Below are positions 1 to 64,000 of a DNA stretch of 64,000 nt, piece by piece. Source of the DNA: Bacilli bacterium (GTDB lineage Bacteria; Bacillota_I; Bacilli_A; RF39; UBA660). Numbering within the stretch: position 1 is the stretch's first letter; every line of letters starts with the position of its first letter. The stretch is from contig JAQWBL010000002.1 of the NCBI GenBank assembly GCA_028706395.1, positions 3,390 through 67,389 of the forward strand, given 5' to 3'. Below the pieces are notes generated by a model. The model was given only the letters and a program-made list of their open reading frames with translations, ran no database searches and had not been told where the DNA came from. The translations under genes and the position numbers were made by a program.

Positions 1-198
1 TGTTGGTACTGTTCGATCAGGAATTGATAACTCTGTTAAAAAGTCTAATCGTTTATCAGGTACAAGTACAACACCTTGATTAGGTTCAATAGTTGCGAAG
101 GGATAATTTGCTGCTAAAATATTTTGTTTTGTAATAGCATTAAATAAAGTTGATTTTCCAACATTTGGAAGCCCCACAATACCAGCTTTTAAACTCAT
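1..198 (-). CDS. ychF: Ribosome-binding ATPase YchF, N-terminal fragment (gene continues beyond window start)
   Basis: Minus-strand translation from ATG at 198 reads [44 protein letters not shown]. It has a P-loop and a YchF-type N-terminus; GAGGTG RBS at 205-210. Confidence 0.9.
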
Positions 199-266
199 AA
201 TTTTCACCTCATATAAATTTCTAACTGTTGTATTATATCATAACTATTTATGATAGACAATGTCAT

Positions 267-297
267 AAAATAAAGGAACAAGTTTCTCTTGTCCCTC
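267..297 (-). terminator. Rho-independent terminator after the AbgT-like gene
   Basis: Minus-strand hairpin AGGGACAAG/CTTGTTCCT (one G-U pair) followed by a U-rich tail. Confidence 0.65.
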
Positions 298-302
298 AAA
301 TT

Positions 303-1832
303 TTAAAGAGCCGGATATGTGCTGGTGCCAAGTGGTAAACCAATTATAAACCAACAAACAATAATCAATAAAATCAAACCTGCTACAATCAAAATAGTTG
401 GCATTAATAAACGATAAGTTCCAAATATTGTGATTTTTTTATCTTCATTATATTTTTGAATAAATCCTAACATAATAATGAAATATACATAAATAGGAGT
501 CATAGATTTTCCTATTCCATCCGCCATCTTAAAAATAAATTGAGTAAAATCAGGTGTAATATTTGAACGCATAAACAAAGGTACAATCATTGGAGCCATT
601 AACGCCCATTTACCAATAGTTGATGGAATAAATATTCCCATTATTACAGTAACGATAAATAACGTTATAATTAATGGAAGTCCTGAAAACTCTAATGTAC
701 TCATAAAACTAATTAAATTAGAAGCAATAACTTCTCCTACATTAGTCCAATTAATAATAGCAATGATTTGAGTAGTAAAGAATAATAGTGTTAAAATATA
801 ACCAATTCCATACAATTCTTTTGAAACACTTTTACTATAATCAGCAGTGTTCTTAGTTATTTTTCTATAAACATATGTTATAAACATTATAATCCCTAAC
901 ATTATATAAGGAAAACCCTCTTTAAATGGAGCATTATCTGAAAATAAGCTTGCAAAATAAGTAGAACTTTCAGAATCTAATAATATTCCTGAAAAAGGCA
1001 GTCCAGGGATTATTGAATAAATCAATATACCTACAAAAAATATAAAGATGGTAGAAGCAACTATTATTGCCTTTTTATTATCCTTAGGATCGATATCTTC
1101 AATTATTTCTTCTTCGATTTCATCCTTTTTTCTTTTAGTTAATTTAGGAGATATTCTTTTTTCTAAACTGTATGTTAAAAGTAATGCCACAAGAATTAAT
1201 GTTGAAATTGATATATAAAAATTAGACATTAAATGATATTTATAATTTTTATCAACATCTATCTTAGCAGCTTGTTCAGTTAAAATTCCTAATAAATAAT
1301 CATTGTTATCACTAACAAACCCAGCTCCATAAGCAAGTGTAAGCCCTAAAAAGACAGTAATAATTCCAAGAATAGGATTCTTTCCTAATTCTTTATACAT
1401 CAATGCAACAAGTGGCATTAATAATAAATAGCTATAATCGCCTACAAACGAAAATAATGCACTTATTATTAAAACTAAAAATGTCAGAACAAATGGTTTA
1501 AGTTTTTTTAAAGGTGTAACTAATGGTTTTATAATACCACTAAAATCTATAAAACTAACAGTTATTAATGACACAATTAACAACCCTAGTGGTTCAAGAA
1601 CTTGAAAATTAGTTATAGCGCCTCCTAAAAGAAACTTAATACCTTCTATTGAAAAAATATTTTTAACTGTTATTAGTGAAGTTTCAAGATTATTATTAAC
1701 AATAGTTGTTTTTTGACCCTCCAATCCTAATAAAGATAAGATTGAACTTATAATCATAGTTAAAATCGCTATTAATATAATTACAAATATCGGGTTAATA
1801 TTTCTTTTTATTTGATCTTTTTTCTTCTTCAT
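303..1832 (-). CDS. AbgT-family-like polytopic transporter
   Basis: 509-aa multi-TM ORF. Size and N-terminal region (EGIKFLL..NF..LEPLGLLIV) resemble AbgT/MtrF transporters; call is by motif memory only. Confidence 0.55.
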   Translation of the reverse strand: MKKKKDQIKRNINPIFVIILIAILTMIISSILSLLGLEGQKTTIVNNNLETSLITVKNIFSIEGIKFLLGGAITNFQVLEPLGLLIVSLITVSFIDFSGIIKPLVTPLKKLKPFVLTFLVLIISALFSFVGDYSYLLLMPLVALMYKELGKNPILGIITVFLGLTLAYGAGFVSDNNDYLLGILTEQAAKIDVDKNYKYHLMSNFYISISTLILVALLLTYSLEKRISPKLTKRKKDEIEEEIIEDIDPKDNKKAIIVASTIFIFFVGILIYSIIPGLPFSGILLDSESSTYFASLFSDNAPFKEGFPYIMLGIIMFITYVYRKITKNTADYSKSVSKELYGIGYILTLLFFTTQIIAIINWTNVGEVIASNLISFMSTLEFSGLPLIITLFIVTVIMGIFIPSTIGKWALMAPMIVPLFMRSNITPDFTQFIFKMADGIGKSMTPIYVYFIIMLGFIQKYNEDKKITIFGTYRLLMPTILIVAGLILLIIVCWFIIGLPLGTSTYPAL

Positions 1833-1840
1833 AAATCCTC

Positions 1841-2026
1841 CTAGTAAGTTATAATCTTTTTCAACTTTTTATTGAATTCAATTCTTGGAAGCATAATACT
1901 TCTATCGCAATTGCAGCACTTTATTTTTATGTCAGCTCCAACACGAGTAATTATCCATTCATTAGTTCCACATGGATGTTGTTTTTTCATGACAACAATA
2001 CTACCCACTTTATATTCTTTATCCAT
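1841..2026 (-). CDS. DUF951 (YyzM-like) small protein
   Basis: 61 aa with the KVGSIV.MKK.HPCG..W.I.R.GADI...C..C pattern. Sits in the conserved position between ychF and the parB block in Bacillota. Confidence 0.7.
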   Translation of the reverse strand: MDKEYKVGSIVVMKKQHPCGTNEWIITRVGADIKIKCCNCDRSIMLPRIEFNKKLKKIITY

Positions 2027-2812
2027 CTAATTCTCCTCTTTAGACAATAATTCTTCTTTATTAGCTTTTAGACTTGTTACGATTTTTGTAAAAATAATAT
2101 TCTTTGTTTCTTCAACTTTTAAATGTTTTACTTCAACACGAATTCGATAATCAAGTGTGGCTCCGTTAGCAGCCATTGCACTTAATCCAACAAATTCAAC
2201 TTGTCCTTTAATATTTTTTAATTCATCTGTTAATTCCAAACATATTTTTTCGAAAAAGGCTTTTATTTTAATTACATCATAATCAGATGAAATCGGAATA
2301 TCAATTGTTATTATTGGATTTTTAATACTATTATTAATAGATTGATCAACATAACGATTAGGGATGGTTTTAACTTCACCATTATAAGCTGCTATTTTTG
2401 TAGTTTTCAAACCAAAACTTATAACTTGACCACTATACCCACCAACCGTAATATGATCTCCAACAGCATATTGATTTTCTAAAATAATAAACATTCCAGC
2501 TACAAAATCTTTTAAAATATCTTGTAATGATAATCCAATTACTAATCCAAGAATACCTAGAGAAGCTACAATGTTTTTAGTTTCAACACCAAATGCTTCT
2601 AATACTAATAAACCACAAATAACAATTAGTGTATATTTTACAAGATTAGTAAATAAACTAATTATAGTTTCGTGTTTACGATGATTTATTCTAGATGAGG
2701 ATAAAAATCTTTTTATTATTTTTTTTAACGTTACATATATAATAAAACTGACAATTATCGCAACAATTGGTAAAATAATTTCTTTTGTTAAAACCTTTTC
2801 AATCTTTTCCAT
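2027..2812 (-). CDS. Small-conductance mechanosensitive channel (MscS family)
   Basis: Three N-terminal TM helices followed by an MscS beta-domain motif (QYAVGDHITVGGYSGQVISFGLKTTKI). Confidence 0.8.
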   Translation of the reverse strand: MEKIEKVLTKEIILPIVAIIVSFIIYVTLKKIIKRFLSSSRINHRKHETIISLFTNLVKYTLIVICGLLVLEAFGVETKNIVASLGILGLVIGLSLQDILKDFVAGMFIILENQYAVGDHITVGGYSGQVISFGLKTTKIAAYNGEVKTIPNRYVDQSINNSIKNPIITIDIPISSDYDVIKIKAFFEKICLELTDELKNIKGQVEFVGLSAMAANGATLDYRIRVEVKHLKVEETKNIIFTKIVTSLKANKEELLSKEEN

Positions 2813-2816
2813 ACAA

Positions 2817-3698
2817 CTACTCCTTAATATTTATAATTTCTAAAATACGATTCAAATCAGCAGTATTATTAAAGTTGATAATTATTTTATTATCTTTTAT
2901 CTTAATTTTAGTATCCAGTTTTTCTCCTAATAAATCCTCAACGTATTTATAATTTTGTTTTTCTTCTGGAACACGACGGGCTATTTTAACTCGTCTTTCA
3001 AATTCCTCGCCTTCCGTGACTCGCTCTAATTCACGAACAGGAATTTGTTGATTTATAATTTTATGTGCTGTTTCAATTATTTGTGTTTGATTATCTAATT
3101 TACTTAAGATACGAGCATGCCCCATTGTTAATTGACTATTTACAATCATGTCTTGAACTTCTTGTGGTAAACGCAAAAGGCCTAGAATATTAGTGATATG
3201 ACTTCTACTTTTTCCAACCTTTTTAGATAATTCCTCGTGAGTTAAATTTAATTTATCTAGCATTTGTTGATAAGCATTTGCTTCTTCAATAGCACTTAAA
3301 TTTTCTCTTTGTAGATTTTCTAATAAAGCAATTTCCATCATTTGAACATCATTAAAATTTCTTACAATAGCTGGAATTGTCTCTAGTCCAGCTTTTTTAC
3401 TTGCTCGAACTCTTCGCTCACCAGCAATTATTTCATAACCTTTTATAGTCTTTTTTATTATAATTGGTTGAAAAACACCATGTTCTTTTATTGAAGACGC
3501 TAATTCATCAATAGCATTTTCATCAAAAACTTTACGCGGTTGATACGGATTCGGTCTTAATTCATTTAAATTAATTTCAATTATTTCTTCGCGATTAGCT
3601 GTTTCATATATTTTTTTTTCGACACTAGCGAGATCTAAATTTTCACTATTAAAAAGTTGCTCTAATCCCATACCTAGGGCTCTTTTTTTATTTTCCAT
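2817..3698 (-). CDS. parB: Chromosome partitioning protein ParB/Spo0J
   Basis: ParB N-domain IIAGERRVRASKKAGLETIPAIV; HTH with Spo0J-type residues (KSRSHITN, TMGHARIL). ATG at 3698 preferred over the TTG at 3707 because of GGAAGTG RBS spacing. Confidence 0.9.
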   Translation of the reverse strand: MENKKRALGMGLEQLFNSENLDLASVEKKIYETANREEIIEINLNELRPNPYQPRKVFDENAIDELASSIKEHGVFQPIIIKKTIKGYEIIAGERRVRASKKAGLETIPAIVRNFNDVQMMEIALLENLQRENLSAIEEANAYQQMLDKLNLTHEELSKKVGKSRSHITNILGLLRLPQEVQDMIVNSQLTMGHARILSKLDNQTQIIETAHKIINQQIPVRELERVTEGEEFERRVKIARRVPEEKQNYKYVEDLLGEKLDTKIKIKDNKIIINFNNTADLNRILEIINIKE

Positions 3699-4473
3699 TT
3701 CTTTCAATCACTTCCTTAGCTAAATTCAAATATGCTTCTGTTCCACGACTTTGTGGATCATAAGCTAGAATTGGTTTACCATGACTTGGTGCCTCTGATA
3801 AACGAACTAGTCTTGGAATTATTGTATCATATACACGTTCCTTAAAATAGCTTTTAATTTCTTCAACCACTTCAAGACCTAACTTAGTTCTACTATCTAA
3901 CATTGTAAGTAATACCCCTTCAATATCAAGGGTTGGATTTAAATTTTTCTGAGCAAGCATTATTGTATTTAATAGTTGCATAATTCCTTCTAAAGCAAAA
4001 AATTCACACTGAACAGGAATTATAACTGAATCACTAGCAGTTAATGCATTAGTTGTTAAAATTCCTAAAGATGGAGGACAATCAATAATTATATAATCAA
4101 ACATTTCTTTTGTTTCGTTTAAATATTTTTTTAATTGACCACCCTTAGCAAAACCTGGTTCTTGACGACTTTTATCCATTAATTCAATATCTACTCCAGC
4201 TAAGTTTATTGTAGCAGGAATTACATATAAATTTTTAAATTTTGTTTTTACAATTACTTCATTTAATGTCGCTTCATCAATTAATAAATCATATATACTT
4301 TTTTTGATATCTGCTTTATTTAAACCAATCCCTGTTGTTGTATTTCCTTGGGGATCTAAATCAACTAACAAAACTTTTTTTCTCAATATACCTAATGAGG
4401 CTGCTAAATTTATACTTGATGTTGTTTTTCCAACTCCACCTTTTTGATTAACTAGTGAAATTATCTTTCCCAT
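3688..4473 (-). CDS. parA: Chromosome partitioning ATPase ParA/Soj
   Basis: Deviant Walker A KGGVGKTT near the N-terminus; 261 aa; 3' end overlaps the parB start. Confidence 0.92.
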   Translation of the reverse strand: MGKIISLVNQKGGVGKTTSSINLAASLGILRKKVLLVDLDPQGNTTTGIGLNKADIKKSIYDLLIDEATLNEVIVKTKFKNLYVIPATINLAGVDIELMDKSRQEPGFAKGGQLKKYLNETKEMFDYIIIDCPPSLGILTTNALTASDSVIIPVQCEFFALEGIMQLLNTIMLAQKNLNPTLDIEGVLLTMLDSRTKLGLEVVEEIKSYFKERVYDTIIPRLVRLSEAPSHGKPILAYDPQSRGTEAYLNLAKEVIERNGK

Positions 4474-4564
4474 TCTATCACCATTTTCTATATGTATATC
4501 TAATTAATATTTTATCATAAACTAAATAATAAATCTATGATATCAACCTAATAAAAAAGATATT

Positions 4565-5470
4565 TTAATTAATATCTTTAGTAGCTGAAGAAGCAGCAAT
4601 TGTTCCTTCTCCAATAGCAGTAGTTATTTGATATATCTCTTTTTTTATAACATCACCACAAGCATAGATATTTTTAATATTAGTTCGCATTGTTTTATCA
4701 ACTAATACATATTTGTTATCTAATTTAACACCAGACTTATCTAAGTAAGAAGTATCTGGAACTTGACCAATATAAATAAACATTCCATCGACTTCAAGTT
4801 TACTTGTTTGATCATCGGTTGTTATTTCAATTCCTTTTAATTTATCATCTTCTGGAATTATTGTACTTACCACACTATTATACTTTACCTTTATATTACT
4901 ACGATTTTTCATTTTATCAATGGTAGCTTTGTCAGCAGTTAATTCTTCACGGCGATGAATTAAAAAAACTTCAGAACAAATGGTTGATAAATAGATTGCT
5001 GCTTCAACAGCACCATTTCCTCCACCAACTACAGCAACTGGTTTATCCTTAAAGAAAAAACCATCACATAATGCACAAAAACCAATTCCTCGACCAACTA
5101 ATTTATCTTCATTTTCCAATCCTAGCTTTCTTGGAACTCGACCACTAGCGATAATTACTGCTTTACTTTTTATTTCTTCAGTTTCAGTTTTTACAATTTT
5201 GTACTCTCCAAAATCTTCAACAGAAATCACATTTCCATATTTATAAGTAACATTTAAATCAGTAACTTGCTTGTTCATATTCATTGATAAGGTAGGTCCT
5301 TCAACCTTAGTAAACCCTGGATAATTTTCAATATTAATAATATTATTCATTAATCCTCCAGGAGCACCTTTTTCAATTATCGCAACATTTAAATTTGCAC
5401 GTCTTAGATATATTGCAGCAGTCATTCCCGCAGGGCCACTACCTATTACAACACAATCAAAATTTAACAT
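4565..5470 (-). CDS. trxB: Thioredoxin-disulfide reductase
   Basis: GSGPAG and GGGNGAVEAA dinucleotide motifs; redox CALCDG. Start moved to ATG at 5470 (AGGAGA 9 nt upstream); the longer tracked ORF overlaps lgt. Confidence 0.88.
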   Translation of the reverse strand: MLNFDCVVIGSGPAGMTAAIYLRRANLNVAIIEKGAPGGLMNNIINIENYPGFTKVEGPTLSMNMNKQVTDLNVTYKYGNVISVEDFGEYKIVKTETEEIKSKAVIIASGRVPRKLGLENEDKLVGRGIGFCALCDGFFFKDKPVAVVGGGNGAVEAAIYLSTICSEVFLIHRREELTADKATIDKMKNRSNIKVKYNSVVSTIIPEDDKLKGIEITTDDQTSKLEVDGMFIYIGQVPDTSYLDKSGVKLDNKYVLVDKTMRTNIKNIYACGDVIKKEIYQITTAIGEGTIAASSATKDIN

Positions 5471-6272
5471 CTTCAACATTCTCCTCATCATTGTATAAAT
5501 TACTCAATTTTGATCCTCGGCTTTTTAAAATAAATAATATTAACCCGATTACAACCATTGAAACTGATGCAACTTGAGCCATTTTTAAATCATTAAACAT
5601 TAAACTATCAGTTCTAAGACTTTCTATAAAAAATCTTCCAACACCGTACCACATTAGATAAAAAGCGGTTATTTGACCTATTTTAATATATTTATATCGG
5701 CGAATTAATAATATCAAAACAAATCCCACTAAGCACCAAAGTGATTCATATAAAAATGTAGGTTGATAATAAACACCATTTATTTGCATTCCATCAATTA
5801 TAAATTGGGGAATATGGATACTTTGTAAAAATTCAAGGGTTGTTGCAGCGCCATGGGCCTCTTGATTAAAAAAATTACCCCAACGACCAATTGCTTGACC
5901 GATAAGCATACCAACTGCCATTATATCTAATAATCTAAATAAATTAGCTTTATGTTTTTTAGCATAAAAAATAACAAATAAAATACCGAAGATAATGGCA
6001 CCATGGATTGCTATTCCACCTTCCCATACTTTAAATATATCAACGATATCATTTTTATAATAATCAAAATTAAAAGTTACATAATATAATCTTGCACCGA
6101 TTATTGATATTGGTATAAGAAAGAAAAATAAATTAATCATAAAATCTTCATTAATTTTCCATTTTCCAGCTTCTTTAATAGCAATTGTTCCACCAACTAA
6201 TAATCCAGTTAAAATTATAATGGAATACCAATATATTTTAATAATACCTAAATCTAAAAATATTGAATTCAT
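5457..6272 (-). CDS. lgt: Prolipoprotein diacylglyceryl transferase
   Basis: Polytopic protein with Lgt motifs GGIAIHGAI and GRWGNFFNQEAHG. Confidence 0.9.
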   Translation of the reverse strand: MNSIFLDLGIIKIYWYSIIILTGLLVGGTIAIKEAGKWKINEDFMINLFFFLIPISIIGARLYYVTFNFDYYKNDIVDIFKVWEGGIAIHGAIIFGILFVIFYAKKHKANLFRLLDIMAVGMLIGQAIGRWGNFFNQEAHGAATTLEFLQSIHIPQFIIDGMQINGVYYQPTFLYESLWCLVGFVLILLIRRYKYIKIGQITAFYLMWYGVGRFFIESLRTDSLMFNDLKMAQVASVSMVVIGLILFILKSRGSKLSNLYNDEENVEDVKF

Positions 6273-6694
6273 CTAGCATTCCTCCTCAGTATTGGTTCAA
6301 TAACTAATGCACTCATTAATAAATTCATTGCTGAAATGCATATAGCAACAATGAAACTCATAAAAAGGTTTCCCATATTAAAGTGATCTCCTAATATAAA
6401 ATCAACCATATTTAAAATAAAAACATTTATAAAAGGATAAAATAATCCTAAAGTTAAACCAGTAATTGGTAAGGTTAACCAAATTAAAACAGGCTTTATT
6501 GTTTTATTTAAAATGTATATTATAATGGCTGCCATTAATCCCCAAAATCCAAAGTAACTATCGTCTATATAAATAGTATTTTTAAAAATTAAAGATACAG
6601 CTATTAGCACCAAAGCATATCCAAACATATGAATTAACCAATCAATAAAACTATTAAGACGTTTAGATTGATTGTTTACTATTACTATCTTCAT
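6269..6694 (-). CDS. DUF360/YvlD-like four-TM membrane protein (holin superfamily IV-like)
   Basis: 141 aa with about 4 TM segments; ATGA overlap couples it to lgt; AGGAGG RBS. Confidence 0.5.
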   Translation of the reverse strand: MKIVIVNNQSKRLNSFIDWLIHMFGYALVLIAVSLIFKNTIYIDDSYFGFWGLMAAIIIYILNKTIKPVLIWLTLPITGLTLGLFYPFINVFILNMVDFILGDHFNMGNLFMSFIVAICISAMNLLMSALVIEPILRRNAR

Positions 6695-6802
6695 ATTTCC
6701 TCCTTATTACATTTTTGCTATCTTTTATATTATATAATATTTATGATTTTATTACAATATTTTGTGACAAAAGATGTAAGTGTTAAAATAACACAATGTT
6801 AT

Positions 6803-8752
6803 TTAACTCTTTAATTCTAATAAGATATCCCTTAATTCTGTTGCTCGTTCAAAATCTAGGTTTTTAGCTGCTTCACGCATCTCAACTTCAATATTCATTA
6901 TTAAATTTATCTTATCTTTCTTGCTTAATTTTTCTGGTTTTACTTCCTCAAGTTCTTGATTATTGCTTATTAATTCTCTTACCGATTTCATAATTGTTTG
7001 TGGAATTATGTTGTTCTTTTCATTATATTTTTCTTGAATCAAACGACGGCGATTTGTCTCTGTTATCGCCACGTTCATTGCATCACTTATTTTATCAGCA
7101 TACATTATAACTTTACCGTTAGCATTTCTTGCGGCTCGACCAATGGTCTGGATTAAACTTCTAGAGCTTCTAAGAAAACCTTGCTTATCAGCATCTAAAA
7201 TAGCAATTAAACTAACTTCTGGAATATCTAATCCTTCTCTTAATAAATTAATACCAACTAAAACATCATATTTTCCTAATCTTAAATCCCTAATTATTTT
7301 TAATCTTTCAAGAGTTATTATTTCACTATGTAAATAAGCAACCTTTATATCCATCTTTTTTAAATAGGCAGTTAATTCTTCAGACATTTTAATTGTTAAT
7401 GTTGTTATTAATGTTCTTTCGTTTTTGGCTATTTGATCATGAATATTGGCAATTAAACTATCAATTTGTCCTTTAGTAGGTTTTATTTCAATCAATGGGT
7501 CAAGTAATCCAGTTGGTCGAATTATTTGCTCAATTATTTTGTCATCAGCTTTTTTCAATTCATAATCTCCAGGTGTGGCAGATACATAAATCACATTTTT
7601 TAATTTTTTTTCAAATTCGTCAAACTTTAAAGGACGATTATCTTTAGCACTAGGAAGTCTAAATCCATAATCCACAAGTGTAGATTTTCTAGATTGATCT
7701 CCATTATACATCCCACCAATTTGAGGAATAGTCACGTGTGATTCATCAATTATCATTAAAAAATCATCACCAAAAAAATCAATTAAAGTTGTGGGAGTTT
7801 CACCCGCTTCCTTTAAGGCAATATGCCTTGCATAATTTTCAACACCACGGCAAAATCCTGTTTCTGATAACATCTCCAAATCATAATTGGTTCGTTCTTG
7901 TAAGCGTTGATACTCCAAAAGCTTACCTTCTTTTTGAAATTTATCTAACTGTTCTTCTAATTCTGCTCTAATATTCTTAATAGCAACCTTTAATTTTTCT
8001 TCACTCGTTACAAAGTGACTAGCAGGAAAAATGCTAATTGATTTTTTATTGGATATTAGTTCACCGGTTAATATATCAAATTCATTTATTTTTTCAATTT
8101 CATCTCCAAAAAAGTCAATTCTAATAGCTTTCCCGTGTTGACTAATAGGAACAATTTCTAAAATATCACCACGAACTCTGAAAGAACCTCTTTTTAAATC
8201 AATATTATTTCGTTCATAAAGCATATCAATTAATTTTTCGATAATTACATTACGATCAACATTATCTCCGACATTAATTGTTAGCATTTTCTTTTTATAC
8301 TCATCAATTTCACCAATACCATAAATACAAGAAACTGATGCAACGACTATTACATCATCATTATTAAGCAAAGCAGAAGTTGCTGAGTGGCGAAGCTCAT
8401 CAATTTCATCATTAATTGATGCATCTTTTTCAATATATGTATCTGTTTTTGCTACATAAGCTTCAGGTTGATAGTAATCATAATATGAAACAAAGTATTC
8501 TACCTTGTTGTTCGGAAATAATTCCTTTAATTCGCTGTATAACTGACCAGCTAAAGTTTTATTGTGCGCTAAAACAAGTGTTTTTTTATTAACACTAGCT
8601 ATTACATTAGCGACTGTAAAAGTTTTACCAGTACCAGTTGCACCAAGTAAAACTTGATGTTTCTCACCATTGTTAATGTTGTTAATTAATTCTTCAATGG
8701 CCTTAGGCTGATCACCAGCTGGTTTATATTTTGAAACAAGTTCGAATTTCAT
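6803..8752 (-). CDS. uvrB: Excinuclease ABC subunit B
   Basis: Walker [13 protein letters not shown] box ([11 protein letters not shown]), C-terminal UvrB/UvrC interaction helix (FERATELRD). Confidence 0.97.
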
Positions 8753-8817
8753 ATTACCACCCCAATCATTTTATCATTATTAGTTTATATAAACAAGGTT
8801 TTGCTTAATTAGAAGTC

Positions 8818-8847
8818 AGTAAAAAGGAGTTAAAAATCTAACTCCTT
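8818..8847 (-). terminator. Terminator after the noc-like gene
   Basis: Hairpin AAGGAGTTA/TAACTCCTT with a short U tail on the minus strand. Confidence 0.55.
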
Positions 8848-8866
8848 CTATATAATTTTATATACA

Positions 8867-10366
8867 TTATTTAATTTTGCTTATTTTGAAAGTAATTTGA
8901 TAGTTATCACCAAAATCCACTTCGTCAACATCAATAAAGTAGCCAAGTTCCTCAATCTTTTTACCACAATTTCTAGCGTACATTATAACTTCTTGAAAAT
9001 TACCAGGATTATTTACAACACTACTAGAATCTAAATCATTAACTGATGGTATATTGTAATTTGGACCAAAAGTATCAACTTCTTCAACTACAACTTTAGG
9101 GTCTTCAATTACTTCTTCTGATGTTTCATCATCAAAATTAAAATTATAATCGGGTTGAATATTATCAAAATAGTTACTATTAGAAAACTCATTATTTTGG
9201 GTCGGTTTAACTTCATTTTCAACACTATAATTAATTTCAGGTTTCAAAGGTTCTTCAGTTATAACTGATTCATCAATTATATCTTCATCTTTAGATATTT
9301 GTGTTGGCACTACATCATCTAACTTAAAATCAAAATCATTAAACTTTCCATCATCATATTCAGCAGTTTCAAAGTTATTAACATCATTGTTAACAAAACT
9401 AAAGAATTTTCCCTGTGTCACTTGAGGTTCAACAATAGGATCATTTTGAATTGGATTTAAATCTGTAAATTGGTCGTCTGATTTCAACAAACTATCCAAA
9501 TCTGCCACTGGTTTTTCAACATGAATTTCTTCAGCATTTTTTTCGATTTTATCTATATCCAAAAAACCTGGTTTAAAATTAGTTTCTGGAATATCTTTTT
9601 TAGAAGCAGATATAGGAGTTGGTTGATTATCGATGTCTTCAAAATCATCAAAAATTTCTATATCTTCAATTATAGGTGCTGACGGCATGTTAAAAATATC
9701 CTTTTGAGATGTATTATTCATTTTAATTTCCTCATTTCGGTTTTCTTCAGGATTTTTTACAACATCCAAGATTTTATCAATTTCTTCATCAGTTCTTCTA
9801 ACAGTTAAACGCTCACTAATAATTCTATTCAACATTTCTTGTTGTTTTGTTTTATCAGATAATCTAAGCAAAGAACGAGCATGTCTTTCAGATATTTTAT
9901 TATCCAATAATGCATCTTGAACAGAATCATCTAAATTAAGTAATCTTAATTTATTAGAAATTGTTGATTGATTGCGATCAATTTTGTTTGCTAATGATTC
10001 CTGATTCAAATAACCCATATCTAATATTTTTTTATAAGATACAGCTTCTTCAATAGGGGTTAAGTCTTTTCTTTGAATATTCTCAATAAGCGCCACTTCA
10101 GCACTATCTTGATCATTTAAATTATTAATAATGGCTGGAATCGTTTCTAACCCTGCGACAGTGCTTGCTTTATATCTTCTTTCACCCGCAATTATTTCAT
10201 ATTTATCACCAATTTCCCTAACTAAAATTGGTTGAATTACACCATGTTCTTTTATAGAACCAGCCAATTCATTTATAGCTTTTTCATCAAATTTAATTCT
10301 CGGTTGAAATCTATTAGGTAATATATCATCCAAATTTAAATTTACAATCTTTTTATCGCTTTCCAC
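8867..10366 (-). CDS. noc: Noc-type ParB paralog (nucleoid occlusion-like) with a long acidic low-complexity insertion
   Basis: ParB N-domain (LPNRFQPR, IIAGERRYKAS). HTH carries Noc-type residues (NQSTISNKLRLL, ISERHARSLL) rather than Spo0J-type. Sits downstream of rsmG as in B. subtilis. GTG start with GGGAGG RBS. 499 aa because of a D/E/N-rich insert of about 240 aa. Confidence 0.7.
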   Translation of the reverse strand: MESDKKIVNLNLDDILPNRFQPRIKFDEKAINELAGSIKEHGVIQPILVREIGDKYEIIAGERRYKASTVAGLETIPAIINNLNDQDSAEVALIENIQRKDLTPIEEAVSYKKILDMGYLNQESLANKIDRNQSTISNKLRLLNLDDSVQDALLDNKISERHARSLLRLSDKTKQQEMLNRIISERLTVRRTDEEIDKILDVVKNPEENRNEEIKMNNTSQKDIFNMPSAPIIEDIEIFDDFEDIDNQPTPISASKKDIPETNFKPGFLDIDKIEKNAEEIHVEKPVADLDSLLKSDDQFTDLNPIQNDPIVEPQVTQGKFFSFVNNDVNNFETAEYDDGKFNDFDFKLDDVVPTQISKDEDIIDESVITEEPLKPEINYSVENEVKPTQNNEFSNSNYFDNIQPDYNFNFDDETSEEVIEDPKVVVEEVDTFGPNYNIPSVNDLDSSSVVNNPGNFQEVIMYARNCGKKIEELGYFIDVDEVDFGDNYQITFKISKIK

Positions 10367-10432
10367 ACTTTACCTCCCTTTTTATTCTTTTATATATATA
10401 TAATACTATAATTTTTAAGATAAAACAATATG

Positions 10433-10454
10433 TTTTGGGAAATATTTCCCAAAA
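10433..10454. promoter_or_regulatory. Perfect 22-bp palindrome TTTTGGGAAATATTTCCCAAAA upstream of noc
   Basis: Read directly. Composed of the two NBS half-sites (ATTTCCC/GGGAAAT) in swapped order; lies about 70-90 nt upstream of the noc GTG. Confidence 0.5.
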
Positions 10455-10484
10455 AAATATAAAGTGAGATTGAACTCACTTTAT
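10451..10484 (-). terminator. Terminator overlapping the rsmG stop codon
   Basis: Minus-strand hairpin AAAGTGAG/CTCACTTT followed by a U-rich tail (AUAUUUUUUU). Confidence 0.7.
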
Positions 10485-11185
10485 AATGGATTTTTCTTTA
10501 TTTTATCAAACCTTCTAGGATATTTTGAAGGGGTTGATTCTTCCTTTTTTATAAGAATTAAACTTCTAAAACTATTTTCTATTGGTAAATAAAATTCCAT
10601 TTTATTGATAACCTTACATTTTAATTCAGTAAGAGCTTTATTAGATAACTTTATTTCCCGGGAAATATTACCTTTTAATGGAACAAAAAATTTATCCTTT
10701 TTAACAATTGGAATGCAGTATTCCAACAAAATATTTAAAGGTGCAACTGCACGTGCTGTAACAATATCAAAAGTTTCTCTATTTTTTTGACCAAAATCTT
10801 CAATTCGGCAATGAATGGTATTTATTTTTTCTAGTTTCAATTCCTTAATAACTTCATTTAAAAATGTAATCCGTTTCATCAAAGAATCAATTAAAGTAAC
10901 CTCTAAAGCGGGGTATAATATTTTAATTATGATACCTGGAAAACCAGCACCAGAACCAACATCGCACAAGTTTTCAAATTTTTCAACAGCAATAATTTTA
11001 GTTAATGTTGCACTATCATAAAAATGTTTTAAATAAACTTCGTCTTTTTGAGTAATTCCTGTTAAATTCATTTTTTCATTCCACTCAATAAGTAATTCAT
11101 AATATTTTTTAAATTGATTTAGTTGATAGTCAGTTAAATCGATACCTAATTCACTAATCGCTAAAACAAATTCTTGCTCAGTCAT
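10481..11185 (-). CDS. rsmG: 16S rRNA (guanine527-N7)-methyltransferase
   Basis: SAM motif DVGSGAGFPGI; GidB family length and position after mnmG. ATG at 11185 preferred over the GTG at 11194 (GGGTGA RBS). Confidence 0.9.
   Translation of the reverse strand: MTEQEFVLAISELGIDLTDYQLNQFKKYYELLIEWNEKMNLTGITQKDEVYLKHFYDSATLTKIIAVEKFENLCDVGSGAGFPGIIIKILYPALEVTLIDSLMKRITFLNEVIKELKLEKINTIHCRIEDFGQKNRETFDIVTARAVAPLNILLEYCIPIVKKDKFFVPLKGNISREIKLSNKALTELKCKVINKMEFYLPIENSFRSLILIKKEESTPSKYPRRFDKIKKNPL
10653..10666. other. Noc-binding site (NBS), perfect match ATTTCCCGGGAAAT
   Basis: Exact 14-bp palindrome inside rsmG; identical to the B. subtilis NBS consensus. Confidence 0.75.
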
Positions 11186-13046
11186 TTCTTTCACCCTTTT
11201 TTAAATAAACCATAAGTATTGATATATCACTAGGATTAACACCACTAATTCGCAATGCTTGCCCAATTGAAGTAGGACGAATTGTCTTCAATTTTTGGTT
11301 TGCTTCACTAGCAAGATTATGAATTGCATCATAATCAACATTTTCAGGTATTTTCTTCATTTCCAACTTAATCATTTTTTCAGCTTCTTTTAATGCCTTA
11401 TTAATATACCCTTCATACTTTATATTAATTTCAACCTGTTCAATAATTTCATTTGAATAAGGAATGTCAATAAATCTTTTTAATTTTTCAATATCAACTT
11501 CTGGTCTTTTCAAAATATCATACATTGTAATACCGTCTTTAATTATTGCAGAATTTATATTTTCTAAGTATTCATTTACTTCTTTAGTTGGAGTTAATTT
11601 TTTATTTTTTAATAAAGTTTCAAGTTCTTTAATATTATTCAATTTTTCTTGAAACTTTTGATACCTATCTTCATCTATTAATCCAACTTCATAACCAAAT
11701 TGTCTTAATCTTATATCAGCATTATCGTGCCTTAATAATAATCGATATTCTGCTCTTGATGTTAATAGTCTATATGGATCAATAACCCCTTTTGTAACTA
11801 AATCATCTATTAATACTCCAATGTAAGCATCACTTCTTTTTAATATTAAAGGTTCTTTTCCTTCCAATTTTAAAGAAGCGTTGATTCCAGCTATTAATCC
11901 TTGACATGCGGCTTCTTCATAACCACTTGTACCATTAATTTGACCAGCTGTATATAAGTTTTCTATTATTTTAGTTTCTAAACTTTGCTTAATTTGCGTT
12001 GGATTAATAGCATCATATTCTATAGCATATGCATATTTTAATATTTTAGCATTTTCTAAACCACTAACGCTTTTAACCATCTTTTCTTGAATATCATGGG
12101 GCATACTTGTCGAAAACCCTTGTATATAAATATCATCATAATAAACACTTTCAGGTTCTAAAAATATTTGATGTCTTTCTTTATCAGAAAAACGAACTAC
12201 TTTATCTTCAATCGAAGGACAATATCTTGGTCCAACACTAACAATATCAGTTAACCCTCCATACATACTAGATTTTTCTAGATTATTTTGAATTAATTGA
12301 TGCAACTTAGCATTTGTATATGTTAAATAACAAGGTTGTTGATTTTCTATATCATAATCATAAATAAAATCATGATTAAAACTTAAATATTTATCATCAC
12401 CAGTTTCAAGTCGTGTTTTACTAAAATCAATTGTGTTTTTATCAATACGTGGTGGAGTTCCGGTTTTTAATCTAAGAATTTGAAATCCTAAATCTTTTAA
12501 ATTATCACTTAGATGCAAACTTGGTTCTTCATCATGAGGACCCTTTCTTGTTCTAGTACTACCTATTAGGACATCTGATTTTAAATAAGTACCAGTTGTT
12601 AAAATAACCATTTTACCAATTACTTTTGTTTTATTTTTTAATAAAACACCTGTTACTTTATTATTCTCTATGACTAAATCTTCAACCATTGCTTCCATTA
12701 TTTCTAGATTTGATTGATTTTTTAAAACTTTAATCATTTCTTGTGGATAAACAATTTTATCAATTTGTGCTCGTAAAGCTTGAACCGCCGGACCTTTTTT
12801 ACTGTTTAGTTTTTTTATTTGAATTTGTGAACGATCGGCTACCTTTCCCATCTCTCCACCTAAAGCATCTATTTCTCTAACAACGATTCCCTTAGCACTA
12901 CCACCAACTGATGGATTACATGCCATATCAGCAATGTTATTTATATTACTTGTTATTAATAAAGTTTTATGATTTTTTCGTGATGACGCTAAAGCTGCTT
13001 CACATCCCGCATGGCCAGCGCCAACAACTATTATTTCATATTCCAT
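11178..13046 (-). CDS. mnmG: tRNA uridine-5-carboxymethylaminomethyl synthesis enzyme MnmG (GidA)
   Basis: N-terminal FAD motif VVGAGHAGCEAA; 622 aa; conserved GidA body. Confidence 0.97.
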   Translation of the reverse strand: MEYEIIVVGAGHAGCEAALASSRKNHKTLLITSNINNIADMACNPSVGGSAKGIVVREIDALGGEMGKVADRSQIQIKKLNSKKGPAVQALRAQIDKIVYPQEMIKVLKNQSNLEIMEAMVEDLVIENNKVTGVLLKNKTKVIGKMVILTTGTYLKSDVLIGSTRTRKGPHDEEPSLHLSDNLKDLGFQILRLKTGTPPRIDKNTIDFSKTRLETGDDKYLSFNHDFIYDYDIENQQPCYLTYTNAKLHQLIQNNLEKSSMYGGLTDIVSVGPRYCPSIEDKVVRFSDKERHQIFLEPESVYYDDIYIQGFSTSMPHDIQEKMVKSVSGLENAKILKYAYAIEYDAINPTQIKQSLETKIIENLYTAGQINGTSGYEEAACQGLIAGINASLKLEGKEPLILKRSDAYIGVLIDDLVTKGVIDPYRLLTSRAEYRLLLRHDNADIRLRQFGYEVGLIDEDRYQKFQEKLNNIKELETLLKNKKLTPTKEVNEYLENINSAIIKDGITMYDILKRPEVDIEKLKRFIDIPYSNEIIEQVEINIKYEGYINKALKEAEKMIKLEMKKIPENVDYDAIHNLASEANQKLKTIRPTSIGQALRISGVNPSDISILMVYLKKGERND

Positions 13047-13071
13047 TTTACACCTCCTCTATATATAAAAT

Positions 13072-13100
13072 TGAAAAATAAAAAGGGTAAGAAACCCTTT
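13072..13100 (-). terminator. Terminator after the ATP-grasp gene
   Basis: Hairpin AAAGGGT/ACCCTTT followed by a U-rich tail (UUAUUUUU) on the minus strand. Confidence 0.7.
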
Positions 13101-14099
13101 CTACCATAAATTATGATCTTTCATTTCTTTTTTTATTTTTCGTAACATATATTTTCCACCTTTATTTAAAAGAATTTGAACTAGATCCCAACCAGGACCA
13201 CGATTTCCTTCAATTATTAAAGGTCCTTTATCAGTAATAGCAACATCCCAACCAACAACATGGATTTTATCATTAACTAGGGCTGCTTTAGTAACCATTT
13301 CTTTGATTTCATCAAAATAAGGAATTTTATAACCATCAATAACGACTTTAGTTAAAGGGTGCATATCAGACTTTTCAAGTTTTTTTGTGTAACCAGGTCC
13401 TTTTAATTCTCCTTTTTCAATATCAATCAGAGTTGATAAACCACCGGCATGAAAATTATCAACTACACTATCTCCATTACCAATTCTTGCAGCCATAAAG
13501 AAAATATCTACTTTTCCATTAATAGCTGAAGTCATAACTCTTATGGTATTAACACTTCCAGGATTTATTTTACCCCATTCTTTATTTTGAATAATAAACT
13601 CTTCTAAATACATTTTTTCTTCTTTTAATTCTTTATAGAATTTTTTATTATTTTTAATTTTTTTAGTTTCAACTTTAGTTATTCTATCTCCACCTAAACC
13701 AATAGTTGGTTTTTTTATAAAAACTTTGTGCTTTTTTATAAATTCTAAAAACTTGTCATATCCGTCTTCTGGATCATACATATCTCTTTTAGTAAATTCA
13801 CTATAGTTTTTAAAAAAGTTTGTTTTAGTAGAAATAAACGGAGCATATTTAATATTGGCTGCTTTTTCATAAAATTTTGACAAATATCCAATTGTTGCAT
13901 ACTCTTTTCGTTCTTTCCAAGATCTTTCATAAAAACGATAATTTAAATAATCTTGCATCCCACTACCAAAAAATATAGTTGATAAGACAGTATCTCCAAA
14001 CATTAAAAATGGACTTTTTCCATTTTTCTTACTTAAAACTTTTAAATCATTATAAAATCTTTTGTAATTTCCTCTAAGCGCAAAACTAATTAATTCCAT
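13101..14099 (-). CDS. Sugar-transfer-associated ATP-grasp-like protein
   Basis: 332 aa. Central KKP..G.GG, then IRVMT, DNFHAGGL and a C-terminal VGWDVAIT..GP.IIEGN pattern typical of this ATP-grasp subgroup; by motif memory. Confidence 0.55.
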   Translation of the reverse strand: MELISFALRGNYKRFYNDLKVLSKKNGKSPFLMFGDTVLSTIFFGSGMQDYLNYRFYERSWKERKEYATIGYLSKFYEKAANIKYAPFISTKTNFFKNYSEFTKRDMYDPEDGYDKFLEFIKKHKVFIKKPTIGLGGDRITKVETKKIKNNKKFYKELKEEKMYLEEFIIQNKEWGKINPGSVNTIRVMTSAINGKVDIFFMAARIGNGDSVVDNFHAGGLSTLIDIEKGELKGPGYTKKLEKSDMHPLTKVVIDGYKIPYFDEIKEMVTKAALVNDKIHVVGWDVAITDKGPLIIEGNRGPGWDLVQILLNKGGKYMLRKIKKEMKDHNLW

Positions 14100-14157
14100 C
14101 TAACTCACCTTTTATTTCTAGTTAAAGTATAGCACAACTTCATTTTAGAAACAATGC

Positions 14158-15513
14158 TTATTTTCCTAAACAAAATTGACTAAACAATTGATCTATTAAT
14201 TCATCTTCATATGTGTCACCAGTTATTTCTCCCAGTTTTTGCCATATATTTTTAATATCAATTTCAATCATATCAATGTACATTTCATTTTTTATTCCAA
14301 CTTCAACATCATTTATGCTTTTTAAAGCTTGTTTTAAAATTGAAAGACTTCTTGCATTGGTCAAGTACGTTAAATCTTTTGTAACAATTTTTTCTAAATT
14401 AAAGATTTCTTTTATTTTATCTTTTAATTCATCCATTCCTTTATTATTAATTGTACTTATATATACAATATTTTTACTTAATAATTGTGTCTCATCAATT
14501 TGTTTTGGTAAATCGGTTTTATTAATTATTATTATGTGATTCTTATCCTTTAATTTTGAAATAACTTCTATATCTTCATCAGTAATAGATTCATTATTAT
14601 TTAAAACATATAAAATCAAATCAGAATTTTCTATTAAATCTAAACTTTTTTTAACTCCAATACTCTCAACTATATCTTTCGTTTCTCTAATACCAGCAGT
14701 ATCAATCATATTAAGTATTAAGCCGTTGATATTAAGTGTACCTTCTACAATATCTCTCGTTGTCCCTGGAATATCAGTAACAATTGCCTTGTCTTCATCT
14801 ATAAGTTTGTTTAATATGCTACTTTTTCCTACGTTTGGTCTCCCTATAATTGAAGTTTTAATTCCCTCTTTAATAATTTTACCATTTTCACTTTCATTAA
14901 TAATTATTTCTATTTGTGTTTTAATGTTTTCAATTTGTGAATTTAAATGTTGAATTGTTAATTCTGGAATATCTTCATATTCGGGATAATCAATATTTAC
15001 TTCTATATTAGCTATAATTTCAAGAAGTTGTTGGCGTAAATTATGAATTAATTTTGAAACTTTTCCACCAACTTGATTAAGTGCTAATTCACGAGATTGT
15101 TCGGTTTTTGAATTTATTAAATCCATTACACCCTCTGCTTCAAGCAGATCGATGCGGCCATTTAAAAAAGCTCTTTTGGTAAACTCGCCAGGTTCAGCTA
15201 ATCGACAACCATTATTTAATAAAATTTGAAGAACCTTATTTGTTGTTGTTATTCCACCATGACAATTTATTTCAACAATATCCTCACGAGTAAAAGTTTT
15301 AGGTCCGTGCATAATGGATATTAAAACTTCATCAATTATCTTGTTATTGTCAATTATGTGACCATAATTAATTGTGTGAGAACCAACTTTTTCTAAATTT
15401 TTTCCAACAAAAACATTATTTACAATTTTAATTGCTTCACTACCACTAAGACGAACAATAGATATCGCACCAACACCCAGTGCTGTCGATATCGCTACAA
15501 TAGTATCATCCAT
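14158..15513 (-). CDS. mnmE: tRNA modification GTPase MnmE (TrmE)
   Basis: G-domain GRPNVGKSS, DTAGIR, NKTD; C-terminal CLGK tetrapeptide. Confidence 0.97.
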   Translation of the reverse strand: MDDTIVAISTALGVGAISIVRLSGSEAIKIVNNVFVGKNLEKVGSHTINYGHIIDNNKIIDEVLISIMHGPKTFTREDIVEINCHGGITTTNKVLQILLNNGCRLAEPGEFTKRAFLNGRIDLLEAEGVMDLINSKTEQSRELALNQVGGKVSKLIHNLRQQLLEIIANIEVNIDYPEYEDIPELTIQHLNSQIENIKTQIEIIINESENGKIIKEGIKTSIIGRPNVGKSSILNKLIDEDKAIVTDIPGTTRDIVEGTLNINGLILNMIDTAGIRETKDIVESIGVKKSLDLIENSDLILYVLNNNESITDEDIEVISKLKDKNHIIIINKTDLPKQIDETQLLSKNIVYISTINNKGMDELKDKIKEIFNLEKIVTKDLTYLTNARSLSILKQALKSINDVEVGIKNEMYIDMIEIDIKNIWQKLGEITGDTYEDELIDQLFSQFCLGK

Positions 15514-15522
15514 TTTATCACC

Positions 15523-16035
15523 TCACTTCTTTGTTCTTATTCCTATATACTTAGGAAGTTCTTTGGGATTTTTAAAAATACTAAGAGAAATATATTTATC
15601 AGCAATTGTTACTACCCAAGCCTCTAAATAACGAGGTGGCGTAATATTAAGTGGAAACATATGTCTAACAATAATATTTTCTATTTTTTTATTTAATAAA
15701 TATTCAAAATGAATTTTAGAATTATTCAAAGCATCTTTTGCATGCGCAAAACCATGCTTTGATGATAATTTATTATCCCTTTTTTTATTATTTATCTTTC
15801 CATCTATTAACCATGGTTCACTATAAAAATCATGAAGCAATCCGCCAATTGCGGCACTATTATAATCCATTTTTAATTTTTTAGCAATCTTATATGATAA
15901 AATTGAAACCTTTAAAGAATGAATATATACTGATTCATGGTCATGATGTTGAAATGTTTTTCTAATCTGAAACTCATAATTTTTGATTATAGGTTTTACT
16001 ATGTCATAATATTCTAATTTATCAAATTTTCTAAT
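15523..16035 (-). CDS. HD-domain phosphohydrolase, probable non-canonical ATT start
   Basis: The frame stays open 72 codons upstream of the tracked ATG (15870) and encodes the first HD-family His (QHHDHESVYIHSLKVS) before GGLLHDF. There is no ATG/GTG/TTG in that extension. GGGGTG lies 5 nt before an in-frame ATT at 16035. Confidence 0.55.
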   Translation of the reverse strand: MRKFDKLEYYDIVKPIIKNYEFQIRKTFQHHDHESVYIHSLKVSILSYKIAKKLKMDYNSAAIGGLLHDFYSEPWLIDGKINNKKRDNKLSSKHGFAHAKDALNNSKIHFEYLLNKKIENIIVRHMFPLNITPPRYLEAWVVTIADKYISLSIFKNPKELPKYIGIRTKK

Positions 16036-16143
16036 TTTATCACCCCTTTTATAAAAATATTCTACATCAATAATAATTGGTAGTCAATGTTTTATAAAAA
16101 AAGCCAACTATTTAAAAACTTAAACAATTGACTTACATTTATT

Positions 16144-16758
16144 TTATTTTTCTTTATACCTTATAATGATATATCGGTTAGGTTCTCTACCTATACTTTC
16201 TGTTTCCAATTCATCATAAGTTCCTATAACAGTGTGAACAATTCTTCTTTCATATGAATTCATTGCATCTAGCTTAACATCAACTTTTGATATTAAAACT
16301 TCTTTAGCAATATTCTTTATATCATACTCTAAGTTTTTGATTTTTTTAGATCTATATCCAGAAACATCAACAGTTACTTTTATATTAAATGGAGTTTGAT
16401 TATTTAAAGCTTGTCTTAATAATTGTTGAAATGAATTTAATGTTCTTCCTTCTTTTCCAATAATAATTGAATTATCAGAAGTAATTAAATTAACTTTTAA
16501 TATGTCTTCACGGATTTGAATTTCACAATTTATATCGATTTCCATTAAATCTGAAATAGTTTCAAAAAAGTTTTTAATATAAGACTTTAAATCTTCATTT
16601 TTTAAAACTTTTAGTTCATATTTTTTACTTTTAAATAATTTAGCCTCTACTTCTGTAAAGTTTGTCATTATTGCATCTTCTGTTACATCTAAAACTTCAA
16701 GAGCCTTTTCTAATACTTCCTCTTTTGATTTTCCTTCAAAATTATGAATTTGTAGCAT
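16144..16758 (-). CDS. jag: Jag/KhpB RNA-binding protein (Jag_N-KH-R3H)
   Basis: KH-like IIGKEGRTLNSFQ and R3H-like SYERRIVH motifs; conserved position after yidC. Confidence 0.88.
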   Translation of the reverse strand: MLQIHNFEGKSKEEVLEKALEVLDVTEDAIMTNFTEVEAKLFKSKKYELKVLKNEDLKSYIKNFFETISDLMEIDINCEIQIREDILKVNLITSDNSIIIGKEGRTLNSFQQLLRQALNNQTPFNIKVTVDVSGYRSKKIKNLEYDIKNIAKEVLISKVDVKLDAMNSYERRIVHTVIGTYDELETESIGREPNRYIIIRYKEK

Positions 16759-17650
16759 TTTTCTTACTTCCTTTCACAATTAAGTTTTGAACAATAGTGA
16801 ATCCACTATTAAATATCCAGTATAGTCCAATACCTGTTGTTAAATTAAATGAGAATATTGATATCATTACAATCATAATGTTGGTAGTCATTTTCATTTG
16901 TTTTTCTTGTTCTGGTGACATTGATACTGTTTTGTTTAGTTTAAATGAAAAATAAGTTGTTCCTATAATCAGTATAACAAAGATTATATAATAATATTGA
17001 TTAAGGGCAAAAGCTTCCATTGGAGTTCTTCTTAATTCGAATAAATTTAAGAAGTTTTCTTCAAATAAAACTGGTAATCGATTTATCGCTTCGAAAAAAG
17101 CAAAGAATAACGGGATTTGAATTAAAGCAAATAAACATCCCGACATTGGTTTTATATCATACTTCTTATATATTAGTAATTGTTCTTGGCTTTTTAACAT
17201 TAAAGAATCACGATCATTTTTATTAGCATATTTTTTATTTAACTTTTCAAGTTCTGGTTGCGCCTTTCCCATATTAGTTGATTGTGCTGCGGTCTTGGCT
17301 GTTAATGGAACTACTAACAATCTTAAAAAGATTGTAACAGCTATTATCGCTAAACCATAACTATTTAAAAGTTTACCTGCTTGGAGCAAAAGAAATGCTA
17401 ACGGTTTTACAAATATTGTTGTCCATAATCCTTCATAACCGCCATCAGTTATTTGAAAGTCATCACATTCTTTTAAAGTTTCAATATCAATATTATTTTT
17501 TTCATATATTTCAATTGTCTCGGCTTTTTCTGGTCGACATAAAATATTTTCTGTATATATTTTTCCATCATCATTAAAATTTTTAGTACATCCTGATACA
17601 GCGAATATTAGAACTAACATTAATAGTATTTTGATATGTTTTTTTTTCAT
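16742..17650 (-). CDS. yidC: Membrane protein insertase YidC/SpoIIIJ (lipoprotein type)
   Basis: Lipobox LIFAVSGC; conserved YidC core (PLFFAFF, GLYWIFN). Confidence 0.92.
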   Translation of the reverse strand: MKKKHIKILLMLVLIFAVSGCTKNFNDDGKIYTENILCRPEKAETIEIYEKNNIDIETLKECDDFQITDGGYEGLWTTIFVKPLAFLLLQAGKLLNSYGLAIIAVTIFLRLLVVPLTAKTAAQSTNMGKAQPELEKLNKKYANKNDRDSLMLKSQEQLLIYKKYDIKPMSGCLFALIQIPLFFAFFEAINRLPVLFEENFLNLFELRRTPMEAFALNQYYYIIFVILIIGTTYFSFKLNKTVSMSPEQEKQMKMTTNIMIVMISIFSFNLTTGIGLYWIFNSGFTIVQNLIVKGSKKNATNS

Positions 17651-17664
17651 TTAGTCTCTCCTAA

Positions 17665-17994
17665 CTATTTTAAAATATTAATATCTTTTATTATTTTATT
17701 TACATCGGTCTCTATTTCTTGGAATGTTTTTTTAATTATTCCACTATTTACCATTATAATACAATTAAATCCATTTTGGTAGGTATTTTTATCAATTATT
17801 GATTTTAACTGTCTTTTTATTTTATTTCTTTTGACAGCATTTCCTATTTTTTTACCTACTGAAAAACCAAAAAAATAATTTTCTTCGGCTGTTCTTTCAA
17901 TATAAAAACTTAAATATTTATAGCGAATAGGCTTAAATGTTTTAATAATTCTATTATATTCACTATTTTGTTTTAATATATTCTTTTTTTTCAT
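17665..17994 (-). CDS. rnpA: Ribonuclease P protein component
   Basis: 109 aa, basic; RNR-like motif (AVKRNKIKRQLK); located immediately downstream of rpmH. Confidence 0.88.
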   Translation of the reverse strand: MKKKNILKQNSEYNRIIKTFKPIRYKYLSFYIERTAEENYFFGFSVGKKIGNAVKRNKIKRQLKSIIDKNTYQNGFNCIIMVNSGIIKKTFQEIETDVNKIIKDINILK

Positions 17995-18036
17995 ATTTTC
18001 ACTCCAGAGAATAAAACACCACAGTGCGTAGTGTTT

Positions 18037-18159
18037 TTAGTGTGATAAAACTTTGCGTCCTTTTTTACGTCTTCTATTTATTATATTAGATTTCATACGT
18101 GCAAAAAAACCTTGTTTCTTACTTCTTTTTCTATTATTAGGTTGAAAAGTTCTTTTCAT
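18037..18159 (-). CDS. rpmH: 50S ribosomal protein L34 (not in ORF track)
   Basis: Hand translation gives [40 protein letters not shown] (40 aa); AGGAGGTG RBS. Confidence 0.93.
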
Positions 18160-18224
18160 AATTACACCTCCTGAACTAATTCACATTTGCTCTAATAATT
18201 ATATAGATGTTTTTTTAGTTTGTC

Positions 18225-18430
18225 AAACAATATCCACACAAATTTGTGAATATATATTTTTATTTACTCTTTATTTTATTATATTAAAAAAGTTATCCCC
18301 AATTATGTGGAAAAGTTTTAATTTTGTTTTGTTAATTTCTTTTTCTTTTCCACATAACTGGGGAAAAGATCTATTTTTTTTGTTTTTTACTGTGGAAAAG
18401 TCGATTTTACTTGGTTTTTTCCACTTTTTA
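18225..18430. other. oriC part I: DnaA-box cluster upstream of dnaA
   Basis: Boxes: ATATCCACA 18230-18238, TTATCCCCA 18293-18301, TGTGGAAAA 18306-18314, TTTTCCACA 18346-18354, TGTGGAAAA 18391-18399, TTTTCCACT 18417-18425. An AT-rich tract spans 18241-18290. Confidence 0.85.
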
Positions 18431-18470
18431 GTGTAAAATAATTTTAGTTAATAAAGTGAGGTGCGCGTTT

Positions 18471-19823
18471 ATGGAAATAAATAATATTTGGGATAGTTTT
18501 CTTAAAAAAATGAATAATAATTTAGCACCAATGTTATATGAAGCATGGTTTGCTGATACTAAACTAATTTCTTTACACGAAAATAAGGCCACCGTTTTAG
18601 TTCCAATGTTAATTCACAAAAAACATCTCAAAGAAAATTACAACACTTTAATTGAAAGTATTTTTAATGAAGTAACAGGATCTAATTTTATCTTTGATTA
18701 TTTAACAGAAGAAGAAATAAATAAATTAAAAGATGAACAAATTGAAATTATTGAAGAAGATTCACCAAAATCTTTTGCTTCTAATTTAAACCCAAAATAT
18801 TTGTTTGAAAATTTTGTGGTAGGGGAAAGTAATAGATTTGCTAAAACTACAGCAATAGCCGTTGCTGAAAAACCAGGTATTATGTATAACCCTTTATTTA
18901 TTTATAGTAATAGTGGTTTAGGAAAAACTCATTTAATGCATGCTATCGGAAATTATATTGTGAGTAATAGTAATAAAAAGGTTTTGTATGTAACAAGTGA
19001 GCAATTTGTTAATGACTTTATTGAATTATATCGAAAAAATAAAAATGATAATAATTTGAATGAGGTTGAAAACTTTAAAAGAAAATATCGAGACATTGAT
19101 GTTTTAATGATTGATGATATTCAATACTTAGAAGTTGCCAATAAAACACAGCAAGAATTTTTTAATACTTTTAATGAACTTCACACTAATAATAAGCAAA
19201 TAATTATTTCATCTGATAGATCACCAGATGATTTAAAACAGTTAGAAGATAGATTAAGAACAAGATTTACTTGGGGATTAATGGTTGATATAATGCCACC
19301 TGATTTTGACTTAAGACTATCTATTATAGAAAAGAAAATAGAAGGTAATGGATTAACTAATAATTTCCCACAAGAAGTAAAAGAATATATAGCTAGTAAT
19401 TGTATTGGAGATATTAGAAAATTGGAAGGTGCGATTACAAGAGTTGTTGCTTATGCAGCAATGATGAGTGGCTCTGATATTACTTTATCTCTAACTGTTG
19501 AAGCTTTAAAAGATTACTTTGGAAAATGCGTTACTGCTAAAAACAATATTGAACATGTTCAACAATTAGTGGCTAATCTTTATAATATAACGGTTGAGGA
19601 TTTAAAAGGAAAAAGGCGAGTTACTAATATTGCTGTTCCAAGACAAATAGCAATGTATATTTGTCGAACTGTTTATAATGAACCATTTGCAAAAATTGGT
19701 TCGATGTTTGGTGGAAAAGATCATACTACAGTAATACACTCTGTTGATAAAATTAGTAAAGAATTAAAAAATAATTTAAACTTGGATAAAGAAATAACTA
19801 AAATTATTAGAGATTTGAAGTAA
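18471..19823 (+). CDS. dnaA: Chromosomal replication initiator DnaA
   Basis: AAA+ Walker A SNSGLGKTHL; domain IV (IAVPRQIAMYICR, GGKDHTTVIHS). ATG at 18471 with GTGAGGTG RBS; the tracked GTG at 18456 lies within the RBS. Confidence 0.97.
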   Translation: MEINNIWDSFLKKMNNNLAPMLYEAWFADTKLISLHENKATVLVPMLIHKKHLKENYNTLIESIFNEVTGSNFIFDYLTEEEINKLKDEQIEIIEEDSPKSFASNLNPKYLFENFVVGESNRFAKTTAIAVAEKPGIMYNPLFIYSNSGLGKTHLMHAIGNYIVSNSNKKVLYVTSEQFVNDFIELYRKNKNDNNLNEVENFKRKYRDIDVLMIDDIQYLEVANKTQQEFFNTFNELHTNNKQIIISSDRSPDDLKQLEDRLRTRFTWGLMVDIMPPDFDLRLSIIEKKIEGNGLTNNFPQEVKEYIASNCIGDIRKLEGAITRVVAYAAMMSGSDITLSLTVEALKDYFGKCVTAKNNIEHVQQLVANLYNITVEDLKGKRRVTNIAVPRQIAMYICRTVYNEPFAKIGSMFGGKDHTTVIHSVDKISKELKNNLNLDKEITKIIRDLK

Positions 19824-19824
19824 T

Positions 19825-19960
19825 TGTGAATAACTTTTAAAAAATGTACTTTTTCCACAATTAATTTTACTTAATTAATACATATTTTATAACGGTTATT
19901 AAAGTTATCCACATAATCCACACCTATAATAATAATATTACTTAAAAAAATAAGAAAAGG
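19825..19960. other. oriC part II: DnaA boxes plus AT-rich unwinding region between dnaA and dnaN
   Basis: Boxes: TGTGAATAA 19825-19833, TTTTCCACA 19851-19859, perfect TTATCCACA 19905-19913 abutting TAATCCACA 19914-19922. These are followed by CACC and the period-3 run TATAATAATAATATT (19925-19939). Confidence 0.8.
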
Positions 19961-19969
19961 AGAATGAAA

Positions 19970-21091
19970 ATGAATTTTGAAATCAATCAAAAAATATTGT
20001 TAAAACACTTAAATTATGTAATAAGAGGTATATCAAGTAAAAATTTAATTCCTATATTAAACTGTATAAAAATGGAATTAACTAATGAAGGATTATACTT
20101 GTTGAGTACTAATAATGATATAGCAATAAAAACTTTTATACCTAATAAACAAATAACAAAAGTTATAAACACAGGAGTTATTGTTGTATATGGTAGATAT
20201 ATATATGAAATAATAAGAAAACTACCTAATGAAACTATAACTATTGAAGAAGTGTTAGAAGATAAAATAAATATCTATACAAGTAAATCTTCATTTTATT
20301 TAAATTGTAATAAAACAGAGGATTTTCCAACACTAAATTTAGAAGAACAAGCTAATCCTATAAAGTTAAATAAAAAAGTATTAAAGAACTTAATTAATCA
20401 AACTATTTTTGCTACATCAAATGATGAAGCAAGACCTCATTTAACAGGATTAAATATTCAAGTAAAAGAAGATATATTAAAATGTACTGCAACAGATTCT
20501 TATAGATTATCATCAAAAGAAATAAAATTAGATGAAAAATTATCAACTGAAGTAAATATAATTATTCCTAATAAAAATATTCTTGAATTAAGTAAAATAA
20601 TTAACGATGATGATGATTTTATTGAATTACACATATTTAGTAATAGTATAATTTTTAAATTTTCAGATATTACTTTTATGTCAAGACTAATCAATGGAAC
20701 ATATCCAAATACATCAGCACTTATACCAAATGAATTTTCATTAAAATTAAAAGTTCAAAGAAATGATTTTTATAATTCAATTGATAGAGCTTCATTATTA
20801 ACAAACGAATTTGAAAAACACACTATAAAATTAGAATTAAAAGAAAATGAAGTAACAATTTCATCGAATATTCCAGAAATAGGGAAAGTTGAAGAAAAAA
20901 TATTAGTTGAAAAAAATAATGAAAATAATATTATTATATCTTTTTCTTCAAAATATATGCTTGATGCTCTAAAATCAATGGAAGATGAATTTATAGAAAT
21001 TTTATTCAATGGAGAATTGAAACCAATCATCATAAAGAACATAAATGACGAATCTTTAACACAATTGATTTTGCCTATAAGGACCTATTAA
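19970..21091 (+). CDS. dnaN: DNA polymerase III beta sliding clamp
   Basis: 373 aa with three-domain clamp pattern (ATDSYRL, MSRLINGTYPN). Second ATG chosen for AGGAGA spacing. Confidence 0.95.
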   Translation: MNFEINQKILLKHLNYVIRGISSKNLIPILNCIKMELTNEGLYLLSTNNDIAIKTFIPNKQITKVINTGVIVVYGRYIYEIIRKLPNETITIEEVLEDKINIYTSKSSFYLNCNKTEDFPTLNLEEQANPIKLNKKVLKNLINQTIFATSNDEARPHLTGLNIQVKEDILKCTATDSYRLSSKEIKLDEKLSTEVNIIIPNKNILELSKIINDDDDFIELHIFSNSIIFKFSDITFMSRLINGTYPNTSALIPNEFSLKLKVQRNDFYNSIDRASLLTNEFEKHTIKLELKENEVTISSNIPEIGKVEEKILVEKNNENNIIISFSSKYMLDALKSMEDEFIEILFNGELKPIIIKNINDESLTQLILPIRTY

Positions 21092-21098
21092 GTGTCTG

Positions 21099-21123
21099 AA
21101 ACAACTTTTTTAGTTGTTTTTTT
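21099..21123 (+). terminator. dnaN terminator
   Basis: AAACAACT/AGTTGTTT stem, 5-nt loop, T-run. Confidence 0.85.
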
Positions 21124-21135
21124 ATGCTCATTTTT

Positions 21136-21168
21136 GCATTTGAGACACATATTTGGGCATTTGGGACA
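21136..21168 (+). promoter_or_regulatory. LytTR/AgrA-type operator (two 12-nt direct repeats, 21-nt period) upstream of comK
   Basis: GCATTTGAGACA (21136-21147) and GCATTTGGGACA (21157-21168). The block 21131-21171 matches the reverse complement of 59645-59685 at 37/41 positions by hand alignment. -10-like TATATT (21191-21196) and TATGAT (21198-21203) lie downstream. Confidence 0.6.
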
Positions 21169-21255
21169 TAATCGCCCAAAAACATAAAAATATATTGTAT
21201 GATAGGAAGGAAATTCGATTTATATGTCGAATTATATTAGTAGGAGGTGAAATTA

Positions 21256-21705
21256 GTGGAAAAATATGAAATAAACTTATCAACTATTGCAATAATAGCA
21301 CTTGATAATCAAAAGAGTAAAATTATCGAAGATGATGGTAGTTTTATTGTAGATCGTGTAACCCCAAAAATTATTGATGATAGTTGTCGTTATTTTGGAA
21401 GTTCTTATTTAGGTAGATTTGAAGGTAGTAAAAACTTTTTAGGCGGAACTATTTACAAATCTCCCATAATAATTGAAGAGAGTAGAGAGATAATATTCTT
21501 TCCAACTGGATCAGCACGTTCATCTGAATGCTCATGGTTTTCATTGAACAAAGTTTCTCATTACGAAAAAGATAAAAATAATACTATTATTTACTTCAAA
21601 AATGGAACATCTTTAGAAGTTGATATCTCATATTCTTCATTTGAAAATCAAGTTTTGAGAGCTTCAAGACTTGAATCAATATTAAGACAGAGAAAAAACA
21701 AATAA
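21256..21705 (+). CDS. comK: Competence transcription factor ComK
   Basis: Aligns by eye to B. subtilis ComK blocks: YEIN.STIAI, SKIIEDD, DDSCRYFGSSYLGR, IIFFPTGS, ISYSSFENQVLRASRL. GTG at 21256 lies 8 nt after AGGAGG. Confidence 0.88.
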   Translation: MEKYEINLSTIAIIALDNQKSKIIEDDGSFIVDRVTPKIIDDSCRYFGSSYLGRFEGSKNFLGGTIYKSPIIIEESREIIFFPTGSARSSECSWFSLNKVSHYEKDKNNTIIYFKNGTSLEVDISYSSFENQVLRASRLESILRQRKNK

Positions 21706-21729
21706 AAGCGTAAATTACGCTTTTTTTTT
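21704..21729 (+). terminator. comK terminator
   Basis: AAAAGCGTA/TACGCTTTT hairpin followed by a T9 run. Confidence 0.85.
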
Positions 21730-21832
21730 ACTTTTTAGGTGTAATTTATGATATAATATATGAGTATGTATAGGGGGTCATTAAAAGCAATAAAATCATT
21801 TTAAAAGGGACCAAACCAGAAAAGAGGAAATA

Positions 21833-24873
<3,041 letters not shown>

Positions 24874-24885
24874 AGGAGTGATAAT

Positions 24886-27336
24886 ATGGATGAAAAATTA
24901 AAAGATATTAATATCTCAGACGAGATGGAAGGTTCGTTTCTTGACTATTCGATGAGTGTTATTGTGTCAAGAGCATTACCAGATGTCCGTGATGGTTTGA
25001 AACCAGTACATAGACGTATCTTATACACAATGTATGAAGAAGGATTCTTACCAGATAAGAAATTTGTTAAGAGTGCGAATACAGTTGGTAACGTTTTAGC
25101 ACATTATCACCCTCATGGTGATACAGCGGTATACGATACAATGGTTAGAATGGCTCAACCATTTAACTATCGTTATGTTTTAGTAGATGGTCACGGTAAC
25201 TTTGGTTCTATTGATGGATATTCGGCTGCAGCTCAACGTTATACTGAATCAAAATTAGCTAAAATTTCTATGGAAATGTTAAGAGATATAAATAAAGATA
25301 CAGTTGATTTTGGTCTTAACTATGATGGTGAAAGAAAAGAACCAAGCGTCTTACCTAGCCGTTTTCCTAATATATTAGTAAATGGTACAATGGGTATTGC
25401 TGTTGGTATGGCAACTAACATTCCACCACATAATTTAGGAGAAGTGATTGATGGATGTGTTGCTTATATTGATAATAACGACATTTCCACACTTGAATTA
25501 ATGGAACATATAAAAGGCCCAGATTTTCCAACAGGCGCTCATATTCTTGGTAATAGCGGTATTAAAAAGGCATATGATACAGGAAAAGGAATTATTACTA
25601 TTAGAGCAAGTTCAGAAATAGTTGAAAATAAAAATGGTAAACAAAGTATTATAATTACTGAAATACCTTATCAAGTTAACAAATCTTCTTTAATTACAAA
25701 GATAGCTGATTTAGCTCGTGAAAAAACAATTGAAGGTATAACAGATTTAAGAGATGAAACAGACTTAAATGGTATTAAAATAGTAATTGAAGTAAGAAGG
25801 GATGCAAATGCTAACGTTATATTAAATAACTTATTTAAATATACTAATTTACAAATTTCTTACGGAATAAATTTATTAGCATTAGTCGATGGTGAACCAA
25901 AATTACTGGGACTAAAAACAATAATTGAAAAATATATTGAACATCAAAAAGCTGTAATTATTAGAAGAACAAGATTTGATTTAGATAAAGCTGAAAAAAG
26001 AGCACATATTTTAGAAGGATTAGGAATTGCCCTTGATAATATTGATGAAATTATTAGAATAATAAAAGCTGCCAAATCGGATGTTGAAGCAATTGAAAAT
26101 TTAATTCAAAAATTTCAATTAAGTCAGTTACAATCTGAAGCAATTTTGGAAATGAAATTAAGAAGATTAACTGGTTTAGAAAGAGAAAAAATTGAATCAG
26201 AATTAAAAGAATTATTAGCATTAATTGAAAATTTAAGAGAAATATTAGCAAGTAACGAAAAAATTCTTAATATTGTAAGAGAAGAATTACTTGAAATAAA
26301 AGCTAAGTACGGAGATGAAAGAAAAACTAATATTGATATGACATCAATTGAATATATTGAAGATGAATCTTTAATTCCTGTTGAAGACATTGTTGTTACA
26401 TTAACAGATAAAGGTTATATAAAAAGAATAAATAGTGAAACTTATCGTACTCAAAATAGAGGTGGAGTAGGTATAAAAGGTATGTCGATTAACGAAGAAG
26501 ATATTGTTGAACATTTGTTAGTCATGACAACACACGATTATATAACATTCTTTACTAATAAAGGAAAAGTATACCGAATTAAAGGCTATACAATACCAAT
26601 GTTTAGTAGGCAATCAAAAGGTTTACCAATAATTAATCTATTACCTTTAGATAAGGATGAAAAGGTTAATGTTCTATTAAAAGTTACCGAAGAAGATAGT
26701 AATAATAATGTTGTATTTTGTACACAAAATGGTTTAACGAAAAGAACTAAAATATCAGAATTTGAAAACATAAGAGTAACAGGTAAATTAGCAATAACTC
26801 TCAAGGAAGATGATGAATTGATTTCAGTTAGAAAAACTAACGGAAATAATGATATTATGATTGCAACTTCTGATGGAAGAATGATTAGATTTAATGAATC
26901 AGAAATTAGAATTATGGGAAGAACTGCTAGTGGTGTTAGAGGAATAAATGTAGGTAAGAGTAAATGTATTGGATGTGAAATAGCTACAGATGATCAGGAA
27001 GTACTAATTGTAACTGAAAAGGGTTATGGAAAGAAAACTGATATAAATGAATATAGAGTTACACACCGTGGTACAAAGGGTGTTAAAGCTCTTAATATTA
27101 CTGAAAAAAATGGTAATCTAATAGCATTTAAACTTGTAGATGGAAATGAAGACTTACTAATGGTAACTAATTTTGGTACTGTTATAAGACTATCATTAAA
27201 TCAAGTTTCAAAAATAGGCAGAATAGCACAAGGAGTTAGATTAATTAATCTTAAGGATGAACAAAAAGTTAGTTCGATTGCTATTGTTGCCGCAGACAAA
27301 GAAAGTAATACAGAAGAAAATAAAGAAGATATTTAA
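24886..27336 (+). CDS. gyrA: DNA gyrase subunit A
   Basis: Active-site region AAQRYTE, QRDR-like [11 protein letters not shown]-terminal beta-pinwheel repeats. Confidence 0.98.
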
Positions 27337-27351
27337 AATTCTTCTTTTTTT
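27323..27351 (+). terminator. gyrA terminator
   Basis: AAGAAGA/TCTTCTT stem spanning the stop codon, then a T-run. Confidence 0.65.
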
Positions 27352-27361
27352 ATATTTACAA

Positions 27362-27377
27362 TGTTCCACGTGAAACA
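27362..27377. other. parS site 1 (TGTTCCACGTGAAACA)
   Basis: Exact 16-mer match to the B. subtilis parS consensus TGTTNCACGTGAAACA. Confidence 0.85.
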
Positions 27378-27398
27378 TAGAGACATCAAAAAAGTCCA

Positions 27399-27414
27399 TG
27401 TTCCACGTGAAACA
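27399..27414. other. parS site 2 (TGTTCCACGTGAAACA)
   Basis: Second exact copy 37 nt downstream. Part of a tandem repeat of about 29 nt: ATGTTCCACGTGAAACATAGARACATCAA. Confidence 0.85.
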
Positions 27415-27474
27415 TAGAAACATCAATATTAAACAAGGTTGCTTTTTTTATTAAAATATTATATTATTTTAACT

Positions 27475-27551
27475 GACACAACATATATAATCGAACCAGG
27501 TCAGAATTGGAAAATAGCAGCCTTAAGATTCCCTTTATGTGTGTGTCTTTT
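27475..27551 (+). ncRNA. ffs: Small (4.5S-type) SRP RNA
   Basis: Domain IV signature CCAGGTCAGAATTGGAAAATAGCAGCC with GGAA tetraloop (27509-12). Termini pair (GACACAACATA / TATGTGTGTGTC). TTGCTT-17-TATTAT promoter at 27439-27467; T-run follows. Confidence 0.75.
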
Positions 27552-27579
27552 TTTATGTTATTATATAAAGGGGTGTATT

Positions 27580-28017
27580 ATGAAAAAAGAATATATGGAA
27601 TTGGCATTAGAAGAAGCAAAAAAATCATTAAGATCAAATGATGTTCCTGTTGGTGCAATAATTGTGAAAAATGGAACTGTTTTATCAAAAGCACATAATA
27701 AACGTGAAAAAAATCAGTTAGTTACCAATCACGCGGAAATTATTGCAATTGAAAAAGCTTGTAAAAAATTAAAAACTTGGCGATTAGATGACTGTATATT
27801 GTATGTAACACTTGAACCATGTTTAATGTGCTATGGTGCAATAATTCAATCTAGAATTTCAAAAGTTATTTATGCTACTTCATCTGAAAAAACAGGTTTT
27901 TTTAGTAATATACCAGATACATTAAAAGTTAATTTAAAGTCAGAGCAAATTAAGGATATATATACAAAAGAATCGTCTGAAATGTTAAAAGACTTTTTTA
28001 AAGATAAAAGGAATTAG
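27580..28017 (+). CDS. tadA: tRNA-specific adenosine deaminase
   Basis: Deaminase zinc motifs HAE (NHAEIIAIE) and PCLMC. ATG at 27580 with AAAGGGGTG RBS; the tracked upstream extension covers the SRP RNA. Confidence 0.9.
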   Translation: MKKEYMELALEEAKKSLRSNDVPVGAIIVKNGTVLSKAHNKREKNQLVTNHAEIIAIEKACKKLKTWRLDDCILYVTLEPCLMCYGAIIQSRISKVIYATSSEKTGFFSNIPDTLKVNLKSEQIKDIYTKESSEMLKDFFKDKRN

Positions 28018-28068
28018 CATTTAAATATAACGGTATAAATGATATAATATTACAATGAGGTGAGATAA

Positions 28069-29799
28069 ATGTATCAATCATTATATAGAAAATACAGACC
28101 ACAAACGCTTGAAGAAGTTGTAGGACAAAAAGTTATAATAAAAATATTGAAAAATGAAATAACTAATAACAAAATTACTCACGCTTATTTATTTACAGGT
28201 CCTAGAGGAACAGGAAAAACTAGTGTTGCGAAGGTTTTAGCTAAAACAGTTAATTGCATTAATTTAAAAGGCTATGAACCTTGTAATGAGTGTGTAAATT
28301 GTACACAAATAAATCAAAAACAAAGTGTTGATATTGTAGAAATAGATGCTGCTTCTAACAATGGTGTAGATGAAATCCGTGAATTAAAAAGTAAAGTATC
28401 GTTAGTACCATCAATTGGTAAATATAAAATTTATATAATAGATGAAGTTCATATGCTTACTATTGGTGCCTTTAATGCATTATTAAAAACTTTAGAAGAA
28501 CCACCAGCACATATTATTTTTATTTTAGCCACTACTGAACCACATAAAATCCCTGAAACTATACTATCTAGATGTCAAAAGTTTGAATTTAAGAGAATAG
28601 ACGATAAAAGCATGTTAGAAAGATTAAAATATATATGTGAAAAAGAAAAAATAAATATCGAAGACGATGCTTTAAATGAAATAGTTAGGTTTTCATCAGG
28701 TGGTATGCGCGACGCTATAAGTATGCTTGAACAATCTTCAGTATATGCTGAAGATAAAATAACAATTAGTGATATAAACGAAATCAATGGAACATTACCA
28801 CATGATCAAATGAAGGAATTAATAGATAGCATTATCGCAAAAGACTTAACTAAAATTTTTTTACTTCTTGGCGATTATGATAACAATGGAAAAAATTTAA
28901 TAAAATTAGTTGAGGAAATAATAAATTTTATTAAAAACATTATTATTTACAAAAATATTCCAACATATTCAAATAATAACATTTCCCGGGAAATATATAA
29001 GGAATTTATTGATAAGACGGATATCGATGAATTATTTAAAATGATATTAGAAATTAATAATTCTTTGAATGAAATGAAAAATTTTAATAATCCTAGACTT
29101 GTATTTGAGTTGTTAATGGTATCATTAATTAAAAATAATGATGTTAAAAAGCTACCTGAAACACCAATTACTAAAAATCAGCCACAAGTGGATCAAATAA
29201 TCGAAATTGAAAAGCCAATTGAAAAAATTCAATCAAAAGTCAAAGAAAAAGAAATTGGAACTCAACCCGATGTTAATAATAAATCAAAAGAAAGTCAAAT
29301 TCCAAATCTAGTAATTAATAAAAAAGACGATGAACTAGAAAAAATAAAAAAAATAAGAGTAAATAACACATTTGTTAAACCAAGTAAGACAATTTTAAAT
29401 AAATTAAAAATTGATATTGAAAAAGCAAGAGATTATATATTGGATAAAAATTATAGTAAAATGGCATCTATATTATTAGATGCAAAAATACCAGCAGCAA
29501 GTGCTGAAAATATAATATTTGTTTATCCAAGTGATAGTATGGAAAAAACATTTAATAATAATATTTTAAAGATTGAAGAATTTGTTAGTAAAATATTTAA
29601 TAGTGATTATAAAATAATTGCTTTAAATAAAGAAGAATGGAATTTTTACCGCAAAGAATTTAAATCTAAAACAACTACCTATGTGTATATAAATGAAACA
29701 CCAAAAATATTGGAATATTTAAAAAAGCAAACCGAATCAAATCAAAATTATGATGAAATTCATAATTTGTTTGGAGATATTATAGAATATAATAATTAG
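28069..29799 (+). CDS. dnaX: DNA polymerase III subunits gamma/tau
   Basis: Walker A GPRGTGKTS, zinc module CNECVNC, SRC motif (LSRCQKF). Confidence 0.95.
   Translation: MYQSLYRKYRPQTLEEVVGQKVIIKILKNEITNNKITHAYLFTGPRGTGKTSVAKVLAKTVNCINLKGYEPCNECVNCTQINQKQSVDIVEIDAASNNGVDEIRELKSKVSLVPSIGKYKIYIIDEVHMLTIGAFNALLKTLEEPPAHIIFILATTEPHKIPETILSRCQKFEFKRIDDKSMLERLKYICEKEKINIEDDALNEIVRFSSGGMRDAISMLEQSSVYAEDKITISDINEINGTLPHDQMKELIDSIIAKDLTKIFLLLGDYDNNGKNLIKLVEEIINFIKNIIIYKNIPTYSNNNISREIYKEFIDKTDIDELFKMILEINNSLNEMKNFNNPRLVFELLMVSLIKNNDVKKLPETPITKNQPQVDQIIEIEKPIEKIQSKVKEKEIGTQPDVNNKSKESQIPNLVINKKDDELEKIKKIRVNNTFVKPSKTILNKLKIDIEKARDYILDKNYSKMASILLDAKIPAASAENIIFVYPSDSMEKTFNNNILKIEEFVSKIFNSDYKIIALNKEEWNFYRKEFKSKTTTYVYINETPKILEYLKKQTESNQNYDEIHNLFGDIIEYNN
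28981..28994. other. Noc-binding site (NBS), perfect match ATTTCCCGGGAAAT
   Basis: Exact 14-bp palindrome inside dnaX. Confidence 0.75.
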
Positions 29800-29813
29800 A
29801 AAGAGGAACAAAA

Positions 29814-30110
29814 ATGAATATGCAAAATATGATGAAACAAGTTCAAAAAATTCAAAAAGAAATGATGGCAGAAAAAGCAAAAATAGACGAAACAGTTTTT
29901 TCTTCTAAAACATCAATTGTAAGTGTTGAAATGAAAGGTAACAAAGAATTAGTAAGTGTTAAAATCGACGCTGAAGAAATAGCTAAAGATGATGTTGAAA
30001 TGTTAGAAGATATGATTGTTGTAGCAATTAATGATGTAATAAGTCAAATTGAAAAAACAACAGAGCAAAAACTAGGAAAGTATACGCAAGGAATGCCAGG
30101 TTTATTTTAA
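29814..30110 (+). CDS. ybaB: Nucleoid-associated protein YbaB/EbfC
   Basis: 98 aa with MMKQVQKIQKEM start and C-terminal MPGLF; conserved dnaX-ybaB-recR order. Confidence 0.9.
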   Translation: MNMQNMMKQVQKIQKEMMAEKAKIDETVFSSKTSIVSVEMKGNKELVSVKIDAEEIAKDDVEMLEDMIVVAINDVISQIEKTTEQKLGKYTQGMPGLF

Positions 30111-30709
30111 TGAATTATCCAACAACCATAAGAAACTTGATTGAATGTTTTAAAAAACTTCCTGGAATTGGAGAAAAGACTGCCGAAAGACTTGCATTAG
30201 CAACATTGAAATTAGACGATGATATGATTAAATTGTTTTCACAAAGTTTAGGTTATATAAAAACAAAAATTAAAAGATGTACTGTTTGTAATAATTTAAC
30301 CGAAAATGAAAAATGTGATATTTGCTTAGATGAAAAAAGGAATACAAAAATAATTTGTATTGTTCAAGAACCCAAAAATATAATTATGATGGAAAAGTCT
30401 AATGTGTATAATGGACAATATCATGTTATAGATAATTTAATATCACCATTAGATGGTATTAATCCTTCGGATATAAATATTTCTACTCTTGAAGATCGGA
30501 TTATTAGTAATAATATAGAGGAAGTAATTATTGTCTTAAAACAGAGCATTGAAGGAGAAACTACTACTTTATATATAACGAAGATGCTAGAGTCAACTGG
30601 GGTAAAAATCACAAAAATTGCTCAAGGTATTCCGCATGGTGCTGATATGGATTATGTTGATTATCTGACACTAGAAAAAGCTATTGCAGATCGCAAAGAA
30701 GTTTCATAA
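30110..30709 (+). CDS. recR: Recombination protein RecR
   Basis: HhH (LPGIGEKTAERLA), C4 zinc finger (CTVCNN..CDIC), Toprim. Confidence 0.95.
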   Translation: MNYPTTIRNLIECFKKLPGIGEKTAERLALATLKLDDDMIKLFSQSLGYIKTKIKRCTVCNNLTENEKCDICLDEKRNTKIICIVQEPKNIIMMEKSNVYNGQYHVIDNLISPLDGINPSDINISTLEDRIISNNIEEVIIVLKQSIEGETTTLYITKMLESTGVKITKIAQGIPHGADMDYVDYLTLEKAIADRKEVS

Positions 30710-30748
30710 TAATTAATTATCCTCATAAAATTAATAAGGAGGATAATT

Positions 30749-30937
30749 ATGTTAAAAAAAATATTTTCAGTATTAAAAAAAGTAATTTACAGTTCATTTT
30801 TAATTTATGGGTATAATATGGTAGCTGCACCATTAAATTTAATAATTCCATTAAATTTAATTACAGTTGGACTTGTAATGTTATTAGGTTTTCCATCATT
30901 AATTTCATTAATAATTATTTTATCTTTAGTCTTTTAA
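30749..30937 (+). CDS. bofA: BofA-family (pro-sigmaK processing inhibitor-like) small membrane protein
   Basis: 62 aa, 2 TM. The LNLIIPLNLITVGLVMLLGFPSLISLIII segment resembles the BofA C-terminus; same position after recR as in B. subtilis. Confidence 0.55.
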   Translation: MLKKIFSVLKKVIYSSFLIYGYNMVAAPLNLIIPLNLITVGLVMLLGFPSLISLIIILSLVF

Positions 30938-30949
30938 GGAGGTATAGAA

Positions 30950-31912
30950 ATGTTTAGTAAGTATCGAGAAGAACAGCCTATTGCATATCAAATATTAAAT
31001 AATACAATAAAAAAACAAAATATATCTCATGCCTACTTATTTATTTCAAATAATTACTCAAAAACAATGGATTTTGCGATTACTTTTGCAAAAGAAATTA
31101 TTTTAAAAGATATAACTGATAATCAAGTTAAAGAGAACATTGCCAATCAAATAAATAATGGAACTTACAACAATCTAATTTTAATTGATCCAGAAGGTAT
31201 TATTATAAAAAAGGAAGTTGTTGAAAACCTTCAAAAAGAATTAAGTAACAAATCAATTGATGGTAATAAGCGTATATATATAATAAATAATTGTGAAAAA
31301 TTAAATACTCAGTCATCTAACTCTATTTTAAAGTTTTTAGAAGAACCAGAAGAAGATATAATAGCGATACTAATAACTGATAATAAATATCAATTGCTTG
31401 AAACAATTACTTCAAGATGTCTTAATATAAGATTACAGGATGATAAAGCCCCAACTGAAGACAACTTATCAACTAAAGAAAAAATCGGTATGAATCTCTT
31501 TAATAAAACAGACGAAATGAATGAGTTTATTAATAACTCACATACTGATGAATTTATTGATAATCTTGTAAAGTTTATAGTACATTATGAAAAAAATAGA
31601 ATTCAAACATTATTATATTTAAATAAAATTTGGCATGAAAAAATCAAAGATAAATCAGAAATGATATTAGCATTTGATATTATGATACTATTTTATAATG
31701 ATGTGCTAACTTATAAAGTTAATAATAAAATTAATATTTTTAAAGATTTAGATGATCAAATAAACGAAATGTGTAAAAATAACACTATGGACCAAATATG
31801 CCATAAATTAGATGTTTTAATTAAATCAAAACGAAAAATAAGAAATAATGTAAATAGTAAATTACTAATGGACAAGCTGGTAATTAATTTTGGAGGTGAG
31901 AATTGTGATTAA
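30950..31912 (+). CDS. holB: DNA polymerase III delta-prime subunit
   Basis: Clamp-loader fold cues (HAYLF, FLEEPEE, ITSRC). Confidence 0.85.
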   Translation: MFSKYREEQPIAYQILNNTIKKQNISHAYLFISNNYSKTMDFAITFAKEIILKDITDNQVKENIANQINNGTYNNLILIDPEGIIIKKEVVENLQKELSNKSIDGNKRIYIINNCEKLNTQSSNSILKFLEEPEEDIIAILITDNKYQLLETITSRCLNIRLQDDKAPTEDNLSTKEKIGMNLFNKTDEMNEFINNSHTDEFIDNLVKFIVHYEKNRIQTLLYLNKIWHEKIKDKSEMILAFDIMILFYNDVLTYKVNNKINIFKDLDDQINEMCKNNTMDQICHKLDVLIKSKRKIRNNVNSKLLMDKLVINFGGENCD

Positions 31913-32702
31913 GGTTGTGGGCGTAACGCTAAAAGACAGAGGAAAAGTTTACTACTTTTTACCAAATAATCTTGAATTAAAAAAGAATGATGAAGTAATT
32001 GTTGAAACAGAACGAGGACTACAGTATGGTAAAGTAGCAACTGATTTTTTTGAAATTGAAGAATCTAAAATAAAAACACCTTTAAATGTAGTTGTGAGAA
32101 TTTCATCATCAAGTGATTCTTTTAAACATAAAAAAAATGTTGATGAAGCTCGTGATGCTATAAACGTTTGTAAAAAATTAGTTGAAAAGAATGGACTTAA
32201 GATGAAAGTAATCGATGCTAATTTTACTTTTGATCGCAATCAACTACAATTTTATTTTTTGGCTGATGCTAGAGTGGATTTTAGAAATTTAGCAAAAGAA
32301 TTAGCAAATATTTATAAAACCAGAATTGAATTACGACAAATTGGAATTAGAGATAAAGCCAAAGAAATTGGTGGTTTAGGACAATGTGGTAGGAATTTAT
32401 GCTGCTCTCAATTTTTAAATAGTTTAGATAATGTAACTATTAACATGGCTAAAAATCAAAATTTATCACTAAATCCTACTAAGATAAATGGATCTTGTGG
32501 TAGATTGTTATGTTGTTTAAAATATGAAGATGAAACTTATGGCGAATGCCGTAAATGTTTACCAACTGTTGGTCAAAAGGTAAAAACTGATAGTGGGGAA
32601 GGAATTGTTATTTCTTTGGAAATATTAAAAGGAATTTATAAAGTAAATGTTCCGGGTGTTGGAGTAGTAGAAGTGGAAAAAACTAAAAATGGATGTTGTT
32701 AA
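31905..32702 (+). CDS. ricT: PSP1-domain protein RicT/YaaT
   Basis: PSP1 domain plus Cys cluster (GQCGRNLCC, GSCGRLLCCLKYE). GTG at 31905 lies 6 nt after GGAGGTG. Confidence 0.85.
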   Translation: MIKVVGVTLKDRGKVYYFLPNNLELKKNDEVIVETERGLQYGKVATDFFEIEESKIKTPLNVVVRISSSSDSFKHKKNVDEARDAINVCKKLVEKNGLKMKVIDANFTFDRNQLQFYFLADARVDFRNLAKELANIYKTRIELRQIGIRDKAKEIGGLGQCGRNLCCSQFLNSLDNVTINMAKNQNLSLNPTKINGSCGRLLCCLKYEDETYGECRKCLPTVGQKVKTDSGEGIVISLEILKGIYKVNVPGVGVVEVEKTKNGCC

Positions 32703-33408
32703 TTATTTATTAGGATATAAAAATCTTAAAATTTATCAAAACTCCTCGATGTTTAATTTTTCATTAGACTCTGTTTTATTACCAAACTTTGTAACATTAA
32801 ATGCAAGAGCAAAGAAAATATTGGATATTGGATGTGGAAATGCTCCAATATCTATAATTTTAACTACAAAAACTAAAGCCCATATAACAGGTGTTGAAAT
32901 TCAGCCAAAAGTATTTTCATTAGCTCAAAAATCCGTTAATATAAATAATTTAGATGATCAAATAACTTTGATCAATGATGATATAAATAATCTATACTTA
33001 GAATTAGAAAGTGATTCATTTGATGTAATAGTTTGCAATCCCCCGTTTTTTAAAGTCAACCCCGATTCAAGGTTGAATGAGAGTGAATATAAAACAATTG
33101 CTCGTCATGAAGTGTCGCTTGATGTTGAAAAAATAATGAAAATAAGCAAGAAACTATTAAAAAACAATGGTGTTGTAGCTATTGTCCATCGTCCAGAAAG
33201 ATTAATATCTATTATTGATATTATGAAAAAAAACAATATCGAACCTAAAAAAATTCAATTTGTTTATCCTAAAATTAATAGCAATTCAAATATTTTATTA
33301 ATAGAAGGAAGCAAAAATGGTAAAGAAGGTCTAAAGGTATTGCCCCCAATTTATACACATGAAGAAAATGGAGACTATACAGAAGCAATCAAAAAATATT
33401 TTGAATAG
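32689..33408 (+). CDS. SAM-dependent N6-adenine methyltransferase (YabB/TrmN6-like)
   Basis: SAM motif DIGCGNA and catalytic NPPFF; synteny with B. subtilis yabB. Confidence 0.75.
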   Translation: MDVVNYLLGYKNLKIYQNSSMFNFSLDSVLLPNFVTLNARAKKILDIGCGNAPISIILTTKTKAHITGVEIQPKVFSLAQKSVNINNLDDQITLINDDINNLYLELESDSFDVIVCNPPFFKVNPDSRLNESEYKTIARHEVSLDVEKIMKISKKLLKNNGVVAIVHRPERLISIIDIMKKNNIEPKKIQFVYPKINSNSNILLIEGSKNGKEGLKVLPPIYTHEENGDYTEAIKKYFE

Positions 33409-33417
33409 AGGGATAGG

Positions 33418-34257
33418 ATGTCGCAAAAAAGTTATGATAATAGTCCGTCGTTATATTTAATACCAACTCCAATTGGTAATTTAGATGATATAACGCTCAG
33501 AACTATAAAAACATTAGAACAAGTTGAAGTTATATTTGCGGAAGATACAAGAGTTACTGCAAACTTACTAAAACATCTAAACATTAGTAAAAAGTTAATA
33601 TCTAATCATAATTATAATGAAACTGATAATCATGATAAATTGTTAGAATATTTAAAAAATGGAAAAGATGTAGGAATAGTTACTGATAGGGGAACTCCGG
33701 TAATTAGTGATCCAGGATATGAATTAGTAAAAGTAGCAATAGAAAATAATTATAATGTAATTGCCTTACCGGGACCAACAGCGTTGATTCCGGCTTTAAT
33801 CGTTTCTGGTTTAGAACCATCACCATTTTTATTTTATGGTTTTTTAAATAACAAGGAAGAAAAACGAAAGAAAGAACTAGAAAATTTAAAAAAGTTAGAT
33901 TTTACAATAATTTTCTACGAATCCCCACATCGTGTAGAAAAAACACTTAACAATATGTTGCAAGTATTAGGCGACCGTAAGATAAGTATTTCGCGGGAAA
34001 TAAGTAAAAAATTTGAAGAAGTATATCGCGGAAAAATAAGTACAATAATTAATGATGTTAGTAATGTAAAAGGTGAGTTAGTTCTAGTTCTAGAAAAAAA
34101 CAAAGAAGAGAATAATTATGATAATTTGACAATAGTCGAACATGTTAATTTATATATTAAAGAAGGATATGATGTTAAAGAATCAATAAAAAAAACTTCA
34201 CAAGATCGTCAAATTAGTAAAAATGAAGTGTATAAAATTTATCACAATATTAATTAA
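33418..34257 (+). CDS. rsmI: 16S rRNA (cytidine1402-2'-O)-methyltransferase
   Basis: Tetrapyrrole-methylase-fold N-terminus LYLIPTPIGNL.DIT.R; ESPHR motif. Confidence 0.9.
   Translation: MSQKSYDNSPSLYLIPTPIGNLDDITLRTIKTLEQVEVIFAEDTRVTANLLKHLNISKKLISNHNYNETDNHDKLLEYLKNGKDVGIVTDRGTPVISDPGYELVKVAIENNYNVIALPGPTALIPALIVSGLEPSPFLFYGFLNNKEEKRKKELENLKKLDFTIIFYESPHRVEKTLNNMLQVLGDRKISISREISKKFEEVYRGKISTIINDVSNVKGELVLVLEKNKEENNYDNLTIVEHVNLYIKEGYDVKESIKKTSQDRQISKNEVYKIYHNIN
33988..34001. other. NBS-like site with one mismatch (ATTTCGCGGGAAAT)
   Basis: 13/14 match to the NBS consensus, inside rsmI. Confidence 0.4.
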
Positions 34258-34269
34258 GGAGGTAAGAAT

Positions 34270-34836
34270 ATGAAGTTAATTGTAGGACTTGGTAATCCAG
34301 GTAGGGAATATGAAAAAACAAGGCATAATGCTGGTTTTATAATGGTTGATGCTTTAGCAAAAGAACACGGAATATCAATTGATAAAGAAAAATTTAAGGG
34401 ATTATATGGTGAATTTAATCATAATGGCGAAAAAATTATGTTATTGAAACCAATGAAATATATTAATTTATCAGGGGAAGTTATTAGAGACTTCATTGGT
34501 TACTTTAAAATTGATATAGATGATGTTTTTATAATTTGTGATGATATGAGTTTTTCTGTCGGCGAATTCAAGTTAAAATATAAAGGAAGTTCTGGGGGTC
34601 ATAACGGATTAAAAAATATTGAATTACATTTAAATACTTCTGAATATAAAAGAATGAAAATTGGTATTTCAAAGGATAATCTAATTGATACTCGGGATTA
34701 TGTGCTTGGAAAATTTTCAGTTGAAGATATGCAAAAGTTAGAAGAAATAATTAATATTTTTCCCAAAATAATTGAAGACTTCTTGGAACTATCTTTTAAT
34801 AACTTAATGAATAAATATAATAAAAAACAAAAATAA
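34270..34836 (+). CDS. pth: Peptidyl-tRNA hydrolase
   Basis: LIVGLGNPG..Y..TRHN N-terminus and GGHNGLK motif. Confidence 0.95.
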   Translation: MKLIVGLGNPGREYEKTRHNAGFIMVDALAKEHGISIDKEKFKGLYGEFNHNGEKIMLLKPMKYINLSGEVIRDFIGYFKIDIDDVFIICDDMSFSVGEFKLKYKGSSGGHNGLKNIELHLNTSEYKRMKIGISKDNLIDTRDYVLGKFSVEDMQKLEEIINIFPKIIEDFLELSFNNLMNKYNKKQK

Positions 34837-34848
34837 TGGTGGGATTAT

Positions 34849-37800
34849 ATGAATAAAATACTAACAATTGATCCAAAAACAGAAATAGTAATCGGTTTAA
34901 ATAAGGAATTAAAATGTATATATGTATATAATAGATTTGTTGAATTAAACGAATCTGTTGTTTTTTTAGTTAATTCTTTATACGAAGCCACAACTATGTA
35001 TCAAACATTGCTTAATTATACAAAAGAAGTATTACTGTTTCCTATGGATGATTTTTTAACAAGTGAAGCAGTTGCATTAAGTCCGGAATTAAAAAATACA
35101 AGATTAGAAACAATTCAATCTATAATAGACAACGATAAAAAGATTGTTGTAACAAATTTAATGGGATATTTAAGGTTTTTGCCACCAAAACAACTTTTTC
35201 TTGATAATAAATTAAAAATAGAAGTAAATAAAGAATATAAAATATCTGATATTGTAAAAATATGTAACAAAATAGGATATAAAAGGGAGACACTAGTAAA
35301 TAAAACAGGTGAAATGGCTGTTCGAGGATTTATTTTAGATATTTTTCCTATTAATGAAGCAAATCCTATTCGAATTGAATTTTGGGGCGACTCAGTTGAA
35401 TCAATTCGACTTTTTGATGTTGATACCCAAAAAACAATTCGAGAAATAAACGAAATTAAAATTTATCCCAATACTGAATTTATTATAAATGATGAAATCG
35501 ATATTGATTATGTAACTCAAAAGGATCTTCTTAAGTATATAACACCAGTTAATATAACTAGTTATTTAAATAATCCAAAGGTTATAATCAATAATTATAA
35601 TGAGATAGAAGTTGGGTATAAATTATTACAAGATGAAATCTTTAATTATCAAAAAAATAATGAATTAAAAAACTTAGCTTATATGCATGATCTATATGAA
35701 TTAAAAAGTGACGTAATTCACCTAACAGATTTTGATAATAATATTGAACAATTAAAATACAAATTAATATATAATTCTAAAGATGTTGAACCATTTGGTA
35801 ATACTCCAGAGTTAATTAATAGTCGATTAAATAAATATTTAATGACTAAAGGAAAAGTTATAGTTTGTTTACCTGATAGATATGCAATAAATAAATTAAT
35901 TGATGAATTAGAAAATAAAAATTTAGTTTTTTCTTCACTTGAAGAAATAATAGACGGAAAAATAAATTTAATTATCAAAAAAATAAATCATGGATTTGAA
36001 TTACCGAATCTGATTGTTATAAGTGATAATGAAATATTTAATAAAAAAAGTATTAATCAAAAATATAAATCCAAATTTAAAATTGGGACTCAAATTAGAG
36101 ATATTAAAAAAATTAATGTAGGAGATTATATTGTTCATGAAATTCATGGTATTGGTCAGTACTGTGGAATGACGAAAGTTAAAAAAAATGGTTTTGATAA
36201 GGATTATCTTTTAATTCAATATCGCGGAAAAGATAAATTATATGTTCCAGTTGAAAAAATTGAAAATATAAAAAAATACTCTTCAAGTGGTAATGGAGTT
36301 CCTAAACTCAATAAATTAGGTAGTATTGAATGGGCAAAAACAAAATTACGTGTTAAACAAAAAATTGAAAACATAGCAGCTTCTTTATTAAAATTATATG
36401 CTGAACGCGAATCATCAAAAGGTTTTGCATTTGATGAAGATGGAATCGAGCAATTAGAATTTGAAAAGGAATTTAAATTTACTGATACTGTTGACCAAAC
36501 TAAAGTAACAGAAGAGATTAAATTAGATATGGAAAAACCGATACCAATGGATCGATTATTGTGTGGTGATGTTGGGTTTGGAAAAACAGAAGTTGCTTTT
36601 AGGGCTATGTTTAAAGCAGTATTATCTGGTAAGCAAGTTGCCTTTTTATGTCCCACCACAATCCTATCGAATCAACATTATAATAATGCGTTAGATAGAT
36701 TTAAATCATTTGCAGTTAATATTGTTTTGTTAAATAGATTTGTCACACCATCTGAAACTAAAAAGATTATTAAAGATATTAAAGGCGGAAAGGTCGATAT
36801 TGTAATTGGTACACATAGGATTTTAAGTGATGATGTTATCTTTAATGATCTAGGACTGTTAGTTGTGGATGAAGAACAGAGATTTGGTGTTAAGCATAAA
36901 GAAAAAATTAAAAAATATAAAACTAATATTGATGTTTTAACATTGACTGCAACCCCAATTCCAAGAACATTACAAATGACTTTTACTGGTATTAGGAGTT
37001 TGTCATTAATTCAAACACCTCCAATTAATCGTTACCCAGTCCAAACATATGTCATGGCTTATAACAATTTATTAATTAAAGATGCAATCTACAAAGAAAA
37101 ATCTCGTAATGGACAAGTATTTATTTTATATAATAATATTCAAAATATGGCTTTAAAGGAAGCCGAATTAAGAAAATTATTACCTGATATAAGAATTGTT
37201 TCAGCACATGGACAAATGTCTAAGAGAGAACTTGAAAAAGTAATGTTGGATTTTTATAATCACGAATATGATGTATTACTATGCACAACCATCATTGAAA
37301 CAGGAATTGATATACCAAGAGTAAATACCCTAATTATTGTTGATGCTGATCGTTTTGGATTATCACAGTTATATCAAATTAGAGGACGTGTAGGTCGCAG
37401 TGATAAAATTGCATATTGTTATTTAATGTATGATAACAAAAAAATATTATCTGAAATTGCAACCAAAAGATTAACTGTTATTAAGGATTTTACAGAACTT
37501 GGTAGTGGTTTTTCAATTGCAATGCGTGATTTATCAATTAGAGGCGCTGGTGATATTTTAGGTAGTGAACAGGCCGGGTTTATTGATACGGTTGGTATCG
37601 AAATGTTTTTAAATATGCTCAATAATGAAATAAGAAAATTAAAAGGTGAAATTATTGAAGAACCGGTTGATGATGAAGTACTACCATTAATTGAAGTGGA
37701 TACAACAATTAGTGATGATTATATTTTTGAAGAAGAATTAAAGATTGAGGTCCATTCTAAAATTAATACAATTGATTCACGACAAAGATTAGAAGAAGTG

Positions 37801-38139
37801 AAAGCGGAGATTGAAGATCGTTTTGGTCCTGTAGACACAAAGTTGTTAGTTTATATGTATGAAGAATTATTTGAAAAAATGGCCCGCAAAATGTATATTA
37901 ATAGAGTTAAACAAACTAAGAATTTTCTTGAACTTGAGCTTCCTGAAGAACTTGTTGAAAAAATTAATATTCAAAATTTATTTATTGAAGTTAGTAAAAT
38001 ATCTAAAATGTTCCGTTTTGGAATAAAAAAGAAAAGGTTGTTAATAACCCTTGATACATTAAATTTAGATAAACATTTTATCTATTATCTAATAGAATTA
38101 TTAGAACTAATAAAAAGAGATTATATCGATAAGATATAA
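34849..38139 (+). CDS. mfd: Transcription-repair coupling factor
   Basis: 1096 aa. CarD-like domain (GDYIVHEIHGIG); SF2 helicase GDVGFGKTEVA, DEEQRFG; TRG-like region. Confidence 0.96.
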   Translation: MNKILTIDPKTEIVIGLNKELKCIYVYNRFVELNESVVFLVNSLYEATTMYQTLLNYTKEVLLFPMDDFLTSEAVALSPELKNTRLETIQSIIDNDKKIVVTNLMGYLRFLPPKQLFLDNKLKIEVNKEYKISDIVKICNKIGYKRETLVNKTGEMAVRGFILDIFPINEANPIRIEFWGDSVESIRLFDVDTQKTIREINEIKIYPNTEFIINDEIDIDYVTQKDLLKYITPVNITSYLNNPKVIINNYNEIEVGYKLLQDEIFNYQKNNELKNLAYMHDLYELKSDVIHLTDFDNNIEQLKYKLIYNSKDVEPFGNTPELINSRLNKYLMTKGKVIVCLPDRYAINKLIDELENKNLVFSSLEEIIDGKINLIIKKINHGFELPNLIVISDNEIFNKKSINQKYKSKFKIGTQIRDIKKINVGDYIVHEIHGIGQYCGMTKVKKNGFDKDYLLIQYRGKDKLYVPVEKIENIKKYSSSGNGVPKLNKLGSIEWAKTKLRVKQKIENIAASLLKLYAERESSKGFAFDEDGIEQLEFEKEFKFTDTVDQTKVTEEIKLDMEKPIPMDRLLCGDVGFGKTEVAFRAMFKAVLSGKQVAFLCPTTILSNQHYNNALDRFKSFAVNIVLLNRFVTPSETKKIIKDIKGGKVDIVIGTHRILSDDVIFNDLGLLVVDEEQRFGVKHKEKIKKYKTNIDVLTLTATPIPRTLQMTFTGIRSLSLIQTPPINRYPVQTYVMAYNNLLIKDAIYKEKSRNGQVFILYNNIQNMALKEAELRKLLPDIRIVSAHGQMSKRELEKVMLDFYNHEYDVLLCTTIIETGIDIPRVNTLIIVDADRFGLSQLYQIRGRVGRSDKIAYCYLMYDNKKILSEIATKRLTVIKDFTELGSGFSIAMRDLSIRGAGDILGSEQAGFIDTVGIEMFLNMLNNEIRKLKGEIIEEPVDDEVLPLIEVDTTISDDYIFEEELKIEVHSKINTIDSRQRLEEVKAEIEDRFGPVDTKLLVYMYEELFEKMARKMYINRVKQTKNFLELELPEELVEKINIQNLFIEVSKISKMFRFGIKKKRLLITLDTLNLDKHFIYYLIELLELIKRDYIDKI

Positions 38140-38142
38140 TCT

Positions 38143-39765
38143 TTATTTTGATTTTATAAAATTCATAATACTTGGAACAATTTGTTTCTTACGAGATAAA
38201 CAATCTTTTATAAATGACCATTGTTCTAAATTTGTTACTTTTAGGGATTCACCAAGTAAATATTTTGAATCTTCACTATACAAAACATAAGATCCTTGAT
38301 TCAATATATCGGTTATGAAGATAGCAAAAATATCATATTTTCCATCTTTTGAAGATTTTTCAATTATTGATAAATAATCTTCAATACTATCTTTAATAAC
38401 AGTTGGATTTGTTGAAAAAATTTGTCCAATTCCAACTTGATAATCTTTAACAGAAAACTTTTTAAAATCACTAAAAATAATTTCTTCTTTAGTTTTCCCA
38501 TCTAATGAAGATGCTGCGTCAAACATTTTTTTAGCAAATTCATTAATATCTATTTTTGTAAGTATTGCCAATTCATTTAGCACATTAACATCTAACTGTG
38601 TTGTTGTTGGCGATTTCAACAATAGTGTATCAGAAATAATTCCTGCTAGCATTAAACCAGCAATGCTTTTATCTATTTCAATATTATTCTCTTTGTATAA
38701 AAGATACACAATTGTGTTGGTGCTCCCCACAGGCATATTTCTAAAATTAATTGGTAGTGTTGTTCCAATAGATCCAATCTTGTGATGGTCTACAATTTCT
38801 AAAATTTCTGCTTGGTCTAGTCCTAAAGCACTTTGTTGTTCTTCGTTATGATCAACTAAAATAACTTTTTTTCTATTTTTTTCTGATAGATCAGAAATAT
38901 GAATAAGCCCCAAACATTGTCTTTGTTGATTGATAACAGGATAGTTACTATATTTAGTCTTAGTTGCAATTTCTTCAAAATCATCAACTGTGTCTAATTC
39001 ATTAAAATAAACAATATTAGTTTTATTACTAATGATATGAACATAATTACATAAGCTAATCATTCTAGTAACTTGAAAAGTATCATACGGAGTTCGAATA
39101 ATGTTTACTCCATTTTTTTTCGCCATTTCTAGATGTTCATTTAAAATAATTGAATTTTTTGAAAGAATAATTAATTTTGCCATATTGGTAATTGCATATT
39201 CGTGAATACTATGACGATCCCCCATAATAAGTACTGAATTATTGTCAATTTTGATTTTGTTTATAAAGGTTGTACTTCTATATGATGGAACAATAATTTT
39301 TCCATTAATTTCATCATCAAATCTAGTTACTTCTTCTCCATCTAAAGCTTCGATAATATTATCATAAGAAGTATACAATTTATATATGTCTCCTTTAATA
39401 TGATCCCTTGCAATATCTTTCATTGAAATTATTCCCACCAATTTTTTGTTTTCATCAATTATTGGTAAATTACTAATTGAGTTATTGCTCATGTAATTAT
39501 AAGCTGTATAAATTGACTCATGCATATTTAAAAAATAATTTTTTTGATATTCTAAATTTTTGATTTGTAGTTTAACATCATTTAAATACTCTGGTTGCGG
39601 AAAACCAAAATAATCAAGTACGAATTTTGTTTCGGAATTAATATCTCCAAGGACTCTCGGAGAAGCATTCATTCCTTGCTTAATTTTTAACTCAGCAAGC
39701 GCAATGGCAGATGTTACACTATCAGTATCTGGCACTTTGTGCCCAAACACATAAACTTTATCCAT
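38143..39765 (-). CDS. CBS-domain-containing family II inorganic pyrophosphatase (DHH-CBS-DHHA2)
   Basis: N-terminal VFGHKVPDTDSV DHH motif, CBS pair insert, DHH (VDHNE), C-terminal DHHA2. Confidence 0.8.
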   Translation of the reverse strand: MDKVYVFGHKVPDTDSVTSAIALAELKIKQGMNASPRVLGDINSETKFVLDYFGFPQPEYLNDVKLQIKNLEYQKNYFLNMHESIYTAYNYMSNNSISNLPIIDENKKLVGIISMKDIARDHIKGDIYKLYTSYDNIIEALDGEEVTRFDDEINGKIIVPSYRSTTFINKIKIDNNSVLIMGDRHSIHEYAITNMAKLIILSKNSIILNEHLEMAKKNGVNIIRTPYDTFQVTRMISLCNYVHIISNKTNIVYFNELDTVDDFEEIATKTKYSNYPVINQQRQCLGLIHISDLSEKNRKKVILVDHNEEQQSALGLDQAEILEIVDHHKIGSIGTTLPINFRNMPVGSTNTIVYLLYKENNIEIDKSIAGLMLAGIISDTLLLKSPTTTQLDVNVLNELAILTKIDINEFAKKMFDAASSLDGKTKEEIIFSDFKKFSVKDYQVGIGQIFSTNPTVIKDSIEDYLSIIEKSSKDGKYDIFAIFITDILNQGSYVLYSEDSKYLLGESLKVTNLEQWSFIKDCLSRKKQIVPSIMNFIKSK

Positions 39766-39873
39766 AATAAAACTCCTTTTTACTAAATATTTTAATTATA
39801 TCATATTTGTCCATAGGCGCAAGTATAAAAACAACATAATTAGACAAAATATTAACTAGAGAGTGAGGTATAT

Positions 39874-40407
39874 ATGAAAAGTATAGGTATTGTTAGAAGA
39901 ATTGACGAAATGGGTAGAATTGTTATTCCAAAAGAAATAAGGAAAACATTACGAATAAATAATAATGATAATATTGAAATTTATATAGAGGGTGAAGATA
40001 AGATAATTCTAAAAAAATATTCGTTAATGAAAAATATAAATGATTTTGCGCAAAAGTTTGTTGATTCAATGCATAGTTTCATAAAAAACAATATTATTAT
40101 AACCGATACTAAAGATATTATAGCTGTTGCTGGACTAAATAAAAAAGATTACTTAAATAAACCAATTAGTGAAAAATTAGAAACTTCGATTATGAGAAGA
40201 GAAAATATATTAGAAAAATATTCTAAGGAATATGAAATAATTAATGGCCAAAAGGAAATAGGAACTTATGCAATTAGTACGATAATTGCAAATGGTGATG
40301 CTATTGGTTTAGTTATTATGACTTCGAATGATGAGGAATTAAATCATACTGATGAAAAAATTGTTAAGATAGCTTCACAGTTTTTAGGAAAATATCTTGA
40401 ACAATAG
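39874..40407 (+). CDS. spoVT: AbrB-family regulator SpoVT
   Basis: SpoVT/AbrB swapped-hairpin N-terminus (GIVRRIDEMGRIVIPKEIRKTLRI) plus a GAF-like C-domain; 177 aa; follows mfd as in B. subtilis. Confidence 0.85.
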   Translation: MKSIGIVRRIDEMGRIVIPKEIRKTLRINNNDNIEIYIEGEDKIILKKYSLMKNINDFAQKFVDSMHSFIKNNIIITDTKDIIAVAGLNKKDYLNKPISEKLETSIMRRENILEKYSKEYEIINGQKEIGTYAISTIIANGDAIGLVIMTSNDEELNHTDEKIVKIASQFLGKYLEQ

Positions 40408-40425
40408 TTTTAAACATGTTATAAT
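40397..40425 (+). promoter_or_regulatory. Sigma-A-type promoter for the T-box leader
   Basis: TTGAAC, 17 nt, TATAAT with TG at the extended -10 position. Confidence 0.7.
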
Positions 40426-40439
40426 TACACTAATTATTG

Positions 40440-40657
40440 TTTAAAGATGTTGAAGGAAATAAAAATACTGTCGTTTCTATAGAGACTTTGCGCACCGGTG
40501 AAAGCAAAGGTAACAATGTATTTTAAATGGTTCTGGAATCGCTTAGTCGATATGTAGGCTAAGCCGTTAGTACGCGTTAATACTTTGAGTGTATAGTTTT
40601 TATAAATTAAGGTGGTACCGCGTCATCACGTCCTTAAACAGGGTGTGATTTTTTTAT
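40440..40657 (+). promoter_or_regulatory. T-box riboswitch leader, Met (AUG) specifier
   Basis: Stem I elements: AGAGA, GGTGAAAG distal region. Specifier loop AA-ATG-G at 40525-40530, F-box CCGTTA, T-box AATTAAGGTGGTACCGCG (40605-40622). Terminator ATCACGTCCT/AGGGTGTGAT plus T7 (40625-40656). Confidence 0.85.
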
Positions 40658-40671
40658 TTAGGAGGAATAAT

Positions 40672-41166
40672 ATGAAAAGATTTTTTGAAAAAATTAGTTT
40701 TAAACAATTTAGTGAAGATATAGCAAATGATAGTAAATTATATGAGGAATATAATTTGCCAAAAAGAAGTACTAAAAATAGTGCTGGTTATGATTTTTGG
40801 TCAATTGAAGATTTTGTAATTAAACCAGGTGAAATTAAAAAAATTCCAACGGGAATAAAAGTTAGTATGGAAAATGATGAAATGCTAATGCTGGTTGTTA
40901 GAAGTAGTATGGGCTTCAAATATAATGTTAGATTATGCAATCAAGTTGGTATTATTGAAAGTGATTATTATAATAATCCATCTAATGAAGGACATATGTG
41001 GATTAAATTACAAAATCATGGTGATAAAGAATATATTATAAAGAAGGGTGATGCTTATTTGCAAGGAATATTCACCAAATTTTTAACTGTTGATAATGAA
41101 AAAAATATAAATGAGGAAAGAACTGGTGGCTTTGGCAGCACCAGTAAAGGTGATAGAAATGAATAA
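40672..41166 (+). CDS. dut: Trimeric dUTPase-family protein (YncF/YosS-like)
   Basis: Motifs SAGYDF, VVRSSMG, GIIESDY, C-terminal RTGGFGSTS. ATG at 40672 after GGAGGA; the tracked ORF start lies inside the T-box. Confidence 0.8.
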   Translation: MKRFFEKISFKQFSEDIANDSKLYEEYNLPKRSTKNSAGYDFWSIEDFVIKPGEIKKIPTGIKVSMENDEMLMLVVRSSMGFKYNVRLCNQVGIIESDYYNNPSNEGHMWIKLQNHGDKEYIIKKGDAYLQGIFTKFLTVDNEKNINEERTGGFGSTSKGDRNE

Positions 41167-42721
41167 GAATTTTAATATTTATACTGCAATTGCGTATGCC
41201 TCTGGCAAACCTCATATTGGAAATACCTATGAGATTGTTTTAGCCGATGCTATTGCGCGTTATAAGCGTTTATTAGGTTACAATGTTTATTTTCAAACGG
41301 GTACTGATGAGCATGGTCAAAAAATAGCTGATAAAGCAGCAGCAAATGGTCAAAGTAATCAAAAATATGTTGATAATGTTTCTCTTGAAATCCGAAGAAT
41401 ATGGGATATTATGAATACAAGTTATGACAAATTTGTTAGAACTACTAACCCAGGTCATAAAGCAATGGTTTCAAGGATATTTGAAAGATTATATAATCAA
41501 GGAGATATTTATAAAGATATTTATGAGGGATTATATTGTACACCATGTGAATCATTTTTTACTGAAGCACAATTAATTGATGGAAAATGTCCTGATTGTG
41601 GAAGAGAAGTAGTTCCAACAAAAGAAGAAGCATATTTTTTTAAATTAAGTAATTATGTTGATCGATTAGAAAAACATATAAATGAAAATCCTGAGTTTAT
41701 CTCACCAGTTAGTCGTAAAAATGAAATAATAAATAACTTTATAAAACCAGGTCTACAAGACCTTTGTGTATCTAGGACATCATTTGATTGGGGAGTACCA
41801 GTAACTATTGATGATGGTCATGTTGTCTATGTATGGATAGATGCATTAAGTAATTATATTACTTTTATCGGTTATGATGTAGATGGTCATCATGAACCTC
41901 AGTTTTCAACCCGTTGGCCAGCAGATTTACACGTAATAGGAAAAGATATTTTAAGGTTTCATGTTATCTATTGGCCAATTATGTTAATGGCATTGGATTT
42001 GCCTCTTCCAAAGAAAATTTTAGGACACCCTTGGCTATTATCTGGCGAAGAGAAGATGAGTAAATCAAAAGGCAATATTATATATGCAGATGATTTGGTA
42101 AAATTATTTGGTGTTGATCCTGTTAGACACTATTTGTTAAGTCAAATGCCATACGCTAATGATGGAATTTTTACTTATGAATTATTAATTGATAAAATTA
42201 ATTCTGATCTTGTTAATAATTTAGGAAATTTATTAAATAGAACATTAAGTATGTCGCATAAATATTTTGATGGAATAGTTGTTCAGCCAGGAGAGACTAC
42301 TGAGTTAGATCAATCACTTATTGATTTTGTTAATAATCAAAAAAATCAAGTTGAAAGTAAAATGAAAGAATATAAGGTCTCTGATGCTGTAAATTTAACT
42401 TTTGATATATTTAATCGTGCTAATAAATATATAGATGAAACAACTCCTTGGGTTTTAGCTAAGGATGAAACAAATAGGGATCGCTTAGCGACTGTTATGT
42501 ACAACTTACTTGAAACCCTAAGAATTGGGGCAGTGCTACTTCAACCATTTTTACCCGAAACTGCTGATAAGATTTTCTATCAACTTAATACTTTAAATAG
42601 GGGATACGATTCGTTAGATGATTTTAGAGGAATGGATTTTGATTTAAAATTGAATGCTCCTGAGCCCCTTTTCCTAAGAATTGATAAGAATGAAAAATTG
42701 GAAGAAATCAAAAATTCTTAA
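41159..42721 (+). CDS. metG: Methionine--tRNA ligase
   Basis: HIGN (KPHIGNTYE) and KMSKS motifs; CPDCG zinc knuckle. ATG at 41159 overlaps the dut stop (ATGAATAA). Confidence 0.96.
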   Translation: MNKNFNIYTAIAYASGKPHIGNTYEIVLADAIARYKRLLGYNVYFQTGTDEHGQKIADKAAANGQSNQKYVDNVSLEIRRIWDIMNTSYDKFVRTTNPGHKAMVSRIFERLYNQGDIYKDIYEGLYCTPCESFFTEAQLIDGKCPDCGREVVPTKEEAYFFKLSNYVDRLEKHINENPEFISPVSRKNEIINNFIKPGLQDLCVSRTSFDWGVPVTIDDGHVVYVWIDALSNYITFIGYDVDGHHEPQFSTRWPADLHVIGKDILRFHVIYWPIMLMALDLPLPKKILGHPWLLSGEEKMSKSKGNIIYADDLVKLFGVDPVRHYLLSQMPYANDGIFTYELLIDKINSDLVNNLGNLLNRTLSMSHKYFDGIVVQPGETTELDQSLIDFVNNQKNQVESKMKEYKVSDAVNLTFDIFNRANKYIDETTPWVLAKDETNRDRLATVMYNLLETLRIGAVLLQPFLPETADKIFYQLNTLNRGYDSLDDFRGMDFDLKLNAPEPLFLRIDKNEKLEEIKNS

Positions 42722-42850
42722 AAATTGTAATTAAAAGTGTCAAATGTTGTAAAATGTCTAAATATAAGTGTAGAAAAACTTTGTATTTGCACTATGCTTA
42801 TGCTATATTTATAGTGTTGTGAGTAAAATGAGTAAAAGAGGAAGGGAAAC

Positions 42851-43021
42851 ATGATTACTAAAGAGAATAAAGAAGAAGTAAGTATTGCTGTTTGCTTTAT
42901 CGTAGTAACGTTACTCAACTTAGGAAGTCTTCTACTTGAATTTAATGCTATAAAGTTTATATATTTCATATTTGTTATATTTGTTATTATAAAATATGTA
43001 TGTATAAAAAAAGAGGGTTAA
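42851..43021 (+). CDS. Hypothetical 56-aa two-TM membrane peptide (not in ORF track)
   Basis: Hand translation gives MITKENKEEVSIAVCFIVVTLLNLGSLLLEFNAIKFIYFIFVIFVIIKYVCIKKEG; GAGGAAGGG RBS upstream. Competes with the tracked antisense 83-aa ORF. Confidence 0.35.
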   Translation: MITKENKEEVSIAVCFIVVTLLNLGSLLLEFNAIKFIYFIFVIFVIIKYVCIKKEG

Positions 43022-43067
43022 AGATTGTACCTATAATATGGTATAATCTTTTTTATGAGGTGATATA

Positions 43068-43832
43068 ATGTTAATTGATACCCATTGTCATTTATTTAGT
43101 GAATATTATGATGATATTGATTTTGTCATTAAAAATATGAAAAGTAATATAATAATAGTAAGTGGTACAAACACTGAAACAAACAAACAAGTAATTAAAT
43201 TGTGTAACAAATACAAAAATGTATATGGAACCTTAGGAATTCACCCATCAGAGCTCGAAAATTTTCAATCTAGTGATTTAGATTTTATTACTGAAAATTT
43301 AAATAATAAAAAAATTGTGGGTATTGGTGAAATTGGTTTAGATTACTATTGGACTACAGATAATAAAGAAAAACAAAAGGAAATTTTTGAAAAACAACTA
43401 CAATTAGCAAAAAAGCATAATAAAACAGCTGTCATTCATAGTCGCGATGCTTTAACTGATACATATAATATTTTAAATAAAAAGGAATATAGTAATATGA
43501 AAATAGTTTTGCATTGTTATAGTTATGATTTAGAAACTGCTCAAAAAATAGTTAAACTTGGAATAAAGTTGGGTATTGGTGGAATTATAACTTTTGACAA
43601 GTCAAAAAATTTAGAAAATGTTGTAAAAAACATTGATTTAAACCATCTGTTATTAGAAACAGATAGCCCTTATTTATCACCTGTGCCTTTTCGTGGTAAG
43701 CAAAATAAACCATCAAATGTAAGGTTTATAGCTGAAAAAATAGCTGAAATAAAAAATATTGATGTAGAAAAAGTAATAAAGAGTACGAGTGATAATGCTA
43801 TTCGTCAATTTGACATAAAATATGATTTATGA
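43068..43832 (+). CDS. tatD: TatD-family metal-dependent hydrolase (YabD)
   Basis: IDTHCHL start, GEIGLDY, HSRDA, ETDSPYL motifs. Confidence 0.92.
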   Translation: MLIDTHCHLFSEYYDDIDFVIKNMKSNIIIVSGTNTETNKQVIKLCNKYKNVYGTLGIHPSELENFQSSDLDFITENLNNKKIVGIGEIGLDYYWTTDNKEKQKEIFEKQLQLAKKHNKTAVIHSRDALTDTYNILNKKEYSNMKIVLHCYSYDLETAQKIVKLGIKLGIGGIITFDKSKNLENVVKNIDLNHLLLETDSPYLSPVPFRGKQNKPSNVRFIAEKIAEIKNIDVEKVIKSTSDNAIRQFDIKYDL

Positions 43833-43870
43833 TAGAATTTTTGTGTTAGGAATATTACGAGGTGAAAATT

Positions 43871-44572
43871 ATGAATTCATATTTACTACATTTTGTTGGT
43901 AAATTGATAAGTTTAATAGTGGTTTCTACGGCATCGTTATTTGGTAGTTATACCTTGAATAATGTGGAAACTGTAAATACTAACACTAATTTGAATAAAA
44001 GTTTAAATAGGATCAATACTATTGTTGAATATGATACTATTGTACAAAGAACGTCTAAATTACCATTTAATAATAAACGCGTAATTGTTGAAGGAGAGTT
44101 CGGACTTGTTTATGAAAACCCAACTACTAAGAAAACTGAAATAATAAAAGAAGTTGTTAATGAAGTTGTGGAAGTTGGAACAGGACCTAAAGGTGACTTT
44201 AGTGGACGTTTAACGGCATATGGTGCCGACTGTAAGGGTTGTAGTGGAACCGTTGCATGTAAAACAAAAGATAAAAAAAGTTTTAATTTAAATAAAGATG
44301 GAATTATTTATAATGATTCTGAGTATGGCGATATAAGAATTTTAGCAGCTACTCATGAAATTTTCCCTTGTGGAACAATTATTAAAGTATCTCGTGAATC
44401 AGATGAACCTTTTATAGGAATTGTTATGGATACTGGATATGCAATGAGAACTGCGTGGAAGGAACAAAATAAAATCGTAATCGACTTAGCCTTTTTATCG
44501 CAAAAGGATCCTGGAGTACATAAAACAACAAGCAATAATGTTGATTACAATGTTCTGCGCTGGGGATGGTAG
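43871..44572 (+). CDS. G5 and 3D (RlpA-like) domain cell-wall protein, YabE-like
   Basis: N-terminal TM/signal anchor; G5-like segment (VIVEGEFGLVYE..VVEVGTGP); 3D-domain motifs (LTAYGADC, GIVMDTG). ATG at 43871 lies 6 nt after GAGGTG. Confidence 0.7.
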   Translation: MNSYLLHFVGKLISLIVVSTASLFGSYTLNNVETVNTNTNLNKSLNRINTIVEYDTIVQRTSKLPFNNKRVIVEGEFGLVYENPTTKKTEIIKEVVNEVVEVGTGPKGDFSGRLTAYGADCKGCSGTVACKTKDKKSFNLNKDGIIYNDSEYGDIRILAATHEIFPCGTIIKVSRESDEPFIGIVMDTGYAMRTAWKEQNKIVIDLAFLSQKDPGVHKTTSNNVDYNVLRWGW

Positions 44573-44596
44573 AAGACTTAAGGTCTTCTTTTTTAT
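44571..44596 (+). terminator. Terminator after the yabE-like gene
   Basis: AGAAGAC/GTCTTCT hairpin followed by T6. Confidence 0.85.
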
Positions 44597-44615
44597 TAAA
44601 AATATGGAGGTATAT

Positions 44616-45449
44616 ATGGACTACTCACCAAAAAAAACAAAGGAATTACTTGAAAAACATGATTTTAAATTTAAAAAGAAATTTGGTCAGAATTTTATAA
44701 TTGATGAAAATATAATTAATGCGATTATAAATAAAAGCAATATTGATAAAGATACATTAGTTATTGAAATAGGGCCAGGTAGTGGTGCTCTTACAAACAA
44801 GTTAGCTCTTTCAGCCAAGGAAGTATTATGTTATGAAATTGATACTAAATTAAAAGAAATTTTAGCTAGTAATTTAGAAAACCATAAAAATGTTAAAGTA
44901 ATATTTGAGGATTTTCTAAAAAGGGATATTTTTAATGATATTAAGAATTATGATTACAAAAAACTTTTTGTAGTTGCTAATTTACCATATTATATTACTA
45001 CCCCAATAATTTTAAAGTTAATAGAGGATAATATAAATCCAAATAAAATAGTGGTTATGGTTCAAAAGGAAGTCGGTGATCGCTTTCGAGCAAAACCAGG
45101 AACAAAGGACTATAATTCATTATCTATTTTTATTAATTATTTTTATGATGTAAAAAAGATTATGGATATTAGTAAAAATGTTTTTATTCCTAAACCAAAT
45201 GTAGATAGTATTGTTGTTGAATTCAATAGAATTGAAAAAAAATTATCTTTAAAAGATAAAGAATTATTTTTCAAACTAATATATGATAGTTTTCGTCAAA
45301 AAAGAAAGACAATAAAAAATAATTTACAAGGTTATGACTTAGAAATTATTGAAAAGATTCTTTTAAAAAATAATTTTAGTTTAGGATCTCGTGCTGAACA
45401 AATTCCAATCGAAGTTTTTGTGGAAATTGCTAATAATTTGGTGAAATAA
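44616..45449 (+). CDS. rsmA: 16S rRNA (adenine1518/1519-N6)-dimethyltransferase
   Basis: KKFGQNFIID, EIGPGSGALT, NLPYYITTPI motifs. ATG at 44616 after GGAGGT. Confidence 0.95.
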   Translation: MDYSPKKTKELLEKHDFKFKKKFGQNFIIDENIINAIINKSNIDKDTLVIEIGPGSGALTNKLALSAKEVLCYEIDTKLKEILASNLENHKNVKVIFEDFLKRDIFNDIKNYDYKKLFVVANLPYYITTPIILKLIEDNINPNKIVVMVQKEVGDRFRAKPGTKDYNSLSIFINYFYDVKKIMDISKNVFIPKPNVDSIVVEFNRIEKKLSLKDKELFFKLIYDSFRQKRKTIKNNLQGYDLEIIEKILLKNNFSLGSRAEQIPIEVFVEIANNLVK

Positions 45450-45453
45450 AAAT

Positions 45454-46110
45454 ATGTTAGAAATAAATAACAATTGGGATGATTTACTAAAGGAAGAAAT
45501 GAAAAAAGAATATTTTCAAAAATTATTATCTTTTTTAAATGACGAGTACAACAGTAAAACTATTTTTCCAGAATATAAAAACATTTTAAATGCTTTAAAA
45601 TTAACTGATTATAATAATGTTAAAGTATTAATTCTAGGACAAGATCCATATCATGGCGTTGGCGAGGCTCATGGATTATCCTTTTCTGTGATGAATAAAC
45701 AAAAAAGACCGCCTTCTTTAAATAATATTTTTAAGGAATTAAAAAATGATTTATGGATAACTCGGGTTAATAATAATTTAAGTGATTGGGCGAATCAAGG
45801 AGTTTTATTATTAAATGCTATTCTGACTGTTGAAATGGATAAGCCATTATCACATAAAAATAAAGGTTGGGAGATTTTCACGGATAAAATAATTACTCTT
45901 TTAAATGAACGTGAAAAACCCGTGATTTTTGTTTTGTGGGGAAATTACGCAAAGGGAAAGAAACCTTTGATTACAAACGAAAGGCACATTATAATCGAGG
46001 GAGTTCATCCATCACCACTTTCAGCAAGTAGAGGGTTTCATGGAAGTAAACCATTTTCAAAAATAAATAAATATTTACAAAGTAATAATATTAATCCTAT
46101 AAAATGGTAA
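45454..46110 (+). CDS. ung: Uracil-DNA glycosylase (family 1)
   Basis: GQDPYH water-activating loop and HPSPLSA motif. Confidence 0.95.
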   Translation: MLEINNNWDDLLKEEMKKEYFQKLLSFLNDEYNSKTIFPEYKNILNALKLTDYNNVKVLILGQDPYHGVGEAHGLSFSVMNKQKRPPSLNNIFKELKNDLWITRVNNNLSDWANQGVLLLNAILTVEMDKPLSHKNKGWEIFTDKIITLLNEREKPVIFVLWGNYAKGKKPLITNERHIIIEGVHPSPLSASRGFHGSKPFSKINKYLQSNNINPIKW

Positions 46111-46164
46111 ATTTACTTGATATCATCTTTTAAATATAATAAAATTAATAATAGAGGTGTAATA

Positions 46165-47490
46165 GTGGAAAATGCATATAACTATTTAATGAATGAAGTT
46201 AAAATAAAGTATGGAGATGCAATTGTCGTTGGTGTTTCTGGAGGTCCAGATTCAATGGCTTTACTACATCTTTTAAGTCGTATAAAAAAGAGTCTAGATA
46301 TCCAAGTGATATGTGCTCATGTTCATCATAATCTACGTAAAGAAAGCGATGATGAAAAGATTTTTGTGGAACGTTTTTGTGCAAATCATGGTATCGTTTT
46401 TGAATGGCATAAAATTGAAGATTATGGAGATGATAATTTTCATAATGAAGCTAGAAGTATTAGATATAATTATTTTAGTAAAATTGTAAAAAAATATAAT
46501 GCTAAATATTTATTAACAGCTCATCATGGTGACGATTTAATTGAAACTATTTTGATGCGTATTGTTAGGGGATCAACGTTAAGAGGATACAGTGGGTTTT
46601 CTAAAGTTGTAAAGATGGATAATTATACAATTATAAGACCGTTAATTAATGTTACTAAGCAAGAAATCTATGAATATAACAAGAAAAATAAAATAAATTA
46701 TGTAACAGATGATTCAAATGTAAAAGATGTTTACACTCGTAACCGTTTCCGTAAATATATTGTTCCTGAGTTTAAAAAAGAAGATGAAAAGGTTCATGAA
46801 AAGTTTTATAAATTTAGTACAACATTACTTGAATATAATAATTATATAGATAAAATTGTTGAAGAAAAATTAAAGAAAATTTATATTCAAAACATTATGA
46901 ATATTGAAGAATTTTTAAAGGAAGAAAAAGTTATTCAAATGAAAATTATTTATTATATTTTAGAACAAATATATCAAGATGATTTGATGCTAATAACTGA
47001 TCAACATGTTAAATTAATTCATAATCTTATTCATTCAAAACGTGCGAATGTAAAAATTCATTTACCAAACAATATTAAAGCTATTAAATCATATGATACT
47101 TTTACATTAGTGCTTGAGGAAACTAAAAATAATGAATATGAAATTGAATTAATAAATTATATGAATCTTCCTAATGGCCATAACATTGAAATAATTGAGG
47201 AAACTACTTCTGATAGTAATTTTTACTGTCGCTTAAATAGTAGTGAAATTACATTACCTCTTCATGTTAGAACAAGACAAAATGGAGATAAAATGTATGT
47301 TAAAGGGATGCTTGGACGTAAAAAAATCAATGATATATTTATTGATGAAAAAGTATCTATTGAAGAAAGAAATTCATGGCCGGTTGTTGTTGATTCAGCT
47401 GGTGTTATAGTATGGTTGCCAGGACTGAAAAAGTCAAAATTTGATAAATTAAAAAATGAAAAGTATGATATAATAATAAAATACTATTAA
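46165..47490 (+). CDS. tilS: tRNA(Ile)-lysidine synthase
   Basis: PP-loop VGVSGGPDSMAL. GTG at 46165 lies 5 nt after AGAGGTG. C-terminal TilS domain (RTRQNGDKM). Confidence 0.9.
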   Translation: MENAYNYLMNEVKIKYGDAIVVGVSGGPDSMALLHLLSRIKKSLDIQVICAHVHHNLRKESDDEKIFVERFCANHGIVFEWHKIEDYGDDNFHNEARSIRYNYFSKIVKKYNAKYLLTAHHGDDLIETILMRIVRGSTLRGYSGFSKVVKMDNYTIIRPLINVTKQEIYEYNKKNKINYVTDDSNVKDVYTRNRFRKYIVPEFKKEDEKVHEKFYKFSTTLLEYNNYIDKIVEEKLKKIYIQNIMNIEEFLKEEKVIQMKIIYYILEQIYQDDLMLITDQHVKLIHNLIHSKRANVKIHLPNNIKAIKSYDTFTLVLEETKNNEYEIELINYMNLPNGHNIEIIEETTSDSNFYCRLNSSEITLPLHVRTRQNGDKMYVKGMLGRKKINDIFIDEKVSIEERNSWPVVVDSAGVIVWLPGLKKSKFDKLKNEKYDIIIKYY

Positions 47491-47504
47491 GGAAGGAGAA
47501 TATT

Positions 47505-49469
47505 ATGAATAAAAAAGGTATGAAAAAAGGTCTATACCCGTATTTAATATTATTTTTAGTAATGATGTCAATTGTATACGTTTTTGGAAAATCAAACGTA
47601 AAAATAAATAATTTAACCTATGATTCATTTATGGAACATGTTAATAAAGAAGAGGTTAAAGAAATTGTAATAACCCCTAGAAATAGGGCAAGTATTTATG
47701 AAATAAAAGGTACTTTAAAAGGATATGGAGAAAACGAAACCTTTATTTTGAAAGTTCCATTATCTAATGAGGTTATTTCTAAAATATTTAATGCTGAGGA
47801 AAAATATAATTTTAAAGTTGATACCCATGTAGATCCTGAGTCGGGAACATTTTTATTGTTTTTAGTTAACATTTTACCAATGTTATTACTTATTGGATTT
47901 GCCTTTGCTTTTATCAAAAAGCAAGTAGGAACTGCTAATAATTCGATGGATTTTGGTAAGAGTCGTGCAAAATTAAATCCAGATTCTAACAAAGTTACAT
48001 TTGAAAATGTTGCTGGTCTTAGTGAAGAAAAAGAAGAAGTCTCAGAATTGATAGATTTCTTAAGAAATCCCAAAAAATTTCAAAGATTAGGTGCTAGAAT
48101 TCCAAAAGGTGTTTTGCTTGTAGGTCCTCCAGGAACTGGTAAAACTTTATTAGCCAGAGCCGTTGCTGGTGAAGCTAGTGTCCCTTTCTATTATATAAGT
48201 GGATCAGATTTTGTGGAATTATTTGTTGGTGTTGGTGCTAGTCGTGTTAGAGATATGTTTAAACAAGCTAAACATAACGCTCCATGTTTAATATTCATTG
48301 ATGAAATAGATGCAGTTGGACGTCAAAGAGGTGCTGGTTTAGGTGGCGGTCACGATGAACGTGAACAAACTCTAAATCAATTATTAACTGAAATGGATGG
48401 TTTTGGTGCTAATGAAGGAATAATTATTATTGCTGCAACTAACCGACCTGATGTTTTAGATCCAGCATTACTTAGACCGGGACGATTTGATCGTCAAGTT
48501 ACAGTTAATTTGCCAGATGCTAAAGCTCGTGAAGAAATATTAGAAGTTCATGCTAAAGGAAAAACCTTTTCTAAAGGTGTTCGATTATCAAATATTGCTA
48601 AAAGAACCGTTGGATTTAGTGGGGCTGATTTAGAAAATTTACTTAATGAAGCTGCTTTATTAGCTGTTAGACGTGATAAAAACAATATTACGATGGATGA
48701 AGTTGATGAAGCACATGACCGTGTGTTAATGGGTCCAGCTAAGAAGTCTAAAAAATATACTGAAAATGAGAAAAAATTGGTTGCTTATCATGAAGCAGGT
48801 CACGTTGTTTTAGGTTTAAAATTAAATGATGCTAATGTTGTTCAAAAGGTAACTATTATACCGAGAAGTTATGCTGGTGGTTATGCGTTAATGTTACCAA
48901 AAGAAGAACGATATACATCTACTAAAAAAGAATTGTTAGAGAGAATTGCGGGTCTTCTTGGAGGAAGAGTTTCGGAGGAAATTGTCTTTAATGAAATTAC
49001 TACAGGAGCTCATAATGACTTTGAACAAGCAACAAAAATTGCTCGTGCTATGGTTACTGAATATGGAATGAGTAGTCTTGGACCTGTTCAATTTGAGCAT
49101 CAAGAATCTAGTGTTTTCTTAGGTCGTGATTATAATAAGAGTCGTAATTTTTCTAGTCAAGTGGCTTATCAAATAGATGAAGAAATCAGAAAAATTATTG
49201 GTGAACAATATGAAGTGGCTAAAAATATTATTAAAGAAAATATTGATTTATTAGATTTGATCGCTGAAACATTAATTGAACGCGAAACTTTAACTAAGGA
49301 ACAAATCGAATATCTTGCTGAAAATGGACGTATGCCTGATGAAGTTGATGAAGACACATTAACCAAATTAACTGTTGCTGAGCTAAAAGAAATTGCTAAA
49401 GAACAACAAATACCAGGTTATACAAAAATGACTAAACAAGAGTTAATAGATAATATAAATGAAAATTAG
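47505..49469 (+). CDS. ftsH: ATP-dependent zinc metalloprotease FtsH with a C-terminal Rho_N/HeH-like tail
   Basis: Walker [12 protein letters not shown], zinc site HEAGH. The last 36 aa or so, [30 protein letters not shown], resemble the Rho N-terminal helix-extension-helix motif. Confidence 0.96.
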
Positions 49470-49491
49470 AGTAAATTATTACTCTTTTTTT
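49468..49491 (+). terminator. ftsH terminator
   Basis: AGAGTAA/TTACTCT hairpin followed by T7. Confidence 0.8.
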
Positions 49492-49566
49492 AAAACTTAC
49501 AAAAAATAATTGCAAATAATGATATATTTGATATAATTAGTATGAAGAATAAAAAGGAGGAATAAA

Positions 49567-50271
49567 ATGGAAAGAATAAATTTAATTAATGCAAATAATG
49601 AACCGTTTAATGCTGAAGTTATTCGTTATTTCGAATTAAATAATAGTGGTTACTTAATTTATTCGTTAAATGAAGTCGATGAGCAAAACTATGTTAAATT
49701 ATATGCAGTTAAAGTAAATAATGAAAATGGTGCCTTAATTACTACTAATATTGATGAAGATGCTTGGACAGCAATTAAAGAATTAATAAAAGTTATCATT
49801 CGTGCTAACAAAGATGGTGTTGCTGAAGTAGCTGATTTAAATCTTGCTAATTTAGAATCATTAAAAATTAATGATGGCAGAGTATTTAAATTATCTAATC
49901 AATTAACTGAATTGTTAGGAGCAAATAAAAAGGTGGTTGTGGAACAACCGGTGGTTGAAGAAACACCTGCTATGCCAGAAGTTGAAGAAACACCAGTTGT
50001 TACCCCTGAACAAAACATGGATAACGAATGGCCGATGGAACCTAGCATTGATGCTGTTACAGAAACTGCTGAATTAACTCCTGTTGAAACAACAACTCCT
50101 GAAGTTGCGTCTGAAGTATCATTAGAAAACGAATGGCCGATGGAACCAACTGTTGAAACGACAGATGAAAAAGTTGCTGTTGATTCGTTTAAAGAATTAT
50201 ATGAACAAGAAAAACTTAAAAACGAAGAATTAATTAATAAGTTAAATGAAATTAAAAAACTTATTGGATAA
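49567..50271 (+). CDS. Hypothetical protein: DUF1292-like N-terminus, acidic P/E/T-rich repeat region, C-terminal coiled coil
   Basis: Strong AGGAGG RBS. Internal duplicated segment NEWPMEP (DNA repeat AACGAATGGCCGATGGAACC at 50023 and 50128). Confidence 0.4.
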   Translation: MERINLINANNEPFNAEVIRYFELNNSGYLIYSLNEVDEQNYVKLYAVKVNNENGALITTNIDEDAWTAIKELIKVIIRANKDGVAEVADLNLANLESLKINDGRVFKLSNQLTELLGANKKVVVEQPVVEETPAMPEVEETPVVTPEQNMDNEWPMEPSIDAVTETAELTPVETTTPEVASEVSLENEWPMEPTVETTDEKVAVDSFKELYEQEKLKNEELINKLNEIKKLIG

Positions 50272-50272
50272 A

Positions 50273-50306
50273 TAAAAAAATAGAATTGTTAATCAATTCT
50301 ATTTTT
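50273..50306. terminator. Bidirectional terminator between convergent genes
   Basis: ATAGAATTG/CAATTCTAT hairpin flanked by an A-run and a T-run. Confidence 0.8.
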
Positions 50307-50774
50307 ATGTGCTAAACGACTAGCAGCAGAAGATGCGATTGCACATATAATGTCATCTAAAAATGTGTGACATTGTTTCATTTCCTCGCCTAGTTTATCC
50401 AATTTACCAATAATACCTGGTTTTAACTTATCTAGATACCCAAAATTAGTAAAAGCAATTGAGCCATGAACGTTAACTATACTAAGTGGTAAGATTTCAT
50501 CAATACCATATAGTGCATCATCTTTTTTTATTATATCGTTAATTTCTTCATCAAGAAGATTTTTTTCAGCAGCTTCATCTATAGCAATACCTGTTAGAAT
50601 TGCGTGGATCACTTCTCTTTTTTCGAGTACTGTGCAAACTGATTTAATGCAATCATCCATTGTTAGGGTCGATATATATTTTTTCTGTAAATCATACACA
50701 ATCTCTGCAATGTCAATAATTTCAACACCTCGATTGTTTAGTTTTTTTATTGCTTTTTCTGTTAAATTACTCAT
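50289..50774 (-). CDS. Phosphatidylglycerophosphatase A-family protein (YutG-like)
   Basis: Matches YutG blocks by eye (REVIHAILTGIAID, LYGIDEILPLSIVNVHGSIAFTNFGYLDK.KPGI, TFLDDI, SRLAH). ATG at 50774 after GGAGG. Confidence 0.75.
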   Translation of the reverse strand: MSNLTEKAIKKLNNRGVEIIDIAEIVYDLQKKYISTLTMDDCIKSVCTVLEKREVIHAILTGIAIDEAAEKNLLDEEINDIIKKDDALYGIDEILPLSIVNVHGSIAFTNFGYLDKLKPGIIGKLDKLGEEMKQCHTFLDDIICAIASSAASRLAHKNRID

Positions 50775-50831
50775 ATTAATCCTCCAATCATAAAATAGTA
50801 ATAAAATCATAAAATTAGTTGAGGTGAATAT

Positions 50832-51755
50832 ATGAAAAATACAATTAGCTATTTTTACAATCTTGAGCCTGATAATATTCACCAACAAGATAAGGTTTAT
50901 AAATTTAATATAGGGAATAACAATTATGTTTTTCTACCTTGTTATCGGTCAGAAAAAGAAATTGATGATTTGTATTCTTTAAGTACATCTTTAATTTCAC
51001 AAGGAATATACTGTCATCAAATAGTCCTAAATAATAATTCATCAAAAGTAACGCTAATAAATAATATTCCCTATATTTTATTATTTATATATATAACTGA
51101 TTCTCGTAATATAACTTACGAAGATTTAGTTTGGTTTTCCAACATAAGTGTTAATCCAACTGAAACTACATTAAGAAGAGATAATTGGTTATACTTATGG
51201 AGTGAAAAAATTGATTATTTTGAATATCAAGTTAGTCAATTTGGGAAAACGTTTCCTTTACTTCGTGAAAGCTTTAGTTATTTTGTCGGAATGACAGAAA
51301 CTGGTATAAGTTTTCTAAAAAACATCAATACTAATAATAAATCTTTATCTCTATCGCATGGGCGAATAAAAAAGGATAATACTCTTTTTGATTTGTATAA
51401 TCCCTTAAACTTCATTATTGATAGTAAGACAAGAGATATATGTGAATATTTTAAAAACAGTTTTTTTGATGGAAACAATATAATCTATGAAGTCATCGAT
51501 TACATAAACTCCAGCAATCTAAATGAAACTGATTGTTTATTATTATATGCAAGAATGCTTTTCCCGACAATTTATTTTGATTCTTTCGAACTAATTGTTC
51601 ATAATCAACTTTCTGAAAAAGAAATATTAAAAATTATTCACAAAGTAAATGATTACGAGTTATTTTTAAATAAATTATATAATTATTTAAAACAAATAAT
51701 ATCAATTCCAAACATTGAGTGGATAAGTAAAATACAGACTACTCAACATTTATAA
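50832..51755 (+). CDS. CotS/YutH-like phosphotransferase-fold protein
   Basis: 307 aa. Divergent from the yutG-like gene, as yutH is in B. subtilis; weak motif-level support only. Confidence 0.4.
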   Translation: MKNTISYFYNLEPDNIHQQDKVYKFNIGNNNYVFLPCYRSEKEIDDLYSLSTSLISQGIYCHQIVLNNNSSKVTLINNIPYILLFIYITDSRNITYEDLVWFSNISVNPTETTLRRDNWLYLWSEKIDYFEYQVSQFGKTFPLLRESFSYFVGMTETGISFLKNINTNNKSLSLSHGRIKKDNTLFDLYNPLNFIIDSKTRDICEYFKNSFFDGNNIIYEVIDYINSSNLNETDCLLLYARMLFPTIYFDSFELIVHNQLSEKEILKIIHKVNDYELFLNKLYNYLKQIISIPNIEWISKIQTTQHL

Positions 51756-51969
51756 CTTCTGTTATTTCTGGAATCTCATTGATAATTGCAGTTTCAATAA
51801 CTTCTTTTAAAGTTATGTTAACCATATGACAATTAGAGCATGCTCCTAATAACTTTATATAAACAATATTATCTTCTAATTTAACAAATTCAATATTGCC
51901 CCCATCACTAATAAGAAACGGTCTTAATTCATTAATTATATTTATTATTTTTTCTTCATTATTTTTCAT
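51739..51969 (-). CDS. NifU C-terminal-domain (Nfu/YutI-like) Fe-S protein
   Basis: 76 aa; DGGNIEFV and LLGACSNCHM (CxxC) motifs. Confidence 0.85.
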   Translation of the reverse strand: MKNNEEKIINIINELRPFLISDGGNIEFVKLEDNIVYIKLLGACSNCHMVNITLKEVIETAIINEIPEITEVINVE

Positions 51970-52067
51970 AAATTACCTCCATTTACATTATATATTAATC
52001 TTTTAAATTAGTAAACACTTTTAAATATAGGATATTTTATGCTATAATTGTTTGTAGAGGTGTAAAT

Positions 52068-52436
52068 GTGACAAAATATAAGAAAGGAAAGATAGTAAAA
52101 GGTGCAGTTACTGGTATTGAATCATATGGTATATTTGTATCATTAGATGAATTCTATAGTGGATTGATTCATATTTCAGAGATTTCTCATAATTATGTTA
52201 AAAATATTAACGATCATGTTAGTGTCGGTGATATAATATATGTTGAGGTTCTTGATGTAGATGAAAAATTAGCACAACTTAAATTAAGTATCAAAAACAT
52301 TGATTATAAGAAAAATAATAATTTTAGAAAACGCAAAATAAAAGAAACAAATTCTGGATTTAGTACATTATCTAAGATGCTTCCAATATGGATAGAAGAA
52401 AATATTAGAAAAAATTCAAATTTTGTTGACAAATAA
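52068..52436 (+). CDS. S1-domain RNA-binding protein (YabR/CvfD-like)
   Basis: S1 fold motif G.IVKG.VTGIESYGIFV.L....GLIHISE; GTG start after AGAGGTG. Confidence 0.8.
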   Translation: MTKYKKGKIVKGAVTGIESYGIFVSLDEFYSGLIHISEISHNYVKNINDHVSVGDIIYVEVLDVDEKLAQLKLSIKNIDYKKNNNFRKRKIKETNSGFSTLSKMLPIWIEENIRKNSNFVDK

Positions 52437-52454
52437 TTCTATAAATGTTATATT
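52426..52454 (+). promoter_or_regulatory. Consensus sigma-A promoter of the tRNA operon
   Basis: TTGACA (52426-52431), 17 nt, TATATT (52449-52454), with TG at the extended -10 position. Confidence 0.8.
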
Positions 52455-52474
52455 AAGTTACGTCCAGTGTTAAT

Positions 52475-52551
52475 GGGTGATTAGCTCAGTTGGTTAGAGC
52501 ACCTGCCTTACAAGCAGGGGGTCGTAGGTTCGAGTCCTACATTGCCCACCA
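52475..52551 (+). tRNA. tRNA-Val (anticodon UAC)
   Basis: Cloverleaf folded by hand; anticodon loop CTTACAA; CCA encoded. Confidence 0.93.
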
Positions 52552-52552
52552 T

Positions 52553-52629
<77 letters not shown>

Positions 52630-52631
52630 TT

Positions 52632-52715
52632 GGAGGGATAGCGAAGTGGCCAAACGCGGCAGACTGTAAATCTGTTCCTTCGGGTTCGATGGTTCAAATC
52701 CATCTCCCTCCACCA
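52632..52715 (+). tRNA. tRNA-Tyr (GUA)
   Basis: Long variable arm; anticodon loop CTGTAAA; CCA encoded. Confidence 0.92.
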
Positions 52716-52731
52716 TTTATGTTGGTTATGT

Positions 52732-52806
52732 TGCCTCGTAGCCAAGCGGTAAGGCACCACACTTTGACTGTGGCATGCGCTAGTTCGAATCTAGCCGAGG
52801 CAGCCA
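52732..52806 (+). tRNA. tRNA-Gln (UUG)
   Basis: Anticodon stem CCACA/TGTGG, loop CTTTGAC; CCA encoded. Confidence 0.9.
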
Positions 52807-52818
52807 TTTTTATTTTAT

Positions 52819-52894
52819 GTCCCGTTAGCTCAGTAGGTAGAGCATTTGACTTTTAATCAAAGGGTCACAAGTTCGAATCTTGTACGGGACACCA
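52819..52894 (+). tRNA. tRNA-Lys (UUU)
   Basis: Anticodon loop CTTTTAA; CCA encoded. Confidence 0.93.
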
Positions 52895-52903
52895 TTCGTT
52901 TTT

Positions 52904-52992
52904 GCCTGAGTGGCGGAATAGGTAGACGCACAGGACTTAAAATCCTGCGAGACTCAACTCTCGTGCCGGTTCAATTCCGGCCTTAGGCACCA
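52904..52992 (+). tRNA. tRNA-Leu (UAA)
   Basis: Long variable arm; anticodon loop CTTAAAA; CCA encoded. Confidence 0.92.
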
Positions 52993-53023
52993 TTTTAATT
53001 TTTTTGTAATTTATATAAAATAT

Positions 53024-53114
53024 GGAGAAATACCCAAGTCTGGTTGAAGGGACTGGTCTTGAAAACCAGCAGGTCGGAAACGGCGCGGGGGTTCGAATCC
53101 CTCTTTCTCCGCCA
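53024..53114 (+). tRNA. tRNA-Ser (UGA)
   Basis: Long variable arm; anticodon loop CTTGAAA; CCA encoded. Confidence 0.92.
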
Positions 53115-53133
53115 ATTTTATTTAAATTAATAT

Positions 53134-53210
<77 letters not shown>

Positions 53211-53213
53211 TAT

Positions 53214-53289
53214 GGTCCCGTGGTGTAGCGGTTATCACGTCTGCCTGTCACGCAGAAGATCGCGAGTTCGATTCTCGTCGGGACCGCCA
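53214..53289 (+). tRNA. tRNA-Asp (GUC)
   Basis: Anticodon loop CTGTCAC; CCA encoded. Confidence 0.93.
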
Positions 53290-53292
53290 TTT

Positions 53293-53368
<76 letters not shown>

Positions 53369-53387
53369 TTTAAATATTAATGATCTT

Positions 53388-53464
53388 GCGCCCGTAGATC
53401 AATTGGATAGATCGTTTGACTACGGATCAAAAGGTTATGGGTTCGACTCCTATCGGGCGCGCCA
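53388..53464 (+). tRNA. tRNA-Arg (ACG)
   Basis: Anticodon stem TTTGA/TCAAA, loop CTACGGA; CCA encoded. Confidence 0.92.
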
Positions 53465-53467
53465 TAT

Positions 53468-53544
53468 CGGGAAATAGCACAACTTGGTAGTGCACTTGGT
53501 TTGGGACCAAGGGGTTGCAGGTTCAAATCCTGTTTTCCCGACCA
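53468..53544 (+). tRNA. tRNA-Pro (UGG)
   Basis: Anticodon stem CTTGG/CCAAG, loop TTTGGGA; CCA encoded. Confidence 0.92.
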
Positions 53545-53556
53545 TTATGAGTATAA

Positions 53557-53585
53557 AAAGAGATTTCTGAAAAAATCTCTTTTTC
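53557..53585 (+). terminator. tRNA operon terminator
   Basis: AAAGAGATTT/AAATCTCTTT hairpin followed by a T-run. Confidence 0.85.
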
Positions 53586-53730
53586 TAATACTATTGTAAT
53601 TCATAACTCTTTTGAGGATTTTCAAAATTGGATTTATTTGATTAAAAATAATGTATAATAAACTGTGAAAATAAAAGTACATGGTTTTAATTTTAATAAA
53701 TATGATATAATTTTTTAAAGAGGTGTAATA

Positions 53731-54117
53731 ATGAATGAAAATATACCTGATGTTATTTTAGATGTAGGATTTGATTTCGACTGGGACGAAGAAGATGTTT
53801 GGAAATTAAATTATCCTACAAAAGCAATGAACATAAAAAAATTGGAATGGCATTTTGATATGCCATTTTGGAATTACGATAATAAGTGGTATAATCTTAA
53901 ACCAATTGATGTCATAAAAGATAATTCAAAATATAAAGATGAATACAATCGGATAATGAAGGCAAATTTAGATTATCCTATTGATATTATGAAAAATAAA
54001 GATAAATATGTAATTTTAGATGGTTTACATAGATTGGTAAAAGCAAAAATATTGGGTTATAGCAAAGTGAATGTTAGAATAATACCAAGAACAGAAATCA
54101 ATAATATAAAAAAATAA
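53731..54117 (+). CDS. Small orphan ParB/sulfiredoxin-fold (ParB N-domain-like) protein
   Basis: 128 aa ending in ILDGLHRLVKAKILGYSKVNVRII, which resembles the ParB/Srx DGxHR core. No HTH or dimerisation domain. Confidence 0.45.
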   Translation: MNENIPDVILDVGFDFDWDEEDVWKLNYPTKAMNIKKLEWHFDMPFWNYDNKWYNLKPIDVIKDNSKYKDEYNRIMKANLDYPIDIMKNKDKYVILDGLHRLVKAKILGYSKVNVRIIPRTEINNIKK

Positions 54118-54215
54118 ATTTTGTAATCCCTTTTATTTCTCAATCGTATAGTCAATAAAGCCTATGGATCTGTATGATTTAAATATTATAAAATTATTGT
54201 TATTAGAGGTGACAA

Positions 54216-54887
54216 ATGGAAAATAAAAGAATTTTTGAAATAGACATTTTAAAAATAATTGCTGTTGCTTTAATGGTTATTTTTCATTTAGTATATGATT
54301 TAAACGAATTTTTAGGATTAAATGTTATTTATGAATCAGGGTTTTGGTATTTTATTGGTCGTATTTCGGCAATAACGTTTATTATTATCTCTGGAATAAA
54401 TAGTGGTTTTAGTAAAGATATATTAAAAAAAGGGATTATGACTTTTTTTGTTGGAATGCTTATATCCTTAATTACCTTTTTTGTATTTAAAGGCCAATTT
54501 GTAAGGTTTGGAATACTTCATTTTCTAGGTGTATGCATGATACTGTACCCAATTTTGAAAAAAATAGATAAATGGATGTTATTAATGTTTACATTGATTA
54601 TTTTGTTTGGTATTAATACGTCTTTATATGATATAAAAATATTTATTTTTTTTGATAATGTTTTGGGAAAAGCTTCAGTTGATTACTATCCGCTTTTTCC
54701 TTATATTGGATTATATATTTTGGGAATTTTTCTTTATAAGGTATTTTATTATAAAAAGCTAAGTATTTTAAATTTGTATACAGAGAATAAACTAATAATT
54801 TTTACAAGTAAACAATCCTTGTTAATCTATTTGATTCATCAACCATTGATATTGTTTATAATGTATATAATTAATTTTTTCTTGTAA
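54216..54887 (+). CDS. DUF1624/acyltransferase-3-like polytopic membrane protein
   Basis: 223 aa, about 7 TM. N-terminal R.FEIDILK..AV.LMV.FH pattern typical of the heparan-alpha-glucosaminide N-acetyltransferase-like family. Confidence 0.45.
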   Translation: MENKRIFEIDILKIIAVALMVIFHLVYDLNEFLGLNVIYESGFWYFIGRISAITFIIISGINSGFSKDILKKGIMTFFVGMLISLITFFVFKGQFVRFGILHFLGVCMILYPILKKIDKWMLLMFTLIILFGINTSLYDIKIFIFFDNVLGKASVDYYPLFPYIGLYILGIFLYKVFYYKKLSILNLYTENKLIIFTSKQSLLIYLIHQPLILFIMYIINFFL

Positions 54888-54943
54888 AATAAATCTCTTG
54901 TAAACAATATTCTATTATATTTAATAGATTTTTTAATTAAATG

Positions 54944-54973
54944 TTGACTTTTTTGAATTTTTAATGATATACT
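54944..54973 (+). promoter_or_regulatory. Promoter of the lone tRNA-Ala
   Basis: TTGACT (54944-54949), 18 nt, TATACT with TG at the extended -10 position (TGATATACT, 54965-54973). Confidence 0.7.
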
Positions 54974-55005
54974 ATATTAGTCATTATTTAATAATGATGT
55001 TCTTT

Positions 55006-55082
55006 GGGGAATTAGCTCAGTTGGCTAGAGCACCTGCCTTGCACGCAGGGGGTCAAGGGTTCGAGTCCCTTATTCTCCACCA
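55006..55082 (+). tRNA. tRNA-Ala (UGC)
   Basis: G3-U70 identity pair; anticodon loop CTTGCAC; CCA encoded. Confidence 0.93.
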
Positions 55083-55115
55083 TTAGAAATTAATCTCGAG
55101 TAATCGAGTATAACG

Positions 55116-55139
55116 AATCAACCATTGGTTGATTTTTTT
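55116..55139 (+). terminator. tRNA-Ala terminator
   Basis: ATCAACC/GGTTGAT hairpin followed by T7. Confidence 0.8.
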
Positions 55140-55184
55140 AATTTATTAAAGCAAAATGTGTTAAAATAATGCTAGGTGAGATTT

Positions 55185-55802
55185 ATGAGTAAAATATCAA
55201 ACGTTTTAACTATGCTAGAACTTTTAAGTAATAACCGTAAATATTCGATTAATGAATTAGCGTCTATATTAGAAGTTAGTAATAGAATGGTTAGATCATA
55301 TAAGCAAGAATTAGAAAAAGCTGGTATTTATATTGATACAATTAGAGGTCCCTATGGTGGTTATATTCTAAGTACCAATATTATTCTGCCAAAACGGGGT
55401 TTTAGTAAATATGATATTTTATTATTAAATGATATACATGATATATTAAAAAATCAAAAAGGCTTTGAATTTAATAAAGAGTATTTAGAATTGATCAATA
55501 AAGTTAATGGAATTTACAAAAGCAGTAAAAAGAAAACCGATATTATTAATCTAGATGAAGTTAATAGTAATGATAAATATAATTTGTTTTTGAAAGCCGT
55601 TCGTGAAAAACGGAAAATGTGGATTAAGTTTTTATCGCTTGATAAGAGTGCTTCTGAAAGGATAATCCATCCATGTAATTTATTTAAATATAATGATGAG
55701 TGGTATGTTTCTGCTTTTTGTGAGTTAAGAAGTGAAATTAGACATTTCTCGTTACGCCGAATTGTTGATTTTAAGTTATTAGATGAAAGTTATAAGAAAT
55801 AG
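55185..55802 (+). CDS. HTH plus WYL-domain transcriptional regulator (short YafY-like)
   Basis: N-terminal wHTH (YSINELASILEVSNRMVRSYKQELEKAGIYI). C-terminal WYL-like segment (IHPCNLFKYNDEWYVSAFCELRSEIRHFSLRRI). ATG at 55185. Confidence 0.7.
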   Translation: MSKISNVLTMLELLSNNRKYSINELASILEVSNRMVRSYKQELEKAGIYIDTIRGPYGGYILSTNIILPKRGFSKYDILLLNDIHDILKNQKGFEFNKEYLELINKVNGIYKSSKKKTDIINLDEVNSNDKYNLFLKAVREKRKMWIKFLSLDKSASERIIHPCNLFKYNDEWYVSAFCELRSEIRHFSLRRIVDFKLLDESYKK

Positions 55803-55859
55803 TTAATGCGACCATATATTTCCTCTTTAAGTGCTAGAATAGTTTTATGGAGGTATTTT

Positions 55860-56426
55860 ATGGAAAAAATTGTGTTTGTTACAAGTAATGAGGGAAAAGT
55901 AAAAACAGCTCAGTCCTACTTGACTAATATTGAATTAATATACTATAAATATGATTTAATTGAACCCCGTAGTGAGTCATTAGAGGAAATAGCGAAGTAT
56001 AAAGTGTTACAAGCTTATAAACAAGTCAAAACCGATTGTATCGCGCTTGATAGTGGCTTTTATATTGAAGGATTAGATGGTTGGCCTGGAACTTTTGTGA
56101 ACTTTAATTTAAAAAAACTGGGATTAGAAGGAATAATAAAATTACTTAAAAATGTGGAATGTCGAAAAGCACATTTTCTAGAGTGTTTGGCATATTATGA
56201 TGGTAAAGAGGTTAAATATTTTTACGGTTTGTCTAAAGGAACTATTTCGCCTGAAATAAGCCAAGTTGGCAGCGAATATCAATGGTCAAATTTGTGGAAA
56301 ATATTTATTCCTGACAATCATAATAAAACATTATCAGATATGAGTGATGAAGAAAGAAAAAATAGAAAAGATGATCATACTTCGTCTTTTGTTGAGTTTA
56401 ATAATTATATAAACAAAAAAGATTAG
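55860..56426 (+). CDS. Ham1/ITPase-family non-canonical NTP pyrophosphatase-like protein
   Basis: FVTSNEGK N-terminus, DSGFYIEGLDGWPG and a late KT..+MS.EE segment, as in the ITPA/RdgB family. ATG at 55860 after GGAGGT. Confidence 0.65.
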   Translation: MEKIVFVTSNEGKVKTAQSYLTNIELIYYKYDLIEPRSESLEEIAKYKVLQAYKQVKTDCIALDSGFYIEGLDGWPGTFVNFNLKKLGLEGIIKLLKNVECRKAHFLECLAYYDGKEVKYFYGLSKGTISPEISQVGSEYQWSNLWKIFIPDNHNKTLSDMSDEERKNRKDDHTSSFVEFNNYINKKD

Positions 56427-56513
56427 TAAAAGAATGCTGAATATAGTTTAATCCACATTCAATATCGAAATATATGAATAACCTATTATAGAAATATAAA
56501 AGGGGGGAACAAA

Positions 56514-56666
56514 ATGGGACCTTGGGGATATCCTGGTAGCTGTTGTCCGTCAATGCCTTGCTATGGCGGAGGGTATGGTGGAAGTGGTATAGGAATAATT
56601 TGGATTATTATTATAATATTTGTTATTTTCGCACTTTTTAATCATTCACGTCGTGATTGTATATAA
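56514..56666 (+). CDS. Tiny Gly/Tyr/Cys-rich single-TM protein (YjcZ-like), not in ORF track
   Basis: Hand translation gives MGPWGYPGSCCPSMPCYGGGYGGSGIGIIWIIIIIFVIFALFNHSRRDCI (50 aa). AAGGGGGG RBS 7 nt upstream; strong terminator immediately downstream. Confidence 0.65.
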   Translation: MGPWGYPGSCCPSMPCYGGGYGGSGIGIIWIIIIIFVIFALFNHSRRDCI

Positions 56667-56683
56667 TTGCGTTAAAATATATT

Positions 56684-56716
56684 AGAAATTAGATATTTTG
56701 TCTAATTTCTTTTTTA
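56684..56716 (+). terminator. Terminator after the tiny TM ORF
   Basis: AGAAATTAGA/TCTAATTTCT 10-bp stem followed by T5. Confidence 0.85.
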
Positions 56717-56758
56717 AATTAATAAATATTATTCGAAATAAAAATTATTTTTTTAATA

Positions 56759-56787
56759 TTGCAATTTTTGGCATTATATGGTAATAT
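56759..56787 (+). promoter_or_regulatory. Sigma-A-type promoter of the response regulator/kinase operon
   Basis: TTGCAA, 17 nt, TAATAT. No direct-repeat operator is seen here. Confidence 0.6.
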
Positions 56788-56833
56788 TAAATGGAGTTTT
56801 GCGATGAGCGAACATGATTTGAGGTGTGGGAAA

Positions 56834-57541
56834 ATGGTTAATTTTGTTGTGTGTGATGACAATGCAGAAATTTTAAGTCAAATTAATTCTATTATAGATG
56901 AGGAAATGATTAAAAATAAAATGAAATATCAATGTCATTTGTTTGATGATTACGATAATAAGTTTATGAAATTGATGCGTTCAAAGTTACCTTTTAGAAT
57001 ATATATATTGGATATTGAGACTCCAACTTCATCAGGAATAGATATAGCGAGAGTAATTAGAAAGATTGATGTTGAAAGTGTTATTATTTTTTTAACGTCG
57101 CACGATGAATTAGGGTACACTGTTTTAAAAAACGAATTTTTATTTTTGTCATTTATAAATAAATATGATGATTATCCAAAACATTTAAGTAAAGCAATTG
57201 AAAAAGCTTTGGATGTTCTAGGTAAAAAACAAGTAATTCGTTTTGACGATAGAGGTGCTGTATATACTATACCTATTAATGATATATTGTATATAACAAG
57301 AGATAGTATTGAACGAAAAGTCGTTATTACTACTGATTATTCACAATTTAGTGTAAACAAAACACTAATGGATATGTCTGAAATGTTAGGTGATGTTTTT
57401 ATACAATCACATCGTTCATGTATTATAAATTCTACTAGAGTGTCAATCGTTAATTTACCAAAGAAAAAAATAATTTTTGATACTGGAGTTGAGATAGATT
57501 GGCTGAGTCCAAAGTATAAAAAAGAGGTATCACAATTATGA
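56834..57541 (+). CDS. agrA: LytTR-family response regulator (AgrA-like)
   Basis: Receiver domain (VVCDDN, ILDIETP) plus C-terminal LytTR domain (ILYITRDSIERKVVITT, FIQSHRSCIINSTRV). ATG at 56834 lies 7 nt after GAGGTG. Confidence 0.85.
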   Translation: MVNFVVCDDNAEILSQINSIIDEEMIKNKMKYQCHLFDDYDNKFMKLMRSKLPFRIYILDIETPTSSGIDIARVIRKIDVESVIIFLTSHDELGYTVLKNEFLFLSFINKYDDYPKHLSKAIEKALDVLGKKQVIRFDDRGAVYTIPINDILYITRDSIERKVVITTDYSQFSVNKTLMDMSEMLGDVFIQSHRSCIINSTRVSIVNLPKKKIIFDTGVEIDWLSPKYKKEVSQL

Positions 57542-58830
57542 TTTTTTTATTAAGTAGTTTTGTAGTCTCACTTGCATGTTTTTATGTATCATCTAGAATT
57601 TTTAAAGAAAAAATTAATTTTAAGGAATTAAGGTTTTGGCTAGTTGTTATTATTAACACTATTCTGATGACATTATTATTTATAGCAACTAAACACTATA
57701 TTCGTGTTTTAATTAACTATATAGTATTGGTTGTTTTAAATAAAATATATTTTAAGAAAAAAATTGTTAATGTAATTATTGGGAGTTTTTTTGTATTTGT
57801 TTTAATTACTGTTTCTGAAATAATGGTTGCAATCATATTAGTTACATTATTAAAAATTGAACCAGCTGAGTTATCAGAAGCTTTTCTTGGCCATTTCTGG
57901 CTTAATTTATTTATTGCATCAATGATGATTATATTTATAAATATAAAAAAGGTTGTTCATTTTTTTGGAAGTGTGGCTGAAAATAGAAAGAGTCAAGGTG
58001 TCTTTGAAATTCTTCCTGTGTTAGCTCTTATTGTTTTGATCTATTCAGTTTTCTTTTACTATATGTATTTCAAACTTGATGTTTTATTAGCAATGATTTT
58101 AAGTGTTATTTTGATAATAATTATTACCTTTTTGGTAATAAATATAAGTTTGGAAAAAAATTATCATAGTAATTTAAAAAAAGAATATAACAAGTTAATT
58201 AATGATTTGACGGAATATGAAAAGATTCTTGAAAAATACCGAAGAACCAATCATGAAAATAAAAACAATTTTATTGTTTTAAAAGGAATGATTCCTGAAA
58301 AAAACAAGGATATTATTAATCATATTGATGAGATTATTAATTTAAAAGAAAAAGATGATGATGAAATTTTAACTAAAACAAAACGACTTCCTTCTGGTGG
58401 ATTTCAAGGATTAATTTATCAGAAGATGCTAATTATGAAAGAAAAAGGTATTAGTTGCAATTTAGAAATAAGCAAAGATATTTATTCTAATAGTTATAAA
58501 AAATTTGATTTTGAACTTAATAAAAATTTATGTGCAATAGCTGGTATTATCATTGATAATGCTATTGAAGCGGTCGAAGATTTAAAAACAAAAGCAATTG
58601 GTATTTACCTATATAAAGATGGAAAAGATTTTTATTTTTGTATTTCCAATAATTTCCAAGGTCCAATTGATTTAGAAAGAATGGACGAGGAAGGATATTC
58701 TAGTAAAGGTAAAGGTCGCGGGTATGGTCTTAGTTTGGTTAAAAGAATTGTTGATAAAGATGAGAGACTTTCAATTGAAAGGGAATTTGTTAGGGATATT
58801 TTTAAACAAAAAATCAAAATAAAAATGTAG
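57538..58830 (+). CDS. agrC: AgrC-like (HPK10) sensor histidine kinase
   Basis: About 6 N-terminal TM helices; H-box-like RRTNHENKNNF; GHKL N-box (IIIDNAIEA) and G-box (GKGRGYGLSLV). ATGA overlap with the regulator gene. Confidence 0.85.
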   Translation: MIFLLSSFVVSLACFYVSSRIFKEKINFKELRFWLVVIINTILMTLLFIATKHYIRVLINYIVLVVLNKIYFKKKIVNVIIGSFFVFVLITVSEIMVAIILVTLLKIEPAELSEAFLGHFWLNLFIASMMIIFINIKKVVHFFGSVAENRKSQGVFEILPVLALIVLIYSVFFYYMYFKLDVLLAMILSVILIIIITFLVINISLEKNYHSNLKKEYNKLINDLTEYEKILEKYRRTNHENKNNFIVLKGMIPEKNKDIINHIDEIINLKEKDDDEILTKTKRLPSGGFQGLIYQKMLIMKEKGISCNLEISKDIYSNSYKKFDFELNKNLCAIAGIIIDNAIEAVEDLKTKAIGIYLYKDGKDFYFCISNNFQGPIDLERMDEEGYSSKGKGRGYGLSLVKRIVDKDERLSIEREFVRDIFKQKIKIKM

Positions 58831-58850
58831 AAATTATCTACATTTTTTTT
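58821..58850. terminator. Bidirectional terminator between the kinase and agrD
   Basis: ATGTAGA/TCTACAT hairpin flanked by A5 and T8. Confidence 0.7.
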
Positions 58851-58855
58851 ATTTC

Positions 58856-58978
58856 TTATTTTATTAAGAAATCAGGTGTTTCAGGTTCGTCTAACCATAG
58901 AAACATACAAGCGGTTGTGAATGTGTTAGCAGCAACATAAGCGAGTGTACTTAAAGTTAAAGCTAAAATTTTAATCAC
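58856..58978 (-). CDS. agrD: AgrD-like autoinducing peptide precursor (40 aa, not in ORF track)
   Basis: Hand translation gives M(GTG)IKILALTLSTLAYVAANTFTTACMFLWLDEPETPDFLIK. It has an amphipathic leader, a single Cys followed by hydrophobic residues, and an acidic DEPETP tail. AGGAGG lies 6 nt upstream; the start overlaps the agrB stop (GTGATTAA). Confidence 0.75.
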   Translation of the reverse strand: MIKILALTLSTLAYVAANTFTTACMFLWLDEPETPDFLIK

Positions 58979-59594
58979 AAACGTCCTCCTTTCTTTTTTT
59001 ATATTGCAAGTAATTATTATAATGCTGATTAAAAATAATATATGCCCAAGGTGTTATTAAGAAAGATTGAATAACTAATGAAAATAATAAAGCATTTGCG
59101 ATAAAATGGTTGTTTGTAAAAATTATAATATAACTATAAATTATGGAGGTAACAGTTGATATAATTTTATAATAATTTCTTCTTTTTGTGTTAATAATTG
59201 GTCTTTTTTTAGTATCAGCAGGTGAATATTTATAAAAAACTAAGATTGAAATTATGACCGAAATTAATTTAATTTTCAAACCAATAGCTATTATTGTACA
59301 TAAATAAGTTGTTCCAATAAATAGAACTGTTGATGCAATTAAACAGATTATACCATTGGTAGCATGGAGTCCGAATGAAAACATTCTTAATAAATTATAA
59401 AACAACATTAAAATTATCAGTTCTATAAATAAATTTAAATATATAGCGATTGCAAATATTATGATGGTTTTGGTGATTGTTATATATATTCCTTCCAATC
59501 CATATCTTATAGTTGCTATTTGTTTTTCCGTGTAGTTTGGATAATGTTTTGTAATAAAGTTTAATAAAATATTTAAAACTTGATTTTTCAACAA
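58971..59594 (-). CDS. agrB: AgrB-family AIP-processing membrane endopeptidase
   Basis: Polytopic. LRMFSFGLHATNGIIC has His and Cys 7 residues apart, as for the catalytic H77/C84 of S. aureus AgrB. Also SPADTKKRPI motif. TTG start 6 nt after GAGGTG. Confidence 0.85.
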   Translation of the reverse strand: MLKNQVLNILLNFITKHYPNYTEKQIATIRYGLEGIYITITKTIIIFAIAIYLNLFIELIILMLFYNLLRMFSFGLHATNGIICLIASTVLFIGTTYLCTIIAIGLKIKLISVIISILVFYKYSPADTKKRPIINTKRRNYYKIISTVTSIIYSYIIIFTNNHFIANALLFSLVIQSFLITPWAYIIFNQHYNNYLQYKKRKEDVCD

Positions 59595-59647
59595 ATATCA
59601 CACCTCGGTTAAATTATATCATATAAAACAGTGTTTGTAATGATTTA

Positions 59648-59680
59648 TGTCCGAAATGGCCGAATATGTGTCTCAAACGC
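59648..59680 (-). promoter_or_regulatory. LytTR-type operator B1 facing agrBD
   Basis: On the minus strand, GCGTTTGAGACA (59669-59680) and CCATTTCGGACA (59648-59659), period 21 nt. -10-like TATATG/TATAAT (59613-59625) lies between the operator and the agrB start. Confidence 0.65.
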
Positions 59681-59711
59681 AAAAAATGGCATAAATAAAA
59701 CCTCCAAAAAT

Positions 59712-59744
59712 GCATTTTGAACGCATAAGTGGGCATTTCGGACA
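59712..59744 (+). promoter_or_regulatory. LytTR-type operator B2 facing rightward (toward csp)
   Basis: GCATTTTGAACG (59712-59723) and GCATTTCGGACA (59733-59744), period 21 nt. TAAAAT at 59774-59779 is at the same offset as the -10-like hexamers of the other two copies. Confidence 0.55.
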
Positions 59745-59864
59745 TTTGATATTTAAAAAAATTAAAAAACGAGTAAAATAATTTTTGTCGGGATCTTTTG
59801 ATTATATAAAAAATATTTTTCCGCAATAGTTAAAAAAATGTCGGAATTTGACTTCCCCATTTTA

Positions 59865-59893
59865 TTGATTATTGAATATATAGAGGGTATATT
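59865..59893 (+). promoter_or_regulatory. Sigma-A-type promoter proximal to csp
   Basis: TTGATT, 17 nt, TATATT. Confidence 0.65.
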
Positions 59894-59928
59894 TAAAATG
59901 TAATAATACTAGAAGGGAGAGGTAATTT

Positions 59929-60141
59929 GTGAGAGGTAAAGTTAAATGGTTTAATAACGATAAAGGCTTTGGATTTATTGAACACAATGATGAAGAAGAT
60001 ATCTTTGTTCATTATTCTGCAATCTTATCATCAGGCTACAAAACCTTAGTTGAAGGTCAATATGTTGAGTTTGAATTGGTAAGAACAGACAAGGGCTTAC
60101 AAGCAAAAAATGTTATTGAAATTAAAACTGCACTTGTTTAG
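59929..60141 (+). CDS. Cold-shock protein (CspA family)
   Basis: RNP1 KGFGFI and RNP2-like VFVHYS motifs; 70 aa. GTG start 6 nt after GGGAGAGG. Confidence 0.93.
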
Positions 60142-60152
60142 CAGTTTTTTTT
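60124..60152 (+). terminator. csp terminator
   Basis: AAAACTGC/GCAGTTTT hairpin spanning the stop codon, then a T-run. Confidence 0.8.
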
Positions 60153-60208
60153 GTTTTTATTTATATTTTTGTTCAACTGTGCTATAATTGTTATAGGAGG
60201 ATGATAGT

Positions 60209-60745
60209 ATGAAATTTAATATTCGTGGAAACAAAGTAAAAATAACTGAGGCGATTAATGATTACATTGAAAACAAAATTGGGAGACTTGGTCGTTATTT
60301 AGAAAACTCTGATAATGTAACTGCTAATGTTGTAGTCAAGATTCGTGGTGTTGAACAAATAGTTGAAGTCACAATTCATCTTAACAAGGTAATTTTACGT
60401 GCTGAAGTGGAAGATAAGAATTTATATGCTGCTATTGATTTAGTTAGCGAGAAGCTAGAGCGACAAATTAGAAAGAATAAAACAAGAATGAATAAAAAAG
60501 CTAATCGTGATAACGTAAAAGGCTTAGTAACTAATTTTGAAATAAATAAAGATGATGAGAAAGAAGAAAATAAAGTAGTTAAAAGAAAGACTGTTGAAAT
60601 GAAACCAATGAGTGAAGAAGAAGCTATTTTACAAATGAATTTAATTGATCATGACTTCTTTGTTTATCTTGATGAGAAAAGTGATAGAATTTGTATCGTT
60701 TATAAGAGAAAAGATAATAATTATGGTATTATAGCAACAAATTAG
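60209..60745 (+). CDS. hpf: Ribosome hibernation promoting factor (long form)
   Basis: 178 aa. N-terminal S30AE/YfiA fold (ITEAINDYIENKIGRL) and a C-terminal dimerisation domain (KPMSEEEAILQM..DHDFFVY). Confidence 0.92.
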   Translation: MKFNIRGNKVKITEAINDYIENKIGRLGRYLENSDNVTANVVVKIRGVEQIVEVTIHLNKVILRAEVEDKNLYAAIDLVSEKLERQIRKNKTRMNKKANRDNVKGLVTNFEINKDDEKEENKVVKRKTVEMKPMSEEEAILQMNLIDHDFFVYLDEKSDRICIVYKRKDNNYGIIATN

Positions 60746-60763
60746 GCTTTAAAGCCTTTTTTA
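60744..60763 (+). terminator. hpf terminator (short stem)
   Basis: AGGCT/AGCCT hairpin followed by T5. Confidence 0.5.
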
Positions 60764-60838
60764 TAAGTTTATTATATAAAACTATTATTTTTTACCTTTT
60801 TTTGATAAAATAGATAGGTAGAAGAAAGGAAGATAAAA

Positions 60839-63331
60839 ATGAAGTTTTTTAGACAGGTATTTGATCATGAATACAAAGAACTAGAAAAATTTAAAAAAAT
60901 AGCTGATGATATAGAAAAACTCGACAAAAAGATAAGCAAGCTTAGTGATGAAGAGTTAAAAAATAAAACTGAAGAATTTAAAGAACGAATTAAAAACGGT
61001 GAAACTTTAGAAGATGTTAAAGAAGAAGCTTTTGCGGTAGTTCGTGAAGCAGCGTTTCGTGTTATTGGTGAGAAACCATATTATGTTCAATTAGTTGGTG
61101 GTCTAGCAATCCATTACGGGAATATTGCTGAAATGAAAACTGGTGAGGGGAAAACATTAACTTCAACTATGCCAGCTTATTTAAATGCATTAACTGGTGA
61201 AGGAGTTCATATAATTACCGTTAATGAGTATTTGGCTGATCGTGATGCGAATTGGATGGGTAATATTTATCGCTTTTTGGGTCTAACAGTTGGTGTTAAT
61301 CATCGTGATTTAACCCCTAGTGAGAAGAAAGAAGCCTATGCTTGTGATATTTTATATTCAACCAATAACGAAATAGGGTTTGACTATCTTCGTGATAACA
61401 TGGTTGTTAAAGCTGAAAATAGAGTTCAAAGACCTTTAAATTTTGTTATTATAGATGAGGTTGACTCTGTGTTAATTGATGAGGCAAGAACACCATTAAT
61501 TATTTCTGGTGGTTTCTTACAGTCAGCCAATTTATACATGCAAGCTGATCGTTTCGTTAAAACTCTTAAAGAGGATAATGGATTCATCTATGATGAAAAG
61601 ACTAAATCGGTTGCTTTAGATGCAACTGGTATTTCAAAGGCTGAAAAAGAATTTGGATTATCTAATTTATTTGATTTAAATAATACTACTTTAGTTCATT
61701 ATATTAATCAAGCATTGCGTGCTAATTACACAATGAAGAGAGATTTTGATTATGTAGTTGAAGAGGGTAAAATTGTTATCGTTGATCAATTTACTGGGCG
61801 TTTAATGCATGGAAGAAATTACTCTGATGGATTACACCAAGCTATTGAGGCTAAAGAAGGTGTCGAAATTGGTGAAGAAACCAAGACACTTGCAACAATT
61901 ACATTCCAAAACCTATTTAGAATGTATAAAAAATTAGCTGGTATGACAGGTACTGCTAAAACTGAAGAAGAAGAGTTTCGTGAAATATATAATATGTATG
62001 TTATATGCATCCCAACCAATGTTCCGGTAGTTCGTGAAGATTTTGGTGATCTAATGTTTGCTACTAAAGACGGCAAGTTTAAGGCGATCGTTAAAGAAAT
62101 TAAGGAGCGACACGAAACCGGGCAACCAGTTCTAGTTGGAACAATTGCTGTTGAGACTAGTGAATATATTAGTTCATTATTAAAAAAAGAAAAAATCCCA
62201 CATGAAATTTTAAATGCTAAGAATCATGCGAGAGAAGCAGAAATAATTGCTAATGCTGGTCAAAAGGGTGCAATCACAATTGCAACTAATATGGCTGGAC
62301 GTGGGACTGATATTAAGCTAAGTGCTGAAGTTAAAGAGTTAGGTGGACTTTGTGTTATTGGTACAGAAAGACATGAGTCTCGAAGAATTGATAACCAATT
62401 AAGAGGACGTTCTGGTCGACAAGGAGATCCTGGTATGTCTCAGTTCTGTGTTTCTTTTGAAGATGATTTAATGGTTCGTTTTGGTACTGATCGTGCTAAA
62501 GTAATGTTACAAAAAGTTGGTTTTGATGGTGAGTTATCACTTCGCAATTCAATGTTTGCTAAGATGGTTGAATCCGCTCAACGACGAGTTGAAGGAAATA
62601 ACTTTGATGTTAGAAAAACTTTATTACAATATGATGATGTTATAAATCAACAACGTAAAATTATTTATGAAAAAAGAAATGAAATATTAGATCTTCCATC
62701 GGTATACGATATGGTTGCTGATAGTTTTACTAATTACGTTGATGAATTAGTAATGAGTCATTTGGTTGAAAATGCGGTTTTAACGGATAATGATTTAGCT
62801 GAAATTTTAGAAATGGTTAATACCAAGTTTTTAAGAAATACGATTGCCATTGAAGAAATAAAAGATAAAACACCGGAAGATATTATTTATTATATTTCTG
62901 AAAAAATGATTGCAGAATATGATCAAAAGGTAGCAAGTGTTCCAGAAGAAATCAAAAATGAATTTGAAAAGGCAATCGCCCTTCGTGTAATTGATACATA
63001 TTGGATGGAACATATTAATACAATGGCTCACTTGAAAGAGGGAATTCACTTAAGAGGTTATGCTCAAGAAAACCCTTTAAGAGCGTATACTAACGAAGGC
63101 TACGAAATGTTTGATAATTTATTAAATACAATTGATCGTGAAATTACATTATATTTATTAAATTCTGAAATTAGGCAAAATATTGAAAGAAAGAAAGTTG
63201 TTGAAACAGAGATTGCTAATGATGGTGATAAACCAGTTAAAAGAACTCCAAAAAAGGTTGAAAAAACAGGTCGCAATGAATTATGTCCATGTGGAAGTGG
63301 GAAAAAATATAAACATTGCCATGGAAAATAG
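60839..63331 (+). CDS. secA: Preprotein translocase ATPase SecA
   Basis: Walker A MKTGEGKTL, DEAD-like IIDEVDSVLIDEARTPLIISG, C-terminal zinc motif CPCGSGKKYKHCHG. Confidence 0.98.
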   Translation: MKFFRQVFDHEYKELEKFKKIADDIEKLDKKISKLSDEELKNKTEEFKERIKNGETLEDVKEEAFAVVREAAFRVIGEKPYYVQLVGGLAIHYGNIAEMKTGEGKTLTSTMPAYLNALTGEGVHIITVNEYLADRDANWMGNIYRFLGLTVGVNHRDLTPSEKKEAYACDILYSTNNEIGFDYLRDNMVVKAENRVQRPLNFVIIDEVDSVLIDEARTPLIISGGFLQSANLYMQADRFVKTLKEDNGFIYDEKTKSVALDATGISKAEKEFGLSNLFDLNNTTLVHYINQALRANYTMKRDFDYVVEEGKIVIVDQFTGRLMHGRNYSDGLHQAIEAKEGVEIGEETKTLATITFQNLFRMYKKLAGMTGTAKTEEEEFREIYNMYVICIPTNVPVVREDFGDLMFATKDGKFKAIVKEIKERHETGQPVLVGTIAVETSEYISSLLKKEKIPHEILNAKNHAREAEIIANAGQKGAITIATNMAGRGTDIKLSAEVKELGGLCVIGTERHESRRIDNQLRGRSGRQGDPGMSQFCVSFEDDLMVRFGTDRAKVMLQKVGFDGELSLRNSMFAKMVESAQRRVEGNNFDVRKTLLQYDDVINQQRKIIYEKRNEILDLPSVYDMVADSFTNYVDELVMSHLVENAVLTDNDLAEILEMVNTKFLRNTIAIEEIKDKTPEDIIYYISEKMIAEYDQKVASVPEEIKNEFEKAIALRVIDTYWMEHINTMAHLKEGIHLRGYAQENPLRAYTNEGYEMFDNLLNTIDREITLYLLNSEIRQNIERKKVVETEIANDGDKPVKRTPKKVEKTGRNELCPCGSGKKYKHCHGK

Positions 63332-63342
63332 AGGTGTATGAA

Positions 63343-64000
63343 ATGAATGAAACAAAAAAGACAATAGTAACTTTATTAGTTATATGTGCTATTGTGGCAC
63401 TTGTACCGTTATCAATGTATATTAAGCATACTAACGGTAAAAAAGTTATTGATTATATTGATAAAACTTATAAAAATGAAGAAAATAGTTTAATTTATAT
63501 TGGTAGTTCCAACTGTAGTTACTGTGATCAATTTAATCCTATTATTGATGAATCATCTAGAAAGTATGATTTTGAATATACTTATGTTGATATATTGGAT
63601 TTAACAAGTCAACAATTAACTGATTTACTTGGTAAATTTGATATCAAAGAAGAAGATTTTGGAACACCATATTTAGTAGTTGGTGCGAAAGGTGAAAAAG
63701 TTTCTGGAAAAGCTGGTTATTTAAATTCAGAACAACTAATTGAGCATTTAAAAGAAAATGAGTTTTTAGATAAAGATGCTGTTCCAACAGAAACTGAAGA
63801 AGATGAGAAAAGTAATGAAGATACATCAGAATTAAATTTCATTGGTGTTGAAAAATACTTAGACTTGGTTAAAGGAACTGAAAAAAGCATTATTGTTTTA
63901 AGTCAAACAACATGTTCATATTGTGCTGCAGCTAAACCAATATTTAATAAAATAGCTAAAGAAAATGATATTACTATCAATATTATTGAAATAAATGAAA
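63343..64000 (+). CDS. Membrane-anchored tandem thioredoxin-like protein (partial, runs off the window end)
   Basis: Hand translation stays open to the window end. It has an N-terminal TM anchor and two Trx-like modules, each with CSYC (SSNCSYCDQF, QTTCSYCAAAKP). GAGGTG RBS. Confidence 0.7.
   Translation, partial: MNETKKTIVTLLVICAIVALVPLSMYIKHTNGKKVIDYIDKTYKNEENSLIYIGSSNCSYCDQFNPIIDESSRKYDFEYTYVDILDLTSQQLTDLLGKFDIKEEDFGTPYLVVGAKGEKVSGKAGYLNSEQLIEHLKENEFLDKDAVPTETEEDEKSNEDTSELNFIGVEKYLDLVKGTEKSIIVLSQTTCSYCAAAKPIFNKIAKENDITINIIEINE

Follow-up and report, generated by a model that had tools for sequence, protein, structure and literature searches.

A putative LytTR-type operator common to the comK and agr promoters of an uncultured Bacilli lineage

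Two routes that lead from a peptide signal to competence have been established in Firmicutes, i.e., the streptococcal route, in which ComE acts on comX, and the Bacillus route, in which ComA and ComS stabilize ComK. The latter begins in B. subtilis with ComA, a regulator outside the LytTR group, which activates srfA/comS; ComS then releases ComK from MecA/ClpCP. The operators of LytTR regulators are imperfect direct repeats with a core of 9-10 bp, which are 11-13 bp apart and lie upstream of the -35 element (PMC2766830, PMC5600425, PMC6560143); the half-site consensus is [TA][AC][CA]GTTN[AG][TG] (PMC5600425). In pneumococci, the ComE boxes at comCDE, comAB, and comX comprise 10-11 nt, are separated by an N11 gap, and are positioned ~42-44 nt upstream of the transcription start site (TSS), and their motif has been described as [TNYWVTTBRGR]-N11-[ACADTTGAGR]-N42-TSS (PMC6560143). 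In S. aureus, a link between agr and competence is indirect and disputed: deletion of agrCA lowers PcomG expression in biofilm (PMC9072672), whereas deletion of agrA has no effect under microaerobic conditions (PMC10182052). The literature searched contained no AgrA box at a comK promoter, in agreement with an earlier sequence-only reading of the DNA studied here, which was not aware of any described direct circuit between an Agr-type system and ComK.

The locus described here appears to combine parts of these systems. It lies within a window (the whole stretch of DNA analysed, 64,000 nt) that has a GC content of 27.5% and represents the replication-origin region of a Firmicutes chromosome. 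As in the ComCDE system of S. pneumoniae, a peptide-responsive two-component system with a LytTR regulator is predicted to activate both its own signal operon and the competence master gene. However, the pneumococcal signal is a linear double-glycine CSP that is exported by ComAB, whereas a cyclic AgrD/AgrB peptide is predicted here; the target is the sigma factor ComX there and the transcription factor ComK here; and the regulator-kinase genes of the present locus are not under the operator. In its components (AgrB, AgrD, an AgrC-like kinase, and an AgrA-like LytTR regulator), the system is like agr of S. aureus, with which it also shares divergent P2/P3-type promoters bearing paired direct repeats before a weak -35, one of them driving agrBD (PMC5600425). 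Unlike in S. aureus, the regulator-kinase operon is separate, convergent with agrBD, and, by prediction, constitutive, and the divergent promoter faces csp without a conserved RNAIII-like RNA; the half-sites also differ (AgrA half-site ACAGTTAAG in S. aureus vs. CATTTnRGACA here). With B. subtilis ComQXPA, the common element is that peptide quorum sensing ultimately raises ComK activity, but that route is indirect and post-translational, whereas direct action on the comK promoter is predicted for the present locus. Such a locus would constitute a third, hybrid route, in which an Agr-type signal would act through a ComE-like operator to control the transcription of comK directly. The logic is known from ComE acting on comX; what would be new, and is supported in silico, is that an Agr-type signal module and ComK take these roles, which was seen in part of a clade of an uncultured lineage.

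The comK promoter and the agr locus

The minus strand of the window carries rnpA, yidC, jag, mnmE, mnmG, rsmG, and noc/parAB, and the plus strand continues with dnaA, dnaN, comK, recF, gyrB, gyrA, dnaX, recR, mfd, and spoVT. The order dnaA-dnaN-comK-recF-gyrB is kept in every relative fetched; in B. subtilis, the place that comK takes in the dnaA-gyrB cluster is occupied by yaaA. The comK product matches Pfam PF06338 over its full length (residues 5-150 cover profile positions 2-151 of 152) with 146 bits (cut-off 22.3) and E=7.3e-43. Its more than 600 homologues, annotated to uncultured 'Mollicutes bacterium' and 'Bacilli bacterium' MAGs, are called ComK wherever they are named. No com genes of DNA uptake were found in the annotated parts of the window (positions 1-40407 and the agr region), the origin region supplying only housekeeping genes, and ComK presumably controls competence and DNA uptake in this lineage.

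The sequence-only reading had reported direct repeats with a 21-nt period at 21136-21147 and 21157-21168, between the terminator of dnaN and comK; their sequences and coordinates proved exact, and the flanking genes are those that it named, ComK being identified by Pfam PF06338. The two 12-mers are identical at 11 of 12 positions at a lag of 21 nt. The hand alignment in which the block 21131-21171 agreed with the reverse complement of 59645-59685, upstream of agrB, at 37 of 41 positions was reproduced exactly (37/41), and the likeness between the two upstream regions runs ~20 nt past the repeats. The -10-like hexamers that had been noted downstream of both sites are likewise present (TATGAT at 21198-21203 and TATAAT at 59618-59613), and both keep a distance of 29 nt to the proximal repeat. 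The comK promoter has CCCAAA at the -35 position, a poor and unusable match, while GTATnATA at the -10 is conserved in all relatives; the TSS is predicted at ~21210. The terminator that precedes this region shields comK from dnaN read-through. Its hairpin and T-run are kept in relatives with differing stem sequences; with fewer than three G-C pairs in its stem, it escapes a consensus scan.

The agr locus lies some distance downstream (Table 1). The best NCBIfam name of the regulator is AgrA, at a score far under the equivalog cut-off, and its best PDB match, a remote one, is ComE (4CBV, E=3.9e-6). The kinase aligns end-to-end with the AgrC model (63.5 bits), also under the equivalog cut-off. 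These two proteins are, on such scores, best regarded as Agr-like and not as orthologues of staphylococcal AgrA and AgrC. A tblastn search returned no paralogue of the regulator, i.e., no second LytTR gene, within the 64-kb window. AgrD reaches 23.9 bits against TIGR04223 (cut-off 19) and has a Cys followed by four ring residues (CMFLW) and then LDEPETP; the Cys+4 arrangement and DEPxxP are kept in seven lineages. The Agr system is thus complete in its four components, and its layout is split: agrBD is convergent with the regulator-kinase operon, so that there is no single agrBDCA operon under P2, and this division is kept in all relatives, as is the order regulator-kinase / agrD-agrB / csp-hpf-secA in all relatives fetched. 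A scan with the paired matrix described below found no paired motif at the near-consensus regulator-kinase promoter, and in the absence of an operator there, constitutive expression is predicted for regulator and kinase.

Two operators face away from each other in the agrB-csp intergenic region. The sequence-only reading had placed sites at comK and in front of agrBD, and both are indeed there, but its count of two fell short, as it overlooked the third pair at 59712-59744. The agrBD operator is kept at six further agr loci, and the third operator is kept in L009, L007, L011, L037, and L026 (L numbers denote loci of relatives). The -35 position of the agrBD promoter reads ATTACA, and its -10 hexamer is TG-extended.

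Table 1. Coordinates of the genes and predicted regulatory features in the window
Feature	Positions	Strand	Description
dnaN	19964-21091		
Inverted half-site	21093-21104	-	TTGTTTCAGACA; next to the dnaN stop codon on its 3' side, 31 nt ahead of the comK pair
dnaN intrinsic terminator	21099-21123	+	AT-rich hairpin AAACAACT/AGTTGTTT, then T-run
comK operator (putative)	21136-21168	+	distal GCATTTGAGACA (21136-21147), 9-nt spacer, proximal GCATTTGGGACA (21157-21168)
comK -10 hexamer (predicted)	21198-21203	+	TATGAT, 29 nt from operator
Palindrome	21212-21233	+	AATTCGA-N8-TCGAATT; predicted comK 5' leader
comK	21256-21705	+	149 aa, GTG start; RBS AGGAGGTG at 21242-21249
Regulator-kinase promoter	56759-56787	+	sigma-A-type, near-consensus: TTGCAA, 17 nt, TAATAT
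LytTR response regulator, AgrA/ComE-like	56834-57541	+	receiver and LytTR domains (Pfam Response_reg; LytTR 5.6e-13)
AgrC-like GHKL membrane histidine kinase	57538-58830	+	Pfam HATPase_c_5 5.6e-12
agrD	58856-58978	-	40-aa autoinducing-peptide precursor, ...TTACMFLW/LDEPETPDFLIK
agrB	58971-59594	-	membrane protease processing AgrD; Pfam AgrB PF04647, 3.8e-30, 105 bits (cut-off 23)
agrBD -10 hexamer	59613-59618	-	TATAAT, 29 nt from operator
agrBD operator, P2-like	59648-59680	-	GCGTTTGAGACA-N9-CCATTTCGGACA
Third operator, P3-like	59712-59744	+	GCATTTTGAACG-N9-GCATTTCGGACA; divergent from agrBD, towards csp-hpf
Divergent promoter -10	59774-59779	+	TAAAAT, 29 nt from third operator
csp, cold-shock-domain protein gene	59929-60141	+	Pfam CSD 1.3e-26

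Architecture, restriction, and conservation of the paired motif

All three operators in the window consist of 12+9+12 nt with a 21-nt period, followed by 29 nt to the -10 hexamer, and in relatives the proximal repeat ends 28-29 nt before the -10; the predicted TSS is ~43-44 nt from the operator. These sites have the LytTR-type architecture proposed in the sequence-only reading, being direct repeats that are imperfect, recur after 21 bp, and end shortly before the -35 position. The clade half-site consensus is [G/C]CATTTn[A/G][G/A]ACA, and the C at position 11 is invariant in 26 half-sites. Compared with the LytTR consensus, the half-sites agree at 5-6 of the 8 specified positions, the core G of GTT being replaced by T. 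The comK site agrees with the ComE motif at 17 of 20 positions and has the N11 gap. As an independent detector, the ComE consensus does find the comK site, but not significantly in so AT-rich a window (three matches at the three-mismatch level vs. 3.1 expected), and it was retained as a resemblance only.

When the pair pattern was searched in the degenerate form given by the sequence-only reading, with up to three mismatches, three matches were obtained in the window (comK, agrBD, and the third site), compared with none in 100 dinucleotide-preserving shuffles. It is the pairing that is significant, and a lone half-site is not (12 matches vs. 8.6 expected in the window). A paired position weight matrix scores 32.7-37.6 bits at the three sites and 12.5 bits at the fourth-best site of the window; the maxima in the null sequences have a mean of 12.3 and reach 17.6, a large margin for a matrix that includes the window's own sites.

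A pattern fitting all three sites of the window was also used to scan 185,579 GTDB species-representative genomes and the JGI metagenomes. In the species set, which does not include the window's own species (the pattern would have matched it), nine stretches were found. A single contig of 'Bacilli bacterium SO_2017_LW2_38', a sister species that shares ~88% nucleotide identity with the window, accounts for three of them. These three correspond to the comK upstream region and the divergent agrB/csp pair and are the only matches in the low-GC clade; the other six lie in unrelated genomes with a GC content of 32-68%, and their number is about that expected by chance. The metagenome scan returned the same three sites on the same sister contig, together with chance matches. 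Thus, at the stringency of this pattern, the sister assembly carries the motif at only three promoters. A dispersed repeat, which the sequence-only reading had considered a danger to its proposal, was rejected, as was a mobile element: the window has three sites only, and the matches within the clade are confined to the three orthologous promoters of the sister species.

The comK and agr loci were paired per genome for six lineages. L017/L018, L023/L024, and L025/L026 lie on the same contig; L002/L007 were paired because the identical regulator protein is also recorded on a contig as long (161,759 bp) as the one bearing L002; and L003/L011 and L036/L037 were paired by adjacent accession series or a shared WGS project. 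A half-site pair is kept in position upstream of comK in six lineages (the window, L017, L002, L003, L036, and L005), all of which have the 9-nt spacer and among which ComK identity goes down to 74% (74-88%). Between the window and the sister species, the comK half-sites are identical at 23 of 24 positions and the spacer at 5 of 9, which fits selection on the half-sites. A second matrix, for which only sites at the agr loci of other genomes were used, locates the comK operator where it is expected in four cases, i.e., the window, L017, L002, and L003 (p<=0.003 vs. shuffles); at the operator in the window, it scores 21.5 bits (p<0.004 vs. shuffles). In L005, the best match of this matrix is the inverted half-site, and the second-best (16.2 bits) is probably the expected comK site. 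Moreover, the variants of the half-site are common to both loci of a genome (...GGACA in the window vs. ...RAGCA, i.e., AAGCA or GAGCA, in L002/L007), and the spacer TTAAAAG occurs at two of the three L002/L007 sites.

The comparison of orthologous comK upstream regions, proposed as a check by the sequence-only reading, bore out its expectation in the six lineages above but not in L023 and L025. In these deeper relatives, the agr-only matrix did not detect a comK operator (L023, ComK identity 70%, p=0.19; L025, 58%, p=0.38), a negative result of limited weight in view of motif drift, as the matrix fails even on the agr sites of L024 (p=0.70). The operator link of comK may be specific to a sub-clade, or the motif may have drifted out of reach. 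The comK promoters that bear the operator have a poor -35 (in the window and five others), whereas that of L023, in which no operator is detectable, is near-consensus (TTGCAA-17-TGaTATTAA); this is the pattern expected of activator-dependent as opposed to constitutive promoters.

The predicted circuit and competing explanations

It appears likely that the repeats at 21136-21168 are an operator for the LytTR regulator encoded at 56834-57541 and that the circuit as a whole operates as follows. The regulator and the AgrC-like kinase would be made constitutively from their own sigma-A promoter, and a cyclic autoinducing peptide (Cys+4, CMFLW) would be made from AgrD by AgrB. When this peptide is abundant, the kinase would phosphorylate the LytTR regulator, a dimer of which would bind the direct repeats, centred at ~-48 and ~-69 from the predicted TSS (~-42 to -74), and recruit RNA polymerase to promoters with a weak -35. 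The responding promoters would be those of agrBD (positive feedback) and comK and the divergent one towards csp, and ComK would then, presumably, switch on the DNA-uptake genes. The sequence-only reading had proposed that the AgrA-like regulator activates comK as well as agrBD; the parts of this proposal that can be tested in silico held, while the binder and the activation are deduced.

The regulator is assigned as the binder by its proximity and by the autoregulation paradigm; two of the sites flank agrBD of a complete Agr system, as would be expected of an autoregulated locus. Another binder is unlikely, whether ComK itself (in autoregulation and at agrBD and csp) or a further LytTR regulator whose gene lies in another part of the genome. 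Known ComK boxes have the form AAAA-N5-TTTT, and the repeats do not fit them. Furthermore, L023/L024 retain the agr-region sites in place where the comK site is undetectable, and two of the three sites lie in the agr control region beside the one LytTR gene of the window. Their arrangement as direct repeats, with a period of 21 bp, agrees with the patterns of LytTR and ComE sites (PMC5600425, PMC6560143). Nonetheless, B. subtilis ComK is reported to autoregulate its own promoter (PMC3297582), and the search for a second LytTR gene spanned 64 kb of the genome. There is a similarly small probability that the LytTR regulator represses or only modulates comK or that ComK governs something besides DNA uptake. 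S. aureus competence genes are reported to have functions besides transformation (PMC8938553), and the position of comK within the dnaA-gyrB cluster might be taken to point to a role other than uptake. However, the protein is a full-length, high-scoring member of the ComK family. As regards the sign of regulation, activation is favoured by the weak -35 and by a geometry that comK shares with the self-activated promoter of agrBD, and the operator is as far from the predicted TSS as in promoters activated by ComE (PMC6560143).

The likeness of the comK and agrB upstream regions beyond the repeats, together with the copied geometry of an inverted half-site (see below), suggests duplication, and it might be asked whether the comK copy is simply a non-functional relic, left when part of the agr control region was duplicated, or resembles that region by chance. 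Both are highly improbable. The absence of any pair from 100 shuffles argues against chance; a relic would hardly be kept in six lineages, with half-sites more conserved than spacer and flanks and at a fixed distance to a conserved -10, nor should its half-sites vary in step with those of agr in the same genome. A wider reading, which is possible but which we would not yet call probable, is that an Agr-type cyclic thiolactone serves as the competence pheromone of an uncultured, sporulation-gene-bearing, low-GC Bacilli lineage of anaerobic digesters, that the regulon is a minimal one of three promoters, and that one half of the agr control region (inverted half-site, pair, and -10) was copied into the spacer between dnaN and comK, so that the ComE-to-comX logic was reinvented independently with Agr parts and ComK. 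If this is true, it would be a case of regulon rewiring via promoter duplication.

Confirmation of the circuit would imply that quorum-sensing control of a competence master regulator has evolved repeatedly, from different parts, and the agr-like geometry at comK would illustrate how a gene is recruited into a regulon. It would also become possible to predict from sequence when an uncultured digester lineage turns transformable. The predicted regulon is very small and hence easily tested.

The inverted half-site, the divergent promoter, and the comK leader

A further half-site, in inverted orientation, lies at 21093-21104 and was, like the third operator, overlooked in the sequence-only reading. 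Part of it coincides with the 5' arm of the terminator of dnaN, and it scores 9.2 bits. It is separated from the comK pair by 31 nt, as are the two distal half-sites of the agr intergenic region from each other, and an inverted half-site with a gap of 30-31 nt is present in all six operator-bearing lineages (the window, L002, L003, L005, L036, and L017); no equivalent was seen by eye upstream of comK in L023 and L025. A strict co-variation of these spacer lengths between comK and agr was considered and rejected, as they agree only within 1 nt (31 at comK and 30 at agr in the sister species). Upstream of comK, one half of the divergent control region of agr is in this way repeated, which suggests that it arose by duplication, that more than one regulator dimer is bound, or that both apply.

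No consensus terminator was found between the divergent promoter of the agr region and csp, and the transcript likely reads into csp. This gene also has its own promoter at 59865-59893 (TTGATT-17-TATATT), which all relatives retain, though with spacers of varying length. Candidates for a product of the divergent promoter itself were discarded: the ~60 nt after the -10, where an RNAIII-like RNA had been considered, are not conserved among lineages, and the sole ATG ORF (15 aa), a possible small peptide, has no RBS and is not conserved. For the comK leader, a conserved RNA hairpin found little support, with RNAalifold giving no consensus structure and single-sequence z-scores being weak (-2.1 to +0.5); Rfam, run on the whole window, returned no RNA family at either site, and the idea of an RNA element there was given up. 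The palindrome of the leader (21212-21233) is itself unique within the window (0.04 expected), its sequence is conserved in five of seven lineages, and it may be a second operator or a 5' stem-loop.

The comK control region and its probable relation to agr

In every relative examined, comK (21256-21705 in the window) belongs to the dnaA-gyrB cluster close to the replication origin and lies between dnaN and recF, at the place that yaaA/rlbA takes in B. subtilis. An inverted half-site lies in front of the paired repeats at comK, at the distance that also separates the agr region's two distal half-sites, and it is kept in all six lineages that bear the operator. This additional half-site with its agr-like spacing suggests that the control region of comK was copied from one half of its agr counterpart.

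Further downstream, the predicted comK leader contains a perfect palindrome, the sequence of which is kept in five of the seven lineages, including L023, a relative's comK locus without the operator. The palindrome may be the operator of a second regulator or a 5' stem-loop; RNAalifold returned no consensus structure for it. Within the dnaN-comK spacer of L023, paired repeats were not detectable, and comK is preceded there by a promoter with an extended -10 and a near-consensus -35 element. The agr locus of the same genome is intact. It looks as if the quorum-sensing input to comK has been lost, or was never acquired, in this relative.

Features of the window and of the L023 comparison locus
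Feature	Position	Strand	Remarks
Inverted half-site TTGTTTCAGACA	21093-21104	-	directly behind stop codon of dnaN; 31 nt in front of comK pair
Perfect palindrome AATTCGA-N8-TCGAATT	21212-21233		predicted comK leader; unique within window
Small SRP RNA	27465-27562		Rfam
T-box leader	40441-40638		Rfam
Cluster of 12 tRNA genes	52475-53541		Rfam
Isolated tRNA gene	55006-55079		Rfam
WYL-domain regulator ORF	55176-55802		largely inside stretches without counterpart
Ham1-family ORF	55806-56426		largely inside stretches without counterpart
50-aa ORF, MGPWGYPGSCCPSMPCYGGGYGGSG...IIIIIFVIFALF	56514-56666	+	just upstream of regulator gene
Terminator	56684-56715		own to 50-aa ORF
Third operator with P3-like promoter	59712-59779	+	diverges from agrBD, faces csp-hpf-secA
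Near-palindromic element TGTCGGAATTTGAC	59839-59852		upstream of csp promoter; conserved, in all relatives
csp promoter TTGATT-17-TATATT	59865-59893		conserved
csp	59929-60141		downstream of P3-like promoter
dnaN-comK spacer of L023	1325-1500 of L023 (CAZVQX010000001.1)		ComK 70% identical

The agr locus and its surroundings

The predicted autoinducer ring, CMFLW (agrD, 58856-58978), is identical in the window, the sister species, and the L007 lineage, and cross-talk among these three species is therefore possible; the rings predicted in other relatives are CMFFW, CVFFW, CIILW, and CMIWY. Because no conserved small RNA or peptide was found between the third operator and csp, the gene for the cold-shock protein, and perhaps that for the hibernation factor, may also be among those that quorum sensing upregulates. 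The csp promoter differs among relatives in the length of the spacer between its hexamers.

On the other side of the locus, the 50-aa ORF encodes a Gly- and Cys-rich product with a hydrophobic tail; the sister species keeps it at 4699-4863 of L009, and no family match was found for it. Between the isolated tRNA gene and the agr locus, BLAST finds no aligned counterpart of 55224-56150 in the sister species or of 55094-56776 in the relatives' agr loci L007 and L011. As judged from these alignments, the stretch adjoining the agr locus is a lineage-specific indel.

Lineage and other features of the window

Sporulation-related genes (SpoVT, YutH-like, and CotZ-like; window 39874-40407, L007 1876-2781, and L026 3336-3785) occur in genomes labelled 'Mollicutes bacterium'; the lineage is probably a spore-forming Bacilli group rather than a true mollicute. 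The SRP RNA, T-box leader, and tRNA genes of the window are ordinary features. A ParB-like protein of 499 aa (8867-10366, minus strand), which carries ParB_N and HTH_ParB within its first 200 residues and has a long, uncharacterised C-terminal half, is distinct from the ParB homologue (2817-3707) that adjoins a ParA-type ATPase.

Follow-up and report, generated by a model that had tools for sequence, protein, structure and literature searches.

Published binding sites of LytTR regulators, those of AgrA and ComE, consist of two imperfect 9-bp direct repeats, 12-13 bp apart, located just 5' of the -35 element, and they follow the consensus [TA][AC][CA]GTTN[AG][TG]. In the agr system of Staphylococcus aureus, the divergent promoters P2 and P3 each lie behind such a pair of imperfect repeats, placed 5' of the -35 with 12-13 bp between them. 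Their start sites are separated by roughly 190 bp (a value inferred from a 214-bp probe), and 18-20 nt are reported between their -35 and -10 hexamers. One arm, P2, transcribes the single agrBDCA operon and feeds back on agrBD from the better core promoter; the other, which looks strictly activator-dependent, leads to RNAIII/hld. In Streptococcus pneumoniae, each ComE box at the comCDE, comAB and comX promoters has a 12-bp linker between two imperfect 9-bp direct repeats, and the peptide quorum-sensing system acts directly on the master regulator of competence. Tandem imperfect repeats also precede activator-dependent promoters at the VirR boxes of Clostridium perfringens and at the PlnC/D, BlpR and FsrA operators.

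We analysed a window (the whole stretch of DNA, 64 kb long, with a base composition of 27.5% G+C) in which an agr-type locus is placed toward the 3' end (Table 1). Between agrB and csp, an earlier note had described two direct-repeat operators resembling the agr P2/P3 architecture, called here B1 and B2, and had assigned one arm to agrBD and the other to a rightward transcript that it left unnamed. We find that B1 and B2 are predicted LytTR/agr operators of the ordinary type, and we propose, with a probability of about 0.7, that they are two operators of the local LytTR regulator which would drive divergent agrBD and csp promoters. The likeness to P2/P3 holds for the divergent dyad architecture, i.e., two outward promoters, each behind an imperfect repeat pair lying 5' of the -35 position, with predicted starts at a comparable distance, a feedback arm on agrBD endowed with the better core promoter, and a second arm that looks strictly activator-dependent. 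On the contrary, it does not extend to the RNAIII module or to the single operon: the second arm faces here a cold-shock-domain protein gene, and agrBD and the regulator-kinase genes form two units. The -35/-10 spacing also differs, with 17 nt at B1.

Table 1. Features of the agr-type locus and of the comK region, in the order of their positions in the window.
Feature	Position	Strand	Remarks
Third operator	21136..21168	+	24/24; 29 nt 5' of a TATGAT -10 at 21198-21203
comK	21256-21705		Gene 3' of the third operator
LytTR response regulator, AgrA/ComE-like	56834..57541	+	ORF opens at 56759, likely start 56834
AgrC-like GHKL histidine kinase, HATPase_c_5	57538..58830	+	Domain match; convergent with agrBD
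agrD, 40-aa autoinducing-peptide precursor	58856..58978	-	...TTA-CMFLW-LDEPETPDFLIK; family-wide pattern C-xxxx-x-DEPExPKSLIK
agrB, AgrB family	58971..59594	-	Pfam E = 3.8e-30
agrB-csp intergenic region	59595-59928		334 nt
Predicted agrBD promoter	59613..59641	-	-35-like ATTACA 59641-59636, 17-nt spacer, TG-extended TATAAT 59618-59613
B1 proximal half-site CCATTTCGGACA	59648..59659	-	Conserved in the alignment with relatives
B1 distal half-site GCGTTTGAGACA	59669..59680	-	Conserved in L001, L002 and L004
B2 distal half-site GCATTTTGAACG	59712..59723	+	9/12, weakest of the six half-sites
B2 proximal half-site GCATTTCGGACA	59733..59744	+	Conserved among csp-side sites
Predicted rightward -10, TAAAAT, within GAGTAAAAT	59774..59779	+	29 nt after B2; TAGTAAAAT conserved in 30 loci
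Weaker copy TGTCGGGAT of the conserved element	59786-59794	+	Right after the B2-dependent -10
Putative long csp mRNA leader from the B2 promoter	59786..59928	+	~143 nt
Conserved element TGTCGGAATTTGAC	59839..59852	+	12 nt 5' of the csp-proximal -35
csp-proximal sigma-A-type promoter-like site, TTGATT-17-TATATT	59865..59893	+	Conserved in most loci
csp, 70-aa cold-shock-domain protein	59929..60141	+	CSD match, E = 1.3e-26; gene that B2 is proposed to drive
Terminator-like hairpin and U run after csp	60124..60156	+	8-bp stem, -8.3 kcal/mol; weak, z only -1.0

The agr gene set is canonical here, with AgrB, AgrD, an AgrC-type kinase (HATPase_c_5) and an AgrA-type LytTR regulator, and hpf then secA follow beyond csp. 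In the window and in all relatives examined, the regulator-kinase unit (plus strand) converges on agrBD (minus strand), with no single agrBDCA operon. The AgrD precursor displays a cysteine, a ring of four residues and a C-terminal tail that is acidic and contains proline, a pattern common to ~60 orthologs, and the ortholog from L004 gives a weak match to PF05931. Across species (loci L007-L086), the four ring residues are hypervariable and the flanks GSQA-C and DEPExPKSLIK nearly invariant. A hypervariable ring between fixed flanks is what is usually seen where agr specificity groups diversify, and it implies that the clade would harbor many such groups. Other features were observed near the locus. 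Just 5' of the response regulator, an ORF (56514-56666, plus strand) could encode a 50-aa Gly/Cys-rich product with a hydrophobic tail (MGPWGYPGSCCPSMPCYGGGYGGSG...), and a 54-aa gene is called at the equivalent position in L001 and L002. Farther 5' of the agr locus (55176-56426, plus strand) lie a WYL/HTH regulator gene, then a gene of the Ham1 family (non-canonical NTP pyrophosphatase). The ORF at 54964-55086 is spurious and looks like a tRNA gene read as protein.

B1 reads GCGTTTGAGACA-N9-CCATTTCGGACA (59680-59648, minus strand) and B2 reads GCATTTTGAACG-N9-GCATTTCGGACA (59712-59744, plus strand). The coordinates and strands first given for them match the sequence to the base; the 21-nt repeat period is indeed present in both, and they lie, as described, back to back and 31 nt apart (59681-59711). 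A repeat search, run independently, returned 35-nt inverted arms (59647-59681 / 59711-59745) which are 74% complementary. The half-site core shared by the operators is CATTT[CG][AG]G. When positions are counted one by one, B1 is identical to the comK copy at 29/33, and our recount for B2 gave the same 26/33 as before. We then searched both strands for pairs of half-sites spaced by a 21-nt period and scoring at least 19/24: exactly three sites were recovered in the 64 kb, i.e., comK (24/24), B1 (22/24) and B2 (21/24), and the other periods from 12 to 33 returned at most two sites each. Over 100 random sequences drawn from a first-order Markov model, 0.03 sites were obtained on average, and no score was as high as 20/24; the test is partly circular since the scan consensus came from the three sites themselves. 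Single half-sites are not enriched in the window (14 observed for 13.4 expected); thus, it is the paired arrangement that carries the signal.

Rewritten as 9-mers (GCATTTGAG, CCATTTCGG and so on), the half-sites give the 21-nt period as 9 + 12, that is, the two imperfect 9-bp direct repeats and 12-bp linker of the ComE boxes. By hand alignment, GCATTTGAG fits the published LytTR consensus well though incompletely, with a match at 7/9 positions counting N, the invariant G of GTT being a T here. The 12-mer of the earlier note can be read as this LytTR 9-mer box plus three further conserved bases (ACA). That note had also set its half-site apart from the known boxes, and the letters do differ (GCATTT[CG][AG]G here, ACAGTTAAG in S. 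aureus), but the 9-mer fit and the 12-bp spacer argue against a separate class. The sequence of the C. perfringens VirR box presumably differs as well. As for the protein, the window encodes a single LytTR regulator (56834-57541), which stands beside the kinase and ~2 kb from the operators, and which finds its top match among solved structures in the pneumococcal ComE (4CBV, E = 3.9e-6). This ComE-like match, the lack of any other LytTR protein in the window and the canonical AgrD support the proposal that this regulator would bind B1, B2 and the operator of comK.

The three operators share the same promoter geometry: a -10-like hexamer stands exactly 29 nt past the end of each, with 6 nt to the -35 position. 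The predicted agrBD promoter is the best promoter-like match in the region (10/12 with the TG, 4/6 for the -35); its -10 is invariant in the alignment with the closest relatives and its start is expected at ~59606. The B2 promoter has no usable -35 (ATTTAA at this position) and would start at ~59786. No -35 can be recognised at B2 and comK, as expected of activator-dependent promoters. The two predicted starts, ~180 nt from each other, fall inside the ranges previously proposed for them (59605-59615 and 59785-59790), and the paired outward -10s, together with the conservation across the clade described below, support the idea of a bidirectional LytTR-dependent control region.

From these elements, the following mechanism can be proposed. 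Each operator would consist of two imperfect 9-bp boxes with 12 bp between them, conserved here to 12 nt. Once enough of the thiolactone peptide derived from AgrD is present, the LytTR regulator would be phosphorylated by the AgrC-like kinase. A dimer of the regulator would settle on each repeat pair (~-74 to -42 with respect to the corresponding start) and recruit the RNA polymerase to the two divergent promoters. Through B1, the regulator would drive agrBD and ensure a positive feedback on signal production, and some basal expression is expected there from the partial -35 and the TG-extended TATAAT. Through B2, which is devoid of -35, transcription would depend on the activator and most probably yield a long-leader csp transcript, beside that of a proximal promoter of constitutive type. 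At comK, the third operator would be served by this regulator too.

We compared the locus with 6 loci obtained by exact protein look-up and 80 species-representative loci. AgrB homologues are numerous, and the named ones belong to MAGs labelled Bacilli, Mollicutes, Tenericutes and Mycoplasmataceae, including Candidatus Coprosoma and Candidatus Faecisoma; from these MAG names, we interpret the relatives as the RF39-type lineage. A divergent csp lies 5' of agrB wherever the upstream flank is present, with two exceptions. Of the 80 fetched loci, 76 non-redundant ones allow both gene starts to be placed, and every one of these has csp next to agrB in divergent orientation. The intergenic region measures 200-430 nt in these relatives, usually with hpf and secA past csp. 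In the closest relatives (75-77% and 57% AgrB identity), both operators and both -10 hexamers are kept, in contrast with the drifting sequence that separates them. Of 77 distinct orthologous intergenic regions, 23 contain a direct repeat with a period of 21 and a match of 10/12 or better; the other tested periods give 1-11, typically ~6.

On the csp side, the rightward -10 (GTA[AG]AAT) served as anchor for 30 non-redundant loci, whose upstream sequences align without gaps and show c.TTtAgACA, 21 nt farther cTTT.aAaCA, and then, after 27 nt, TAGTAAAAT. The information content of this alignment displays a lag-21 autocorrelation (r = 0.49). For the agrB side, a weight matrix trained on the csp-directed sites alone was applied to the opposite strand. 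In 44 of 76 loci, for 5.1 expected, 48-65 nt separate the end of the top dyad from the start of agrB, and the period of 21 comes out best (5.7 bits, the others not exceeding 3.6). By score alone, the agrB-side dyads exceed all 50 shuffles in 16/76 loci; the comparative support on this side is positional and not score-based. Searching without bias for the best 33-nt inverted repeat of each intergenic region, we recovered the operator pair in ~6 loci (the window, L001, L004, L034, L035 and L042), the AT-rich background having swamped the search. Both arms are thus conserved across relatives, which makes the layout a feature of the whole clade and not of this genome alone. The pairing of csp and agrB, each time with its dedicated operator, is still seen when AgrB identity falls from 100% to ~41%, and this suggests that the link has been selected rather than being accidental, though the constant adjacency could be mere inherited synteny. 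In one sub-clade (L022, L024, L044, L046, L052, L068, L075, L080 and L084), we also noticed an extra conserved motif, GTGACAC / ACACTTGT, ~10 nt 5' of the distal csp-side half-site; it does not occur in the window.

The gene faced by the rightward arm, csp, seems to possess a promoter of its own. Between the B2 start and csp, a stretch of ~20-60 nt, variable in sequence and length between lineages, is followed by a conserved block composed of TGTCGnAnnTTGA, 12 nt, TTGAnn-17-TATATT, ~28 nt and AGAAGGGAGA, then by csp. This block looks like a sigma-A-type promoter of csp with an upstream element, and the promoter is probably constitutive. Owing to this conserved site, csp could be expressed in this genome without the B2 promoter. 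One may then ask whether B2 is a second upstream set of sites cooperating with B1 on agrBD only, csp being transcribed solely from its proximal promoter. The sigma-A-like site itself, the degenerate distal half-site of B2 and a leader without significant structure (z = -0.87 in the window and a mean z of -0.09 over 22 loci, neither being significant) all go in this direction. However, B2 is inverted with respect to B1, while LytTR dimers bind tandem repeats directionally; a -10 stands exactly 29 nt past B2, as at agrB and comK, with TAGTAAAAT kept in 30 loci; and, in lineages with short intergenic regions, the repeat/-10 unit is the only promoter-like site before csp. We consider this alternative unlikely. 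Indeed, in these ~10 loci (L027, L028, L030, L043, L053, L056, L085, L012, L015 and L017), the repeat, the 29 nt and the -10 directly precede csp, with no second promoter-like site, and it is on this ground that we read the rightward transcript, which the earlier note had left unnamed, as csp mRNA: read-through into csp is the most probable outcome, rather than an RNAIII-like RNA. After csp, the weak terminator-like hairpin and a good promoter-like site before hpf suggest that csp is monocistronic.

By analogy with S. aureus P3, the rightward arm could also produce a separate effector ending before csp, either a small RNA or a peptide, as a counterpart of RNAIII/hld. A 21-codon ORF (59838-59903, MSEFDFPILLIIEYIEGIFKM) that is retained in L001 and L002, and in L004 with a TTG start, might seem to provide such a peptide. 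Nevertheless, no ribosome-binding site precedes this ORF and distant loci do not keep its frame (in L020, a stop occurs at codon 7), and we rejected it as an hld-like product. A small RNA fares no better: no terminator was found between 59786 and 59929, the Rfam search of 59400-60400 returned only sub-threshold chance matches, the segment following the -10 varies in sequence and length across lineages, and folding gives no significant z-score; many loci could form a short hairpin immediately 3' of the predicted start, without statistical support. In sum, terminator, Rfam, conservation and folding checks revealed neither an RNAIII-like RNA nor a conserved small ORF on this arm, and a separate effector appears very unlikely. 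We thus retain csp as the proposed target of B2.

Another element of the intergenic region attracted our attention. The motif TGTCGAAWTT, found 12 nt before the csp-proximal -35, is near-universal among the loci and is more conserved than the LytTR boxes; for this reason, it probably belongs to a different factor or represents an RNA element. In some loci (L025, L032 and L055), it is in tandem with an 11-nt period, and two inverted copies stand in the comK leader (21211-21236; AATTCGA...TCGAATT). Considered as the mark of a wider regulon, it is not enriched in the window. It may resemble the CodY or CtsR boxes.

The third operator extends the discussion to competence. Located in the dnaA-dnaN-comK-recF-gyrBA region (~18-27 kb of the window), comK lies between dnaN and recF, by the replication origin genes, in the window and in all the relatives examined for it (L087-L091), and its operator and -10 are conserved in relatives. 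A terminator-like hairpin of dnaN is seen at ~21100-21125, before the comK operator. In L091, the comK half-sites (ATTTAGACA and ATTTAAGACA) carry the same variant as the agrB operator of the same MAG (TTTTAGACA, L010), and such a match within one MAG is what is expected if one regulator serves both genes. A metagenome-wide scan for the exact pattern CRTTTSRGACA-N10-CATTTSRGACA returned 104 stretches, among which the relevant ones come only from the L001 genome and are its operators at agrB and comK; it revealed no further regulon member, the other stretches belonging to unrelated organisms or being due to chance.

That the repeats are bound by another factor (for instance ComK, as autoregulation at comK could suggest, or an unlinked regulator), or are remnants of mobile elements, as their 35-nt imperfect inverted arms might evoke, the adjacent two-component system being then irrelevant, is hardly credible: the repeats resemble LytTR sites, and not the A/T-rich ComK boxes, in their internal tandem structure with a 21-nt period, in their 9 + 12 layout and in the sequence of the box, only three copies exist in 64 kb, each at a promoter position, and position and period are kept while the sequence drifts with the lineage, as fits co-evolving operators, and we rejected a mobile-element origin of the inverted arms on account of this lineage-linked drift and of the promoter-only positions.

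Taken as operators of the local LytTR regulator, B1, B2 and the comK site would place this locus between several described systems. Neither the type of operator nor its bidirectional arrangement is new, both being textbook features of LytTR/agr systems. As in S. pneumoniae, whose ComE is the closest solved structure to the regulator, peptide quorum sensing would be wired directly to the competence master regulator; the two systems differ by the signal, an AgrBD-type thiolactone precursor here and a ComC/ComAB peptide there, and by the competence regulator, ComK of the Bacillus type here and the sigma factor ComX there. We found nothing pertinent, in the literature searched, on Csp as an agr output, on a LytTR-comK wiring or on agr in RF39, and the wiring to csp, conserved across an uncultured order, and to comK is unusual and appears undescribed. 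The full picture, i.e., an agr system without RNAIII which would use Csp as its divergent quorum-sensing output and whose regulator would also directly switch on ComK, is possible and we put it forward tentatively. If it is true, a protein RNA chaperone, Csp, would be the post-transcriptional effector of quorum sensing, and the circuit would be a hybrid between the streptococcal logic, where a LytTR regulator controls the competence master regulator, and the Bacillus logic, where ComK is this master. Natural transformation would then be density-dependent in these small-genome, uncultured gut and digester bacteria. In any case, the analysis offers a testable map for a widespread uncultured gut and anaerobic-digester group, with the signal, the sensor, the regulator, the 33-nt operator and the three proposed direct targets agrBD, csp and comK, and the comK operator suggests a lead for inducing competence in bacteria that are now beyond genetic manipulation.
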